Positions 1 through 64,000 of a stretch of 64,000 bases of DNA are shown here, in pieces (position 1 is the first letter of the stretch; every line of letters begins with the position of its first letter). The DNA comes from an uncultured Gemmatimonadales bacterium (GTDB lineage: Bacteria > Gemmatimonadota > Gemmatimonadetes > Longimicrobiales > Gaopeijiaceae), in NCBI GenBank assembly GCA_963809895.1, contig CAWELD010000003.1, positions 3,264,001 to 3,328,000 on the forward strand, in the 5' to 3' direction. The position numbers and the translations under genes are program-made. Below the pieces are notes generated by a model. It was not told where the DNA came from, ran no database searches, and was given only the letters and a program-made list of their open reading frames with translations.

Positions 1-136
1 CAACGGCGACCCCCAGGCAACGCAGGGCCCGGAACGACGCCCCTCGTCGTCCCACCAGGGCGAGTACCACCACCATCACCAGCGACACGGCCGTGGCCAG
101 GACGCACACCAGAAACAGAAGGTCGAAGACGCTCAC
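1..136 (-). CDS. partial membrane protein (runs off window edge)
   Basis: Manual translation from GTG at 136: MSVFDLLFLVCVLATAVSLVMVVVLALVGRRGASFRALRCLGVAV, hydrophobic, no stop before the edge. Confidence 0.55.
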   Translation of the reverse strand, partial: MSVFDLLFLVCVLATAVSLVMVVVLALVGRRGASFRALRCLGVAV

Positions 137-301
137 GGAGCGTACGAAACGCCGATCACGGCAAGATGGCAAGTCCAGGGTGAATCGCGTAGGGTACGGA
201 AGACGGCGGCCCCGGACATTGGAGCGAGGACGTGATCCTCAGGCGATTCGCGTGTCCAGAGCCTTGGGAATCAGCGCGACAGGGGGAGTTGAGAGAGAGT
301 C

Positions 302-2794
302 ATGGGGACCCTGACGTTCGACGTGCGCTACGCGATGCGCCGGCTCACGCGGGACTGGCGATTCACGATCCCCGCGGTGTTGGTGCTGGCGGTGGGAATC
401 GGCGCGAACACCGCCATGTTCAGCGTCGTGAACCGGGCGCTCTTCAAGCCGCTCCGTTTCCGCGACATCGATCGACTGGTCAACGTCTACCAGAACCAGG
501 GACGGGCCGCCGAACCCATCGGGAGCTCGTATCCCGCCTATCGGGACATGGCCGGCCTCACCGACGTCTTCTCGGGTGTCGCAGCCTTCTCGATGCCCCT
601 GGGCACGCGGTACCTGATCGGCGACCGCATCGTGACGGGGCTCGTCGAATACGCCACGCCCAACTATCCGGCGGTGCACGGCCTGACCCCCGCGTTGGGG
701 CGCTGGTTCACGCCCGAAGAAGACCGGCCAGACGCCAGTGTGGTCGGCGTCCTGAACCACCACACCTGGGTCTCGCGATTCGATGGAGACCCCGCGGTGG
801 TCGGCACCTCCATCCGCATCGGCGGCGTACCGGTCACGATCGTGGGGATCGGACCCGAGGGCTACAGCAGCAGCCTGCACTCGAGCCTCGTGACGGACTT
901 CTGGTTGCCCGTGTCCGCCACCGCCTCGGTGGGTGGATTCCAGGGGATGCTCGAGAACCGGAAGGGCAACGAGTTTCTGGTGCGGGCCCGCCTGCGTGAC
1001 GGCGTGAGCCTGCCCCAGGCGCAAGCCGCGCTGACGGCCCTCGGCGCCAGCCTGGCGGAGAAGTATCCCGGCGACGACCCCGGTCGCGGCATCTCCGTCA
1101 TCCCCACGGACGAAGTGCTGATCCATCCCCAGCTCGACAAGATGCTCGATGCGGGGGCTTCATTCCTGATGATCGTGGTGGCGATGCTCCTGACCATCGC
1201 CTGCACCAACCTCGCGACCTGGCTCCTGGTCCGGGGGATGGCGCGCGGGCGAGAGGTGTCGGTCCGACTGGCCCTGGGAGCGTCGCGGGCCCAGGTGGTG
1301 CGCCACCTCGTCGTCGAGAGCACCCTGCTCGCGGCGTTGGGGGGCGCCGTGGGATACGTCCTCGCCGACTGGGTGATGGGAATCGTGGCGACCCTGGACC
1401 TTCCCGTCGAGGTCGGCACGGGCCTCGACTACCGGGTGCTGGGGTTCACCCTGGCGCTGTCCTTGTTGACCGGGGTGGCATTCGGCCTGGCCCCCGCGCT
1501 CGCCGCGACCCGAGGCAGGCTGGCGCCCGCCCTGCGGGGCGACGGTGACATCGGGTCCAGCGGAGGCCGGAGATTCGGCCTCAAGCACGCGCTGGTCGTG
1601 TCGCAGGTCGTGCTCTCGTGCGTCCTGCTGGGGGTCGAGGGCGTCTACGTGCGTGCGCTCACGGCAACCCAGGACGTGGACCTCGGCTTCGACGTCGACC
1701 GCCTCGCGTTCGTCGAAACGGCGGCATCGTTCGCAGGGTACAGCAGCACCGAGGCCACCGCCCTCCAAGAGAACCTGCGGCAACGCCTCGCGGCGTCCCC
1801 TGGCGTCGAGTCGGCGACCCTCACCGTCGGCCCCCCGACGGGTTGGGACGGCAGCGGCGTGCCCATCGTGGACGGCTATCAGCCGGTCGATGGCGAGGGC
1901 TCCTATCTCCCGTGGATCTGGGCGGGGCCCGAATACTTCGAGGTCCTGGGGATTCCCTTGTTGCGGGGGCGCGCCTTCAGTGACGCCGATCGCGCCGACA
2001 CCCCGCGGGTCGCGATCATCAACGAGAGCCTCGCGCGCCGGTACTTCGGAACGTCCGACCCGGTGGGCCGGCGCCTGAGTGTTTCGGAGGGACCCCAGTC
2101 AGGCGACTCTGACGTGTCCGCCACGGACTTCGAGATCGTCGGCGTCGTGCCGGACGTGCGCACCTCGCTGGCGGATCCCCCGGGGCCGCTGATGTACCGC
2201 GCCTATCGCCAGGGACCAGCGAGTCCCACGACCGTGCTCGTGCGCACGAAGGGTGATCCAGCGAGTCTCCTGCGCCCCATGCGCGACGCGGTGCGCGAGC
2301 TCGACGAGGCCGTGCCGGTCATCTCGGCGACCACCCTGAGCAAGCAGGTCGCACGGGAGCTCGGGGCGGGGCGCACGCTGGTGTCGTTGCTGGGCGCACT
2401 CGGCGTGCTGGGACTCGGGCTGGCCAGTCTGGGGCTGTTCGCCGTGGTCTCCTTCGCCGTGTCGCGGCGCTCCCGGGAAATCGGGATCCGCACGGCGCTC
2501 GGTGCGCGACGGGCCGGGGTCATCTGGACGCTGTCGAAAGGCATGGCGACGCAGTTGGCGATCGGGCTGGCCGTCGGCCTCGCACTCGCGTGGCTGGCCG
2601 TCGGGAGCCTCGGGACGGTGGTGGCGAACCTGGGCCAGGCCGAGGGCGTGAACCTGAACTCCGCTCCCGCGCCCGACGCTCTGGCCTTCGGGGTGGTCGC
2701 GCTGGTCATGGCAGGCGTGGGGCTCGCGGCGACCCTCCTGCCTGCCTGGCGCGCGACCCGCCGCAGCCCGCACACGGTGTTGCGGGACCTGTAG
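302..2794 (+). CDS. ADOP-type duplicated ABC transporter permease (MacB_PCD/FtsX x2)
   Basis: 830 aa; LAVGIGANTAMFSVVN, IACTNLA, REVSVRLALGASR, and a second REIGIRTALGA repeat. Confidence 0.95.
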   Translation: MGTLTFDVRYAMRRLTRDWRFTIPAVLVLAVGIGANTAMFSVVNRALFKPLRFRDIDRLVNVYQNQGRAAEPIGSSYPAYRDMAGLTDVFSGVAAFSMPLGTRYLIGDRIVTGLVEYATPNYPAVHGLTPALGRWFTPEEDRPDASVVGVLNHHTWVSRFDGDPAVVGTSIRIGGVPVTIVGIGPEGYSSSLHSSLVTDFWLPVSATASVGGFQGMLENRKGNEFLVRARLRDGVSLPQAQAALTALGASLAEKYPGDDPGRGISVIPTDEVLIHPQLDKMLDAGASFLMIVVAMLLTIACTNLATWLLVRGMARGREVSVRLALGASRAQVVRHLVVESTLLAALGGAVGYVLADWVMGIVATLDLPVEVGTGLDYRVLGFTLALSLLTGVAFGLAPALAATRGRLAPALRGDGDIGSSGGRRFGLKHALVVSQVVLSCVLLGVEGVYVRALTATQDVDLGFDVDRLAFVETAASFAGYSSTEATALQENLRQRLAASPGVESATLTVGPPTGWDGSGVPIVDGYQPVDGEGSYLPWIWAGPEYFEVLGIPLLRGRAFSDADRADTPRVAIINESLARRYFGTSDPVGRRLSVSEGPQSGDSDVSATDFEIVGVVPDVRTSLADPPGPLMYRAYRQGPASPTTVLVRTKGDPASLLRPMRDAVRELDEAVPVISATTLSKQVARELGAGRTLVSLLGALGVLGLGLASLGLFAVVSFAVSRRSREIGIRTALGARRAGVIWTLSKGMATQLAIGLAVGLALAWLAVGSLGTVVANLGQAEGVNLNSAPAPDALAFGVVALVMAGVGLAATLLPAWRATRRSPHTVLRDL

Positions 2795-2910
2795 GCGCGG
2801 CACCAGAGACGGCGCCGACCGCCTGCACCGGCGAGGCAACGATCTGGCGGAGTGGACCGCATCGAGCGTAACCTGCGAGGCGATCCCTCGGTCCGAGCTC
2901 GGGAGGCGAC

Positions 2911-4287
2911 GTGAGCGTTCGTCGGATGTTGGTAACAGCGGTCGGCGCCGTGTCCTTCTCCGCCGCGTGCGGCGACGGGCTGCGCGAAGCGGGCGAAGAT
3001 CCGGCTTTCACGGAGAGGGACAGCGCAGGCGTAACGATCGTCGAGAACGGGAATCCCACGATCGCTCCGGCAGCCCTCAGGGAGACGCTCCGGATCGGAT
3101 TCATGGACGGACCCCCGGAGTATCAGTTCGTCCGCCTGAGAGACGTGGCGATCGACCAGGACGGGACGATCTACGCCTTGGACCTGGGTACGGCCGACGT
3201 GCGTGTCTACGACGCGGACGGAACGCACCTGCGCACGTGCGGCCGCTCCGGGCAAGGACCCGGGGAATTCCGTTCACCGAACAGACTGTGGCTCCTGGGC
3301 GACACCCTCGTCGTCAGTGACCTGGACCCGGCGCGGCTCACTCGCCTCACGAAGCACTGCGACGTGATCGCGACACAATCGATGAGGGGGTCCAACCGCG
3401 ATCAACTCCTCCCACTCGGGGCCGTGCCCGGTGCCTGGTTGGCTATCCCCTTGCGATGGTCCACGGCTTTCAACTATCAGCCCGGCGTGGAGCAGAGGGA
3501 CACGACGCTCGTGCTGCGGGTGACTTCCTTCGGCGACGCTCTCGAGAGCATGCAATCCTCGGGCGACGTGCCCTTGGCTGGACGACCCGGCATCGGAGGC
3601 ATCGTCGTCCGGATGATCGGAGGTCGGCGAGTCGGCGTGCGAGGGACCATGCCAAGCCCTGATGGGACCACCCAGTCTCTGCTGACGGTGGCCACCCCCT
3701 TGTTCGAGCCGTCTCCGAACCGGGCAATCGACGGGCTGGGTCACCTGCATTACACGAGCGGCAAGACGTACGAGATCGAGACCTACGATTCGGACGGGCG
3801 CCTTCTCCGGCGTCTGCGCCGAGCATACGAGCCCGTTCCCATTTCCGAGTCTCTGATCGACCGCTTTCGCGATGCGCAGCGCAGCTACTGGGATACGGTG
3901 ACGATGCGTGGAGAATCGGGTTTGGCGAAGGCCAACGACGAGGCCCGGTCCAGCATGCCCACGGTCGCCTCGCTCCCCCCCATTTCTCAACTCCTGGCCT
4001 CGAGAGAGGGCGCACTCTGGGTACGGCGCGCGGACCTTCTCGACGACCCCCTCGAGTTGGAATGGCGCCGGCCTCCGCCACCGCGTCGAGGGACCATATG
4101 GGACCGCTTCGACCCGGAAGGGCGCTACCTCGGCTCCGTCGCCGTAGACGCGTCGCTGACCCCACTTGTGGTGGGTCAGGACTGGGTGGTGGGCATCCTC
4201 CGGGACTCCCTCGATGTCCAGTATCTCGCGCGCTTCGAGGTCGTCCGCGATCTGACCACTCGTGACGGGGAGTCCGGCGATTGGTAG
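2911..4287 (+). CDS. 6-bladed beta-propeller lipoprotein
   Basis: Lipobox SAAC; ERDSAGVTIVEN; GRSGQGPGEF; C-terminal RDSLDVQYLARFEV. Confidence 0.85.
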   Translation: MSVRRMLVTAVGAVSFSAACGDGLREAGEDPAFTERDSAGVTIVENGNPTIAPAALRETLRIGFMDGPPEYQFVRLRDVAIDQDGTIYALDLGTADVRVYDADGTHLRTCGRSGQGPGEFRSPNRLWLLGDTLVVSDLDPARLTRLTKHCDVIATQSMRGSNRDQLLPLGAVPGAWLAIPLRWSTAFNYQPGVEQRDTTLVLRVTSFGDALESMQSSGDVPLAGRPGIGGIVVRMIGGRRVGVRGTMPSPDGTTQSLLTVATPLFEPSPNRAIDGLGHLHYTSGKTYEIETYDSDGRLLRRLRRAYEPVPISESLIDRFRDAQRSYWDTVTMRGESGLAKANDEARSSMPTVASLPPISQLLASREGALWVRRADLLDDPLELEWRRPPPPRRGTIWDRFDPEGRYLGSVAVDASLTPLVVGQDWVVGILRDSLDVQYLARFEVVRDLTTRDGESGDW

Positions 4288-4504
4288 ACTTCGTCACGCA
4301 ATGGGTGTCGAATGGACCAAGCGCTCGGCCGGCGGAGCACTGTGTGCCCGTTCGAGCATCGTGGGCGTGCCGAATGCCACCCGTCGCTCGTGAGGCGTCG
4401 ACGCTTGATCCGTTCTTCACCTCCACCGGACGGACCGACGAAGGGTCGTATCCCGTCACCGAGCGAGACGCAGGACGGCGTGCCCTCTGCAGAGGATTCG
4501 CGAC

Positions 4505-5197
4505 ATGACACTGCACCGGGAAGTGCATCGGACCGCACGAATCGGATGGCTCCGCGCGGCGGTCCTCGGAGCCAATGACGGGATCGTCTCGACGGCCAGC
4601 TTGATCGTGGGTGTGGCCGCCGCAGCCGTGGACCAGTCGGGAATCCTGCTCGCCGGCGTGGCGGGGCTCGTGGCGGGAGCCATGTCCATGGCTGCCGGCG
4701 AATACGTGTCGGTCAGCTCGCAGGCGGACACCGAGGCCGCAGATCGGCGGCGCGAAGAGGCCGAGCTGGCGGCGGAGCCGGATGCGGAGCTCACCGAGCT
4801 CACCAACATCTACGTGAGCCGCGGCCTGGCGCCGGAGCTGGCGCGTGAGGTGGCCGTGCAGATGACGCAACGCGGAGCCCTGACCGCGCACCTCCGCGAC
4901 GAGCTCGGCCTCACGGAACTCCACGCGGCACGTCCCGTTCAGGCCGCGCTCGCCTCGGCGGCCTCGTTCGCCGTGGGTGCGACGATCCCGCTGGTGGTGG
5001 CGGCTGTCGCCCCGCTCTCGAGCGTCGTCCCGTTCGTGTCGGGCGCCTCGCTCGTGTGCCTCGCGACCCTGGGTGCCATCTCGGCCAAAGCCGGCGGCGC
5101 CCCCGTCCTGCGTGCCACGCTACGGGTGTGTTTCTGGGGGGTGCTCGCGATGGCGTTGACGGCCCTGATCGGTCGGCTCTTCGGCGCGGTGGTGTAG
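4505..5197 (+). CDS. VIT1/CCC1 family Fe2+/Mn2+ transporter
   Basis: WLRAAVLGANDGIVS and AGAMSMAAGEYVSVSSQ signatures. Confidence 0.95.
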   Translation: MTLHREVHRTARIGWLRAAVLGANDGIVSTASLIVGVAAAAVDQSGILLAGVAGLVAGAMSMAAGEYVSVSSQADTEAADRRREEAELAAEPDAELTELTNIYVSRGLAPELAREVAVQMTQRGALTAHLRDELGLTELHAARPVQAALASAASFAVGATIPLVVAAVAPLSSVVPFVSGASLVCLATLGAISAKAGGAPVLRATLRVCFWGVLAMALTALIGRLFGAVV

Positions 5198-5199
5198 GC

Positions 5200-7113
5200 T
5201 CACCCTCCCTGCCAGCCGTTGTTCGACGAGTCGGCATCGACCCAGATGCCGCTGTCGATCTCCACGGCCTGAAGGTCACCCTGCGGGTCGACCGACACCG
5301 TGGCGCGCGCCGGGTCCGCCTCCCAGACGGCGGCCGTCTGGTGCTGGCGAGTGGTGGTACCATCCGCCCAGGTCAGGACCAGGTCGAACGGCGCAGCCAT
5401 CCCCCCGATGTTGTCTACCGTGACCGTGTATCCGTGGCCTTCCTGGGCCACGCTTCCGACCCCGAGGTCGATGTAGTTGTTGCTGAAGAACCAGTTGCTC
5501 CAGAACCAGTCCAGAGAGCGCCCGGCCACGTCGTCGAAGGTGTAGAAGAAGTCCCAGGGCGTCGGGTGCTTGCCGTGCCAGCGCGTCATGTACGCATGCA
5601 GGCAGCGTCGGAAAAGCTCGTCACCCAGCATGTCCTTGACGGCCAGGTAGCCCAGGGCGGGCTTGCCGTAGGCGTTGATGCCGTAGGCGTTACCCGTGAG
5701 CACGTCGGCGGGCGTGATGATGGGCAGGTCCTTTACGGGCGTCGTGCTCCGGGCCCAATCGTTCACGCGGAAGGCCTCGAAGAACTCCCCCGCCGCGTCC
5801 ACGCCCCGGTCCGCCGAGTTGATCAGATACTCGAACGTGGTCGCCCAGCCTTCGTCCATGAAGGCGTAGCGCGTCTCGTTGATGCCCATGTAGAACGGCA
5901 TGTAGGTGTGGGCGATCTCGTGCGCCACGACGAACAGTGAGAACGCGGGATCATCGTAGGCCTGATCGTTGGCCATCATCGGATACTCCATCCCCGCGCC
6001 GCCCTCGAAGGCCGTCATCTTCTCCCAGGGATAGGGCACCCCGGGCCACTCGTGCGAGAGGAAGTCCAGGGAGTGCTGCACATTGCCCACCATCTCGTGA
6101 ACATCGGGCGCGTCGTCGCTGTACGCCGCCTGCGTACTCGTCCGTCGGCCCGTCGCATCGTCCACCACGACGCTCGCAGCTTCCCAGTCGTAGTGATCGC
6201 TCAGACCGAAGGCCACGTCCGGTACGTTGCTGGACGTGAAATGCCAGGTGTTGGTCAGGTGCTCAGCCGTGACGGCTCCGGCACCGATCTGTGTGGCCGT
6301 GCCGATCACGATGGTCGTATCGGAGGTCATCGACGCCCGGTAGCGCGCGAGCGCCGCCGGCTGCAGCACGTCCTCGTCGTTGACCAGCGTGCCGGTCCCC
6401 CACACCGCATAGGTGCCCGGGACCGTCACCGTCACATCGTAGTCGTTGAAGTCGCTGTAGAACTCGTGGCCCGTGTGGGCCATGGTGTCCCAGCCGTTGT
6501 AGTCGTCGTAGACCGCCACGCGCGGATAGAAATAGGCCAGGTAGAAGGTGGTCTCGTCGATGGCGCCTTCCCGGCCGGGCTGCACCGACACGTCCCATTC
6601 CCAGGTGAACGCGAGATGGACGGAGTCCTGGGGTGACAGCGGCTGCGGGAGTTGGACGTTCGCAACCGTGAAGATGGGCCGATCGTCCGGCCACGGGCGC
6701 GTCTCGCCGTTCACCGAGAAGGACCGGATGTGAACGCCGGACGTGAGGAAGTCCGGTCCCGCACCGCCATCTCTGGGCGCGCCGGGCTTGTGGATGTTGT
6801 TGAGCAGACGGATCACCAGGTTGGACAGCGTGTCGGGGCTGTTGTTGAAGTAGGTGATCGTCTCCCTGCCCGTGACGGTCCGGTCCGGCGGCGTCGCGCT
6901 GATCGCGATCGTGTATCGCCCGCGATTCTGCCAGTACCGGGGGCCCGGATTCCCGTCCAGGGATCGGGTGCCCTCGGCATACGTGCGCTTGATGGAGCGC
7001 GGCGTGTAGAGCGACTGGGCCGCCGCAGGGGCCGCCACCGCCGCGAGGATGAGTGTGCCGAGAACGATCGGAGCCATCCGTGGAGCGCGAGAAGCCGGCA
7101 TGTCGATATCCAT
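5200..7113 (-). CDS. secreted M1 family metallo-aminopeptidase
   Basis: GAGMEYPM, HEIAH...MDEG zinc motif, YGKP; signal peptide; start set near 7101-7113 rather than the longest-ORF start at 7854. Confidence 0.93.
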   Translation of the reverse strand: MDIDMPASRAPRMAPIVLGTLILAAVAAPAAAQSLYTPRSIKRTYAEGTRSLDGNPGPRYWQNRGRYTIAISATPPDRTVTGRETITYFNNSPDTLSNLVIRLLNNIHKPGAPRDGGAGPDFLTSGVHIRSFSVNGETRPWPDDRPIFTVANVQLPQPLSPQDSVHLAFTWEWDVSVQPGREGAIDETTFYLAYFYPRVAVYDDYNGWDTMAHTGHEFYSDFNDYDVTVTVPGTYAVWGTGTLVNDEDVLQPAALARYRASMTSDTTIVIGTATQIGAGAVTAEHLTNTWHFTSSNVPDVAFGLSDHYDWEAASVVVDDATGRRTSTQAAYSDDAPDVHEMVGNVQHSLDFLSHEWPGVPYPWEKMTAFEGGAGMEYPMMANDQAYDDPAFSLFVVAHEIAHTYMPFYMGINETRYAFMDEGWATTFEYLINSADRGVDAAGEFFEAFRVNDWARSTTPVKDLPIITPADVLTGNAYGINAYGKPALGYLAVKDMLGDELFRRCLHAYMTRWHGKHPTPWDFFYTFDDVAGRSLDWFWSNWFFSNNYIDLGVGSVAQEGHGYTVTVDNIGGMAAPFDLVLTWADGTTTRQHQTAAVWEADPARATVSVDPQGDLQAVEIDSGIWVDADSSNNGWQGG

Positions 7114-7480
7114 GACTGAGGTCCATCCGCGGGACGCTGACCCTACGCAGTGGGGGGCCGCCGGGTTCCCCTGGCGGTTGGGGTGAGACCGAGGATAACC
7201 TGCGCCTGGGCCAGAGATTGCGATCAGCGTGAGACGCTGGGCAGCGACTCTCTCTACGGGCGTCCGGATCCGGGACTCTACTACTCGGTGGTACTCAGCC
7301 TCAATGGCCGCTTCGTCGAGGTGCCGGTGATGCCGTAGGATGCACGGAGAGCGAGGGCGATCCAGCCTGACTTCGCCAAGGAGAAGAAGCCGCGGCCCAC
7401 CGGCAAAGCGTAACGCAACCTGAAAGCGATCGGCCCCAACCTCGGTACCATGTTCAGTTCCCTCCAACGGAGACACTGCC

Positions 7481-8746
7481 ATGGTCCGATTCCTCGTCCG
7501 ATCCCCATCCGGAGCTCGCGCACGATCCCAGGTCATTCTCGCCAGCCTTCTCCTGGCTGCCTGCGGGGGGGATGGAGGCACCACCGAGCCTCCCATGCCC
7601 GGGCCCGTGGTCTCGGTAGCCGTGAGTCCATCGAGTCCCTCCATCACGTTCCTGGACGAGACGGTGCAGCTTTCGGCCACGGCCCGGGACGCCAACGGCA
7701 CCGTGGTGCCGGACGCGAGCGTCACCTGGAGCTCGTCTGACCTCTCCGTCGCCACGGTGAGCGACGCGGGCCTGGTGACGGCCGTGGGCGGCGGCAGTGC
7801 GGACATCACCGCCACGGCCGCGGGCCACAGCGATGTCGCGAGGATTTCCGTCACCGGACCCTCCGACCTGGACTTCCTGAGGTCCGATTGGACCGGCGAG
7901 GCGACGGCCTACACCGACGCCGGCACGGAGACCTTGGCACTGGCCGGCACAGGCGTCGCGCGGGTGGACGGCGCAGCGACGCGGCTGGGTCTGGTCGTGG
8001 GCACCGGTGACGACGCGCGGGAGCTCGTGCTCCTGGGACACCTGGACGGATCCGTCCGGGTCCTGCTGGGGCTGGCGGACGGCTACCGCGGGACCTTCGC
8101 CATGACCGAGGGCGTCTTCGACGGCCTGGGCGGGGCCAGCTTCGACTCCCGGCAACGCCTCGGTGACCAGCGCATGGAGCGCGTGCGCATGGGCGAGTTC
8201 CGCGAGTCGAGCTTCGAGCTTCTCGTGGACGTTTCAGACGACGCCGGCGCCACGTGGAGCCCGGTGTGGGCCTTCCATCTCGAGAAGACCAACGACGGCC
8301 CGGCGCTCCCCGACCTGGAATCCCCCGAGTGCGCAGCCGTGGACTACGCCGACTTCGGATTCTGGCAGGGAGACTGGAACGTGACCGCCGGAGGTGGGCA
8401 GGCCGGCACCGACCTGGTCGAGCCTCTGGCCTCCATGTGCGGCATCCAGGAGAACTGGACCGCCACGGGCGGGAGCACCGGCATCAGCCTCAACATGTAC
8501 GATCCCCGGTCGGGCCTCTGGACCCAGTACTGGGTGGATTCCGCCGGCGCGTATCTCGAGCTCACCGGAGGACTACAGGGGAATTCCATGGTGCTCCAGG
8601 GACTTCGCGGTGGGGCCGGGAACGTGCTGGACCGCGTGACCTGGACGCCCAACGCTGACGGTTCCGTGCGGCAACTCTGGGAGACCAACACCGGCGGGAC
8701 CGGATGGACGACGACCTTCGACGGGCTCTATCGGCCCAAGGGATAG
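7481..8746 (+). CDS. lipoprotein with bacterial Ig-like (Big_2) domain and C-terminal DUF1579-like beta-barrel domain(s)
   Basis: LLAAC lipobox; VTWSSSDLSVATVSDAGLVTAVGGG (Big_2); FGFWQGDWNV...YDPRSGLWTQYWVD...VRQLWE. Confidence 0.8.
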   Translation: MVRFLVRSPSGARARSQVILASLLLAACGGDGGTTEPPMPGPVVSVAVSPSSPSITFLDETVQLSATARDANGTVVPDASVTWSSSDLSVATVSDAGLVTAVGGGSADITATAAGHSDVARISVTGPSDLDFLRSDWTGEATAYTDAGTETLALAGTGVARVDGAATRLGLVVGTGDDARELVLLGHLDGSVRVLLGLADGYRGTFAMTEGVFDGLGGASFDSRQRLGDQRMERVRMGEFRESSFELLVDVSDDAGATWSPVWAFHLEKTNDGPALPDLESPECAAVDYADFGFWQGDWNVTAGGGQAGTDLVEPLASMCGIQENWTATGGSTGISLNMYDPRSGLWTQYWVDSAGAYLELTGGLQGNSMVLQGLRGGAGNVLDRVTWTPNADGSVRQLWETNTGGTGWTTTFDGLYRPKG

Positions 8747-9153
8747 GGGGCTCGCGCGCGTGGCCCTCTCAGCGCAGTCGATAGGTCGCCGTCGCTCGGC
8801 AAGGAATACCGGCACCCACGCGTGCTCCGGTCCGTCGGCGAAGGGATGGATCTCCTCATCGGACGTCTGGCCGTACCTGGAGACATCGAATCCGTAGTGA
8901 CCTGCACTGACACCCGCAGTGAAGCGGGCGGCGCGGTGCACAGCGTGCCCATGCGGGTATCGGTGCCCCACCACCGGGCCAGGCTGCCCCGGATCCCCAG
9001 GAGCCTGCCCGCGGGTACGGTGGCCTCTACGCGCACGCCCGGCCCACCCTCGAGGGCGAGCCGACGCATGACCTCGCTGAGGTGAAGCTCGTGCTTCGCT
9101 GAAGCCGCGGAGCTCAGATCCAGCGACCGTCGCACCCCGTCGGATACGGCCAT
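8728..9153 (-). CDS. hypothetical protein (possibly decayed or frameshifted)
   Basis: ORF fills the gap between genes; no recognisable motif. Confidence 0.25.
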   Translation of the reverse strand: MAVSDGVRRSLDLSSAASAKHELHLSEVMRRLALEGGPGVRVEATVPAGRLLGIRGSLARWWGTDTRMGTLCTAPPASLRVSVQVTTDSMSPGTARRPMRRSIPSPTDRSTRGCRYSLPSDGDLSTALRGPRARAPYPLGR

Positions 9154-9215
9154 GGCCCCGACCCGGCGCCGACCCTATCATTCAATCTCACCATCGCTCC
9201 CTCCTCACGCTGGTC

Positions 9216-9773
9216 ATGATCCTCCAGGACCAACTCCGCGAGCTCCTTCGGCGCCAGGACGGCTTCTCCGAGCAACTCGGTGACGTCGTTCGGTCGCAAG
9301 GCACGATGGTGGAGCGTCTGGGGTCGGCCGAGACGACGCAGGTGAGCATCCTGAATCGGCTCGATTCTCTCGAGACGACGCAGGTGAGCATCCTGAATCG
9401 GCTCGATTCTCTCGAGACGACGCAGGCGAGCATCCTGAATCGGCTCGACTCTCTCGAGACGACGCAGGCGAGCATCCTGAATCGGCTCGATTCTCTCGAG
9501 ACGACGCAGGCGAGCATCCTGAATCGGCTCGATTCCATGGAGCGGAGACAGGAAGCGGCGTCGGAGGAGTTCGGCCAGCTCGTCCAGTTTCTGGGCCGGA
9601 AGTTCGCGTCGATCGACCGACGCTTCGAGGCAGTCGATGAGCGATTCGTCCGGCTGGAGGTCGGTCTCGAGGGCGTCCGTGACGAGATCCGGATCCTCGC
9701 CGAGGGCATCGGAGGCCTGAACCAGCGCCTGGACCGCTTCATGGAGCGGATGGAGAGACTCGAGGCGAACTGA
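9216..9773 (+). CDS. coiled-coil protein with 14-aa tandem repeats
   Basis: (L)ETTQ(V/A)SILNRLDS x5; heptad-rich tail DRRFEAVDERFVRLE. Confidence 0.8.
   Translation: MILQDQLRELLRRQDGFSEQLGDVVRSQGTMVERLGSAETTQVSILNRLDSLETTQVSILNRLDSLETTQASILNRLDSLETTQASILNRLDSLETTQASILNRLDSMERRQEAASEEFGQLVQFLGRKFASIDRRFEAVDERFVRLEVGLEGVRDEIRILAEGIGGLNQRLDRFMERMERLEAN
9330..9535 (+). repeat. 42-bp coding tandem repeat, about 5 copies
   Basis: GAGACGACGCAGG(T/C)GAGCATCCTGAATCGGCTCGA(T/C)TCTCTC starting at 9330, 9372, 9414, 9456 and 9498. Confidence 0.97.
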
Positions 9774-9853
9774 GGGTAGGCTCCGTCGGGGAACCGGAAC
9801 TGCGAGTCCTGACCGGAAGTAGTGTCGTTGGCTTCTCTGGACCTGGAGCGCAC

Positions 9854-10879
9854 GTGAGCGCAGTCCGCCTCACCGTTTCCGCTGCCCTGCTGACTGGCGC
9901 CCTCTGGGTCTCAGCGTGCGAGCGCGCCCCTGGAGATTCCGGGCGAGGCGCCGAGTCACTGCCCGATCATCGGAGCCGGATGCTCGACCTCGGCGGCCAT
10001 GAGACGGAGGTCGTCGAGTGGGGGGATGCGGGTCCCGCGGTGATCCTGATCCACGGCGCAAACATGTCCCCGCACATGTTCGACGACTTCGCGCCGAGAT
10101 TCGCCGACCGCTATCACCTGGTGGCCTTCGCCCGGCGGGGACACGGGAAAGCGACCCCGCCCAGCGAGTCCTTCGATATCGACGACCTCGCCAACGACAT
10201 CGCAGTCGTCATGGATTCTCTGGGTATCGAGCAAGCCGTCCTGATGGCGCATTCGTTCGGCGGAAACGAGATCACGCGCTTCGTCGCCGTGCACCCGGAC
10301 CGGGTGACGGGCCTCGTGTATCTGGATGCAGATTTCGGCGGGGCGGACCAAGGGGTGCTGGAACTCCTGGCGGCTGGGCCCGTGCCCCCGTGTGCGGAGC
10401 ACAGCGGGGACTCGTTCGCCTCGCTCCGGCGATGCATCGCGGACTACCTCATGGCGCCACACGCCTGGAACGCTTCGTTGGAGGAGCTGATCCGCGATAT
10501 TGCCGATACGACAGGTCCGGTGACTTTCAAGACCGAGGCCGAACACGTCGGAACCTCGATGGAGGCGGTGAACTCGAACTATCACCGCGATTACGGAGCC
10601 ATTCAGGTTCCCGTGTTGTTCCTGGTCTCGGACACGTATTTCTCGGTCCAGACCGCAGATACGGCCTGGAACCGGAGCTTCCAGGCATGGAACGACACCA
10701 GTGGCTACGCAGAAGCCAAGTTCGCCAACGTCGAGCGGCTCCGCCGCCTGTTTCCGGAGGGGCGCGTCGTCGTGGTGCCCGGGACCTCGCACGACAATTT
10801 CGTCCTGTTCGATCAGGTGGCGCAGGAGGTCGGTGCCTTTCTCCGAGACCTGCCGGTGAGGCGCCGGCGCCGTGGGTGA
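9854..10879 (+). CDS. alpha/beta hydrolase (lipoprotein)
   Basis: LIHG, RRGHG, AHSFGG nucleophile elbow, GTSHD; VSAC lipobox. Confidence 0.9.
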   Translation: MSAVRLTVSAALLTGALWVSACERAPGDSGRGAESLPDHRSRMLDLGGHETEVVEWGDAGPAVILIHGANMSPHMFDDFAPRFADRYHLVAFARRGHGKATPPSESFDIDDLANDIAVVMDSLGIEQAVLMAHSFGGNEITRFVAVHPDRVTGLVYLDADFGGADQGVLELLAAGPVPPCAEHSGDSFASLRRCIADYLMAPHAWNASLEELIRDIADTTGPVTFKTEAEHVGTSMEAVNSNYHRDYGAIQVPVLFLVSDTYFSVQTADTAWNRSFQAWNDTSGYAEAKFANVERLRRLFPEGRVVVVPGTSHDNFVLFDQVAQEVGAFLRDLPVRRRRRG

Positions 10880-11678
10880 GCGTGACCGGACCCGCGAACT
10901 GATCGTGGGCGCGTTTCAGTTCGCCGGTAGCGCCGATCCAGCCCGCAATGCAGCGGCCCTGGAACGTGGGATCAGCGATGCGGCACAACAGGGGGTGCGC
11001 CTCCTGGCAACGCAGGAATGCGCCCTGTCCGGCTATGCGCCGTCGGAAGTGGAATCCCCCGAGACCATCGATCGGACGGCCCAACGAACTGCCCTCCATC
11101 GCATCGTCGAGCTGGTCAGGCACCGTGACATGTACCTGGTCCTCGGCATGACCACCTTCCAGAGCCACCGCGCCCGCAACACCGTGCGGCTCGTGACGCC
11201 CGACGGTGCTCTGCGAAAGCCGTATCACAAGCGTGCGCTGTACGGGTGGGACGAGACCCACTACGTGCCGGGCGCGGCCGCCGGAGGTGTACACCTGGTC
11301 GACGGCGTGCGCATCGGACTGCGGATCTGCTACGAGGTACGCTTCCCCGAGTATTTCCGGGAGCTGTTCCGGAGGAGGGTCCAGCTCGCCGTCGTGTCGT
11401 TCGCGGACGTGGGGCCCCACAAGGACAAGTACGATGTCGTACTGGCTCATCTGGTCAGTCGAGCCGCCGAGAACGCCATGTACGTCCTCTCTGCGAACAG
11501 CGTGTCGGGACCCCAGGTGGCCCCGACATGTCTCGTGGATCCCGACGGACGGCTGCTCGCCCGCGCGCCGCGCACGGGAGAAGCATTGATCACGAAAACG
11601 ATCAGCATCGATCCACCGAACTTCGGCCGAATCGGACGAATCAAGCTGTCGTCGAAACTGGTATCAGAACCTACCTGA
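10872..11678 (+). CDS. carbon-nitrogen hydrolase (nitrilase superfamily)
   Basis: E-K-C triad: TQECALSGY, YHKRAL, ICYEVRFPE; SRAAEN. Confidence 0.92.
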   Translation: MGERDRTRELIVGAFQFAGSADPARNAAALERGISDAAQQGVRLLATQECALSGYAPSEVESPETIDRTAQRTALHRIVELVRHRDMYLVLGMTTFQSHRARNTVRLVTPDGALRKPYHKRALYGWDETHYVPGAAAGGVHLVDGVRIGLRICYEVRFPEYFRELFRRRVQLAVVSFADVGPHKDKYDVVLAHLVSRAAENAMYVLSANSVSGPQVAPTCLVDPDGRLLARAPRTGEALITKTISIDPPNFGRIGRIKLSSKLVSEPT

Positions 11679-11848
11679 TGCGCGCCTGACGAGGGACGCG
11701 ACCGCGGAGCCGTACCGGCCACAGGACCCTGGCCCTAGAGGCGCTGCCCAGAGTAACCTGTGAGTCGGATGATCTCAGGCGGGGGCAGCCGAGTGGTGAT
11801 GAGGTTCCGATCCGCGTCGGGACATTCCTCCTTTCGCGAGGGCTGCAT

Positions 11849-12835
11849 ATGCGCAGACGACGGCATGGGCCGCGAGGGCGACTCCGAAACACGGCGCGTC
11901 CAACACCGTTGTCGCAGATGTGCGTTGCCGTGGTCGTCTCCTTGGCTGTGCCAGGGACGGCGACAGGCCAGGCACCGGCCGATTCCGTGACCCTTCTCAA
12001 CTACGTCGAGGAGTACCAAACCGTCTGGAACACCCGCGATCCAGCACGTGTTGCGGCATTCTTCACCGAGGACGCGGATCTCGTCATGGGCAATCAGCCT
12101 CCGGCCGAGGGACGTGACGCGATCGAAGGCTGGTGGCGGGCGTACTTCGAGGTGCAGGAGCAGGGGCGAGGCGGGAGGTTCGATGTAACCTCGCTCAAGC
12201 TCCTCGGCCCTACCGCCGCACTCGTTGATATCACGAGCACGACGGGCGCTGCGGATACCGCGCACGAAGCACTCGTAACCAGGAAGGCCCGCGGGACGTG
12301 GCTGTTGCGCAAGCGAGGCGACGGTTGGCTGATCGCGGCGATGCGTGGCCTGCCGAGCGAGGGAGACGAGGTCGAATTGAATCCCTCGCAGGAAGATGCC
12401 GAAGAACTGAGGCCGCAGATACGCGCGTTCGTTGGCGCGTACGAAGACGCCTTCAATCGTCACGATGCCGACGCGTTGAGCGCCTTCTACGGGAGTGACG
12501 CCGACATCGTCGTGCGAGAGTTGCCTGCCGTTCGGGGGATCGAAGCTATCAGGGCCTGGTGGCGCACCTACTTCAGTCAGCCGCGACCGTACTACGCCTT
12601 GATGGTGATCCGAGAGATCAAGATGATCACGGACGATGTCGCGCTGCTGAATGTGATCGGAACGGGCGCGCCCTATGAGCACACCACCGAGGTCGAGCCA
12701 GTCCGGACCGCGCGTGCGACGTGGGTCGTGGCACGTACGGACGGTGAGTGGCGAATCGTCGCTTTGCGCGTGTTGCCCAGCGAGCCTGATCGCGTGATTC
12801 GTGCGTCGGGTGGCGGGGGCCAGAGCGAGTTCTGA
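11849..12835 (+). CDS. secreted tandem NTF2/SnoaL-like (SgcJ/EcaC, DUF4440) protein
   Basis: Two domains: WNTRDPARVAAFFTEDAD and FNRHDADALSAFYGSDAD; signal peptide. Confidence 0.85.
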   Translation: MRRRRHGPRGRLRNTARPTPLSQMCVAVVVSLAVPGTATGQAPADSVTLLNYVEEYQTVWNTRDPARVAAFFTEDADLVMGNQPPAEGRDAIEGWWRAYFEVQEQGRGGRFDVTSLKLLGPTAALVDITSTTGAADTAHEALVTRKARGTWLLRKRGDGWLIAAMRGLPSEGDEVELNPSQEDAEELRPQIRAFVGAYEDAFNRHDADALSAFYGSDADIVVRELPAVRGIEAIRAWWRTYFSQPRPYYALMVIREIKMITDDVALLNVIGTGAPYEHTTEVEPVRTARATWVVARTDGEWRIVALRVLPSEPDRVIRASGGGGQSEF

Positions 12836-12862
12836 GTCGGAACCCTGGTCAGCAGGTGACCC

Positions 12863-13153
12863 ATGAACACCGAACGGACAGTCCCCGACGCAGAAGAAGA
12901 GCGGCGAGGTGACGACGAGGCCGCTCGCTTCCCTTTGTGGAGGACGTTGACCGAGCCTGCGGTCGCTGCGGGGGTCGCCAGCGTCCTGTCGATGCTCTAT
13001 GCACCCTCGCTGTTTGTCGCCGCAGTACCGGCAGCGATCTTCGCTGCTGCACTCAGGCTTCGTCGGGAGTACGCCGGCAGCGACCGTCGGAGCCTGGAGT
13101 CGGGAGACGCGCGAGACGCGTTGCTCGAGGAGCACCCCGATCCCTTGAGCTAG
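12863..13153 (+). CDS. small membrane protein
   Basis: Two hydrophobic segments; AGGTGA RBS-like sequence upstream. Confidence 0.55.
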   Translation: MNTERTVPDAEEERRGDDEAARFPLWRTLTEPAVAAGVASVLSMLYAPSLFVAAVPAAIFAAALRLRREYAGSDRRSLESGDARDALLEEHPDPLS

Positions 13154-13173
13154 CGTAGTGGCGCCTGGATCCG

Positions 13174-14640
13174 CTATTCCCGCACGCGCGTACCGCACCA
13201 GGCGCTCAGCGCGTCGGCCAACCCCGACTGGCTTCCCTCGCCCACCCACGCCACGTATCCGTCCGGGCGGACAAGCACCGCCGTGGGAGCCTCCACCGTC
13301 CCGAGCACGGGGAGCTCCCACGGGCCCTCGCAGGTGGCCTCGACCGTACGAACCCGATCGGCCCATGGGGAGAGGTCGAAGCCGCTCGCGCCGCCGAGAT
13401 CGAGCAGCACCGGCCGGGCCTCGTGCAGAAGCGTGAAGACCCGCACGGTGCCGTCGTCGGTGCGGAGGTCGAGGTCGGGCATGCGACGGCCCAGCAGCGG
13501 GTGCCCCTCGCCGAGATCGTAGTGGAGGTCGAGACCGGACATCATCCCGGCGAGGTGCTTTCGGGGCTCCTCCATGCCGAGCAGGTCAGCCACGATCTCC
13601 CGCAGGGCCTCGGTGCGGTCGTCGGTGCGGAGCAGCGCGACCTGGGCCATCGTGTCCCTGAGCACACGCGCAGCGATCGGGTGCCGCTCGGCACGGTAGG
13701 TATCGAGCAGACTCTCCGGCGATGTGCCCTTCACGACCTGGGCCAGCTTCCAGCCCAGGTTGACGGCATCCTGCACGCCGATGTTGAGACCCTGCCCGCC
13801 CACCGGGTAGTGCACGTGCGCGGCGTCGCCGGCCAACAATACTCGCCCCTCGCGGTAGCTCGCGGCCTGTCGGGCCATATCGGTGAACCGCGAAATCCAG
13901 GTGGGATTGTGGACGCCGTAATCCGTTCCGAACGCGGCGACGAGCTCCTCACTCAGGTCGCGTAGCGTGGGATCGCCGGTCCGGTCGCGCCGCTGTTCGG
14001 TGACCATGACCCCCACCGGACCCCCCTCCTCCGTCCGGCTCCACGCGTAGATGCCCTGCGGCTTGCGATGGAGGCCCCACTCCGGCTCCTCGGTCACCTG
14101 GACCTCGGCCAGCAGGTTGCTGATCGTGGCATCCCATCCCGGAAACTCGATGCCGGCGGCCTTCCGGATCAGGCTCCGTCCGCCGTCGCATCCCACGAGA
14201 TAATCCCCCCGCAGTGAGGTGCCGTCGGACACCTCCACATCGACGCCGGTATCGTCCTGCGCGAACCCCGTCACCTCGCGTCCGCGATAGATCGTCACCC
14301 GCAACTCGTCGACCCACCCGGCGAGGATGCGCTCGATGTGCATCTGCGGCAGCGCGAGCCCGTAGTGGTGGCGGGTGGGAAAGTCGCTGATGTCCAGAGG
14401 GATCCAGGCGAATCCCGCCACCTGTGCCGTGCTTCCCTCGGAGAGAAAGCGATCGGCGATCCCCCGCTGATCCAGGACCTCGATGGTACGTGCGTGCAGA
14501 CCGCCTGCCCGTCGGCCGGGGAGGTCCTGATCGGGGCGTCGCTCGACGACGGCGACGTCGATGCCCGCCAACGCCAGCTCACCCGCCAGCATCAATCCGG
14601 TTGGTCCTCCCCCAGCAATCACCACCGCGTGCTCGGTCAT
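13174..14640 (-). CDS. rox: FAD-dependent monooxygenase, rifamycin monooxygenase (Rox/Iri)-like
   Basis: VIAGGGPTGLMLAGEL, GLHARTIEVLDQRG, YLVGCDGGRSLIRK, LAGDAAHVHYPVGGQGLNIGVQDAVNLGWKL, GHPLLGRRMPD, LVRPDGYVAWVG; ATG at 14640 with GGGAGG RBS; RAE-like palindrome upstream. The symbol is assigned from family resemblance plus context. Confidence 0.8.
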   Translation of the reverse strand: MTEHAVVIAGGGPTGLMLAGELALAGIDVAVVERRPDQDLPGRRAGGLHARTIEVLDQRGIADRFLSEGSTAQVAGFAWIPLDISDFPTRHHYGLALPQMHIERILAGWVDELRVTIYRGREVTGFAQDDTGVDVEVSDGTSLRGDYLVGCDGGRSLIRKAAGIEFPGWDATISNLLAEVQVTEEPEWGLHRKPQGIYAWSRTEEGGPVGVMVTEQRRDRTGDPTLRDLSEELVAAFGTDYGVHNPTWISRFTDMARQAASYREGRVLLAGDAAHVHYPVGGQGLNIGVQDAVNLGWKLAQVVKGTSPESLLDTYRAERHPIAARVLRDTMAQVALLRTDDRTEALREIVADLLGMEEPRKHLAGMMSGLDLHYDLGEGHPLLGRRMPDLDLRTDDGTVRVFTLLHEARPVLLDLGGASGFDLSPWADRVRTVEATCEGPWELPVLGTVEAPTAVLVRPDGYVAWVGEGSQSGLADALSAWCGTRVRE

Positions 14641-14706
14641 GAAATACCGCCTCCCTTCGTGCAGAATCCGGCGCTTCTTCGGACCATCAAACCTGCATTT
14701 CGACCC

Positions 14707-14725
14707 CGGGCTTGCTGCAAGTCCC
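14707..14725. promoter_or_regulatory. rifamycin-associated element (RAE)-like 19-bp inverted repeat
   Basis: CGGGCTTGCTGCAAGTCCC with core CTTGC-N-GCAAG; 16/19 match to the RAE consensus as I recall it (GGGGCTTGCGGCAAGGCCC); about 66 bp upstream of the rox-like start. Confidence 0.8.
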
Positions 14726-14814
14726 CCGGGGCCCGATACATTAGAACCGAGGGGAAGCCTGGCAGAGCACGCGTGACGCTGCGTCACCTGCGAGGCGTCG
14801 GGAAGGGAGTGTGC

Positions 14815-15722
14815 GTGGTCTCGACTCGCAGTGATTTCATCGCCCCCGACGGGGTTCGCCTCTCCTTCGTGCGAGCAGGCGAGGAAGACCGCACGCTCCT
14901 GGTCCTCAACGGCTTCTACCTCTTCGAAGACTTCTCCTGGCTCGCCGAGAGCCGGACCGTGGTCGGGCTCGATCTCCGCAACCGCGGTCATTCGGAGTGG
15001 ATCCGAGATCCCTCGAAGCTCTCGCGTGGGGTTTGCAGGACGTGGACGACATCGAGGCGATGCGGCGGCACCTCGGGGTGGAGCGAGTCGACCTGCTCGC
15101 GCACTCCTACGCGGGCCTGGTGGCGATGCTCTACGCCATGAACCATCCATCCCACGTCGGTCGCGTCGTCCTGATCAGCCCCATGCAGCCCGACACGGAT
15201 GTGGAATACCCCGAAGCTCTGGCCAATCGCGACGCCATCCTGTCGGAGTTCGTCGCGGCGGCCGGCACGCTGCAGGTGCAAAGGAAGAGCTACTCGCCTC
15301 AGGAATTTTGCCAGGCCTTCTGGGAGCTCCTTCGCGGGCTGTACGTGTTCGATCCAACGGATGCCGGAAAGCTCCACCATTGGGAGGCATGCGATCTCGA
15401 CACGGAGCTCCATTTCATGCGCTACTGGTCCGAGTTTCTCATGCCCTCGATCCAGCGGCTCGACTTCGGCGCCGCGGGAACTGCCGAGGCGACCATGCCG
15501 ATCCTGGTGATCCACGGCACGAAGGATCGGAGCGCGCCCTATGGTGGCGGGCGGGATTGGGCGGGGCTCCTGCCGAACGCTCGCCTGCTTACGATAGAGG
15601 ATGTGGCTCACGCGCCCTGGATCGAGGCGCCGGGTGAGGTCCTGGAGCCTATCCGGACCTTCCTCGACGGTGCGTGGCCGGAGCGGGCCGAGCGCGTGCG
15701 CAGCTTCGCGCCGGCAGGTTAG
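14815..15722 (+). CDS. alpha/beta hydrolase (frameshift near 15030)
   Basis: N-part FIAPDGVRLSF...DLRNRGHS joins C-part DDIEAMRRHLG...AHSYAG...IHGTKD...AHAPWIE across GGGGTTTGC. Confidence 0.85.
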
Positions 15723-15780
15723 CTTGCCCGCCGCAGACGACTCTGCGAACCCGACCGGCCATACCCCCTGCGAGGGTCCC

Positions 15781-17121
15781 ATGACGCAACTCCCCCTCTC
15801 CCGCCGCAACTTCCTCAAAGCCGGCGGCGCGGCCGCCGCGTTGGCGTCTCTCGGGGGATGCGAGACGAGCGTCGCCGATTCGAGCTCCGGGGGCGACTCG
15901 ACCTTCGACCTCTCCTCCATCCGGCCCCCCGTCGGCGCCACCCCCGAAGCGCTGGCCTCGAACCAGGCGTACTGGGCGACGGTCGCCGCGCAGTACGACG
16001 TTCTGGACGACGTCATCCAGCTCGAGAACGGAAACTGGGGGATGATGGCCCGCCCGGTGCTCGCGCGGTACGAGCGTCTCACCGAGATGGTCAACCGGAG
16101 GAACTCCTTCTACGCGCGCCGAGCGTATGGTGGAGACCTGAGTGGGGTCCGGAAACGGGTCGCCGACGCCCTGGGGGTGAGCGAGGACGAGATCGCACTG
16201 ACGCGGAACGCCACCGAGGCGCTGCAAGCGCTGATCGGAGGCTACAACCGCCTGCGCCCCGGCGATGCCGTGCTCTACGCGGACCTCGACTACGACAGCA
16301 TGCAGATGGCCATGGACTGGCTCCGTGCGCGGCGGGATGTGGAGGTGGTCACCTTCGACATTCCCGAGCCGGCCACGCGCCAGAATGTGCTGGACGCCTA
16401 CGCCGCGGCTCTGGAAGCCAATCCACGCATCCGCATGGTGCTGCTCACCCACCTGAGCCACCGCACCGGTCTGGTCCTGCCCATCGCGGACATCTCCGAT
16501 CTGGCCCGCCAGCACGGCGCCGACGCAATCGTCGACGCCGCCCATTCGTTCGGGCAGATGGACTTCGAGGTGGGCGACCTGAACGCCGACTTCGTCGGGT
16601 TCAACCTGCACAAGTGGATCGGCGCTCCCCTGGGCGTCGGCGTGATGTACATCGCCAGGGACCGCGTGGCGGACGTGGACCGCTACATGGCCGATCTGGA
16701 CAGGCCCGACGACCGTGTGACGTCCCGCGTCCACCCGGGCACGTCGAACTTCGCGGCCGTCCTGGCCGTGCCCGAGGCTCTGGAGTTCCACGAGGCCATC
16801 GGTGCGCCCTTCAAGGAGGCGCGTCTGAAGCACCTGCGAGCCCTGTGGGCCGAAGAGCTTCGGGGCCGCCCAGGCATCGAGATCCTCACGCCCGACGACC
16901 CGACCATGCACGCCGGCATCACGTCGTTTCGCCTCACTGGCCGCACCAGCGCCGACGACAACATCGAAGTGGCCCGGCGACTGCTGGACGAGAGCAATAT
17001 CTTCACCGTGCACCGTACCGGCGTCGCCGCCGGCGCGTGCGTGAGGGTAACCCCCGCCCTGTTCACGTCGGAAGATGATGTGACGGCGCTGCGTGAGGCA
17101 TTGGTGAGGATGACGGCCTGA
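15781..17121 (+). CDS. Tat-exported class V PLP aminotransferase (isopenicillin N epimerase/cysteine desulfurase-like)
   Basis: SRRNFLK Tat motif plus LGGC lipobox; TRNATEAL, VDAAHSFG, NLHKWIGAP. Confidence 0.9.
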   Translation: MTQLPLSRRNFLKAGGAAAALASLGGCETSVADSSSGGDSTFDLSSIRPPVGATPEALASNQAYWATVAAQYDVLDDVIQLENGNWGMMARPVLARYERLTEMVNRRNSFYARRAYGGDLSGVRKRVADALGVSEDEIALTRNATEALQALIGGYNRLRPGDAVLYADLDYDSMQMAMDWLRARRDVEVVTFDIPEPATRQNVLDAYAAALEANPRIRMVLLTHLSHRTGLVLPIADISDLARQHGADAIVDAAHSFGQMDFEVGDLNADFVGFNLHKWIGAPLGVGVMYIARDRVADVDRYMADLDRPDDRVTSRVHPGTSNFAAVLAVPEALEFHEAIGAPFKEARLKHLRALWAEELRGRPGIEILTPDDPTMHAGITSFRLTGRTSADDNIEVARRLLDESNIFTVHRTGVAAGACVRVTPALFTSEDDVTALREALVRMTA

Positions 17122-17131
17122 GGAGGCGAGC

Positions 17132-18475
17132 GTGCCCAGACTGAGTCTGTTGATCGCGCCCTGCGTGGCGGGCGGGGGCGCGATGAGCCACGGTCAGCCG
17201 CCGGGTTGCCGGAGAAGCCCCCACGACATCGCACTGGCGTGCTTCGTCGCCACGCTGGCCCTCAGCGCCTGTAGCAGCGGCGCTGCCGACCGCGCCGGAG
17301 ACGGCTGGACCGCGACCGTCGACACCGTCGCCGGCATCGTGCACGTCGTGAACACTCCACCGGCAGGTGGCGCGGAGCCTACGCTCGTGGGCGAAGAGGA
17401 TCTCAGAATCGGCACGATGGAAGGAGGGCTGCCCACCGCGTTCGGCCTCATTCGTGCCATCGCGGTGCTGCCCGACGGCCGGATTGCGGTCGCGGACGCG
17501 CAGGCGTCGGAGGTGCGCGTGTTCGCCAGTGACGGACGGCACCTGAAGACCTTCGGTGGCCAAGGTCAGGGACCCGGAGAGCTCGCGGGGATGCAGGGCG
17601 TGCATGTGTACCGGGGGATGCTGCGCGTCGCCGAGCAAGCGAACGGCAGGCTCTCCGTGTTCGATCCGGACACCGGCTTCGTCCGCACATACCCGCTCCA
17701 ACTCCACAGCTACAGCTTCAGGGGACCGTGGAAAGCGGCCGTGGACTCCGAGGGCCGCACTCTCGTGGCATCGGCGGGTCAGTATGGTGAAGGCCGGTTC
17801 TGGAACATGGTGCGAGTCTATGACTCCGCCATGGTCCAGATCGACTCCCTTCCCTATCACGACTACACGGACGAGGGCCAGGCCGACGAGCTTCCCGGCT
17901 ATTGGAGGGTGAACCTCGGGAGCAACGCCTGGTCCTGGGCACCCATTCCCTTCTACGCCCAGGCGCAGGAGGTCCTGGCACCGACGGGAGAGTTCTGGAC
18001 CACGACAGCGGGGAGTCCCCAGCTCGAGGTCGCGCGGTGGAGCCCGCCTGCGGACACCTCGCTGGTCATCACGAGTCAGCGCATGGGGGACCCGGTAACG
18101 CCCGCCGAGCGAGACTCCGCCATCAGTGCGCTGCGGGAGAGCCTCTCGGACCGAGGGGGGAGTGCACCAGCCGCGAATGCATCGAGTATCCCCGCCACGA
18201 AGCCGACGGCCTACGGGCTATCGCTGGATGACCAGGGTCGGGTCTGGGTGCGCCTCACGGAGCCGACCCGGGACACGACAGCCTACGATGTCTTCACCCC
18301 GGATGGTCGCCACGCCGCCACCGTGCGGCTGCCGTTCCGCGTCGATCCCTCGATACCTCCGGTGGTGCGGGGCGAGATCGTGTGGGCGGTAGTCGTTGAC
18401 GACGTGGAGGTGCAGTACGTGGTCCGAGCCGGGCTGCGGCCTGTCGGACGGTCGAATTCGACAACGGAGGACTAG
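17132..18475 (+). CDS. 6-bladed beta-propeller lipoprotein
   Basis: LSAC lipobox; VDTVAGIVHVVN; GGQGQGPGEL; DDVEVQYVVRAGL. Confidence 0.85.
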   Translation: MPRLSLLIAPCVAGGGAMSHGQPPGCRRSPHDIALACFVATLALSACSSGAADRAGDGWTATVDTVAGIVHVVNTPPAGGAEPTLVGEEDLRIGTMEGGLPTAFGLIRAIAVLPDGRIAVADAQASEVRVFASDGRHLKTFGGQGQGPGELAGMQGVHVYRGMLRVAEQANGRLSVFDPDTGFVRTYPLQLHSYSFRGPWKAAVDSEGRTLVASAGQYGEGRFWNMVRVYDSAMVQIDSLPYHDYTDEGQADELPGYWRVNLGSNAWSWAPIPFYAQAQEVLAPTGEFWTTTAGSPQLEVARWSPPADTSLVITSQRMGDPVTPAERDSAISALRESLSDRGGSAPAANASSIPATKPTAYGLSLDDQGRVWVRLTEPTRDTTAYDVFTPDGRHAATVRLPFRVDPSIPPVVRGEIVWAVVVDDVEVQYVVRAGLRPVGRSNSTTED

Positions 18476-18476
18476 C

Positions 18477-18968
18477 TTGTCTTTGCTCAAGCGGTTGCGT
18501 GGCGCCATCAAGACGGGTCTGACGTGGGGCGCCTCCTGGGGAGTGTTTGGTGCCGTCCTCCATGGCGTGGCTGTAGCGTTCGGCTGGAGGGAGATCATTC
18601 TGCCTGCCTTGATCGACGATGTGCTCGCCTTCTCCGCCCTGGGATTGATCGGGGGAACCGTCTACTCCGCTGGCTTGGTCCTTTCCGAGCGGGGCCGGTC
18701 CATCGAGCATCTCCGGATCGGAAGGTTCGCGCTCTGGGGATTGGTCGCGGGCCTCGTGGGTCCGGTGGGGATCTGGATCTTGGGCGGAAACTCGTCCTGG
18801 ATCAGCCTGAGCACCGCGTGGTCCTTCTACGTCGGGACGGCGATGTTGGGCGCCGGGAGCGGCGGCACCATGGCGGCGATCGCGCGCGCAGCGGCGCGAG
18901 ATGCTCTTGGGGACGCAGACCCCGATGCGGTGCTGGACGATGTGGCGAGTGGCGTTGCCCGGGTATGA
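18477..18968 (+). CDS. membrane protein (about 4 TM)
   Basis: LKRLRGAIKTGLTW; resembles 25536-26006. Confidence 0.7.
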   Translation: MSLLKRLRGAIKTGLTWGASWGVFGAVLHGVAVAFGWREIILPALIDDVLAFSALGLIGGTVYSAGLVLSERGRSIEHLRIGRFALWGLVAGLVGPVGIWILGGNSSWISLSTAWSFYVGTAMLGAGSGGTMAAIARAAARDALGDADPDAVLDDVASGVARV

Positions 18969-19013
18969 GCCGTCGCGCCAGCCTCTCCGACGTCCCGGAT
19001 TCCGACGCGTAGC

Positions 19014-20111
19014 ATGGCGTCCCTCACCGACGCCCAGCGGAACGCGATCTCACACGTCGAGGGCCACGCACTCGCGATGCGCCCAGAAGCAGACGCGGCT
19101 CTCCGCGAAGCTCTGCGCGCGTACTCCGTGTCCGATGAGGTCTACGGGTCCGCCATGGCGCGGCTCCGACGCGAAGCCCGGGTCGCACTCGCATTTCATC
19201 CGGATCGCCTGACGCGGAGCGGTCGCACCGTCGCTCAGGGGCTCCTCGCGGACGGGCAGTACCGCAATCAGTTCGAGACCGGAGTGTCGAGCGGCAGCAC
19301 GTCCGGCTTCGCAGGGGGACGACGCGACGAATGGGAGCGCTCGCTGTTCGGAGGTCACTACCACCAGGACGGCGTCTCCTGGGAAGAGCGACCCAAGTAC
19401 GGCGCTCTCCAGTTGGTGGACCATCCCGACGGCCCGTGTCCGCGCTTCGGCTCCTGCTACCTGGTGCTCCGCTCGTCGGTGTCGGCGCGGTGCACGTTCA
19501 CTCCGCTGGGTAGCCAGGGGAGTCGCGCCGCCGAGCAGAGCGGCACCCTCGACGTGTTCGAGCCCGTCTTACTCGCACTGGCCCACCATCTGGCCAGCGT
19601 CCCCGATGCCCTCGGGTGCGAGGGACTCGATCTCGGAGAACTCGTCACTCGCATGAGCGCCGCGCTGCCGTTCGCTCCCCCTGGGGGATCCCCCGGACGA
19701 ATGGGACGAGCATTGGACAGCTTCGTCGAAGCACAGGTCCACGGCCCCATCGAGCTCGGCCGTGATGCGGAGAGGCTCGTGGCTGACGCCTCGTTTCGGG
19801 GGACTCACGTTGCTGAGTCCCTCGAAGCGCTGTCATCGACCTACGGCATCCCCCTGAGCTGGCACCCGGGCTTCGCACTCTCTGCCCGAGCGTTCCCAGA
19901 CGAATTCCGAGGCTTCGAGATCCGGCGCGTGGCAGAGCGTGTGGCGGTCGCTGGCAGGGTCGACGCGGCGAGCCTCGGAGCTGGCGAGAACGATTTCAGG
20001 ACGAATCCTGAGGCGTGGCACGGATTCGGCTCGACGTCGGAGATCCTCACGAAGTTCCGGCGCGTGTGGCATGTCCTGGTGCTCCGGGGGACGCCGGCCT
20101 CAGCGAGTTGA
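19014..20111 (+). CDS. DUF3626 domain protein
   Basis: FHPDR, YRNQFETGVSSG, ERPKYGAL, PRFGSCYLVLR, FVEAQVHG, WHPGF, VWHVLV. Confidence 0.85.
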   Translation: MASLTDAQRNAISHVEGHALAMRPEADAALREALRAYSVSDEVYGSAMARLRREARVALAFHPDRLTRSGRTVAQGLLADGQYRNQFETGVSSGSTSGFAGGRRDEWERSLFGGHYHQDGVSWEERPKYGALQLVDHPDGPCPRFGSCYLVLRSSVSARCTFTPLGSQGSRAAEQSGTLDVFEPVLLALAHHLASVPDALGCEGLDLGELVTRMSAALPFAPPGGSPGRMGRALDSFVEAQVHGPIELGRDAERLVADASFRGTHVAESLEALSSTYGIPLSWHPGFALSARAFPDEFRGFEIRRVAERVAVAGRVDAASLGAGENDFRTNPEAWHGFGSTSEILTKFRRVWHVLVLRGTPASAS

Positions 20112-20117
20112 AAGACC

Positions 20118-21932
20118 TCAGGTGCTCGGAGTTCCCGGGAAATACACACTGAAGGTGGTCCCCTTCCCGGGGACCGAGCGTACCGACACGGCTGCCTCGT
20201 GGACGCGCAGGATGCCCATGAGCGTTGCGAGTCCCAACCCGCGACCCGTAAAGCGCGTGGAAAAGAAGGGATCGAAGATCTGATCCTCGATAGAGGGGTG
20301 GATTCCCTCACCGTCATCGCTCACAGAGAGCACCACGAACCCGTCGGGGGCGGGCTCGGGAGTATAGTCGGCAACCAGGCCTCCAGGCAGCGTCGACTTC
20401 TGGTCCGTGCGGACCTCGACGGTGCCCCTTCGCTCCCCGATCGCGTCGGCACCGTTGCCGACCAGGATCTCCAGGACCTCGGCCACCAGCTCCGGATCGG
20501 CCGACACCGGCGGCAATTCAGCAGCTCCCGGCGAGTAGCGTAGCTTCACACTGGCCGGCTGTGTGCAGCGCAGTTCCTCACAGTGCTTGCGCACTGCGTC
20601 GCCCAGGTCCAGCGCGTGGCGGCGACCGCCGAGCTGTCCCAGATAGACGAGCATTTGCCGCGTGAGCCGCGCGGCCTTGTGCGCGGCCGTGGCCACCTCT
20701 TCCACGAAGACTCGAGCCGATGAATCCGGCGGGAGATCTTGCCTGAGAAGCTCGATGTTCCCGAGGATCCCGGTGAGAAGGTTGTTGAAGTCGTGGGCCA
20801 ACCCCGCCGCCATGCGCGACGTGGCCTTGCGCTTCTGTGTCTGACGGAGTTCCCGCTCCAGACGTACCCACTCGGTGACATCCAGGAGCTGGGCGATACG
20901 CTGATCCGTGCCCCCGACCTCTGCAACGTGCACCAGTACCTGGCGTGCCTGGCCGGTCCGGGTGAACAACCCTACAGGCGCGCTCGCTCCATCGACGCCG
21001 GTCCCGGACCCGAAGGAATCTGTGAGGCGCCCGCGATCTTCCGGACGCACGAATTCGTCCAGTGCAAGGCCCGGAAGCTCGTCGGGTCCGAACGCCACCA
21101 GGCGTGCCAACGCCTCATTGGCGCGGAGGATCGTGCCTTCGGGGCCGAGCAGCGCCATACCCACGGGAGCGGACGCGAACGCCCGACGGAAGCGCTCTTC
21201 GCTCACGAGCAGAGCCTCGTACGTCCGTCGGTGTTCGGTCGTGAGCAGCAGGTAGTAGCCGAGGCCGATACCGGCCTGCCAAACGGTATCCCAGGCGAAC
21301 GCCCAACCGGACCCGTACCACGCCAGAAAGACACCGCTGGGATCCCCTCCCCCGACGACCGTCAGTAGCTGGTGCAACGCCATGCCGCCGTACACCGCCT
21401 GATTCGCTCCGTACAAGGCGAAGGACGATGCGGTCACCAGCGTGGCGAGATCTGGCCTCCCCTCACGTCTCCGGAGGAGTTGGAGGGCACAGGCGCCGAA
21501 GACGGCCGCCATGCCCAGCCCGCGCGGCGCCACACGGCCAGCGATGGCGACGGTCGCCTGATCCTGGAGAGAAGGCAGAGACAGATCCAAGCCCAGCGCC
21601 AGCAAAGAGGTCGTGAGCAGCGCCAGGATGACGGTGCGCCGGGATGGACTCACCCCCCGTCGCATCTCGTACACGCCCAGGCCGAAGAGTGTCACCTGCA
21701 GCAGACCCCCCTGCGAACCCACCAACTCGAGGGGATTCCTTCCGTTGTCGAGAGAGGCCAGGACGGTCACACGGAAGACCACCATACCGCCGGCGAAGGC
21801 CAGCCAACCCCACGTCCACCAACGAAACTCGCGCTTGCCCGCACCCGTGTGATCCAGGGTCCAGGAGAGGACGAACAGCACGAGAGTGAGGGCGAGCTGG
21901 ATGTCCGCCGGCCCGACGAATGATGTGGCCAT
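20118..21932 (-). CDS. membrane PAS sensor histidine kinase
   Basis: Multi-TM N-terminus; PAS (SEERFRRAFASAPVGM); AHDFNNLL H-box; DPFFSTRFTGRGLGL. Confidence 0.92.
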   Translation of the reverse strand: MATSFVGPADIQLALTLVLFVLSWTLDHTGAGKREFRWWTWGWLAFAGGMVVFRVTVLASLDNGRNPLELVGSQGGLLQVTLFGLGVYEMRRGVSPSRRTVILALLTTSLLALGLDLSLPSLQDQATVAIAGRVAPRGLGMAAVFGACALQLLRRREGRPDLATLVTASSFALYGANQAVYGGMALHQLLTVVGGGDPSGVFLAWYGSGWAFAWDTVWQAGIGLGYYLLLTTEHRRTYEALLVSEERFRRAFASAPVGMALLGPEGTILRANEALARLVAFGPDELPGLALDEFVRPEDRGRLTDSFGSGTGVDGASAPVGLFTRTGQARQVLVHVAEVGGTDQRIAQLLDVTEWVRLERELRQTQKRKATSRMAAGLAHDFNNLLTGILGNIELLRQDLPPDSSARVFVEEVATAAHKAARLTRQMLVYLGQLGGRRHALDLGDAVRKHCEELRCTQPASVKLRYSPGAAELPPVSADPELVAEVLEILVGNGADAIGERRGTVEVRTDQKSTLPGGLVADYTPEPAPDGFVVLSVSDDGEGIHPSIEDQIFDPFFSTRFTGRGLGLATLMGILRVHEAAVSVRSVPGKGTTFSVYFPGTPST

Positions 21933-22384
21933 CTGGTTGGTTGGCGGTGCGCGACGCAATCCGTCCCGCACTCGGACTTGAGCCTGGACGATCGTGCAAG
22001 GTATCTACAACAGACCGAACCAACGACACCCTTGCACCGTCGGGATTTCAGCGCAGAACTTGCGATGAACGTCCGCATCGGAGGAGGTCGAGCGCCTCGA
22101 GACCGGGCGGAAGAAGCCGGCTGCGCTCGAGGCCACACGATCATGAGCGACTGATCCATGGAGTATTTCTGGTACACAGGCCGGAGGACTCTCATCCGCC
22201 TCCGATCGTGCGTGAGCCGAGTGAGCTTCGCGCCTCCGATCGCGTGGCGATCTCGTGTACGCAGATCGGGTGGCCCGCGTCACGCCAGGCCTTCTCCATC
22301 GCGGCCCTGTTTGCCGCCCTTGCGTGCGGTGACGTGTCCTCCACGCGTGCGTATCCACCGGATCCTCAGGGACTGATCTGCCAC

Positions 22385-23620
22385 GTGAGCCGCTCGCGCT
22401 CCCCGCGCCTCGCCTGCATCCTCCTGCTCACCCTCGCCGCCTGCGGCGAGCCGCCCGCGAGCAGCGGGGTCACCGCCGCCCGCGACAGCGCAGGCGTCAC
22501 CATCACAGAGCCGTCTCCACCCTATCCGGCCTTGTCGCTGAGCCCGACGCCCGTCCTGCGCATCGGTGTGGTCAACGGCGACCCCGAGTATCAGCTCTCG
22601 AGGGTGGCGTACGCAGCGCGGCTTTCCGACGGGGGAGTCGTGCTCATCGATGGTGCCTCCGCGGAGGTCCGGTGGTACGGTGCCGACGGCACCTTCCGGG
22701 CCCGGGCCGGAGGCCGAGGCGAAGGACCGGGGGACCTTCTCTGGGTGGTCGGCGCCACGCTGACTCCCGAAGACACACTGGTGTTGTACGACGCGAGGAA
22801 CCAGCGACTGAGCTGGTTCGGGCCTGATGGCACGCTGGCTCGGACGCACCGTCTTGCCCTGGCGTCGGACATGGAACTCCACGCCCTTCGAGCCGGACGA
22901 CTCCTCCTCACCGAGGAGCGGCATACCCTGAACATCGGCGGACGCCAATACAATCCCGCCCGGGACACGATGCGGGTCCTGCTCACGTCCAGCGCCGCCG
23001 AGACCGTGGACACCGTGATGCAGCTTCCCGGGCAGGAAGCGGCGACCTGGGTGGACTACGTCGACGGTACGCCGACCGCCACGCGGCAGTTCGGCGTCCC
23101 CTACGGCCAGGTGACGTTGGTCGGCGGCGCCGGGGACCGAATCGCGGTGGTGTATAGCGGACGCCATGATCTGGCCCTCCTCGACGAGAGTGGCACGCTC
23201 CGGCGGCTCACCCGCCGCCAGGATGTGAATCCCCCCGGCGTCACCGCCTCGCTCCGACGAGAGTACGTGACCTCTGCCGTGGACCAGGCCGAAGAGCGGG
23301 GGATGGCAGCGGGGCCTGCAGAGGAAGGAGCGGAAGAGCTCATCGACCTCCTGCCCGAGGGGCGGACCGTGCCCGCGTTCGACCGGCTCCTTTCCGCCGC
23401 CGTCGACGAACAGATCTGGCTGCGAGACTTCCTGCCCGAATGGCGCTCCCAGCAGGCGCGACGCTGGACGATCCACGATCTGAGTGGCAAGGTGGTCGGT
23501 CAGGTAACCACCCCAGCCGATCTCGAGTTGATCCACGTAGGAAGGGGGTACCTCGTGGGGCTGGAGCGCGACGGAATGGGCGTGGAGCACGTGGCAGTCT
23601 ACTCCCTCGACAGGAGCTGA
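22385..23620 (+). CDS. 6-bladed beta-propeller lipoprotein
   Basis: LAAC lipobox; ARDSAGVTI; GGRGEGPGD; ERDGMGVEHVAVYSL. Confidence 0.85.
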   Translation: MSRSRSPRLACILLLTLAACGEPPASSGVTAARDSAGVTITEPSPPYPALSLSPTPVLRIGVVNGDPEYQLSRVAYAARLSDGGVVLIDGASAEVRWYGADGTFRARAGGRGEGPGDLLWVVGATLTPEDTLVLYDARNQRLSWFGPDGTLARTHRLALASDMELHALRAGRLLLTEERHTLNIGGRQYNPARDTMRVLLTSSAAETVDTVMQLPGQEAATWVDYVDGTPTATRQFGVPYGQVTLVGGAGDRIAVVYSGRHDLALLDESGTLRRLTRRQDVNPPGVTASLRREYVTSAVDQAEERGMAAGPAEEGAEELIDLLPEGRTVPAFDRLLSAAVDEQIWLRDFLPEWRSQQARRWTIHDLSGKVVGQVTTPADLELIHVGRGYLVGLERDGMGVEHVAVYSLDRS

Positions 23621-23665
23621 CCCCACTAGTTCATGTACCCGGATCGCGTTAGGCCGGCCCCCCGA

Positions 23666-24031
23666 CTAGGCGTTCGACCCCCGGCTCTTCGGCACTGCGG
23701 TGCGCGTGTTGTAGGCGATGGCTCGGCGCAGCATCGCCTCCAGGGCGGCTGTGTCGATCTCGTCATCCTCGGCGATGTCGATGGCCCGCCACTTGTTGCC
23801 GCCCAGGCCCGCGTTGAAGAGGCCGTCGGGATCGTCGAGTTGCGCACCGTGAAAGAAGGTCAGCTTCACCTTCTTCTTGTGCGCGTTGCCGACCAGGTAC
23901 ATCCCCTCGTGTGACCAGACGGGCGCGCCCCGCCACTTCCAGTCCTCGACCACCTCGGGATCCACCTCGTGGATGAGCGCGCGGATCTGCGCCAGCCGCT
24001 CGCCTCGCCAGTCGTCCAACTCGGCGATCAT
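23666..24031 (-). CDS. DUF1801 (YdhG-like) protein
   Basis: DWRGERLAQIRALIHEVDPEVVEDWKWRGAPVW...KLTFFHGA; true start may be at 24104 via a 1-bp indel. Confidence 0.9.
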   Translation of the reverse strand: MIAELDDWRGERLAQIRALIHEVDPEVVEDWKWRGAPVWSHEGMYLVGNAHKKKVKLTFFHGAQLDDPDGLFNAGLGGNKWRAIDIAEDDEIDTAALEAMLRRAIAYNTRTAVPKSRGSNA

Positions 24032-24130
24032 CCGGTCGATCCGCGCCGGTGCTCCCCCGGAGTCCCCGCATCCCGCATCTCTCTTTCGTCGATTTGCTCG
24101 CCATCGTAGTTGCTCCGGCCCGGTGTGTCG

Positions 24131-24559
24131 CTAAGGCGTCCAATCACGCAGCGCCGCCGCTTGCTCGATCCACGACGTCCACTGCGCTTCATCGATCTCT
24201 TCTCCCTCGTGGACGTGGGCATACCGCGTGTCCTCGCTCTTCGATTCCACCGGGGGCGGCGGACGGAGCGACGAGCCACGAAAGAACGCCACCTTGATGT
24301 ACTTCGTGTAGCAATGGAAGCTGAGGAACCAGCCCTGACCTTCGACGCCGTAGAAGGGCGAATTCCATTTCACGGCCTTGCGCACATCCGGGACGGTCCG
24401 CGTGACGAGGGCATCCAACCGACGACCGACGTCACGCTTCCAATCGGGCATGGCCGCGATGTAGGCCTGGACCGGGGCGTCGCCGTCCCCCTTCGGGATC
24501 TGGGGATTCCCGCCCGCGAGCAGGACCGGCTTCCTCGGCTTCGAGTCCTTGGCACTCAT
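24131..24559 (-). CDS. DUF1801 protein
   Basis: LLAGGNPQIPKGDGDAPVQAYIAAMP...KAVKWNSPFYG. Confidence 0.9.
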   Translation of the reverse strand: MSAKDSKPRKPVLLAGGNPQIPKGDGDAPVQAYIAAMPDWKRDVGRRLDALVTRTVPDVRKAVKWNSPFYGVEGQGWFLSFHCYTKYIKVAFFRGSSLRPPPPVESKSEDTRYAHVHEGEEIDEAQWTSWIEQAAALRDWTP

Positions 24560-24987
24560 GACCGCCGCACGCCACGCCGCACCACGTCTCCGAGCGCGCC
24601 GAGCATCTTCTCCCACCCGAGCTCCGCGCCCCTGAAGGCGGCCTTACTCCACGGCTCGACGACCTCGAAGCCGCTCTGCTCGAAGAAGAGACGCGTCCCG
24701 TCACCCTCGGGCTCGAGCTGGAAGCTCACCCGGGTATCCAGGCCCGCCGCAGCCCACGAGTAGACGAGACGGGAGGGCGCCTCGCACTCCAGCACCTCGC
24801 AGTGGATCAAGCCGTCGAAGCCCACCTTGGGATTGGGTTGGGACTCGAGAGTGAAGCGGTGTCCCACCCGGGGCTCGAAGTCGTTGGGCATGAGCCAATC
24901 GGCCATGGCCTCGCTCTCGGTGAGCGCGCGCCACACGTCGGTCGGAGGATGGGGAAGGAAATGCTCTCGTTGGATGCTCTTGGTCAT
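24556..24987 (-). CDS. SRPBCC/AHSA1 domain protein
   Basis: VWRALTESEAMADWLMPNDFEPRVGHRF...LVYSW. Confidence 0.92.
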   Translation of the reverse strand: MTKSIQREHFLPHPPTDVWRALTESEAMADWLMPNDFEPRVGHRFTLESQPNPKVGFDGLIHCEVLECEAPSRLVYSWAAAGLDTRVSFQLEPEGDGTRLFFEQSGFEVVEPWSKAAFRGAELGWEKMLGALGDVVRRGVRRS

Positions 24988-25319
24988 TCCTTCGTACTCG
25001 CCTTCGCCAGGTGGACCTGGAGTCGTTGGAGGTGGTCGTCCCAGAATTGCTCGTAGTGAGCGATCCAGTCGCGCACCACCACGAGGGGATCGGGGGTCAG
25101 ACGGTAGCGCCGCTCCCGGCCGCGGCGCTCCTCGGTAACCAGACCGGCGTCCAGGAGCACCCGCAGGTGTTGCGAGACCGCCGGCCGGCTCATCTCGAAC
25201 TCCCCGGCCAGGGCGTGCACGGGCCGCTCGCCCTCGACCAGAAGGTCGAGCATGCGACGCCGCGCCGGGTGGCTGATGGCGCCGAAGATTGCCGTCGCCC
25301 GCTCCGTCATCTGAACCAT
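24984..25319 (-). CDS. ArsR/SmtB family transcriptional regulator
   Basis: AISHPARRRMLDLL, SRPAVSQHLRVL, RRGRERRYRL. Confidence 0.93.
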   Translation of the reverse strand: MVQMTERATAIFGAISHPARRRMLDLLVEGERPVHALAGEFEMSRPAVSQHLRVLLDAGLVTEERRGRERRYRLTPDPLVVVRDWIAHYEQFWDDHLQRLQVHLAKASTKE

Positions 25320-25332
25320 GGCCCGAAAATAC

Positions 25333-25348
25333 GTAAGCACTTTCTTAC
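25333..25348. promoter_or_regulatory. putative ArsR operator, inverted repeat GTAAG-N6-CTTAC
   Basis: AT-rich GTAAGCACTTTCTTAC immediately upstream of the ArsR start. Confidence 0.65.
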
Positions 25349-25535
25349 ATGTCAATCCTGGGAGCGTGTGAGAGCGGCAGCCGGTCCGTCCTGCATCGTC
25401 GACCTCACTCAGCGCTACGAGATAGCCGGAGACCTGGCCGGCCAGGCGGAGATCGACTTGACCCGGGTCCCACCGCAAGAATACTTTGTGACGCAGAGTA
25501 CTGTGCACCAACACTGGATCGCAACGGATGGCAGC

Positions 25536-26006
25536 ATGAAGAGATGGTGGAGGCGGATCCGCGGCGCCTTGGGCCTCGGTGTCGTATGGGCAGGCGGGGG
25601 AGCCTTCATCGGGGGGCTGATCGAGCTGATCAGCAACCTGTTCCCCGGTCTTCCGTTGCGATTCATCGACATGTGGATCCCACTGTTGGCGATCCCCGGA
25701 TTCCTCGGTGGAGTGTGCTTCTCCGTCGTGCTGGGAGTTGCGGCGAGACGGCGCAGATTCGACGAGTTGTCCCTCCCGCTGGTTGCCGTCATGGGAGCGG
25801 TGGGAGGGTTGTTCCTCGGAGGGTTCATGGTGGCCCGCGGGGTGAATCCCCTGATTCTCGCGCCCGCAACGCTGTTGAGTGCCCTCGGCGCGTCACTCTC
25901 GCTGGGGATCGCCAGAATGGGGGAGCGTCAGGAGCTGCTCGACGCCGGCGCCGAGTTCGACTCGATCCGCCTCACCGAACAAGAGCAGCGAGAGCTGTTG
26001 GGCTGA
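25536..26006 (+). CDS. membrane protein (about 4 TM)
   Basis: MKRWWRRIRGALGLGVVW; resembles 18477-18968. Confidence 0.75.
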   Translation: MKRWWRRIRGALGLGVVWAGGGAFIGGLIELISNLFPGLPLRFIDMWIPLLAIPGFLGGVCFSVVLGVAARRRRFDELSLPLVAVMGAVGGLFLGGFMVARGVNPLILAPATLLSALGASLSLGIARMGERQELLDAGAEFDSIRLTEQEQRELLG

Positions 26007-26132
26007 TCGCGCCACTCCGCTACGAGCGCCCCCGGTGCTCCCAACTGCCGGGGCGGCCAGGGTCTCGAGATCACCGAGCGGATCGCGAGGGCCGAAGGCA
26101 GGTCGCCGAGTTCGAGGCGCTTCAGGAAAGCT

Positions 26133-26519
26133 TCACAGCGTCGCCAGCTCGATCCCCATGGCCGACGCGGCCGCATTCATCCGCTCGTCGTAGGCCGCCA
26201 GGCGCACGGCCTTGCCCCGCTCCAGGAGAAAGGAGACCGAGGCCAGGTGGAGCGCATCAAGCGTGCGGACCGGCGCAGGAAACGGACGGGTCGCCCGTCC
26301 CAGCACCTCCGGACGGAGCTCGACCCACGCCAGTCGGGCGAGGAGCAGCCGGACGAGGTCTCCGTGGGTGCGTTCGAGGTCGCGCGCGTGGATGCGGGTC
26401 CACATCTCGTATTCCAGGAGCCGACTCGAGACCAGCTCCTCCTGCCACAGCGCGTCGGGGGGCCTGCGGTCCTCGGCCAGCAGATGGGCCAGAGCCACGG
26501 ACGTGTCGAGATAGATCAA
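26133..26519 (-). CDS. vapC: PIN-domain toxin (VapC family)
   Basis: MIYLDTS, LEYE, RTLDALHLAS, YDERM. Confidence 0.92.
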   Translation of the reverse strand: MIYLDTSVALAHLLAEDRRPPDALWQEELVSSRLLEYEMWTRIHARDLERTHGDLVRLLLARLAWVELRPEVLGRATRPFPAPVRTLDALHLASVSFLLERGKAVRLAAYDERMNAAASAMGIELATL

Positions 26520-26800
26520 CCCTCGCCCCGATCCGACGCCAGTTCGTCCAGGAGATCCCTCAGGGCGGCCATGGGCGCGGCGGGGGGTGGCGCTCCCGGG
26601 CTCGAGGCCGCCGGCGTGACGTAGCCCTCGTCGGCCAGGTCGCGAAGTGCCCCCGAGTAACGCAGGGCGTCCATGGCCCGGATGCCTCGGCGGAGCGCCT
26701 CCGAGCGGGAAACACCCATGACCTCGGCGGCGCGGTCGAGCTCCCGCCGCTCCTGGGGCGTCAGATAGACCTGGATGGGTTCGCGTACGACCTTGGCCAT
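26516..26800 (-). CDS. vapB: ribbon-helix-helix (CopG-like) antitoxin
   Basis: IQVYLT...LDRAAEVMGVSRSEALRRGI; overlaps the vapC start. Confidence 0.85.
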   Translation of the reverse strand: MAKVVREPIQVYLTPQERRELDRAAEVMGVSRSEALRRGIRAMDALRYSGALRDLADEGYVTPAASSPGAPPPAAPMAALRDLLDELASDRGEG

Positions 26801-26875
26801 GGCTCCAAATTTGCCGAATGCCTAAACAAAGTCAACGCGTGAGGCGCCCACCCAGGCCTGCGGGGACCAGGGGAT

Positions 26876-27370
26876 TCACCCGCCCCAGCCCTCGTCGGCC
26901 GTCGGTCCATAGATCGACGGGAGCGGCACGTCCAACAGCCGCAGGTAGACCGTGAGCTGACCGCGGTGATGGCTCAGGTGGCGGAGCGTCTCGCGTGCCA
27001 CCTCACCCTTCGGCTGCGTCGAGAGCACCTGATCGCCCATCTTGAGCGACCATGGGGCGTTCAAGTCGTTGCCGGTGACTCGACCCAGCGCGTCGCGTGC
27101 CTTCTCGACACCAGCATCGAATTGCTCCAGCAAGACGCTCGTCGGCTGAAAGCTGTAGTTCGGCCCACCAGACAGATCGAGTTCGGAGTGATCGAGGATC
27201 AGCGGAAACCAACCGGGCATCCCTGCCACGACCTGCGCGAGGTGGCCCAGCGCGAAGGACTTCTCGTGGGGCTTCCATTCCCCCTTCTCATCGGGTACGC
27301 GCTCCAGCAGGCGGCGCGTGGATGCCATCTCCTTGGCGAACTCCGAGAGCGGGATTGCGGGTGCGGCCAT
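26876..27370 (-). CDS. DinB family protein
   Basis: STRRLLERVP...WKPHEKS...HLSHHRGQLTVYLRLLDVPLPSIYGPTADE. Confidence 0.92.
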   Translation of the reverse strand: MAAPAIPLSEFAKEMASTRRLLERVPDEKGEWKPHEKSFALGHLAQVVAGMPGWFPLILDHSELDLSGGPNYSFQPTSVLLEQFDAGVEKARDALGRVTGNDLNAPWSLKMGDQVLSTQPKGEVARETLRHLSHHRGQLTVYLRLLDVPLPSIYGPTADEGWGG

Positions 27371-27601
27371 GGTCCTTCTCCTGGCTCGAGTGCTCGGATC
27401 GCCGCCCCGGGAGGGTCCTCGGAGTGGATCGGGTTCCGATTGGATTCCGAAATCTACACCGAACAAAGACCGAATCAAGGTCCAGTTTGATCGAGGGTGG
27501 CCGAGACGTCGCCGAAAGCGTAGAAATTGTGGGCGCAGAGGACTGTCGGTTCCCACGTTGGCGACAGAGCACCCGCACCCCCCTCCAAGGAGCAGCGCCG
27601 C

Positions 27602-28438
27602 GTGTACTCGCGACAACAACTCTCGGATGGATTCCGCTCTCTCGGCGTGCGGGCGGGCGACGTCGTCATGCTGCACGCATCGGTGCGGTCGGTGGGCGAG
27701 GTCGCCGGGGGGCCCGACCAGATCCATCTGGCCCTCAAGGACGTTCTCACCCCCGAGGGCACGCTCCTCATGTACGCCGGATGCCCCGACTACGTGGACG
27801 AGGTGGGGCGTGGACGCCTGACGACGGACCAGAAGAGGGAGATCCTGGAGAAGCTGCCGGCCTTCGATGCGGAGACGGCGCGCTCAGCGAGGGACCATGG
27901 GATCCTGGTCGAGTTCCTGCGGACCTTCCCCGGGTCCCACGTGAACGCCCACCCCGCGCGGTTCGTGGCGTGGGGACGCCACGTGCCGGAGCTCTTCGCG
28001 TCGCAGCCGTGGGACTTCGCGTTCGGCGCCGGATCCGCACTGGACCGGCTCGTCACGCTCGACGGCAAGATCCTGCTGCTCGGCTCGGACCACGACGCCA
28101 CGACCTTCCTGCACCACGTCGAGCACGTCGCCGACATCGCCGGCCGGCGCATCGCCAGCTTCAAGGTTCCGGTGCTCGAAGACGGTCGCCGGGTGTGGCG
28201 CGACATGAAGGAGTTCGACACAAGTAGTGCCGGCGCGCATCCGAACTGGCCCGATCGCTTCTTCGCACGGATCGTGGGCAGCCACCTGCGACAAACCGAG
28301 AATCGTGGCGGGCGCGTCGGAGAGGCCCGTTCGTACTACATGTCCGCGCGGGAATTGCTCGCGTTCGCGGACGAGGTGATGCGGCGCGTGGCGGCCGATG
28401 CGGGAGCGGCGGCAGAGATCGCGGAGTGGACGGGCTGA
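27602..28438 (+). CDS. aac(3): aminoglycoside 3-N-acetyltransferase family (AAC(3)/YokD)
   Basis: VMLHASVRSVG, GTLLM, GILVEFLR, GKILLLGSDHDATTFLHHVEH; GTG start after AAGGAG (the ORF extends to 27527). Confidence 0.88.
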   Translation: MYSRQQLSDGFRSLGVRAGDVVMLHASVRSVGEVAGGPDQIHLALKDVLTPEGTLLMYAGCPDYVDEVGRGRLTTDQKREILEKLPAFDAETARSARDHGILVEFLRTFPGSHVNAHPARFVAWGRHVPELFASQPWDFAFGAGSALDRLVTLDGKILLLGSDHDATTFLHHVEHVADIAGRRIASFKVPVLEDGRRVWRDMKEFDTSSAGAHPNWPDRFFARIVGSHLRQTENRGGRVGEARSYYMSARELLAFADEVMRRVAADAGAAAEIAEWTG

Positions 28439-28500
28439 CGCGGTTCGACTTCTCCGGAACGGGGTCGTATGATGTGCGCGTCAGGGCTCATGGAGGTCCG

Positions 28501-28773
28501 ATGCGCGCGACGAACGGCTTGCTGATCCTCGGGACTTTGCTCTTCACTGGCGGAGCGGCGTTGGTGCTGACGTCCCTGGGCCACCGCGGAGACCGACGTC
28601 TCCTTCTGGGGATCCTGGGATTCGTCGGGGCGGTCGCTTGCCTGGGCACCGCCGCATGGAGGATCCATCACAGTGTGGACTGGGAGCGGGTGGACGCGGA
28701 GCAGCGGCTCTGGGAGAGTGGCCCGCTCGGCCGGATCTGGCTGAAGATCCGCCAGGCACGGCTGAAGCGGTGA
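28501..28773 (+). CDS. small 2-TM membrane protein
   Basis: GGAGG RBS; two hydrophobic helices. Confidence 0.65.
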   Translation: MRATNGLLILGTLLFTGGAALVLTSLGHRGDRRLLLGILGFVGAVACLGTAAWRIHHSVDWERVDAEQRLWESGPLGRIWLKIRQARLKR

Positions 28774-29886
28774 TCGCGAGCGTGGTCGACGGCGTCCGGA
28801 TGCGAATGGCCGTCATTGCGCTGCTTGCCATTGCCACGATCGCGTGCGAGTCGAGCGACCGGCAGCCTTCGTCGAGCCCCGCGGAATGGGCCTTCGAGGA
28901 CGTGCCCATCCTCTCCATGGGTCGTCCCTTCGAGGATGGCCCGGAGTTCGATCGCATCACCACAGCGGTCCTTCTCTCGGGGGATTCCATCGCGGTAGCC
29001 GATGCCTCGCTCCAGGTGTGGATCCTCACCCCCGACGGCACGCACGTCCGGACCTTCGGTGGGAAAGGAATGGGCCCAGGGGAATTCGCGAGCATCGCCT
29101 GGGTCAACGAATTGTCGCCCGATTCCTTGCTGGTGTTCGACCAAGCCCTGGACCGGCTGTCAGTGTTTACGCGTGAGGGCACCTTCGTCCGTGCCGTCGA
29201 TCCCGACCCGCGGCCGGGATCCCAGCGCCCACCGAGCTTCATAGGGTGTCTTCGCGGATGGTTCGTTACTCGCGGCGGAGCGACTCCTGGCGCCGCCACC
29301 CATCGGCGGCAGCGGTCGCGTGCGACCCGATCTCGTCCTCATGCGCTACGCGAGCGACGGGTCGTTCATCGACTCCCTCACCACCACCCCGGGCGACGAA
29401 TTCGGCATCGTCGATGGGGTGATCGTAAGGTCGCCAGTACTTGAAGCGGACGGCCTTCGCGGTGGGCACGGGGCGATTCCTCGTCACCAACGGTGAACGC
29501 TTCCGGGCCCGAGCCTTCGATCGTGATGGTCAGCTCGTCGACACCCTGGAGGACCCACGGCCCCGAACCGCGCTCTCGCCCGAATCATGGACGCGCTGGG
29601 CATTCAGGGGCCCAAGGTGGACGTCCTCCCCGACAGCTTGCCGGCGACGACCGACGTCCTCATCGATCCTGAGGGAAGGGTGTGGTTGGGCCGCGCCGAC
29701 GCGGTCCCCGTCGATGCCGGACCGTGGGTCGTATTCGCGGCGGACGGCACCCACCTCGCGCGTGTCGGGATGCCCAGCGGATTCAGGCCCACCGCGATTG
29801 GTGACACGACGGTCCTGGGAGTCTGGACCGATGACCTCGGTGTCGAGTCCCTGCGCCTCTATCGGCTGCCCGTTCCAAGGGAGTGA
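28770..29886 (+). CDS. 6-bladed beta-propeller lipoprotein (multiple frameshifts)
   Basis: IAC lipobox and GGKGMGPGEF in frame 28638; TDDLGVESLRLYRL in frame 29587. Confidence 0.75.
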
Positions 29887-30704
29887 ACCACGCCGTGCCC
29901 GCATTCGACGAGAGACCAGAGACACATCCCGGCTCGTCGGGACCGCGCCCCTGGGTGCGCACCGCCCGTTGGCTCGCCGCGGAAACCACGGTGGTCGTGG
30001 TCGGGATCCTCATCGCCATGGCGCTGAATTCGTGGTGGACCCAGCGCCAGGACGACGAGCGAGCTCGATCCTATCTCATCCGCATCGCGGAGGACCTCGA
30101 CCAGGACGCGGACGCCCTCGAGAAGCGGATGGACTACTTCCAGAACGTGCAGGCGTTCGGAGACGGCGCGGCCGCGTACTGGGACTCCGGCACCCTGAGA
30201 AACGGCTCCTATTGGCATACCGTCGTGGCCTTCTTCCAGGCGAGCCAGATCTGGCCCTACGTTTCGACGACCCGGACCTACGACGAGATGCAGAGCGCCG
30301 GGGATCTGCGGTTGATCCGAAGCCCCGATCTGCGCGCTGCCCTCGCCGACTACTACGACGACAGCGAGGTGAGCCAGGGGGGATGGATATTCGGCGTCAT
30401 CCCCGAGTACCGGAACCGCATCCGGAGCATCACGCCCATCGACGTCCAGCGATATCTCTTCGAGTCCTGCGCCGCGCAGGACAGCTACGAGAACCAGGTC
30501 CTCCTCGACTGCGACGCACCCGAAACCATCTCCGAAGACGAGGCTCGGGCGATCCTCGAGCACTACCGCGCGTCTCCGGAGCTCATGGAGGATCTGCGCT
30601 CCTGGATGTCCAATCTCATGGTCACGGACATCATCATGCATCTCACCAGTGATGCGGCACGGAGGCTCGCAGGGCAGGTTCGGGAGGCGGAGGAGGGCGC
30701 CTGA
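29883..30704 (+). CDS. DUF6090-like membrane-anchored helical protein
   Basis: ETTVVVVGILIAMALNSWW; TYDEMQSAGDLRLIRSPDLRAALADYY. Confidence 0.75.
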   Translation: MNHAVPAFDERPETHPGSSGPRPWVRTARWLAAETTVVVVGILIAMALNSWWTQRQDDERARSYLIRIAEDLDQDADALEKRMDYFQNVQAFGDGAAAYWDSGTLRNGSYWHTVVAFFQASQIWPYVSTTRTYDEMQSAGDLRLIRSPDLRAALADYYDDSEVSQGGWIFGVIPEYRNRIRSITPIDVQRYLFESCAAQDSYENQVLLDCDAPETISEDEARAILEHYRASPELMEDLRSWMSNLMVTDIIMHLTSDAARRLAGQVREAEEGA

Positions 30705-30753
30705 AGTCGCGGCGAGGGCTGCAAGTTCCCATTCGGAGTGAGCTGATCACACT

Positions 30754-31434
30754 ATGCGCACCAACGTCTCGGCTTCGCTCAAGAGCGCTGGATTCTGGTC
30801 AGCCGTCCTGGCCACGGTCTTCAGCGTCGGCTACAGCGTGTTGCAGATCGGCGAGTGGTTCGGTCTCCTGGGCTCGGCGGGCGGACCGGAGAGCTCGAGC
30901 ACGCCCCTGGGCATCGCCCTCCTCCTGACGCCGTCTCTCCTCCTCGGCCCGTCCTTTCTGGTTCTCATGGTGAGTGTGCACCAACTCACCGAGCGGCAGC
31001 GGAGAGTGTGGACCCAGGCCGCTGTCGCATTCGCGACCATCTACACCGCGCTGATCGCCATCAACTACTACGTGCAGCTCGCCTGGGTCGCGCCCCGACT
31101 GGCCCGCGGAGCGATCGAGGGGATGGAGCCCTTCCTCTTCACGCCCTTCGACTCGTTTCTCTACGCCGTCGACATTCTCGGATACAGCTTCATGAGCGCC
31201 TCGACGCTCATCGCGGCGGCGGCGTTTCGCCGTCCCGGCCTGGAACGCTTGATCCGGTGGTTCCTGATCGCGAACGGGCTGGTGATGCCGTTCCTCCTCT
31301 TCCAGATGTACGTGCACTGGCTGATCTGGGTCGCCTCGGCCTGGGCGATCACCTTCCCGGCATCGACGTGGTCTCTCGCGGTCTTGTTTTCGAGGCTGGA
31401 GGTCGAGGAAGATGGAGTGCAGGCCCAGGCATAA
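30754..31434 (+). CDS. polytopic membrane protein
   Basis: About 6 hydrophobic segments; SFLYAVDILGYSFMS. Confidence 0.8.
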   Translation: MRTNVSASLKSAGFWSAVLATVFSVGYSVLQIGEWFGLLGSAGGPESSSTPLGIALLLTPSLLLGPSFLVLMVSVHQLTERQRRVWTQAAVAFATIYTALIAINYYVQLAWVAPRLARGAIEGMEPFLFTPFDSFLYAVDILGYSFMSASTLIAAAAFRRPGLERLIRWFLIANGLVMPFLLFQMYVHWLIWVASAWAITFPASTWSLAVLFSRLEVEEDGVQAQA

Positions 31435-31565
31435 GCCTTGTCCGACAGAAAATCGGCGTACAAATTGCGATAGACGGCACCGCCTTCCTGTCCTGGCGGC
31501 TCGCGCCCCCTCCCGCCGTTTCTTCCCATCGCCACGAATGCAACCCGCGACGGAGCAGCACGTCC

Positions 31566-32156
31566 ATGTGGCGCACCCTACGCGGCGATCTGATCCGGGC
31601 TCTCCGTTCGACGTTCAGGAGTCTCGACCTGGTCCTGGCGGTCGTATCCATCGGACTGGGTGGGCGCTTGGCGGCGCGGAGCGGTATCTACCGCGTCTCG
31701 CGAGGGTCCCTCCTGGACGGCCTTCACACGAGTTGGACCGCGCTCTCGGTCCCCTTGCAGCTCGATGTGCGTGTGGCGTCGTCGGGGACGTTGTCCTACC
31801 ACGGCTACGCCGGGCTTTCCCTGGATTCCAAGGGTACGTGTTCGCAAGAGTTCCGATCCGTCGAAGGACGCCGCCGCGACTTTACCGAGGATCTCTGCGG
31901 CTCGCCGGCTGGCAGCTCATCGCTACAAGTCGGCACCCTGATCGGCGCGGGCGTCGAGCTCCGAGGACGGGACGGCGTGACAGCGGTCGGTCGCTTCAGC
32001 TACGAGTTCGGCCTCGAGCCACTCTACGACGGGCCGGCCGGCCAGGACCTCAGGGCCAGCGGCTGGGCCGTGGAATTGGGATTGATGTGGACGATCAGGG
32101 GCGATCGCACGATCGCCTCTACGGTGCGCCAGGTACGCTCGGCCTCGGAACCATGA
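31566..32156 (+). CDS. outer-membrane beta-barrel-like protein (N-terminus apparently missing)
   Basis: Alternating beta-strands: LSVPLQLDV, GAGVEL, RFSYEFGL, AVELGLMW. Confidence 0.45.
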   Translation: MWRTLRGDLIRALRSTFRSLDLVLAVVSIGLGGRLAARSGIYRVSRGSLLDGLHTSWTALSVPLQLDVRVASSGTLSYHGYAGLSLDSKGTCSQEFRSVEGRRRDFTEDLCGSPAGSSSLQVGTLIGAGVELRGRDGVTAVGRFSYEFGLEPLYDGPAGQDLRASGWAVELGLMWTIRGDRTIASTVRQVRSASEP

Positions 32157-32731
32157 GCGTGAAGCACCACGTCCGGCACGGCGGAAGCCGCCTTCGAACA
32201 AGGCATCGTCTCGTTCTGGGGCTCGGCCCGGCGCTACTTCTCGGCTGCGCAACGGTCGATACGGCCCGGGAGGTGGTCGGCGTTCCTGACGAGGCTGGCA
32301 ACCCGCAGCTCCGTGTCGACACGGCCGCAGTGGTGCGTTCGGCCATGACCAGATTTCCCACGGTCAACGGGCCCTTCCTACAGGTGACACCCAGGGTACA
32401 TTGCGGGCGGCGCTCCCATTGTGACTCAGCGGCCGCTGAACCCGTGCTCCGCGCCCTGGCGAGCCAGTGGGGCGCCGAGATCGTCGACGACGATTCCCCA
32501 CTCCCGCGATGCAGGTGGAATGAGGAGCCCTCGGACTCTGCCAAGGGTTTGCGGATCGAGGCGTCCGCGATCCGGCGCTGGGGAGACTATACGGTCATTC
32601 ACATCACGACACGCTGCCTGCCAGATCGGGATGACCCGCTCGGGGGGTTCGTTCACTCCACGACATACAGAGTCGAGCGCGTCGACGGGCGTTGGACCAC
32701 AACCGAGGATCTGTTGACCATCATCAGCTAG
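32153..32731 (+). CDS. hypothetical lipoprotein
   Basis: LLLGC lipobox; ATGA overlap with the upstream ORF. Confidence 0.6.
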   Translation: MSVKHHVRHGGSRLRTRHRLVLGLGPALLLGCATVDTAREVVGVPDEAGNPQLRVDTAAVVRSAMTRFPTVNGPFLQVTPRVHCGRRSHCDSAAAEPVLRALASQWGAEIVDDDSPLPRCRWNEEPSDSAKGLRIEASAIRRWGDYTVIHITTRCLPDRDDPLGGFVHSTTYRVERVDGRWTTTEDLLTIIS

Positions 32732-32758
32732 CTTCCACGCCTTTCCAGGAGTGGGTAT

Positions 32759-33295
32759 ATGGAGCAATCACACGCGTCGACCATCGTCGCAGTGAAGGCC
32801 CGCGACGTCTCGTTCATCGCCGCCGCATGGCTGCTCTCGTTGGGCTTCGACTTCTTTCTCCACGGGGGATTGCTGGCGGGCCTGTACACGCGGGAGAGCC
32901 CATTCCTCCTGCCTGCCATGCAGGCCTTCGCCCGCATCCCGGCGGGCTACCTGACCTTTCTCCTCCTGACGGTCGGGCTGTGGTGGCTGCTGCAGCGCCT
33001 GGATGTCAGCGGCTGGCGTGACGGGGCCCGTCACGGCCTGAGCATCGGCTTCTTCGTATGGGGCACCCTGGCCCTGGGGCTCTGGTCCATCACCACCGCG
33101 ACCGTCGGGCTGCTGGTCGGGTGGACGCTGGGACAGGCGGTCGAGCTCGGACTCGCGGGCATGGTGCTGGGCGCCGGACGTGCCGGCGCCTCCGGACGGC
33201 GGATCTGGAGCCGGGTCGGTCTCGCCGTCTTCCTGTTCCTCGTGGCCACGATCGTGATGCAATCCATCGGGTGGGCCCCGCAGCAGATGGGCTGA
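32759..33295 (+). CDS. membrane protein
   Basis: About 5 TM; FDFFLHGGLLA. Confidence 0.75.
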   Translation: MEQSHASTIVAVKARDVSFIAAAWLLSLGFDFFLHGGLLAGLYTRESPFLLPAMQAFARIPAGYLTFLLLTVGLWWLLQRLDVSGWRDGARHGLSIGFFVWGTLALGLWSITTATVGLLVGWTLGQAVELGLAGMVLGAGRAGASGRRIWSRVGLAVFLFLVATIVMQSIGWAPQQMG

Positions 33296-33329
33296 CGAAG
33301 GGCCGGCGGAGGCGCCCTCCCGGCAGTCC

Positions 33330-34061
33330 TCAACGGCGCACGATGCTGGCCCTGATCAGCCGGTCGAGCTCGGGAAACTCCGCATCCAGATAGGCGTTGC
33401 CCTCGGCGACGATGCGGCTCTGGTCTCCACCGCGGACACCCCCGCCGGAGCTCTCGCCGTATCCGGAATAGAGGGAATCCACCACCTCGTCCATGCCCTC
33501 CACCACCCGTCCGAACGGCGCGAAGCCACCGCTGTCGAGCCGTGTGTTGTCGACCATGTTGATGTAGACCTGGGTCGCGCGGGTGCCGGGCTCGGTGAAG
33601 GCGTACGCGATGGTCCCGCGCACGTTGCTCGCCACCACGGTGTCGTCCGGCATGCCGCGCTCGTACCAGACGGCGTTCACCTCGGGATCCCCCGACACCC
33701 CCCACTGCGTGATGAAGCCGGGCACGACCCGATGAAAGCGCACGTCGTCGTAGTAGCCGGCGCGCACGAGGTTGTAGAAGCGGTCCGCGCCGATGGGGGC
33801 CCATGCACGGACCACCTCGATGAGGAAGGGCCCCCTGGTGGTCTCGACCCGGACCTGGAAGGTGTCGGGCGCCGACTCCGCCCACATGGGATCGCTGGGA
33901 TCCAGGAGGGCGTCGCGACGCGGCTGGTCGGCTGGCGCGCCTCCGCTGCAGGCCATGACGCCGAAGGCGACCCCGACGGCAACCCACAACGACGGCCGCC
34001 GCGCGACGCGGCGTCGCCACGAACGGGGCACACCTCCTGCGCTCCGCGACTGAACGTCCAT
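33330..34061 (-). CDS. cyclophilin-type peptidyl-prolyl isomerase (lipoprotein)
   Basis: WAPIGADRFYNLV, FHRVVPGFITQWG, TQVYIN, FAPFGRVVEGM. Confidence 0.93.
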   Translation of the reverse strand: MDVQSRSAGGVPRSWRRRVARRPSLWVAVGVAFGVMACSGGAPADQPRRDALLDPSDPMWAESAPDTFQVRVETTRGPFLIEVVRAWAPIGADRFYNLVRAGYYDDVRFHRVVPGFITQWGVSGDPEVNAVWYERGMPDDTVVASNVRGTIAYAFTEPGTRATQVYINMVDNTRLDSGGFAPFGRVVEGMDEVVDSLYSGYGESSGGGVRGGDQSRIVAEGNAYLDAEFPELDRLIRASIVRR

Positions 34062-34177
34062 GTGCTCCTCCATCGGCTCGGGACAGACTACCAGGGCCGT
34101 GCCCGTGCGTCGAGCGCGGGCTGAACGGGGACCTCCGTCCCCTCCCCTTCCGGCCCGTCACCGCGTACTGTGCCGGG

Positions 34178-35569
34178 ATGAACAACGCCTCTCTGACCGA
34201 CCGCCTCGCGGCGCTGCCGTCCCTGGCCGCAATCCCCCGGGACCAGCTCCAGTGGCTCGTGGACCACGGTGAGCTGATTCACGACGAGGACGGAGCCACC
34301 TATCGCGCAGTCGGTGAGGGCGAGGTCATCGGGCTCTTTCTGTTGATCTCGGGAAGGTTCTCGGTCCGGGTCGATCAGGGCGAGATCCAGCGTGAAGTCC
34401 GGGAGATCACCCCGGGAGGCATCACCGGCTTCCTGCCCTACTCGCGGATGACCAATCCCCGGGGCTACCTCGTGGCCGACGGTCCGGTGGAATTCCTCCG
34501 CCTGCACCTCGACCAACTCCGCGAGATGACGCGCGAGTGCTACGAGTTCACGGAAGCGTGCGTCCACGAGATGCTCGAGCGGGTCCGAGACTTCAAGGCC
34601 GACGACAAGCGCCAGGAGAAGATGGCCGCGCTCGGCCGGCTCTCGGCCGGCCTGGCCCACGAGCTGAACAATCCCAGCTCCGCGGCGGCCCGCGCCGCCC
34701 GCGAGCTGGATGCGGCCCGGGTCACGTTGGTCGCCGCCGCGCGTGACCTGGGAGCTGCCGGTCTCGACGAGAACGCCCTGGAAGCCGTGGACCGGCTTGC
34801 GGCCGCGGAGCAGTCCGACACGTCGATGTCGCCCCTGGACATGGTGGAGATCGAGGACCGGATCATGGAGTGGCTGGAGGGCCGACAGGTCGACGCGAGC
34901 CTGGCCTATCCGCTCGTCGAATGCGGCCTCGACGTCCCCGATCTCGAGTCGGCAGCTCCGGCGTTCGATGCCGACCAGCTCGACGCGGTCCTCAAGTACC
35001 TGGCCGCCGACCGCGCCGTGCGCTCTCTCACCGCCGCGGTCTCGTCGGCCACCGAGCGCATCCACGCACTGGTGGCGGCGGTGAAGAAGCACACGCACAT
35101 GGACCGGGGCCCCGCCGTCGAGCAGATCCGGCTCGCCGAGCACCTGTCGGACACGCTCACGCTCATGCGCTCGAAGGCATCGCTCAAGGGAGTCGCCCTG
35201 GAGCTGACGGTGGAGCCGGGCCTCCCCCCGGTCGAGGGATCCGTCGCCGATCTCAACCAGGTCTGGATGCACCTGGTCGACAACGCCATCGACGCGGCCA
35301 CGGGCGAGGGCAAGATCACCGTCGATGCACGACGGGAGGACGACACCGTGGTGGTGCGGGTCGTCGACGACGGACCCGGAATCCCCCCTGAGATCCAGGA
35401 GCGCATCTTCGAGCCGTTCTTCACGACCAAGGATGTCGGGCGAAGGACGCGGCCTCGGTCTCGACATCGTGCGCACGGTGGTGCGCAGCCCACCGGGGCA
35501 CGTGTGGAGCTGACGTCGACGCCGGGGCGCACGGAGTTCAGGGTGGCGCTGCCCGTGGGTGGGGCCTGA
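34178..35569 (+). CDS. cNMP-binding-domain sensor histidine kinase
   Basis: EKMAALGRLSAGLAHELNNP, LNQVWMHLVDNAIDA, FEPFFTTK; the GRGLGLDIV G2 box lies in another frame (compensating indels at about 35440-35495). Confidence 0.9.
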   Translation: MNNASLTDRLAALPSLAAIPRDQLQWLVDHGELIHDEDGATYRAVGEGEVIGLFLLISGRFSVRVDQGEIQREVREITPGGITGFLPYSRMTNPRGYLVADGPVEFLRLHLDQLREMTRECYEFTEACVHEMLERVRDFKADDKRQEKMAALGRLSAGLAHELNNPSSAAARAARELDAARVTLVAAARDLGAAGLDENALEAVDRLAAAEQSDTSMSPLDMVEIEDRIMEWLEGRQVDASLAYPLVECGLDVPDLESAAPAFDADQLDAVLKYLAADRAVRSLTAAVSSATERIHALVAAVKKHTHMDRGPAVEQIRLAEHLSDTLTLMRSKASLKGVALELTVEPGLPPVEGSVADLNQVWMHLVDNAIDAATGEGKITVDARREDDTVVVRVVDDGPGIPPEIQERIFEPFFTTKDVGRRTRPRSRHRAHGGAQPTGARVELTSTPGRTEFRVALPVGGA

Positions 35570-35672
35570 CGGGGTCGCGCGCGACTCTGGCGCTGAAGGT
35601 GCGAACGCACGTAAGCTGCGAGAAGGGTCGGATTCTTGATTCTCCTCGCAACGCGTTCCAAGCCGAGACCCA

Positions 35673-36689
35673 ATGTCCAGACGCCTGCTCGTCTCGGGTG
35701 TTCTCTCCTTCCTGGTGACTCTCGTCGGGAGTCCGCGTGCCTCCGCCGCACAAGCCTCCTTCCCCACGGATGTGACCTACGATACCCTCGCCACCGTGGG
35801 CGGCCTGGACGAGACCAATCCCCTGCTGATCTACAACCAGCCTGCGGGGATCCAGATGATTTCCGAGACGGCGGTCGTCTTCGCGGACAACCGCGCAGGC
35901 ATTCTCACCCGGGTGGACCTCGTCACAGGCGAGGGATGGCAAGTGGACGACGAAGGTCGCAATGGTCCGGGGGAGTTCGGAGGTAACATGCCCTTCATCT
36001 CAGAGAGCGGTGGACGCATCTACGCCGTCGCCCAGAGCGGTGAGGGTTCTACGCGCTCCCTGGACGGCGAGCTCCTCGAGACGAGCCTGTACTCGGGGTT
36101 CCACGCGGATTTCGAGATCATGGAACAGCCCGTGGGGATTCTCGATTCTGGAGTCCTCGTGTGTGGCTTCGAACAGCACGCAGACCCGGGCACGATGGAT
36201 CCCCAGGTGCTTCGGAATGGTTTTCGGGCCTACTCGAGAGACGGGGACCTGATCTGGACCTACGACTCCCTTCCGCCATCCCGTATGCAATGGGTACGGC
36301 AGCCGAACGGGTCCCTTGGCGGGAAGAACATTGGCCCCAATGTCGCGATCCGAGGCGATGCCCGACACAACACGGTCGTCATCCGGCAATGGAACCAGCC
36401 CTGGCTGCTGGTGCTGGAACCCGATGGCTCCGTGCGCGGGCGAATCGATTTCGCCTACGACGTGGCGGGCGCTTTCATCGACGGCGACGAGAGGATCTGG
36501 GTCCTGCTCGACGTGGAGAGCGACAGGAAGACGGGCCACTATGTCGTGTTGGACCGTGATCTCAATGAGCTGTTTCGGACCACGGGGCGGGGTATCCAGG
36601 ACGCCAAAGGGGACAACGTTGTCACCTTCAGCTTCGCGCCTGGAGAGCTCTTGCTCGTGAACCTGCTGAAGCGGTCGAGCGGAGGGTAG
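35673..36689 (+). CDS. secreted beta-propeller protein (divergent 6-bladed family)
   Basis: Signal peptide; EGRNGPGEF; FIDGDERIWV. Confidence 0.7.
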   Translation: MSRRLLVSGVLSFLVTLVGSPRASAAQASFPTDVTYDTLATVGGLDETNPLLIYNQPAGIQMISETAVVFADNRAGILTRVDLVTGEGWQVDDEGRNGPGEFGGNMPFISESGGRIYAVAQSGEGSTRSLDGELLETSLYSGFHADFEIMEQPVGILDSGVLVCGFEQHADPGTMDPQVLRNGFRAYSRDGDLIWTYDSLPPSRMQWVRQPNGSLGGKNIGPNVAIRGDARHNTVVIRQWNQPWLLVLEPDGSVRGRIDFAYDVAGAFIDGDERIWVLLDVESDRKTGHYVVLDRDLNELFRTTGRGIQDAKGDNVVTFSFAPGELLLVNLLKRSSGG

Positions 36690-36698
36690 CAGCAGATC

Positions 36699-37900
36699 AT
36701 GCTCGACTCACGTCGCCTGTCCTTCGTGCTGCTCGCGGTCACCTTGCTCATCTTGCCTGCCGCAGCGTCCGCGCAAGGCCGCGTACTCAGAGCACGCGAG
36801 AAGCTGCGGATCGGCAACGACGGATCGGGTCCAGACGCCGTATTCGCGCGACCTCCGGACGCCCGCATCGGCCCCGACGGAAGGCTCTACGTACGCGAGC
36901 TCGGCTACCCGTCCATCCGCGTGTTCTCGGCGTCCGGAGACCTGGTGGCCACGCTGGGTCGTCGCGGGCGAGGGCCGGGGGAGTTCGAGCTCCCCGTCAC
37001 TTCGGTTTCGTTGCCGACAGTCTGTGGGTCACGGACGTGCCGTCGAATCGCGTCACGCTGTTCGATCTGGACGGGGAGCTCGTGCGGACCTTCCAGGCCG
37101 AGGCTCGCTTCGAAGGCTATGGGTCTCCCCGGCCGATCGAAGCGCTGCTGGTTGGCGGGAGTGCGGCGGCAGTCCCATACAACCCCCCGCTCGGGACGAT
37201 CGAACGGGTGTGGGCACCGTTCACGATCGGACCCGTCGAGAGGCCCCGACGCACCGAGGTGTTCGAGGTATCGCGGCCGCCCGGCCTACTCGTGCCGCCC
37301 GTCATGATGCGTGGTGCGCTTCCGTTCCCGATCCCGCCTCTTTTCGCCATCGCGCCCGACGGCAGCCGCATCGACCGAGTCGGTTGGGTGGACGAGGACG
37401 CGAACCACCTCGAGATCAGGTCGTTCGCACCGACCGGAGACGTCGCTCGGGAATTCTCGATCCCCTATCGAGCGCGTCTGACACCCGAGAGCTTTGTGGA
37501 GCGACAGATCGATGCCCTCGTTCCGGGAGTCGAGTCGGCGCTCTCCGAATCCGCGCGACTTCGGGGTGAATCTCGCCCGCGCGGAGTCAGGGAGAGGGTC
37601 CGAGAGGCCGTGGCGGCTCCACGCTTTCTGCCACCGATCGACAAGGCGTTGATCGACGCGGAGGGACGGCTGTGGGTCAGGACGTTTTCGGCCGACCCGA
37701 CGCGACGAAGGTGGACCGTGGTGACGAACGATCGAATCAGCTTCTGCGTCGAAGGTCTGGCCACAGCCGACATTCAGACAGCAAAGGGCGACACGGTGTG
37801 GGCTGTGGAGGTCGACCAATTGGATGTCCCGACGCTCGTGGCGTATGCGTTGGAGGATGTCGATGCGTCGGAAGGCATCGCAGCTTGCGGACTCGATTGA
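36699..37900 (+). CDS. 6-bladed beta-propeller (frameshift near 36995)
   Basis: Signal peptide and GRRGRGPGEF, then frame 37037 with LIDAEGRLWV and VDQLDVPTLVAY. Confidence 0.8.
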
Positions 37901-37910
37901 CAATGCAGCC

Positions 37911-38411
37911 ATGAATCCACTTCCCAGGGGCCCCATGCCCGAAAACACATTCGACCTCGATCTACCAGCCGCCGCCCCTTCCGCTGCGCTCCAACCCTAC
38001 GAGCGGGGACTCCCGGCGTCGGCCACCGTGCGCGCCACCATCGGCCGCTTCCTTCCGGCGAGCCTCGTCAGCCTCGCCTCACTCCTCGCCGTGTTCAGCG
38101 TCCCGGTCTCCACCTCCCTCGTGCACTCGGTGGTGGCCCTGACGAGCGCCGTAGCCGTGGTGGCGGTCGGTTTTGGTCTCGGTCTCGAGGGACTCCGCCG
38201 CTGGCTCTTTCCCGACGCCCGGGTGAGCGGCCGCCGCAGCGTGATCGCGGGTCTGCTCGCGCCCGGCGCGGCCTTCATCGTGACCGTGTTGTGGCCGTCG
38301 CTCGGCACGCTCGGAGGCATCGGCGCCCTGGCCCTGGCGGGTGTCGTCATCGCCGTCGTGATGTTCTTCGCGTGGCTGACCCCAAGGGACGAAGCCGGCG
38401 AGCCGAGCTGA
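37911..38411 (+). CDS. membrane protein (4 TM)
   Basis: Hydrophobic segments. Confidence 0.7.
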   Translation: MNPLPRGPMPENTFDLDLPAAAPSAALQPYERGLPASATVRATIGRFLPASLVSLASLLAVFSVPVSTSLVHSVVALTSAVAVVAVGFGLGLEGLRRWLFPDARVSGRRSVIAGLLAPGAAFIVTVLWPSLGTLGGIGALALAGVVIAVVMFFAWLTPRDEAGEPS

Positions 38412-38470
38412 ACGGCGATGCCGATTCCTACAAGCGAGCCGCGGCGGTGCCCGACATATTGTCTCCAGTC

Positions 38471-39189
38471 ATGCCTGTGACCAGGGGGACCCCCTGTCGG
38501 AAACTCGCGACCACCCGCTCCGCAGCCGTCTCTTGGAGAGTGGCCTCATCGTGGGCAGCATTCTCCTCGCCCTCTTCCTCGACGCGGCGTGGGACTACCG
38601 CACGGACCGGGTCCAGGAAGCCGAGTACATCGAAGGGCTCCGCGAGGAATTCCAGGCCAATCAGAGAGAGTTGAGCGTGGACGCCGCTCGCCGAGACGAG
38701 ATGGCCACACTCACGGCCCGAGCCCTTCTGGCCACGGAGACCGGTGGGCCGGCGCTGGAAGCGGATTCCGCCCGCCTCGTGATCGGTGCGCTGCTCGACT
38801 ACCGGTTCTACTCGCCTAGTGAGGCCGTGCTCAACGACCTCATCTCGTCCGGGAGCCTGAGCATCCTGCGCTCCGCCGAACTGCGCCGAGCCCTCATGCA
38901 ATACCTGCAGGAATGCGAACGGCTGCGGGTCGCCGAAGAGCGGGAGCGCGATTTCGCCGCCGGTGCGCTGGAGCCCTATCTGGTGGACCATCTCACGCTG
39001 AGCCAGGCTCCAGCCGCCGCGTCAGGAATCGGACCCGCGCTCAACGTCACAGAGCTCCCGGCCCTGTGGCGCGACTCGTCGTTCCGCTCGCTGGTCGTGC
39101 TTCGACAGAACCGCAGCGGAACGGTGAGCCGATTCTCGCAGGGGGTGACGGGGCAGGTCGAGCGGGTATTGGAGGCGCTGGGAGAATGA
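38471..39189 (+). CDS. DUF6090-like helical protein (N-terminal indel near 38530)
   Basis: ESGLIVGSILLALFLDAAW; LISSGSLSILRSAELRRAL; resembles 29883-30704. Confidence 0.7.
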
Positions 39190-40409
39190 CTCGACAGCTC
39201 GCCGCGATCCTCCTCATGGCGTGCGCCCTTCAGGCGTGTCGCTCCGCTGACGACGAATCGGCCGGTGCGCCGGACCGCCAGCCGCTCTGGGGCGACTCTC
39301 TGGTTCTCGTCGAGCAGCTCCGCTTGGGCAGCCTCGATGGCGACGCGGTGAGCGCGTTCGGCGAGATCGCGGGTGTGGCACCCACACCGGATGGATCGGT
39401 CTACGTGGCCGACGGTCAGCGTCGGACCATCAAGAGGTTCGAGAGCGACGGCACGTACGCGGGTGACATAGGTGGGCCAGGACAAGGTCCGGGGGAGTTC
39501 CAGTCGGTGGCGGCACTCGGTGTGATGCCGGATGGAACGCTCATCGTCGTCGACGACGCGTTGAGTCGCGTCAGCCGATTCGCGGGCGACGGCGAGTTCA
39601 TGTCATCGACGCCCATCGACCGTGTCGCACCCGACGACGCGGCATTCGCTCTGGCCCGTGACGGCACCATCTACACTCGTCTCATGAAGCCGCCGGGCAC
39701 CGAATTCGTGTACGATGCCCAGGGCATGCTGGACTATGCCTCTCCCTTCGATTGGGGATCGGTCGCCCCCGACGGCACGACCACTCGCATCGCGCCGGTG
39801 TCCCTCGAGAACATCCAGGGACCCCGATATGTCATCACCGGACGCGGCGGCCCGTATCGGCCCATGGTCACCATGACCGTCTCCACCATCGGCCCCGACG
39901 GCAGCGTCTACTGGGCGCGAAATGACCAGTACCGCGTCTTTCGCCGCACCCTGGCGGGTGATACCACCGTGATCGAGCGCGTAGCGGATCCCATCGACCT
40001 CACGGACGAGGAGCTGGAGGAGTGGCAGGCTCGCTCGGAATCGATGGCGGAGAAGGATCCCGAACACCGGGAGCGGTTCTTCCCGATCCCCACCGAGAAG
40101 CCATTCATCCGCACACTGAGGGTGGATCTGGACGGACGGCTGTGGGTGTCGCGACACACGTCTCCCACCTACGTGGAGTATTCACCGGAGGAGCGGGCTC
40201 GACGGGAGGATGAGGGCCTCCCGACGTTTCACTGGCGGGACCGATTGACCTGGGACGTCTTCGATGACGACGGCATCCTTCTGGGCTCGGTGACCTTCCC
40301 CGACCAGACCTCGTTCCTCGCCGCCCAGGGCATGGATGTCTGGGGCGTGCAGGAGGGCGAGTACGGCGAGGACTACGTCGTCCGATGGAGGATCGAGCCG
40401 GCGTCGTGA
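39186..40409 (+). CDS. 6-bladed beta-propeller lipoprotein
   Basis: LQAC lipobox; GGPGQGPGEF; VDLDGRLWV; EYGEDYVVRWRI. Confidence 0.87.
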   Translation: MTRQLAAILLMACALQACRSADDESAGAPDRQPLWGDSLVLVEQLRLGSLDGDAVSAFGEIAGVAPTPDGSVYVADGQRRTIKRFESDGTYAGDIGGPGQGPGEFQSVAALGVMPDGTLIVVDDALSRVSRFAGDGEFMSSTPIDRVAPDDAAFALARDGTIYTRLMKPPGTEFVYDAQGMLDYASPFDWGSVAPDGTTTRIAPVSLENIQGPRYVITGRGGPYRPMVTMTVSTIGPDGSVYWARNDQYRVFRRTLAGDTTVIERVADPIDLTDEELEEWQARSESMAEKDPEHRERFFPIPTEKPFIRTLRVDLDGRLWVSRHTSPTYVEYSPEERARREDEGLPTFHWRDRLTWDVFDDDGILLGSVTFPDQTSFLAAQGMDVWGVQEGEYGEDYVVRWRIEPAS

Positions 40410-40514
40410 TCCCGCGGCGCGACAGGGACACCGCGCCCCGTAAGAATCCCCCCTCCAACCGCGACCAATCCCTACGAAAGCCGACTCACCGCTCTCGAGC
40501 AGGCGGACACTGGT

Positions 40515-41006
40515 GTGACCTCCGAGGACGAGTTCAGGGCCCTCATCGACGAGTACCACGCGGCGCTGCACCGCATCGCCGGAGTCTACGCGGGCGCCAG
40601 CGGGGAGCAGGACGACCTCCAGCAGGAGATCCTCCTGCAGCTGTGGCGATCCTTCGATTCGTTTCGTGGGGATTCCAGGCCAGGCACCTGGCTCTACCGG
40701 GTCGCCCTGAACACGGCGCTGACCTGGCAGCGGAAGGCCACCAGGCGGGCCAGGCGCGAGGAATCGCCCGCACCGAGCCCCGACGAGAGACCCAACAGCG
40801 GCCACACCTCGATCCGCTCCCAGAAGCAGATCCTCGCCGAGTTCCTCGATGTCGTGGAGGGGCCCGATCGCTGGGTGCTGCTCCTCTACATGGAAGGCCT
40901 CAAGTACCAGGAGATCGCCGAGGTGACCGGACTGAGCGAGAGCGCGGTCGGCGTGCGCATCCACCGGATGAAGAAGGCGTTCACCGACCGCTACCTGGAG
41001 CCGTGA
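40515..41006 (+). CDS. ECF RNA polymerase sigma factor
   Basis: DDLQQEILLQLWRS...TWLYRVALN; EGLKYQEIAEVTGLS...VRIHR. Confidence 0.93.
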   Translation: MTSEDEFRALIDEYHAALHRIAGVYAGASGEQDDLQQEILLQLWRSFDSFRGDSRPGTWLYRVALNTALTWQRKATRRARREESPAPSPDERPNSGHTSIRSQKQILAEFLDVVEGPDRWVLLLYMEGLKYQEIAEVTGLSESAVGVRIHRMKKAFTDRYLEP

Positions 41007-41009
41007 ACC

Positions 41010-41594
41010 ATGGAATTCGACGATCTCGTCAGGGTCTGGCGCGAACAAGACACGGGCGATGTCCGGCGCACCCGGATCGAGAGCCTTTCGGAGCTGCGCG
41101 GACGCGCGACCCGGACCGAGGCAAACTCCCGAAAGGGCTTTCGGCGAGCGGCCATCATCTGGCTCGTCATGGTGCCGTTGTTCACCTTCGGAGCCGTACA
41201 GGGCTTCCTCACCGGGAATCCCGATCGCCGGCATCGGCTTCACCATGTTGGTCGTGGGCTGCGCGGCACCCACCGTCTATCTCGTCCGCGACACGAGCTG
41301 CCCGAGCCCGAGCCCACACTTCCCGTACGGGCCGCGGTGGAGCAGGAGATCCAACGCCTCCGCATCGTGGGGCGTGCGATCCGCCGCATGATCGACTGGG
41401 TGGTGGGCTCGCTAGCCGTCGGGGGGTCCCTGGTGGCGCTGGCGTTGAACGCCCCGCTCAACGGCATCGTCATGAGCCTGGTGTTCATCCTGATCGCCCT
41501 CGCTGCGCGCAAGGCATGGCGCCGGCTCGCGGCGCGGGCACAGGCAGCGGGCAGCGAGTTGGAAAGCTGGATCGCCGACCTGGAACGGGTGTGA
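41010..41594 (+). CDS. putative membrane anti-sigma factor (internal compensating indels)
   Basis: MEFDDLVRVWR N-terminus; TM helices, one of them in frame 41059; lies directly after the ECF sigma. Confidence 0.7.
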   Translation: MEFDDLVRVWREQDTGDVRRTRIESLSELRGRATRTEANSRKGFRRAAIIWLVMVPLFTFGAVQGFLTGNPDRRHRLHHVGRGLRGTHRLSRPRHELPEPEPTLPVRAAVEQEIQRLRIVGRAIRRMIDWVVGSLAVGGSLVALALNAPLNGIVMSLVFILIALAARKAWRRLAARAQAAGSELESWIADLERV

Positions 41595-41613
41595 GGCGAA
41601 GGGCGTTCCCGGG

Positions 41614-42318
41614 CTAGGCGTCGTCTTCGGCCTCGGGCTCCGCGACGAGGGCGCTGACTCTTGCGGCGATCTGCTCGAACTGGGTCTGGCGCTCGTCGCC
41701 CCACCGGGGGAGCGTGAGGAGATTCCGCCCCACCATCGCGACCGCCGCCACCACGAGGATCAGGATTGGACTCAAATCCTCGCTCAGCGCCGCCCCACCC
41801 TTGATCAGGTCCACCACCGTCAGCAGCGAGGCCATCCCCCCCAGCGCCATCCCCATGGTGTTGAGTCGCAGGGCGCTGCCGTTGACGGTGCCCATGCGCA
41901 GTCGGCCGCCGGACTCACCCGGCTCAACCGCGACGTAGAGGTTGCCGTTCCGCCACTCCCGGAATCCCCCGTGCACCTCGACGTGCCCCTTGGCCTGGAA
42001 CGTCCGCCGCAGGTCCCCCACGAGCGTGCCCCATTCGGTGTCGGTCAGCGTCCGCGGCAGCGAGAGCACGCGACCTGTGGAGACAGGCATCCCCAGGGAT
42101 CGACGGGCGGGCGGCGCAGCCTCCTGGACATGGAGGGCGGCGGCGGCCTCGGCGACCCTCTGGGGATCGATGCCGGCCTCGCGCGCCACCTCCTGCAGCT
42201 CCCGCAGCGTCAGCCCCGTCTCCTCGCGGCCAGCCGGCAACGCGGAGGAATCCGCCTCCACTGCCCGGTCGAGGATTCGCCGAATCTCCTCGTCTCCATA
42301 CCTGCGCTCATCGGTCAT
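41614..42318 (-). CDS. conserved hypothetical membrane protein
   Basis: RRYGDEEIRRILDRA...GLTLRELQEVAREAGIDP; 2 C-terminal TM. Confidence 0.8.
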   Translation of the reverse strand: MTDERRYGDEEIRRILDRAVEADSSALPAGREETGLTLRELQEVAREAGIDPQRVAEAAAALHVQEAAPPARRSLGMPVSTGRVLSLPRTLTDTEWGTLVGDLRRTFQAKGHVEVHGGFREWRNGNLYVAVEPGESGGRLRMGTVNGSALRLNTMGMALGGMASLLTVVDLIKGGAALSEDLSPILILVVAAVAMVGRNLLTLPRWGDERQTQFEQIAARVSALVAEPEAEDDA

Positions 42319-42488
42319 CCGTCACCCTCGCTCAAGCGGGTCCACTGTTCCGCCACTACAGTAGTCGCGTTGGTCATTGTCCCCAAGGAATCTTGCGGAA
42401 TCAGGGACACCGGGTGAGTTATGCGCCCACCCCCCGGGATGGAGCTCGTGGGCTCGAACAGCCTCGTTCCTCCCTCCTGGAGCGCACC

Positions 42489-43667
42489 ATGAGCAGGTTG
42501 AGCATGGGGGCCGGCCTTCTCGCCCTGGCCCTCGCAGAACCAGCAAGTGGACAGGCAATCCGTTGTCTCGTGCCTTTCGAGGCATCCCCCACCTCGGCCG
42601 ACTGTGTCGTGCATCAGGTGGCTGGCTCGTCTTCGGTCGATATCGTTCTGGAAGTGCGGAATGCGGCGGGGCAACCGGCCACCGCGCGCCGCCGCGTGTG
42701 GGCAGACTGGTCCGCAGGTTCCCTCGACTACACCCGCCGCACCGGCCCAGGCGGCGTGGTTCGCGCCACGCTCTCGGGTTCGATCAAATCGGACGTGGAG
42801 GTCGTCTTCCATGCTGGCTCCGCAGTCCGCAAGATCATCGTGAAGCCGGCCCAGCCGGCAGCGACACCACTCGAGATCGTGAGCGGTGATAAGCAATACT
42901 GGTTTCAGGGCTTCGAGCTTCACGACCCTCTGGTCGTGAGGTTGACCGGCCTGTCCGACGAAAGCCAGTGCAAGAAGACGCCGGTGGCATTCCGTACGGT
43001 CGCCGGAGGAAAGATCATGGCGGACACCGTCTTCGGCGATCTGATCAACAAGGAGTGCCGAGCAGCGACCCGATGGACGCTCGACAACCGGGTCGGGTAC
43101 CAGGGTCTGCGGGCCGCGACCCCCGGAGATAAGAGCGGCGTGCTGTTCGAGGCGCGCTCGCGACGCCTTCCGAGGGTCTTTCTCGGCGCGTTCACGGGCT
43201 GGCGCCCGGGCTACGACAAACGGACGTCGAAGCCCGACACGGTCCTCGTCACCACCGACGCCGACGGGACCAAAGAGGTGACGAAGAGGATCGACAAGCA
43301 CTACGATGCAACGGACCAGGAGGCGGGACTCACCATCGACCCCGTGGTCGGCTTCGACTTTCCCCTCTGGTACAAGCTCGAGGCGTGGCGGGTGAGTGTG
43401 GGCGCGGCTGTAGACGATTTCGACCACGAGTGGTTCGTGGGTCTGTCGATCCTCCAGCCCACGCAGGGCTTCCTGCAGGAGGCCATGGGCATGGACCTGC
43501 ACTTCGCGCTGAAGATCCTCAAGCGGGACGAGGTCGTGGATCCGGATTCGTGTGCCGACAACACCTGCGTGACCAGGACCCGGACCCAGTTGGGGTTCGG
43601 GGTGATGGTGGTGACCGACGGGCTCGGGGTAGTCACGAATCTCATCAAGGCGCTGGGGGGAGGATGA
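42489..43667 (+). CDS. secreted protein with Ig-like domains and beta-strand-rich C-terminus
   Basis: Signal peptide; LEIVSGDKQ...PLVVR (Ig-like); amphipathic strands at the C-terminus. Confidence 0.7.
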   Translation: MSRLSMGAGLLALALAEPASGQAIRCLVPFEASPTSADCVVHQVAGSSSVDIVLEVRNAAGQPATARRRVWADWSAGSLDYTRRTGPGGVVRATLSGSIKSDVEVVFHAGSAVRKIIVKPAQPAATPLEIVSGDKQYWFQGFELHDPLVVRLTGLSDESQCKKTPVAFRTVAGGKIMADTVFGDLINKECRAATRWTLDNRVGYQGLRAATPGDKSGVLFEARSRRLPRVFLGAFTGWRPGYDKRTSKPDTVLVTTDADGTKEVTKRIDKHYDATDQEAGLTIDPVVGFDFPLWYKLEAWRVSVGAAVDDFDHEWFVGLSILQPTQGFLQEAMGMDLHFALKILKRDEVVDPDSCADNTCVTRTRTQLGFGVMVVTDGLGVVTNLIKALGGG

Positions 43668-44653
43668 GCGCTGTAGGTAGCCCCATGCGAAAGGCTCGCC
43701 GACGTTGGTCGCTGGCATCACTGACCGTCCTTTTCGTCCTTCCTTCGCCCGTGGTCGCGCAGTTCGCCGACCCGGGCACGGGCGAACTGCTCGGCTTCTC
43801 GGGAGCGGCCCACTTGTCCGGCGACCGGTACGTCATCGTCGTCGACACCAAGGACTTTCAGCCGGAGCGGAGGCTGGCGCTGCTCGGCATCGGCGCCGAC
43901 GACGTCACCTTCCAGACGCTGCCGGCCATCGACTGGAAAGATACGCGCGCAAAGGCGAGTGATCTGGAGGGCGTCTGTGCGGTGCCGGGCAAGCCGGGGG
44001 AGTTCCTGCTCACGGAGAGTGGATCGTGGCAGGGGAGGCCCGGGCGCATGTTTCGGGTATCGATCTCGGGGGATGCCGCGACAGTACAGGCGCACGTCGA
44101 TCTCCCGCTCATGGCTGACAACAATCTGAACACGGTGGGCGATCAGTACGAGGGCCTGGAGTGCGCGGCCGCGGGCGAGGACCGGGTGCTCGTGCTTCTC
44201 GGAGAGCGGGGCGGGAGTCCGGCGTATCCCCACGGACACATTCGCTGGGCTCACTACGACCTCTCCACCAACACCCTGACCTGGACCGACGCCGGACGGA
44301 CGGGCGTCGAAGTGGTCGCGCCGGGACAGTGGCTGCGGCCGTCCCACCGACACGTATCGGCCCTCTATCTCGACGACGGCGGGACGCTGTGGGCGTCTGC
44401 CACAGACGACGGTGGCGACACGGGTCCGTTCCGCTCGATCATCTATGCCGCTGCGGTGGTGTCTCCGACGAGTGCCGTCCCGGTGCGCCGCAACGAAGCG
44501 CCCAGCGTCGCATGGGAGGTGTCGGGATCCAAGATCGAGGGCCTGGCGCTGCCGCCGACCGTCTGGCGCTACGCCGTCATGCTGAGCGTGTCGGAAGACG
44601 AGCATCTGGGCGGCAGCGTTCAGGGGCTGGAGGCGGTGCTGCCGGGGCGCTGA
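43664..44653 (+). CDS. secreted beta-propeller (phytase-like/SdiA-regulated-type)
   Basis: Repeated acidic blade motifs DLEGV, QYEGL, KIEGL, SEDE; signal peptide. Confidence 0.65.
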   Translation: MSAVGSPMRKARRRWSLASLTVLFVLPSPVVAQFADPGTGELLGFSGAAHLSGDRYVIVVDTKDFQPERRLALLGIGADDVTFQTLPAIDWKDTRAKASDLEGVCAVPGKPGEFLLTESGSWQGRPGRMFRVSISGDAATVQAHVDLPLMADNNLNTVGDQYEGLECAAAGEDRVLVLLGERGGSPAYPHGHIRWAHYDLSTNTLTWTDAGRTGVEVVAPGQWLRPSHRHVSALYLDDGGTLWASATDDGGDTGPFRSIIYAAAVVSPTSAVPVRRNEAPSVAWEVSGSKIEGLALPPTVWRYAVMLSVSEDEHLGGSVQGLEAVLPGR

Positions 44654-44789
44654 GCAGTTGGCGCGCAGCGGTGGTGCCGCCCCCCGGCAGGTCGCGTTTC
44701 TTTCGCGGCATCCCGCAGCGGCGCATTGTGGGGTCGCACGCCCGGGGACACCGAGACCCCGAGCTGGCCCCGACCCTCTGGAGGTGCTC

Positions 44790-45428
44790 ATGCCCGGACA
44801 CCGACGGATCCTGCCTGTGCCGTACTTCGCCCAGCCGACGTCCATCACCTGTCAGTCCACCTGTCTGAAGATGTTCGCCAGCTACATCGAGTCGAACGTC
44901 CTCATGCAGAGCACGGGAGCCGGAGAGCGCGACATTCTGGACATCTGGAAAGACATCAACCGCGATCCGAAGCGTCCCCTGAAGATCCGGAACGCGCACG
45001 GAAACATGAAGTGGTGGCTGGAGAAGTACTTTCCGCGGCTGCGTTTCAGCTACACCACGCTCCATGACGAAACCCAGGCGAGCGCGGCCATCGTTCGCTT
45101 CATCGACGGCGGCTTTCCGGTGATGGTGAGCGTGAGCCATGCGCGGGTCGCAGGCCACATCATCCTGGTGGTGGGCTACGAGGGCTACCTGCCGAACGCC
45201 TCGTCACCCGACTTCCACCTCGTGGTCCACGACCCGTACGGCAAATTCGATCCGACTCTGACCTCGCGGATCTTCGGTCGGCGCCGGTTCGAGGGTGGCA
45301 GCTCGCTCGTGGCGGGCGGACAGATCGGTCCGGGCCAGTCCAACCGGGTGCCCGTGGGGAGCGCCGGACGTCAGCGTGCCGGCGACAAGCGTCGGGGAAC
45401 GTTCTACCTCATCTCGGCGCAGCGGTAG
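44790..45428 (+). CDS. C39-like papain-fold peptidase
   Basis: LPVPYFAQPTSITCQSTC (Q, C), GHIILVVGY (H), VHDPYG (D). Confidence 0.85.
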   Translation: MPGHRRILPVPYFAQPTSITCQSTCLKMFASYIESNVLMQSTGAGERDILDIWKDINRDPKRPLKIRNAHGNMKWWLEKYFPRLRFSYTTLHDETQASAAIVRFIDGGFPVMVSVSHARVAGHIILVVGYEGYLPNASSPDFHLVVHDPYGKFDPTLTSRIFGRRRFEGGSSLVAGGQIGPGQSNRVPVGSAGRQRAGDKRRGTFYLISAQR

Positions 45429-45453
45429 GCGGTCGCCCGGTGCTGTCCCGACC

Positions 45454-45660
45454 GTGAACCGACCACGACGTCGAAGCGCGAAGCCCTTGATCCGCGGGGG
45501 GCTGATCGGTCGCGCCATCGTCAAGGTCACGTCGGGATTCATGGTCGGTGGCGCGCTGCTGGCCGCGGTCCTGGGAGAATGGCGCTCCGCCGGGGAGCTC
45601 GGCGTCATCGGAGTCGTGCTGATCGTGGCGCTGATCTGGGACCGACCCGGTCGCGGGTGA
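45454..45660 (+). CDS. small 2-TM protein
   Basis: Hydrophobic hairpin. Confidence 0.5.
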   Translation: MNRPRRRSAKPLIRGGLIGRAIVKVTSGFMVGGALLAAVLGEWRSAGELGVIGVVLIVALIWDRPGRG

Positions 45661-45699
45661 TCGGAGGTGCACCGCAACCCGATCTGAATCCCCCCTCTC

Positions 45700-45745
45700 C
45701 CACTCCGTTCAAACCTTTTTGCTTACATTGTCGTCATAGAAGTCA
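45700..45745 (+). promoter_or_regulatory. AT-rich promoter/operator upstream of PadR
   Basis: AAACCTTTTTGCTTACATTGTCGTCATAGAAG in a GC-rich background, followed by AAAGGAG RBS. Confidence 0.5.
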
Positions 45746-45759
45746 AAGGAGACGACGAC

Positions 45760-46092
45760 GTGAGCAACGACCCCTTCATCGGTGAGCTGGAGCAGATGCT
45801 CCTCCTGGCGATTCTGCGTCAGGGGGATCGGGCCTATGGCGCGGCCCTCATCCGCGAGCTGAAAGCCACCGCCGGGCGCCGCGTGGCCCGAGGCAGCGTC
45901 TACGTCACCCTGGACCGCATGGAGGCCAAGGGATGGCTGGAGTCCCGGGCATCCGAGCCCCGCCCGGAGCGCGGCGGGCGCCCCCGGCGCCTGCTCCGGG
46001 TCACACCCGAGGGGATCGCGGAGCTCCGGCGTTCCCGCGAGGCGCTCCTCAGCCTGTGGGACGGCGTGGAAGCCGTCCTGGAGGAGGGCTGA
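45760..46092 (+). CDS. PadR family transcriptional regulator (ADOP-associated type)
   Basis: GELEQMLLLAIL, AYGAAL, GSVYVTLDRMEAKG, RGGRPRR. Confidence 0.93.
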   Translation: MSNDPFIGELEQMLLLAILRQGDRAYGAALIRELKATAGRRVARGSVYVTLDRMEAKGWLESRASEPRPERGGRPRRLLRVTPEGIAELRRSREALLSLWDGVEAVLEEG

Positions 46093-46574
46093 TGGGGCGG
46101 GACCACGATCCCGGTCCGCCGCGCTGGGCCGCGTCGTTGCTGCGAAGCGTCCTGACCCCCGGACTCTCGAGCGACGGAATCCTCGGGGATCTCCACGAGG
46201 AGTTTCTCGAACGTGCCGAGCGGTCGTTGACGCTGGCCCGCGTCTGGTATGCGACGGAACGTCTGCGGGCGTCGTCGGTGGAGTCGTGGCGAAGTGCCGC
46301 GAAGTCTGCGGGCGTCGTCGGTGGAGTCGTGGCGAGTGCCGCGAATCGCGCAAGCGGGGCGCGCTGGCGGCTGCACGTCGCCCTGGCGGCGACTATTGTG
46401 GTCCGGGCTGCGAGCAGCGGCATCCCATTCCGCGCGTGGTCGGTTCGCGGCAATTATCCCCGCCGAGCCCGCACGGCTTCGACGGCGGGGGACGTTTGCG
46501 GGATTGACGGCGACAACAGGGTCGAGCCAGGCCGCGGCGAGTGGCCCCGGAGGAGGATGGGAGGAACGCGATGA
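46092..46574 (+). pseudogene. truncated ADOP permease N-terminal prefix
   Basis: PPRWAASLLR...ILGDLHEEF...ARVWY is typical of permease prefixes after PadR; it degenerates at a tandem duplication. Confidence 0.65.
46261..46345 (+). repeat. 43/42-bp tandem duplication
   Basis: GTCTGCGGGCGTCGTCGGTGGAGTCGTGGCG(A)AGTGCCGCGAA twice. Confidence 0.95.
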
Positions 46575-47128
46575 GCCAGGACCTCAGAGACGTCGATCCT
46601 CGGTTCGGCATCGGGATGGGGATCCTGTCCCTGGCCGCAGGCGTCGTGATCATCCTGATCGCCCTGGACTGGATCCACGTCCCCCCGTCATCGATCCACG
46701 CCCCGCGCTGGGTGCTGGCGATCTGCGGTGGGGTGTTCGCGGTTCCCGGGGTCGCCATGCTCTACTACGGTATCGTCAACGGCTTCGGCGGCGAGGCGCG
46801 TCCACCAGGGGCCACGAGCCAGGACGGCTTCACCGTCGTCGGGTGGCTCGTGGGACTCGTGGTCATGTGCGGGGTGACGACGGTGGCATCGTGGATCGCC
46901 TTCGGCCCCGGAGAACGCACCTTCACCGGCGGAATCGGTGTCGGGGGCGTCGGCGTGGGTGGTCGCTCCTCGGGAACCGGAGGGCGCGTCGTCTTCGGCA
47001 TCGGTGCGGTGCTGACCGGAGTCCTCACGATCTGGGGGTTCATCTACGGAGTCCGCCGACTCTCGGGACGCCAGTCGGGCTCGAGCGGATCGGCGGAGCC
47101 CCGACAACGCGGAAGGCGCGGCGAATGA
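46571..47128 (+). CDS. membrane protein (4 TM)
   Basis: HAPRWV, WIAFGPGERTF; GGAGG RBS. Confidence 0.8.
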   Translation: MSQDLRDVDPRFGIGMGILSLAAGVVIILIALDWIHVPPSSIHAPRWVLAICGGVFAVPGVAMLYYGIVNGFGGEARPPGATSQDGFTVVGWLVGLVVMCGVTTVASWIAFGPGERTFTGGIGVGGVGVGGRSSGTGGRVVFGIGAVLTGVLTIWGFIYGVRRLSGRQSGSSGSAEPRQRGRRGE

Positions 47129-47466
47129 AGTACCACCACCTCGGAATCCCCACGCAGGAACGGCGCGAGGGCGAGCGCTACCTCCCCCGGTTCGGCATGT
47201 ACGTCTCCGGATACGAGACGAGCGAGTACGGCATCGAGTGGATGCGCTTCGACCCCGACAGTCCGTTGCCGGAGCTCGTGAAGACCGTGCCCCACGTCGC
47301 CTTTCAGGTGGCGGACCTGGATGCGGCCATCGAGGGCAAGGAGATCCTCATCGAGCCCAACAGCCCCGCCGAGGGCACGCGGGTGGCGTTCGTGGTCGAG
47401 AACGGTGCGCCGGTGGAGTTCATCGAGATCGCGGAGGCGGACGCGAGCCGGGGCCTGAACCGGTGA
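47125..47466 (+). CDS. VOC/glyoxalase-like protein
   Basis: YHHLGIPT, PHVAFQVADLDAAI, VAFV..NGAPVEFIE. Confidence 0.85.
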   Translation: MKYHHLGIPTQERREGERYLPRFGMYVSGYETSEYGIEWMRFDPDSPLPELVKTVPHVAFQVADLDAAIEGKEILIEPNSPAEGTRVAFVVENGAPVEFIEIAEADASRGLNR

Positions 47467-47579
47467 CCGTGGCGACGGTCTTCGCGCCGCCCGCTCCGAT
47501 GACGGCAACGGCGGCAGTGGCGTCGCGCCCCGGCACATCTCAGTCGGACCCTCGGCGCGGCGCCCGGTGTCCCACGAGC

Positions 47580-48026
47580 ATGCGCACGCGTTTCTCTCTC
47601 CTGATCGCCCTGCTTCTGGCATTGGCGCCGCAGCCGGCTCGCTCGCAGTCCATCCTCGACCTGCTGCGGAGCATCCAGCATGGCGGCGGCTGGGTGTCCA
47701 TCCCCATCGAGGCCGGCCACGGCACCTGGTCGAGCCAGGTGCTCCCGACCATGGAGCTTACGCTGGCCGGCTGCATGCAGGTCTATGCCGGGCACTCCGG
47801 CAGGTGGGATATCGTCGCCCGGGACTCCCTGGGCGACGGCCGCATGGAGGCGAAGGTCATCCCCGGAGAGAGGGTGCCGTTCAGCTACGAGACCGGCAAG
47901 CGAGCTCGGCTCACCCTCGACGCCCGTTGGAGCGAGTCCCGCGACACCACGCTCCTGCTTTGGGTGGGACTCCAGACCCCCGGCCGGAAACAGGACGTGT
48001 GTGAGCCGGTGTACGGGGGCGGGTGA
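47580..48026 (+). CDS. secreted hypothetical protein
   Basis: Signal peptide; two Cys. Confidence 0.7.
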   Translation: MRTRFSLLIALLLALAPQPARSQSILDLLRSIQHGGGWVSIPIEAGHGTWSSQVLPTMELTLAGCMQVYAGHSGRWDIVARDSLGDGRMEAKVIPGERVPFSYETGKRARLTLDARWSESRDTTLLLWVGLQTPGRKQDVCEPVYGGG

Positions 48027-48147
48027 GACCCGGTCCCCACACCTCCAGGTGGCCCCTGGTTGGGGACCCGCAACTTCCGGCGCGCGGAGCGTGTCGGAGA
48101 GCATAGGGGCATCTGCGCCTCGAGCCGCGAGTTCTCGCGGGAGCCGC

Positions 48148-49188
48148 ATGAGTCGTCTCAGGTCCGTTATCGTTGCCCTGGTTGTGGCCTGTGGTGCCAC
48201 CGCACCGCCGGCACATGCCCAGACGCTGGAGCCGATCGGCCTCCTGCCTTCGGACGGCTCCGTGCTCGGCGAGGTCGGAGACATGGACGTGCTTCCTGAC
48301 GGTCGCATCGTGGTCATGGACGTCCAGGCCCACGCGGTGCTCGTGTATTCCCCCGCCGGCCAACTACTGCAGACGCTCGGCGGCGAAGGGCAGGGACCGG
48401 GCGAGATCGGGCTCAGCGTAGAAGTCGAGGTGGGCCCCACGGGTCGGATCATGGTGGCGGACGCGGGTAACGCACGCCTCACCCTCTGGAACTCCGATGG
48501 CACCCTGGTCGGGTCTCGGAGTCTCGATGGGCTCCTGGGTGGCACCCCCCGGTGGCCGCACGAGCTGGTCTGGCAGGACTCGCTCCTCCTGCTTCGGGTC
48601 GCGGCGTTCACGCCCGGGGCCCCCGCGGAGGTCTTCTCCCTCCCGCCCGACCTGGAAGGCGAGGCGCACCGCATCGCAACAGTGCCAACTGGGGACGGAG
48701 GCGTGACGTGCGACTTCTGTCCCATGGCCGTGGATCCAGGTGGCTCGCTCGTCTTCGCGAAGGGCGACACCGCCTACGTGATCCGCCGTCTGGACGCGGA
48801 TGGCACCGTCGTCCGGGAGTGGACCCGCGGCGACCTCCCGGCGGCCCGACGCAGCGCAGCCGAGCGCCAACGTCTCGACGCAGCCGCGCACCGCATCGCC
48901 GGCGCGGAGGGAGGAGCCGCTGGCACCGGGGACTTCTCGGAGTTCAAGACGAGGTTCAGTCCGCATGGCCTCGACTTCGATGACGCCGGCCGGCTCTGGG
49001 CACTGCCCCGGACCGAGGAAGGCGCGACCGCGAGCTTCGACGTGTTCTCGGCGTCGGGACCTCGTCTCGGAGCAGTCGACGTGGATGCACCCCTGGTGCG
49101 CTTCCGCATCCGGGGAACCCGGCTCATCGCCTCCAGCGAGAACGCCATGGGCGAGCCGGTGGTCCGAGTATTCGAGATTCGGGAGTAG
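48148..49188 (+). CDS. 6-bladed beta-propeller
   Basis: Signal peptide; GGEGQGPGEI; FDDAGRLWA; NAMGEPVVRVFEI. Confidence 0.87.
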   Translation: MSRLRSVIVALVVACGATAPPAHAQTLEPIGLLPSDGSVLGEVGDMDVLPDGRIVVMDVQAHAVLVYSPAGQLLQTLGGEGQGPGEIGLSVEVEVGPTGRIMVADAGNARLTLWNSDGTLVGSRSLDGLLGGTPRWPHELVWQDSLLLLRVAAFTPGAPAEVFSLPPDLEGEAHRIATVPTGDGGVTCDFCPMAVDPGGSLVFAKGDTAYVIRRLDADGTVVREWTRGDLPAARRSAAERQRLDAAAHRIAGAEGGAAGTGDFSEFKTRFSPHGLDFDDAGRLWALPRTEEGATASFDVFSASGPRLGAVDVDAPLVRFRIRGTRLIASSENAMGEPVVRVFEIRE

Positions 49189-49262
49189 CGAGCGTCACTC
49201 TGGTCCGCGCAGCGCGTATGTGCTCATTGTGAGGGTGGTATCCTCCCGGTTCCGGGACTGCA

Positions 49263-49718
49263 ATGAGACACACCACGCTAGCGACCTGCATCACTGTCCT
49301 TTCCCTCTGCGGCTGTGATCCCTTCACCGGCCCGACGGAGACGCGTGTGCTGGGCATAGTGGCGACGAGCGACGAGGGAATCGAGCTTCCCGAGCCCAAT
49401 CCCAACAGCTGGATTGTACAGGGGCGCGAAGTCAGAGTGGTGATCACGACCGTGGGCGCCTGCAAGGTGACGCGTGCAGACTGGCAGGTGACCCAACGCG
49501 AGGACTATCTCGGAGGCGGACTCGTGTTCATCCTGCCGTACGAATACCGGTCCACCAGTTGTCCGTCGTCTCCGGAGCGCTATCGCAGGGTTGCGCTCTT
49601 CACCGATACGCTCGACATCCGGTTCATGACGGCGCTGGAGGCAACCGTGCGCGTCGTCAGCGCGAACGGCTCCGTGTTCGACATGGCACTCGACTTCCTG
49701 CATCCAACCCAGCCCTGA
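49263..49718 (+). CDS. hypothetical lipoprotein
   Basis: LCGC lipobox. Confidence 0.6.
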   Translation: MRHTTLATCITVLSLCGCDPFTGPTETRVLGIVATSDEGIELPEPNPNSWIVQGREVRVVITTVGACKVTRADWQVTQREDYLGGGLVFILPYEYRSTSCPSSPERYRRVALFTDTLDIRFMTALEATVRVVSANGSVFDMALDFLHPTQP

Positions 49719-50068
49719 TGGCCAGCGCCGCCGCGCCCCTTCCCGAGCCTGCCGGATCGAAGCCGCGGGCCGAAGAATCGTCGACCCCCGACCTCCTGCT
49801 TCGACTCGAGGACATCGAGGACGAAGCGGCCGGGCAGGCCCGGGCACGCCGGAGCTGGAGCCGCTTCCTGGGCGTGAAGATCCCGATCTTCGGGGCGCTC
49901 CTGTACGTGTCGGGGCGCTACGATCTCCTGCCGATCGCGGCGCTCATGGTGCTGGGCGCGGGCTACGGCCTCGTGCGACGCTGGCTCCGGCTTCGTGCAC
50001 TGCGAGTGGAGCACGAGGAGGTGGTCAGGCGGCTGGAGGCGAGGGGGACGCGCAGGGACGATGGGTGA
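49718..50068 (+). CDS. small membrane protein
   Basis: 2 TM; TGATG coupling to the upstream gene. Confidence 0.65.
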   Translation: MASAAAPLPEPAGSKPRAEESSTPDLLLRLEDIEDEAAGQARARRSWSRFLGVKIPIFGALLYVSGRYDLLPIAALMVLGAGYGLVRRWLRLRALRVEHEEVVRRLEARGTRRDDG

Positions 50069-50576
50069 CCCAAGGCACAGACGGCGCAACTTCCGGTGGC
50101 TTACGATGACGCTGCTCGTTGGCGTCCCTTCGACCACCATCTCGGCCTCCGCATCAGCTCAGGAGGCTCCCGCGGCGTCTCATGCTGCAACCGGTGCTCG
50201 TAGCTGCGTCATTCCCAGGATCCTGGGGAGCGCCGCGGGCTTGCTCGCGGGTGGATACCTCGGAGCGACGCTCGAGCGCGCCGCGTACGGATCGAATCCG
50301 GACGCTGGCCTCACCGGCGCGGCGGTGGGGGCCGTGTTCGGGGCAATCGTCGGAGACCAATTGGTGAAGCGTGCGTGCGCGAGACCCGCTCCCGCCTCCC
50401 CCGACCGACTTCCCGATCGCCAGTGTTACCTCGATCGGTCGTACGGCCGTTTGCCATGGCGCATCGTTTGGGACCCGGCGAAACGAGCCTTCGTCGAGAG
50501 CTCCTCTGGAACGGCTGGTGGCTCGCGGCCGCCGAGGTCACCCGGCAGAGAGAACTGCCGCCCCCTCACACAATAA
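50061..50576 (+). CDS. secreted glycine-zipper-like protein
   Basis: Signal peptide; GSAAGLLAGGYLG and GAAVGAVFGAIVG. Confidence 0.55.
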   Translation: MGDPRHRRRNFRWLTMTLLVGVPSTTISASASAQEAPAASHAATGARSCVIPRILGSAAGLLAGGYLGATLERAAYGSNPDAGLTGAAVGAVFGAIVGDQLVKRACARPAPASPDRLPDRQCYLDRSYGRLPWRIVWDPAKRAFVESSSGTAGGSRPPRSPGRENCRPLTQ

Positions 50577-50592
50577 GGAGTGATCCAGGGCC

Positions 50593-51000
50593 ATGATCTT
50601 CGCACGGCGTGTCTTTCTGATCGCGGGTCTGTACGGCATCGCCTCACTGGCCCCCATGTACTTCCTCGAGGCCAGGCTGGGCCGAGACTTTCCGCCGCCG
50701 ATCAGCCATCCCGAGCACTACTACGGGTTCGTCGGGGTCGCTCTGGCGTGGCAGATCCTGTTCCTCGTACTCTCGCGCGATCCCGTCCGCTACCGCCCGA
50801 TGATGATCCCCGCGATCCTCGAGAAGCTCTCCTTCGGGATCGCGGTGTGGGTGCTCTTCGCTCAGGGCCGCCTCGCACCGCTCATGCTCGGCCCGGGATC
50901 CATTGACCTGGTGCTGGCGGTGTTCTTCGTGCTGGCGTTCTGGCGGACGCGGGCAGGAGCACCGTCACCAGGGCCCGGCGTCACGCGCCGAGCAACGTGA
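50593..51000 (+). CDS. conserved membrane protein
   Basis: FARRVFLIAGLYG, HPEHYYGFVGVALAWQ, DPVRYRPMM. Confidence 0.85.
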   Translation: MIFARRVFLIAGLYGIASLAPMYFLEARLGRDFPPPISHPEHYYGFVGVALAWQILFLVLSRDPVRYRPMMIPAILEKLSFGIAVWVLFAQGRLAPLMLGPGSIDLVLAVFFVLAFWRTRAGAPSPGPGVTRRAT

Positions 51001-51010
51001 ATCGCGAGCC

Positions 51011-51960
51011 ATGACTCCCCTGCACCCAGTCTCGCGGGTCGTCGCGGGCGCCCTCCTGTTGCTGGCCCTCTGGTTCGTCATCAAGGACAACCGTCCGCCG
51101 CCACCGGAAACCACCTTCACCAGGATCTACTACGCACCCGCAGAAGGCGCCCCTCCCGGTTGGGCTCCCGGTCCACTCTCGTCCGCCACACTCGTGGACA
51201 CGGCGGCAATGACGCCTCTCATCCACCTCGCCATCGCGAGGCGGCTCCTCGAGACCGAGCCGATCGCGACGATCGATCGGCCGCGCAGTCGTGCGCGTCC
51301 TCCCGAACGGGCTTCCAGACAGCATCCGTGTCTTCAGCGTCTACCACCTCGGTGACATCGACGAGTCGGTGGCCGCCGCGGATCTGGGCGAGATCCTGGC
51401 GCGGGGGCTCTATGAGCCTGGCGCACCCGGGCTCTATCGCATCCACGTCCGATATGCGGTCGAGTCGTCCGACCCGACTCTGGCCCGACAGGAGCAGTGC
51501 CCGCCACGGAGGCGATCCAAACGGCGATGGAGTGGGCCTGGGTCGAACTGCCGCCCAAGGTCTGGGCCATGGCGCCTCGCGCCGCCGGCTTGTGGACAGT
51601 CGACGGCGATACACTCTTCCTGCCAGACCGTCTGTCGGGAATGACCATCGCACACGACATGATCGGATCACCTCAGTGTGAAAGAGCACTTCGCAGGTGG
51701 CGTGATGGCGCGAGGTCCCGGTGGCTCGACTCCCTGAACGCTGCAGCGCCTGGCCCGTCCCCGAGGGGTTGGCCGTAGAGACGCTGCGAGCCTTCGCCGG
51801 AGAGGCGAGGTCACGGACGTTCCGGGTGAAGCTCGAGCTATATGCGCGCTCTCGTGCCAGGATTCGCGTGGGAATTCGCGACCACCGATGGACATACATG
51901 GCGAGTGATCTGCCTCCCCTCGCGACCTTGCGAAGCGCGTTTCACCATCGGACCGATCTA
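51011..51960 (+). CDS. membrane-anchored hypothetical protein (several frameshifts; end uncertain)
   Basis: Protein-like segments continue through frames 50903, 51291, 51497 and 51721. Confidence 0.45.
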
Positions 51961-52048
51961 TTAACGCTGTGCCTCTGGCCTGGGCCGTCATCCTCTCGTC
52001 GGCGCCGTTCTCCACGCCCAATCCGAACACGACGTCGACCTCGAACGG

Positions 52049-53104
52049 GTGACGCGGGACTCCTTGGTCGCCGAAGCGGTCCTCTCCATCGGGCAGGTCG
52101 GCGGGGACCGATACGAACTCTTCCGCGTGAGAGACGCCCGCTTCACTCCTGACGGCAGCATCGTCGTCGCCGACGGCGGCACGAACGAGATCCGGATCTT
52201 CGATGGGGACGGCACCTTCGTCCGGTCCCTCGGTGGCACGGGCCAGGGCCCAGGCGAGTTCATGCAGCTGTCGGCGATCTTCCCGAGTTCTGGGGATTCC
52301 GTCGTGGCATGGGACGCCGGATTGCGGCGAGCCTCCGTCTTCTCACTCGGCGGTGGATTCGGACGAACCATACGACTCGATCCCGCCTTGGCCGGGGCTC
52401 GATTGGCTGGCGTCACGGGGACCGGGCACCTGCTGGTGATCGACATGCGCTACGACGGCGCTGGAGATGGAGAGGTCACGCGCCTGAGAGAGGAACGATT
52501 CCTCTACGATGCCGACGGGCAACGGGTCGATAGCCTGGGTTCCGCGCCTGGCATGTTGGGAGCCGTGCGCACGATGGGGAGCGGCATGTGGCTGCGCCCC
52601 GCCCTCTTCAGACTGTCGACGAACTACGCCGTGGCCGGGGATCTCCTCTGGATCCAACGGAGCGATCTCGCTGGCTTGGAGGTTCAGCACATCGGGCGGG
52701 ACGGCCTTGCCGCGATCACATGGCGCGAACCTAGGATTGCCACGACCGAGGAGCATGCCTCCGCGTTCATATCAGAGCGCCTCAGAGGCATGACCGATCC
52801 TGATCAACGACGCGCGATGCGGCGCGATTTCGAGACCCGTCCCAGACCGGACTCCCTTCCGACCACGACCGATGTGGTGGCCGACGCCAGCGGCGCGGCG
52901 TGGGTGGCACGGTTCCTTCCACCCGGCAGTGGAGACTACGTCGAGTGGGTGGTGATCCGCGCCTCGGGCGATGTCCTGCGACGCGTTCGCATCCCTCGAG
53001 ACATGGAATTGCTCGACGTCCGGGAAGACCGGCTTCTCGTGCTCCAGCGCGACGCCCTGGATCTCGAGTACGTGCGAGTGTACGCCCTGGCCGGCAGTCT
53101 CTGA
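52049..53104 (+). CDS. 6-bladed beta-propeller (N-terminus probably frameshifted, start may be near 51898)
   Basis: LSIGQVGGDRYELFRV; GGTGQGPGEF; RDALDLEYVRVY. Confidence 0.85.
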   Translation: MTRDSLVAEAVLSIGQVGGDRYELFRVRDARFTPDGSIVVADGGTNEIRIFDGDGTFVRSLGGTGQGPGEFMQLSAIFPSSGDSVVAWDAGLRRASVFSLGGGFGRTIRLDPALAGARLAGVTGTGHLLVIDMRYDGAGDGEVTRLREERFLYDADGQRVDSLGSAPGMLGAVRTMGSGMWLRPALFRLSTNYAVAGDLLWIQRSDLAGLEVQHIGRDGLAAITWREPRIATTEEHASAFISERLRGMTDPDQRRAMRRDFETRPRPDSLPTTTDVVADASGAAWVARFLPPGSGDYVEWVVIRASGDVLRRVRIPRDMELLDVREDRLLVLQRDALDLEYVRVYALAGSL

Positions 53105-53215
53105 CCTTCGGTTTCGGTCCCCCCACCCGCGACACCCTGGCGCGTCAGACGCGATATAGTGTAGGGTGCGACACTCGGACCCCGCCCCGACGCCTCTGCC
53201 AAGCAAGGAACCCCG

Positions 53216-53791
53216 TTGACCCTCGCGCACGCTGCACCACGCCGTCGCCGCCGTCCAATCATCCTCGCGATGCTCGCCCCGCTTCTCGCCGCCTGCGCCT
53301 CCGGCGGCTCCAGCGCGCCACCGGCTCCCGACGTCGCGCCCTGCCCGGGCTATGAGTCGATGGAGCCCGAGCTGCTCCCACTCGGGCGCGAGAAGGAGCC
53401 GGGCCTCTTCGGTCCGCGCTACGTCGACCCCGGGGCGGTCGCTCCGCTGATGGAGCGGGAGCTGACGCGAGGCCAGGTGACGGAGACCGGAAGGGTTACA
53501 GTGCGGATCCAGGTGTCGGTCACGGGCTCCATCGAGTCACGGGAGATCATCTCGAACACGGCGGGCAACAAGCTGGGAAGAGCTGCCATGGACATCGCCC
53601 GTCAACTGAAGTTCCATCCCGCCGAACGAGCCGGGTGCGCGATCCCCTCACTGGTGGACTTCGAGCTCGCGACTGGGGCGAGGCGCCTGACCCATGATTC
53701 AACTCGCCCCGCTGCTCCTGCTCGTCGCCGCTCAGCCCGTGCCGGCCGAGGACACTGTCTGGAACAGCGGCGAGGGAACGCCCGTCATTGA
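53216..53791 (+). CDS. TonB C-terminal-domain lipoprotein
   Basis: LAAC lipobox; GRVTVRIQVSVTGSI...LGRAAMDIARQLKFHPA; true stop probably near 53690. Confidence 0.75.
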   Translation: MTLAHAAPRRRRRPIILAMLAPLLAACASGGSSAPPAPDVAPCPGYESMEPELLPLGREKEPGLFGPRYVDPGAVAPLMERELTRGQVTETGRVTVRIQVSVTGSIESREIISNTAGNKLGRAAMDIARQLKFHPAERAGCAIPSLVDFELATGARRLTHDSTRPAAPARRRSARAGRGHCLEQRRGNARH

Positions 53792-54836
53792 GCGCCCGTC
53801 GATCCCGACGATCTGGAAGAGCCCGCAGCTCGGCAACCCGACGACCATGGCGAAGTTGGGATCCCGACTCGTCATCGGCGATGGAGACCGGGTGCACATC
53901 ATCGAGCGCACGACACCGCACGGCCCCACCATCGGACGCCGGGGCGAAGGACCGGGCGAGTTCTCTCGCATCACAGCGGTGGGCACGATGGGTGACACGA
54001 TCGTCGTGCTCGATACGGGCAACCGCCGCTTCAGCCTGCTCGACTCCACCGGGGCGTCATTCGCCACCTTTCCGCTCCGACTTGCCAGGTTCATCAACCC
54101 GACGCGCCTTCGCATGACGCTCAGGATCTACCACGGCCGCGTCCTGTTCACGGCCGGGGAGCAGATCCACACAAACAGCCCCCAGCGGAAGGCACTCGCG
54201 GCACAACCGCTGAAGCCCCGTTCAGACGCCGAGGTGATCGATGATTGGACCGACGTCCAGTGGAAGGACTTCGGATCCTTCATGGGTCCGGGGACCGCAT
54301 TGGGCTCGCAGTGATCGTCGCCGCGGGTCCCGGCGGCGCCTATGTAGCAGGCGACGGTCAGGGATACTGCTTCACGCTGGTCCATCTCGACGGCCCCTCG
54401 ATCGACGTGTGCCGCGAGTGGGAGCGGCGGAAGGTCACGCGAACGATGCGTGACTCCGACCTCAGCGACCTCGAGGTTCAGCCCGAGCCCAGGATACCTG
54501 GCGGGAACCAAGAACATGCTCCGGGACCTCGAGGTGCCGGACGAGTTCCCCAGCTACTGGCAACTCCTGCCCACCGAGGATGGTGGCGTGTGGGTCGAGG
54601 CCGAGAAGGAGGAGTATCCCGAGATCCACCCGGCGCTGATCAACATCGACCCCGACGTTCGTTCCACGGTGAAGCGGTGGGAGGAGTTCACGGCATCCGG
54701 CGAGCTGACGCGAACGATCCTGCTCCCCGCCGACTTCAGTCCACTGGTGATCGAGGGCGACTACGTCGCGGGACTTCTCAGGATTCCCACCGGCGAGATC
54801 GTCATCGGAGCTCTCCAGGATATCGGCGGTGGGTGA
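53694..54836 (+). CDS. 6-bladed beta-propeller (two frameshifts)
   Basis: GRRGEGPGEF; segments in frames 53694, 54245 and 54450. Confidence 0.75.
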
Positions 54837-54957
54837 TGAAGGGCCGCAGACTCCGCTCGGGGTTTGCACGCCGCCGGGACCCGACAGCGGACATTCCCCC
54901 ACGACGTATGGCTCGCTGACCCCCGCCCCACATCCCCCGGAATCCTCCGAGGCCACC

Positions 54958-55864
54958 ATGGTCGAGACCAAGACGCCTTCACGCGCCCGCGCTCACCGGT
55001 CCAGAGGCGCCACGTCGCTGAGTTGGATCCTGCTCGTGGTCGGCCTCGCTCTGATCGCCACGATCGCGTTGGCCCTGCGGACTCGAACGGCGACGCGCGA
55101 AGCCGCCCAGTCCGCCAACGAGGCGTCCGCCGAATGCTGGCCCCGTCACGGTACCGCCGGAGGTGATGGAGAACTTCGAGAACATCCCGGCTGAGACCTG
55201 GAATCGGGTCGGCACCACGGGAGCCCGGATGCCCATCAACGTCGGCGACGAGGACGCGACCGACGAGGGCAAGGCCGTGGTGCTCTACATCGGCGCCGGC
55301 TACTGCCCGTACTGCGCTGCCGCCCGCTGGTCCATGATCGCGGCGCTCTCACGCTTCGGTGAATTCTCGGGCCTCACCTACTCGACGTCGTCGAGCATGG
55401 ACGTGTATCCGAGCAGCCCCACCTTCTCGTTCTACGGCGCCACCTACTCCAGCGACTACCTCGAGCTGCAGAGCGTCGAGCTGGCCAGTGAGGTGATGAT
55501 GCCCAACGGCCGCTATGCGCCGCTCGAGAACCCGAGCGACGATCAGGTGGCCCTGCTGCAGAAGTACGATGGTCCACCGTACATCGACGAGCAGTCCGCG
55601 GGCGGCATCCCCTTCATCCTGGTCGGTGGCAAGTACATGTGGAGCGGATCTCCCTTCTCGCCCCAGGTGCTCGCCAACCAGACGCAGCCCGAGATCGCGG
55701 CGACGCTTCCCGGGGGCTCCGGTCCCGCGGCACGCGCCATCCTGGCAAACGCGCTCGTGTTCACGGCGACCGTGTGCTCGGTGAACGGTGGCCAGCCCAC
55801 CGAGGTCTGCTCGGACCCGGCGGTGCAGCAAGCGATGGAGGCGCTCCCGAGCGAGACTCCGTGA
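54958..55864 (+). CDS. DUF929 family thioredoxin-fold membrane-anchored protein (indel near 55130-55160)
   Basis: N-terminal [47 protein letters not shown]-terminal Cys pair. Confidence 0.85.
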
Positions 55865-56310
55865 GCCGTCGGACCTGGCGGGACGGCGCCCGGCTGGCCC
55901 TCTCCGCAGCGGGATTGCTGATCTCGGCCTACCTCACGCTCCTGCACTACGACAGCGACGTGCCGCTGGTTTGCTCCGCCGGATCGTACGTCGATTGCGA
56001 GACCGTGCTTAGCAGCAGCGCCTCCATGGTCCTGGGGCTGCCGGTGGCACTCTGGGGATTCCTCTGGTTTGCGGTGGCCTTCCTGTTCGCCGTACTGTCC
56101 GTTCGTGCCCGGCCCCGTGGCGAGCCGCCCCCCTTCGCCACATCCGGGCTCCTGTGGACTCTGATCGGCACCGCCACGGTCCTATGGCTCATCTATCAGG
56201 AAGTCGGCGTGATCGGAAAGCTGTGCGCCTGGTGCACGGCCGTTCACGTGCTGGTGCTGGCCATGCTCGTGGTCCAGGTGACGGGGGAGCCGGCCGAACG
56301 CAGCCCGTAG
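55861..56310 (+). CDS. vitamin K epoxide reductase (VKOR) family protein
   Basis: SAYLT, loop Cys pair C...[21 protein letters not shown] active site. Confidence 0.92.
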
Positions 56311-56339
56311 CCCCTGCGGCGGCGGGCGGCACAGCCCGC

Positions 56340-57590
56340 ATGAGGCGAGGCGCCTTCGCAGGGCTCGCACTCGGGGTCTCGATTCTCGGGGGATGCCAGG
56401 CCGGCGCGGAAAGCGCGCCGAACGAAGCCTCGGTCACCGACAGCGCCGGCGTGAGCATCGTCCGCAACACGGCGGGTGACCGAACGCTCGCGGTGACCGA
56501 GGTCCTGCGGATGGGCGTGGTCGAAGGGGATCCCAACCTGCTGTTCCACAGGGTGCGGTCGTTGGCGGTCACGCCGGCCGGCGACATCTGGGTCGCCGAT
56601 TCGAATGAGAGCGTCCGTCACTACTCCTCCGCGGGAGCCTATGTGGGCAGCGTGGGCAGGCAGGGCGAGGGGCCCGGCGAAGCGTCGCGGGGATACGGAG
56701 CCGTCTGGGTGGGCGAGGGCTTCGTGGGAGCGCTCGCCGCTGGAGCGGACATCCAGGTCTTCTCGTTCGACGGGACCTACCGGACCTCGCGGCCTTCGCG
56801 CACCGCCTCGGGCTCGTTCACGATCCCGCTCGCCCCTCGGGGGCACGGCTGGACGTTGCACCTTCTGGGGTTCGAACCTGTGAGCGAATCCCGAGCGCAG
56901 CGGACCTGGACCATTGCGGCCGGCGGACTCGGTGACGGGCCGGTCGACACATTGCTCGAACTCCCCGGCGAGGCCATGACGGGGATGGGCGCCGAGTGGA
57001 CGCGGAACTCGTATTTCGAAGGGCGACCTTCTCTCGCGGCGGACGAGGAGGGTGACGTCTACGTTTCCGATCCCCGGGAGTACCGAATCGAGTACTACGA
57101 TGCCTCGGGCGACTTGAAGCGCATCGTGCAGCGTGACGTCGCACCCGCGCCGTATCCGACGGGGCTCGAAGACGCGGTGGCCGAGGGGATCCGCGCCGAG
57201 TGGGGAGCACGCGGACAGCCCTCGGACGAGAACATGGTCCAGCGCATGGTCGCCCGCGCCCTCCCATCCGACCCACCGGAGCACCTGCCCTTCCTGCAAT
57301 CCCTCTTCGTGTCGAGAGACGGGTACCTCTGGGCCCTGCGCGCGGACCTGCATCCGCGACCCGCGATGCGAGCGGTGGCCGGGGCGTTCGGCTTCATACG
57401 CTCAGTGTGGCCCGAGGCATGGCGGGCGCCCGTGCATTTCGACCTCTTCACCCCAGAGGGCCACTACCGCGGTAGCGTGGAGCTCCCCTCCGAGTTCGTC
57501 CCGCTCACGGTCACCCGGGGCCGCGTCTACGGCACCGAGTTCGACGAGCTGGAGGTGGAGCGGGTGGTGGCGTACGAGATCCGACCGTGA
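56340..57590 (+). CDS. 6-bladed beta-propeller lipoprotein
   Basis: LGGC lipobox; VTDSAGVSIVRN; GRQGEGPGE; DELEVERVVAYEI. Confidence 0.87.
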   Translation: MRRGAFAGLALGVSILGGCQAGAESAPNEASVTDSAGVSIVRNTAGDRTLAVTEVLRMGVVEGDPNLLFHRVRSLAVTPAGDIWVADSNESVRHYSSAGAYVGSVGRQGEGPGEASRGYGAVWVGEGFVGALAAGADIQVFSFDGTYRTSRPSRTASGSFTIPLAPRGHGWTLHLLGFEPVSESRAQRTWTIAAGGLGDGPVDTLLELPGEAMTGMGAEWTRNSYFEGRPSLAADEEGDVYVSDPREYRIEYYDASGDLKRIVQRDVAPAPYPTGLEDAVAEGIRAEWGARGQPSDENMVQRMVARALPSDPPEHLPFLQSLFVSRDGYLWALRADLHPRPAMRAVAGAFGFIRSVWPEAWRAPVHFDLFTPEGHYRGSVELPSEFVPLTVTRGRVYGTEFDELEVERVVAYEIRP

Positions 57591-57609
57591 TGACGCGCGG
57601 GGACGAGCC

Positions 57610-58272
57610 GTGAAGGTGGTCCTCGTCGGAGCCAGCGGCATGATCGGCGGCGGCGTGCTCACCGAGTGCCTTGCGGATCCGCGTGTCGAGGCCGTGACCT
57701 GCCTCGTGCGGCGACCCCTGGGGAGGGAGGATCCCAAGGTGCGCGAGGTGATCGTGCCCGACCTCTTCGACCTCGCCTCGCACCGCGATGAGCTCGACCC
57801 CTTCGACGCCTGCTTCTACTGCCTCGGCGTCTCGTCGGCGGGCATGTCCGAGTCCGACTATCGACGGATCACCTACGACCTCACACTCGCCGTCGTGGAA
57901 GTGCTGGCTGAGGTCAATCCCCACATGACGATCTGCTTCGTGTCCGGCCAGGGCACCGACAGCAGCGAGAAGGGCCGCGTGATGTGGGCGCGGGTGAAGG
58001 GGGCGGCGGAGAATGCTCTGATCGCCCGCGAGTTCACCACGTATCTCTTCCGACCCGGCCTCATCCAGCCCATGAAAGGCGCCCGCTCGAGAACCCGGCT
58101 GTACAACGCGTTCTACGCGCTCCTCACGCCGGCGTGGCCCATCCTCCGCCGTCTCTTCCCGGGCTCGATCACCACCACCGAGCGCATGGGCCGCGCCATG
58201 ATCCGGGCAGCGATCGACGGCTGCGAAAAGCAGGTTCTGGAGACCAGAGATATCAACCAGCTCGGGAGCTGA
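57610..58272 (+). CDS. NAD(P)-binding Rossmann protein (atypical SDR/epimerase)
   Basis: GASGMIG, FYCLGVSSAG, MWARVKGAAEN. Confidence 0.9.
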   Translation: MKVVLVGASGMIGGGVLTECLADPRVEAVTCLVRRPLGREDPKVREVIVPDLFDLASHRDELDPFDACFYCLGVSSAGMSESDYRRITYDLTLAVVEVLAEVNPHMTICFVSGQGTDSSEKGRVMWARVKGAAENALIAREFTTYLFRPGLIQPMKGARSRTRLYNAFYALLTPAWPILRRLFPGSITTTERMGRAMIRAAIDGCEKQVLETRDINQLGS

Positions 58273-58275
58273 CTC

Positions 58276-59453
58276 ATGCCCCGCACCATCGCGGCCCTCG
58301 CCATCGTCACCATCCTCGCAGCCTGCGAGCCGTCCTCTCCGGAGAACCAGGCGGCCACCTACGAAGAGCTGCCGGAGCTCCCGGTCGAAGTGACGGCCGT
58401 GATCGGAGGCGCGGCTGCCACCGGGCCAGCTGCACTCGGCCTCGTCCGGGACGTCGCCCTGTTGCATGACGCGGATCGGCTCGCAGTCGCGGACTGGGAC
58501 TCCCAGGAGATCCGTGTCTTCGACCTCCGCGGCCAGTACGTGGAAACGCTCGGTCGACGAGGGGAGGGCCCGGGAGAGTTCAAGGCACTGGGCCATGTGG
58601 CGAGCTTTCCCGGCGGGGCGGTCGTCGGGTGGGACGAAGGCGCGCGCAGGGTGACGATGTTCCTGGACGATGGCTTGGCCACCATCGAGCCCGATCTCTC
58701 GGTGTTCCCCCAGCGGGGCCCAGCGTTCCTGGGACTCTGGCCCGACACCACGCTCGTCCTTCGTCTGGACCTGAACACCCAGCTGCTCAGAGGCCACCCC
58801 GCCGGGCCGATCGTGGACACGGTGCGCGTCGCGCGATTCAATCGCCAGGGACAGGTCATCGGGACGCCCGATACGGTGGTGGGGCCCACGCAGACCTTCT
58901 TCGACAATGGTCAGTTCTGGGGCATGGACAGAGCCATCCTCGGGGCAACACTCCATTCGACGATGGGCGGCAATCTGTTGGTCGTGAGCCACGGGAGAGA
59001 ACTCGGCCCTGCGCGTGCACCGCTACGACGGCGAGGTTACCCGCGTGGAGGTCCCTCTTCCGACCCCGACACCCACCAAGGACCAGATCGACGCCGAGCG
59101 CGAGCAACGCATGGCGTCGGTTCGCGCGCCGCGGATCCCCGGCTCCGACCTGGAAGCCCAGATGCGCGAGATCATCGGCAGATCTGCCGTCCGCCGCCAC
59201 CATACCGGCTTTCGACGACCTGGCGAGCGGCCCCACCGGCGCGTTGTGGGTCCGGCGCTACCTGATGCCGGGCGACTCCATCGCCCACTGGCTGCTCCGT
59301 GACCCCGGCGGTGCGTGGCGCGGTCACGTCTCGCTCCCCGCGGACGAACGATTCATGTCGGGCACGTCGACCCATCTGGTCACCGTGGGCCGCGACGAGC
59401 TCAACGCGTCCGTGGTGCGTGTGTACTCGGTGGGGGCGCCGGGCGCGCCGTGA
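58276..59453 (+). CDS. 6-bladed beta-propeller lipoprotein (frameshifts near 59010 and 59190)
   Basis: LAAC lipobox; GRRGEGPGEF; RDELNASVVRVY. Confidence 0.82.
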
Positions 59454-59986
59454 ATCGACGACGGCATCCCCGGGGCCTCAACGCCGCTCCTTTGATCGCA
59501 GCCGCGGCGAGTCTCTCGCTCGTGGCGTGTGGGCGCGGCGCGGTGGACCCCCAAACCGTCAGCAGGGTGAGCGACGATTCCGGTCTCGTCTTCGAGGTCG
59601 AACGCGAAGCCAGGCGGGCGAGCGACAGCCTCGTCTGGGTCGGCAGGATCATCAACGAGTCCCCGGCGCCCGTCGAGCTGCGGTTCGGATTCTGCGCGCT
59701 CGATGTGCGGGCGTGGAAGGTCGACACCGATGGGCCCGTCTGGCGATCGGAGGACCGGCAGTCGTATCCGCCTGTCGGTATCCGGTACTGTCCACACCAA
59801 CTCACGATCGCGACGCTCGAGGCGGGCGACTCCATTCGGCCCCGCGAGTTTCGGCTCACAGTGCCCGTGATGGAAATCCTGGGCGACAGTCTGGCTGAAG
59901 GCCTCTATCGTTTCCGGGGTCGAATCCAGCTCATCAACCGTGAAGTGCCCTGGATTCCTCTCGGTGAGGCGACGCTGAAACGATGA
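59450..59986 (+). CDS. hypothetical lipoprotein (Ig-like beta-sandwich?)
   Basis: LVAC lipobox; GFC..., EILGDSLAEGLYRF. Confidence 0.7.
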   Translation: MNRRRHPRGLNAAPLIAAAASLSLVACGRGAVDPQTVSRVSDDSGLVFEVEREARRASDSLVWVGRIINESPAPVELRFGFCALDVRAWKVDTDGPVWRSEDRQSYPPVGIRYCPHQLTIATLEAGDSIRPREFRLTVPVMEILGDSLAEGLYRFRGRIQLINREVPWIPLGEATLKR

Positions 59987-60207
59987 CGCGCGTGCACCGG
60001 AATCCCCAGAACGATGCAGAAGCAGGTTCATGGCGTCAGCCGCTCGTGTATGACATCCTGAGTCCGGACGGTCGCTTGGTGGGTCGCGTGGAATTGCCAT
60101 TCGGGGTCGAGCCGAGAGCAGCCCGCGGACGCGTGTTGTGGGCTCTCGCCCGGGGTGAGCTCGGCGAGCCTCAACTGGTCAAGTTCCGTCTGGGACCGGC
60201 GGGCTGA
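59983..60207 (+). pseudogene. isolated C-terminal fragment of a 6-bladed beta-propeller
   Basis: YDILSPDGRLVGRVELP...RGELGEPQLVKFRL matches the C-termini of paralogs in this window. Confidence 0.7.
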
Positions 60208-60249
60208 CACCCGCGCCCCCCAACTCACAGCGCGAAAGGACCGGACCGC

Positions 60250-60552
60250 ATGTACGGCCTCATCGGAAAGATCATGGTCACCGAAGGACGGCGGCAGGAG
60301 CTCGCCGACATTCTCATGTCGGGGGTCGGGGGGATGCCAGGCTGCCTGAGTTACGTCGTCGCCGAGGACCCGAGCGACGACAACGCGCTCTGGGTGACCG
60401 AGGTGTGGGACTCGGAAGAGAGCCATCAGGCCTCGTTGTCGCTTCCCTCGGTCCAGGAGGCGATCCGCAAGGGGCGCCCGTTCATCGAGGGATTCGGGGA
60501 GCGCTTCGTGACCAAGCCCCTGGGGGGCTATGGGCTGGAAGGCAGCAGGTAA
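60250..60552 (+). CDS. ABM family (putative quinol) monooxygenase
   Basis: MYGLIGK, MPGCLSYVVA, WVTEVWDSEESHQASL. Confidence 0.92.
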   Translation: MYGLIGKIMVTEGRRQELADILMSGVGGMPGCLSYVVAEDPSDDNALWVTEVWDSEESHQASLSLPSVQEAIRKGRPFIEGFGERFVTKPLGGYGLEGSR

Positions 60553-60653
60553 GCGGGGGCGGGCGTGATCGATCCATGGGCAAACGGGGCGAGATTCTCA
60601 AGGGAAGCTCGGCCGCCCGGTTGGTGTGGGTGGCGAACGTGCTGATGCTCGTT

Positions 60654-60841
60654 GTTGGACTTTGCAGCCAGAGTCCCTCGCCTCGCCGGGAGACGGCTGC
60701 GTTCTACAGGATTATCCTGGACTTCGCAGCCGGCGCCCTGGGCCCGAGGGACTGTGGCTGCAATCACCCGGACTATCCTGGACTTTGCAGCCGACGCCCT
60801 CGCCCCGGCTCGATTGTGGCTGCGTATTGCAGGATCGCTCC
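60654..60841. repeat. intergenic palindromic repeat array (37-bp unit, about 61-bp period)
   Basis: GGCTGC-N7-C(A/C)GGA(T/C)TATCCTGGACTT(C/T)GCAGCC at 60695-60731 and 60756-60792, with half copies at 60654-60669 and 60818-60841. Confidence 0.8.
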
Positions 60842-60934
60842 GAGCCCTGAAAGCCGCGTGCGCCGACCGCCGCACCCCTCGCCCCGACCCTCGGAGCCCG
60901 TACAATGACGCACCGGACACCGAGGCGGACCGGC

Positions 60935-62093
60935 ATGCGCTCCCTCGCGTGGCTCCTGCTGGCACCGGCTCATCTGACCGCACAGCTCCCGCAGCGCACC
61001 CTGGTGGCGACCTTCCGCCTCGGTGGCGTGAACGCGCCGGAGTACGCCGCCTTCGCGCGCGAGCCGACCATCGTGGCCGACTCGGACGGCACCATCTTCG
61101 TGCGCACGGCGCAGCCTCCCACGATCAACGTCTTCGATGCGCAAGGTCGCTTCGTGCGCACGATCGGGCGCGAGGGCGAGGGTCCCGGAGAATTCACGAT
61201 CGCAGGGCGGCACGGCGTCCTGGCCGACACGCTGTGGGTACTCGACCCGGTGAACGCGCGCGTCACGCTCTTCGACCGCGAAGGCACGGTGCTCGCCACC
61301 CGTCCGTCCAATCCCGACGGCCGGGGCACCGACTTCGGGTCCCAGCAGTTCACCACCGTCCCGCTGCTCGGCGGACACGTGATCCAGATTCCTGGGATGC
61401 CCCCACCGGGCACCGATCATCCCCTCGAGGCGCCGATCCGCTTCAGGCCAGACGCCTCCGAGAGCCCTCGCCAGGTCGGGACGCTCACCGTGCCCACGGA
61501 CGGCTTGCTGGTGCCCGGGGTCGGCGTCTTCTGGCTGCGAGACTTCCCGGCCTTTCCACCCCTGATCTCGGTCGCGAGCAATGGAGGGGGATGGGCCTAC
61601 GTGGACGACGACGAGGCGAATCCCGCGGCGGCAGTGATCTCGCGCTATTCCGCGTCCGGCGAGCTCGTCTGGACCCGGACCCTGGAATCCCCCCGGACAC
61701 CGGTCTCCGACACCGCTCGCGACCGCCTCGTCGACGCCGCGCTCGAGATCTTCACGCCGGACGTGTTGGAAAGCACCCGTCGCTGGGCCGAGGCCCAGGG
61801 CGAGCCGGCACCCCGCGGCACTCGCAAGGACATGGTCGAGGACGCTCTCGGCCTCCCGGACTTCTACGCGCCGTTCGATGACGTGGTGATGGGACGCGAC
61901 GGGAGCGTGTGGCTCCGCCGGGGCAGCGAGGGTCGAGACGCCGAGTGGCTGATCCTGGACCCCCCGGCGAGCCACGCTTCACGGCCCGGCTGCCTCGCCG
62001 ATGGCCGTGCGCGAAGCGACCATCGAGACGGTCTGGACCACGGTGCTCGATGAGCTCGACGTGCCGTACGTCGTCCGCTTCGACGTGCGCTGA
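60935..62093 (+). CDS. 6-bladed beta-propeller (frameshift near 61965)
   Basis: Signal peptide; GREGEGPGEF; MGRDGSVWL; C-terminal DELDVPYVVRFDV in another frame. Confidence 0.83.
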
Positions 62094-62094
62094 C

Positions 62095-62419
62095 ATGTAC
62101 ATCTACGTCTGGGAGTTCGACGTCGCCGAGGGCCACACGGCGGAGTTCGAGGAGATCTACGGACCCGAGGGTGCGTGGGTCGCTCTCTTCCGGCGCGCAC
62201 CGGGCTACCGCGCCACGCGCCTGGTTCGCTCTGCGGAGCACCGGCGGCGCTACTTCACCGTGGACGAGTGGGACAGCAAGGCGGGCTACGAGGATCTTTC
62301 GACGCGAGTTCGCCAACGAGTTCGAAGCGCTGGATCGCCGGTGCGAGTCCCTGACCGTGAGCGAGCAGCTCCGGCTCTCGGTCGACGGGACCGACGTCGA
62401 CCGCACGACCTCGACCTGA
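62095..62419 (+). CDS. ABM-like dimeric alpha-beta barrel protein (indel near 62297)
   Basis: MYIYVWEFDV...FEEIYGPEGAWVALFRRAPGY...YFTVDEWDS, continuing as EFEALDRRCESLT. Confidence 0.8.
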
Positions 62420-62435
62420 CCCCCGCGATCCGCGC

Positions 62436-63580
62436 ATGTGGCACCACTGCATCGTCTGCTCGTCGGATCTGGGCGAGAACCAGGACCTGGAGGAATTTCC
62501 CGTCGGGACGCCGGTTCGCGTTCGATCCGGCGCAAGGGGCGGCTCTGGGTGGTGTGCCCGTGCTGCGAGCGCTGGAACCTCGTGCCCTTCGATGAACGCT
62601 GGGAGGCGATCGAGGCGCTGGAGAGGGCATACCGGGATACGTCCCGTCCCGCTTCTCGACGCCGGAGATCGGGCTGGCACGCCTCGGGGGTGGTCTCGAG
62701 ATCGTGCGCATCGGGGATCCCGTGCCGGGGGAGTTCGCCGCCTGGCGCTGGGGCAGCCGCTTCGGCCGCCGCAAGCGACGACTGAAATCCCTCGTCCAGG
62801 GCGGTCCGCTCCTCAAGCTCGAGAAGGGTACCGCCTGGGCCGCGGGGATTGCGCTCGCACCCCTGGCTCCAGTGCTCGCTCCGCTGGCGGTGGTGGGTGG
62901 CGTGATCACCATCCCCCTGATCCTGCTCGCGCGCATGGAGAGCAACTGGTACCTGGCCAAGGGCTCGCCCGCCGGCGTCGGCAAGATGCAGCTCAAGTCC
63001 GGGGGGATCACGCCCTCGGACGTGTTTCCCGGGTGGTCCATCCACATTCAGGCCTGGGCTGAAGTGCCCAGCCAGGGCGGGACGCGCACGCCTGATCCGA
63101 TGGAAGGAGTACTCCGGCGATGACGCCCTCCATCTCGCGCGCCGGGCACTCCCCCTGCTCAACCGTCGCACGCCGAAGCTCACCACCATCTCCGACGCGG
63201 TGAGCGAGATCTCCAGCCATGGCGGAGTGGAGGGATACCTGTCTCATGCCGCCGCGCTCAAGCCCAGGTGGGTGCCCTTCAGGCACTACCCGAAGCCCGT
63301 GCTCATGGCCATGGAGATGGCGCTCTTCGAAGGCGAGGAGCGCCGCGCCCTCGAGGGCGAGCTCGAGCATCTCCTGGAGGCCTGGCGCGAGGCTGAGGAA
63401 ATCGCCGAGATCAGCGACAACCTCATCGAGCCCAAAGGATGGGAGGCGTTCCGGGTGCGGGTGACGGCCGCGAGCCAGGCGGCGGCGGGTGAGGAGCCTC
63501 CCACGGTGCGGAGAGACAACCTCGGTTCCATGGGCAGCGGCGGAGGTTCGCCCTCATCGCATCCCGATGCTGGCGGGTGA
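62436..63580 (+). CDS. conserved hypothetical protein with N-terminal Cys motifs (multiple frameshifts)
   Basis: CIVC...LWVVCPCCERWNLVP...EFAAWRWG...EMALFEGEERRALEGEL...WREAEEIAEISD across several frames. Confidence 0.7.
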
Positions 63581-63650
63581 GATGCGACCCCGCATATGAT
63601 GGGGCGCGGAGGTCCCTGCTCCGCCCCCACAACCCCACCTGAGGTCCCCC

Positions 63651-64000
63651 ATGCACCCGTCGCCGAGGCAGGCACTCGTCGTCCTGATGCTCGCGGCCGC
63701 CGCATGCGCTGGGGGCGAGGAGGGTCGCCGCTTCTCGGCGGTCGTCACCGACAGCGCCGGCATCACCATCATCGACAACGGGGTCCTCGCGGACGGTCCG
63801 GACCTGCTCGCGGATTCCACGCCGTTGCTCCAGATCGGGGTGGCCGAAGGTGATGACGCCTATCAGCTCTTCCGGGTGGCCGACGCGAAGCGGCTCTCCG
63901 ATGGCGCCATCGCGGTGGCGAACGGGGGCACGCGCGAGCTTCGCATCTACGAGGCCGACGGCACCCATCGGGCCACGGCGGGCGGTGCCGGGCAGGGCCC
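63651..64000 (+). CDS. 6-bladed beta-propeller lipoprotein (partial)
   Basis: AAAC lipobox; VTDSAGITIIDN; LQIGVAEGDDAYQLFRV; GGAGQGP at the window edge. Confidence 0.85.
   Translation, partial: MHPSPRQALVVLMLAAAACAGGEEGRRFSAVVTDSAGITIIDNGVLADGPDLLADSTPLLQIGVAEGDDAYQLFRVADAKRLSDGAIAVANGGTRELRIYEADGTHRATAGGAGQG

Follow-up and report, generated by a model that had tools for sequence, protein, structure and literature searches.

The rifamycin-associated element (RAE) lying upstream of a flavoprotein monooxygenase gene in an uncultured member of the Gemmatimonadota is very probably the overlapping -35 pair of two back-to-back promoters of the housekeeping-sigma type, each with a 19-bp spacer. This architecture is also supported by mapped transcript starts of M. 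smegmatis. The palindrome by which the element has been recognized appears to be no more than the middle of a mirror-symmetric double promoter of 53 bp, a feature that the first-pass annotation of this DNA had missed. That an RAE is present in a non-actinobacterial host is well supported. The DNA analyzed here (the window) is a stretch of 64,000 nucleotides, and the features of the locus are listed in Table 1.

Table 1. Features of the RAE-monooxygenase locus, numbered from the first nucleotide of the window
Feature	Position	Strand	Basis
FAD monooxygenase of the PRK06834 family (488 aa), outside Rox; candidate for rifamycin inactivation	13174..14640	-	ORF, profiles, tree
Ribosome-binding site of the monooxygenase gene, AAGGGAGG	14650..14657	-	Sequence
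Predicted gene-facing transcript start (RAE position 43-44)	14682..14683	-	Inferred from geometry and the M. smegmatis P2 start
Gene-facing -10 box, 19 bp past its -35: CAGGTT (weak; pattern in the family CAnAAT)	14690..14695	-	
RAE palindrome, core common to both promoters	14707..14725	none	Sequence match
Opposite-facing -35-like hexamer TTGCTG	14712..14717	+	
Gene-facing -35-like hexamer TTGCAG	14715..14720	-	Sequence; the accessible text of PMC10719064 also states the RAE/sense -35 overlap
Opposite-facing (decoy) -10 box TACATT, 19 bp past its -35	14737..14742	+	
Predicted decoy transcript start and purine-rich beginning	14749..14760	+	Family data; M. smegmatis antisense start
Divergent alpha/beta-hydrolase gene, frameshift near 15035-15045	14815..15722	+	Faces the decoy promoter

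The monooxygenase ATG is at 14640 and the palindrome ends 66 bp upstream of it, in agreement with the position and the spacing of about 66 bp given in the first-pass annotation. The palindrome has one mismatch to the RAE pattern and is the sole match in the window at ≤1 mismatch (there were no matches in 100 shuffles), and its CTTGCnGCAAG core occurs a single time in the 5.33-Mb genome. It is positioned a short distance upstream of the gene, where it overlaps the -35 box (TTGCAG-19 bp-CAGGTT). When the window and the whole genome were scanned with an RAE matrix built from 63 loci outside the window, this site scored 28.6 and the next best site -8.6; the training loci score 26-107, which places the window copy at the low end of the range. 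A 5' hairpin of the opposite transcript, found at other loci (see below), was not detectable in the window copy (z 0.93). With its low matrix score and absent hairpin, the window copy is worn. The divergent alpha/beta-hydrolase gene is not a conserved neighbour of RAE loci, and its frameshift represents either an assembly error or a pseudogene.

The host had been described as Gemmatimonadota-like and non-actinobacterial, and RpoB, encoded on the same 3.68-Mb contig as the RAE, bears this out: among five genomes compared, its main segment is 71-72% identical to that of two Gemmatimonadota and 54-60% identical to those of Acidobacteriota, Chloroflexota and Arthrobacter. The host polymerase is probably drug-sensitive, because at the main contact positions its rifamycin pocket agrees with that of an E. 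coli-type chain. No arr, rph or helR gene was found with those families in the host genome (95% complete). Most of the window falls in a region of the contig (approximately 3.22-3.32 Mb) with a GC content of 0.62-0.67, compared with approximately 0.69 on both sides, which suggests an acquired region. The window also encodes a 185-aa ORF (9216-9773, plus strand) with tandem 14-residue repeats, a coiled-coil-like character and a weak DUF7310 match, and a DUF3626 protein (19014-20111, plus strand).

The RAE was reportedly first described by Spanogiannopoulos in 2014. In Actinobacteria, it is found upstream of rgt, rph, rox, arr and helR, according to the accessible text of 10.1101/2021.05.10.443488 and PMC10719064, and the latter states that it overlaps the -35 box of the sense gene promoter; this overlap is thus already in print. 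The search pattern used here was generalized from the consensus given in the first-pass annotation and was validated by the genes that it retrieved. In a motif-first set of 80 metagenome loci, returned with their flanks and selected solely by a 16-base core, 63 have a resistance-type gene on the predicted side and none has one on the other side. The genes behind these 63 elements encode HelR (18 loci), Rgt-like (8), Rph (7), Rox (6), Arr (2) and PRK06834 (17) proteins, with mixed loci carrying an rgt fragment together with Rph (2) or with PRK06834 (3). A known resistance type (helR, rgt-like, rph, rox or arr) therefore stands behind the element in 43 of the 80 loci and PRK06834 in 20 of the 80, and from these tallies PRK06834 would be about as common as HelR behind the RAE. 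The HelR, Rph, Rox and Arr seeds score above their NCBIfam cut-offs; for the Rgt seed, Rgt is the best match, at a score below the cut-off. A sample of 301 Actinomycetes genomes contained the RAE core in 116; when 30 of these loci were fetched, 29 led to a resistance-type gene and 27 to helR, rgt-like, rph, rox or arr. The element in the window can be identified as an RAE, as had been claimed, because a pattern that uses the core alone retrieves rifamycin-resistance genes.

Several individual loci differ from the usual arrangement. In L094, two genes stand behind the RAE, first an rgt-like one and next one of the HelR type. Two motif-picked loci (L143 and L157) have the RAE polarity and no recognized resistance gene on the gene side. 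In L276 (genome G895), the RAE core and the opposite -10 box are present without a gene-facing -10 box, upstream of a gene for a 436-aa membrane protein. Four mycobacterial loci (L233, L234, L241 and L245) encode HelD above the family cut-off and have no element in the fetched stretch.

With the palindrome numbered 1-19 (centre at 10), an A at position 32 and a T at position 36 are found on both arms in 70 of the 80 motif-first loci, and in none when the register is offset by any value from -6 to +6. The same pair is present on both arms in 27 of the 30 Actinomycetes loci and in 33 of 37 further metagenome loci (a set of 39 from which two were dropped for short flanks). A and T at these places correspond to the pair of bases that matter most in a -10 box. 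Each -10 box is separated by 19 bp from one half (TTGCnG) of the palindrome, such that the whole is mirror-symmetric and spans 53 bp. Three base pairs are common to the two -35 hexamers, whose TTG triplets are 6 bp apart, on roughly opposite faces of the DNA. The two -10 boxes are not equivalent: the gene-facing box (CAnAAT) has a T at -12 in 5 of 63 loci, while the opposite box (TAnnnT), which is consensus-like, has it in 59 of 63. The -12 T slightly helped to orient the loci, but the orientation of all 63 was borne out by the direction of the gene. Conservation of the palindrome's GGG/CCC arms exceeds what the -35 reading would require. A reading with 17-bp spacers, in which the TATA is two bases closer, was rejected on the basis that the invariant A and T are in the 19-bp register. 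No -10 signal of a conserved upstream sense promoter (P1) was found in the matrix.

Variants of the element were also observed. In Thermoleophilia, a TCATGA-centred 18-bp core with both -10 boxes kept at 18/18 spacing lies upstream of the gene in L006, L024, L030, L044, L061, L076 and about a dozen more loci; this variant would escape an RAE search. One of the Thermoleophilia copies has a perfect TTGACA at positions 6-11. In an Acidimicrobiia-type variant (L029, L067, L068, L073, L074 and L080), the right arm of the palindrome is broken (GCAAGCGAC) and the gene-facing box is shifted.

The DNA ahead of the opposite promoter has features of a short transcription unit. The predicted start of the opposite transcript is purine-rich (76% versus 53%), and its first bases form a hairpin with z below -2 in 41 of 145 loci, compared with 2 of 145 for the sense leader. 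The hairpin arms co-vary: pairing of at least 8/9 with the 3' arm of the same locus is seen in 25% of loci and with that of another locus in 5%. Directly past the hairpin, the U fraction is 0.34, compared with 0.18 further on. We read the opposite promoter as a decoy unit of approximately 30 nt whose termination we infer from these features.

The layout predicts transcript starts at positions 43-44 and -23/-24, on opposite strands and 66-68 nt apart. In the start-site list of M. smegmatis (PMC6448022 Table S2, accessible part), the helR region has high-confidence starts at 2250847 (plus strand) and 2250780 (minus strand, classed as orphan), which are 67 nt apart. No neighbouring gene explains the minus-strand start, because the gene upstream of helR is on the plus strand. 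The chance of a start falling in a 5-nt window is approximately 0.002 on average (about 6,090 starts in roughly 7 Mb) and is higher in intergenic DNA. Placement of the element on the M. smegmatis map relies on the spacing given in the accessible text of a review (PMC10719064) and on start codons at position 74-75 in relatives. In uninduced cells, the antisense start does not exceed P2 in strength (41 and 56 reads versus 42 and 65) in the same dataset (PMC6448022, accessible part), although short antisense RNAs may have been lost from these data. A third start in the region, at 2250785 (plus strand), is 10-30 times stronger and is not explained by the layout (PMC6448022, accessible part). While the better -10 box, the hairpin and the U enrichment of the family speak for a strong antisense unit, the M. 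smegmatis coverage in the part of that source available is equal for the antisense start and P2, and the window copy has no hairpin.

Mapped starts near other genes are less clear. At a distance of 97 nt upstream of M. smegmatis arr there is a minus-strand start (1290484), with a plus-strand 5' end of the processed type 66 nt from it (PMC6448022, accessible part); the minus-strand start also serves a divergent neighbour. In M. abscessus, the accessible text of PMC4974804 gives a minus-strand start at -21 before arr, 2 nt off the prediction, with a printed flank that belongs to another region, and its start list has none near helR on either strand. Both of these arr starts could simply be those of the divergent neighbour.

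The first-pass annotation described the gene product as a Rox-like monooxygenase. It is an FAD monooxygenase, with PF01494 (FAD-binding) and PF21274 (aromatic-ring hydroxylase C-terminal) domains, and like Rox, RIFMO and Iri (PDB 5vqb, 5kow) it is a group A flavoprotein monooxygenase, with 45-48% identity to Rox proteins and the same promoter element; the assignment to Rox itself did not hold. The protein scores 901 bits over its full length against NF005303 (PRK06834; cut-off 625), compared with 485 against Rox (cut-off 800; Rox controls 907-935) and 352 against Iri (cut-off 950), the latter two being the NCBIfam rifampin monooxygenase families NF033145 and NF000343. In a quick tree of 79 proteins, which leaves out 11 loci without a full ORF, PRK06834 and Rox form separate clades with SH-aLRT support of 100 each; sisterhood of the two was neither recovered nor rejected (AU test, p 0.48; quick tree, 30 rows). 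Membership of Rox was ruled out by the sub-cut-off scores and the separate clade.

The window enzyme matches the rifampin monooxygenase structure 5vqb with an E-value of 2e-115 and is as near to the polyketide hydroxylase structure 4k2x as to Rox. It is identical to RIFMO at 8 of the 14 rifampicin contacts listed in the accessible text of PMC11375879 and differs at the other 6, with Rox R213 replaced by Gly. Contacts F74, F256, P283 and G285 are commonly present as well among 35 unrelated hydroxylases; H46 is found in 31/34 PRK06834 proteins, 8/8 Rox proteins and 16/35 other hydroxylases. The pocket residues common to the window enzyme and Rox thus appear to be mostly generic. An AlphaFold model of the enzyme is of low confidence (pLDDT 62). 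NF005303 is named "hypothetical protein", and PRK06834 relatives number at least 8,000 at an E-value of 1e-50 or better (mixed with related hydroxylases), with generic hydroxylase names only among the matches listed. Given the genomic context, we consider it likely that PRK06834 enzymes act on rifamycins, and the flavoenzyme probably hydroxylates and inactivates these drugs as Rox does; the window enzyme would be a candidate for a new clade of rifamycin monooxygenases.

When loci were instead collected by homology to PRK06834, the element was found in 51 of 80 on the basis of the flanks alone (29 of 80 were without it), including 19 of 31 non-actinobacterial loci; 20 gene-body controls score at most -9.5. 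The gene is patchy, being present in 7 of 41 genomes searched (its own included) and in 2 of 19 same-genus relatives, at 61-69% identity; homologues reach 79-81% identity among the matches listed. Five of six gene-bearing relatives keep the element. Because the gene is patchy and its Gemmatimonadota copies are scattered through the quick tree, repeated horizontal transfer of the gene is the history to which these data point.

Allowing two mismatches, the 53-bp pattern was found in 13 of 201 host-phylum genomes, where it stands before PRK06834 in nine, before an rph-like gene in three and by chance in one. As a reversed control hits approximately 12 of 201 genomes at this stringency, the 13 hits were judged by their adjoining gene. 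Two of the nine PRK06834 genes (L297 and L299) are frameshifted and lie behind intact elements. At one mismatch, the pattern was found in 10/151 Chloroflexota, 1/151 Acidobacteriota and 1/151 Myxococcota genomes (controls 0, 0 and 1, respectively), with the Myxococcota match and one of the Chloroflexota matches being seed genomes. In the Chloroflexota and Acidobacteriota, the gene behind the element is PRK06834, rgt-like or rph-like at all 12 loci. A tally made with a loose 12-base pattern in 351 host-phylum genomes was rejected: the pattern did not outperform its reversed control, and of 30 loci 27 turned out not to be elements. Hosts of the element include Gemmatimonadota, Chloroflexota, Acidobacteriota, Pseudomonadota and Myxococcota. 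The suggestion that the RAE circuit extends beyond Actinobacteria is borne out by the three gene types that the element precedes in non-actinobacterial hosts. The first-pass annotation had set this wider range against horizontal movement with rox as alternatives; both seem to be true together, except that the travelling gene is not rox.

The leaders of these genes often retain traces of rgt. In a host-phylum genome, an intact RAE, a full rgt-like gene and PRK06834 stand in a row (L252:234-1454, minus strand, and downstream). Remnants of the rgt 5' end were detected by tblastn in the leaders of 8/87 loci, and in more by reading, and in one locus (L057:290-2368) rgt is split, with its 5' part on one side of the PRK06834 gene and its 3' part on the other. 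Remnants of rgt were also observed upstream of rph (L146 and L155). It is as if RAE-rgt leaders repeatedly capture other genes. The combination of RAE and monooxygenase is best explained as a mobile one-gene rifamycin-defence cassette.

The traces of rgt raise the question of whether the monooxygenase is only a passenger at or behind an RAE-rgt locus, with another aromatic substrate, or a copy that does not respond to the drug. The split rgt gene, the remnants in many leaders, the protein's equal nearness to a polyketide hydroxylase and the worn state of the window element would all fit this possibility, which is compatible with any of the sensing mechanisms considered below. We regard it as improbable: the element survives while the rgt remnant decays away, across proteins that are 61-77% identical, it is kept by nearly all of the gene-bearing relatives, and the motif-first loci in which a known resistance type follows the element make up more than half of that set.

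With regard to sensing, the architecture suggests that RNA polymerase itself senses the drug. Polymerase is our inferred sensor because a single mobile gene keeps the element across phyla without a regulator, and polymerase is both the reader common to these hosts and the target of the drug. Thesis work reportedly implicates polymerase in RAE sensing. As the first-pass annotation had noted for the window, none of the neighbouring genes encodes a regulator, and no family of neighbour genes is common to more than 5 of 80 RAE loci; we lean, moderately, towards there being no dedicated regulator. A precedent exists in B. subtilis, which senses rifampicin when drug-bound polymerase is trapped on a busy antisense promoter of helD (PMC12802891, accessible text). 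For the RAE, we propose that the opposite promoter, with its better -10 box, would make a very short hairpin RNA and so act as a high-traffic decoy, while the gene-facing promoter, with its non-consensus -10 box, would be nearly off. At low drug concentrations, the decoy would trap rifamycin-bound polymerase in a long-lived open complex, and this complex would help a drug-free polymerase, positioned on the opposite face of the palindrome, to start transcription at the gene-facing promoter. The induced PRK06834 flavoenzyme would then hydroxylate and inactivate rifamycins. The trapped polymerase was chosen as the activator because the two TTG triplets, 6 bp apart, are on roughly opposite faces. 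That a drug-trapped polymerase on the decoy switches on the gene promoter without a dedicated regulator is, in our estimation, only slightly short of an even proposition; the exact step, in which the trapped complex helps to fire the gene promoter, is somewhat more tentative, and the complete proposal, in which such a portable mini-gene activates the back-to-back polymerase and controls the very large PRK06834 family of rifamycin monooxygenases, is more speculative again. With the -35 boxes overlapping by 3 bp, two polymerases may not fit together, in which case the trapped polymerase could repress instead of activating. We also considered whether abortive RNAs from the trapped polymerase might prime the gene promoter, and found nothing in support of this.

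Two other mechanisms were weighed against activation by a trapped polymerase. MerR-type regulators activate promoters by twisting the spacer, and a dedicated dimeric regulator might similarly bind the palindrome and bring the 19-bp spacer into register in response to the drug or to a stalled polymerase, leaving the opposite promoter as a relic or as a by-product of the symmetry. Such a regulator is the standing proposal in print (accessible text of PMC10719064, PMC12802891 and 10.1101/2021.05.10.443476), and a perfect palindrome with conserved outer arms and 19-bp spacers is what it would be expected to bind and act upon. We nevertheless think it unlikely. None is linked to RAE loci, and it would need to be nearly universal because the element is kept across many phyla, five of them non-actinobacterial, on a scattered mobile gene; moreover, it leaves the conservation of the second -10 box, the T-12 bias of that box and the hairpin unexplained.

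The remaining mechanism, less probable still, also makes polymerase the sensor and works by relief of interference as at B. subtilis helD: traffic from the decoy would hold the gene promoter off until arrest by the drug lifts it. The two systems would have much in common. The helD/pps rifampicin alarm (PMC12802891, accessible text) likewise has two opposed promoters upstream; its antisense promoter, with a spacer of 19 bp, is the better of the two, gives a short, terminated RNA and is proposed to trap drug-bound polymerase. The B. subtilis promoters, however, are convergent, separated by a 39-bp gap and without a palindrome, whereas those of the RAE are divergent with a shared -35 core. Simple relief of collision does not fit the RAE because its promoters point away from each other and have their -35 boxes in common; arrest of a polymerase there should make the block at the shared core worse instead of lifting it, and in B. 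subtilis a steric overlap of the promoters abolished induction (PMC12802891, accessible text). Activation by the trapped polymerase thus remains the reading that we prefer.

The window element resembles the actinobacterial RAE in being a 19-bp palindrome that overlaps the -35 box of the gene promoter, and differs in its non-actinobacterial host and in the clade of the monooxygenase. Published accounts, as far as their accessible text goes, give the palindrome and sense promoters, while a mirror-image opposite promoter with a hairpin RNA was found here. Within the accessible literature, our search found no description of an opposite RAE promoter or of non-actinobacterial RAEs, and no paper that mentions PRK06834.

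The RAE controls intrinsic rifamycin resistance in many actinomycetes. How it senses the drug was called mechanistically unresolved in January 2026, and the RAE genes were set apart, in the accessible text of PMC12802891. The double-promoter architecture makes this stated question directly testable, as the mirror-image promoter allows an experiment involving a few bases to separate the three mechanisms. A sensor read by polymerase alone, if true, would explain why the element moves between phyla along with single genes. PRK06834 may be an unstudied family of likely rifamycin destroyers, and if its members do inactivate rifamycins, then the environmental resistome has been undercounted.
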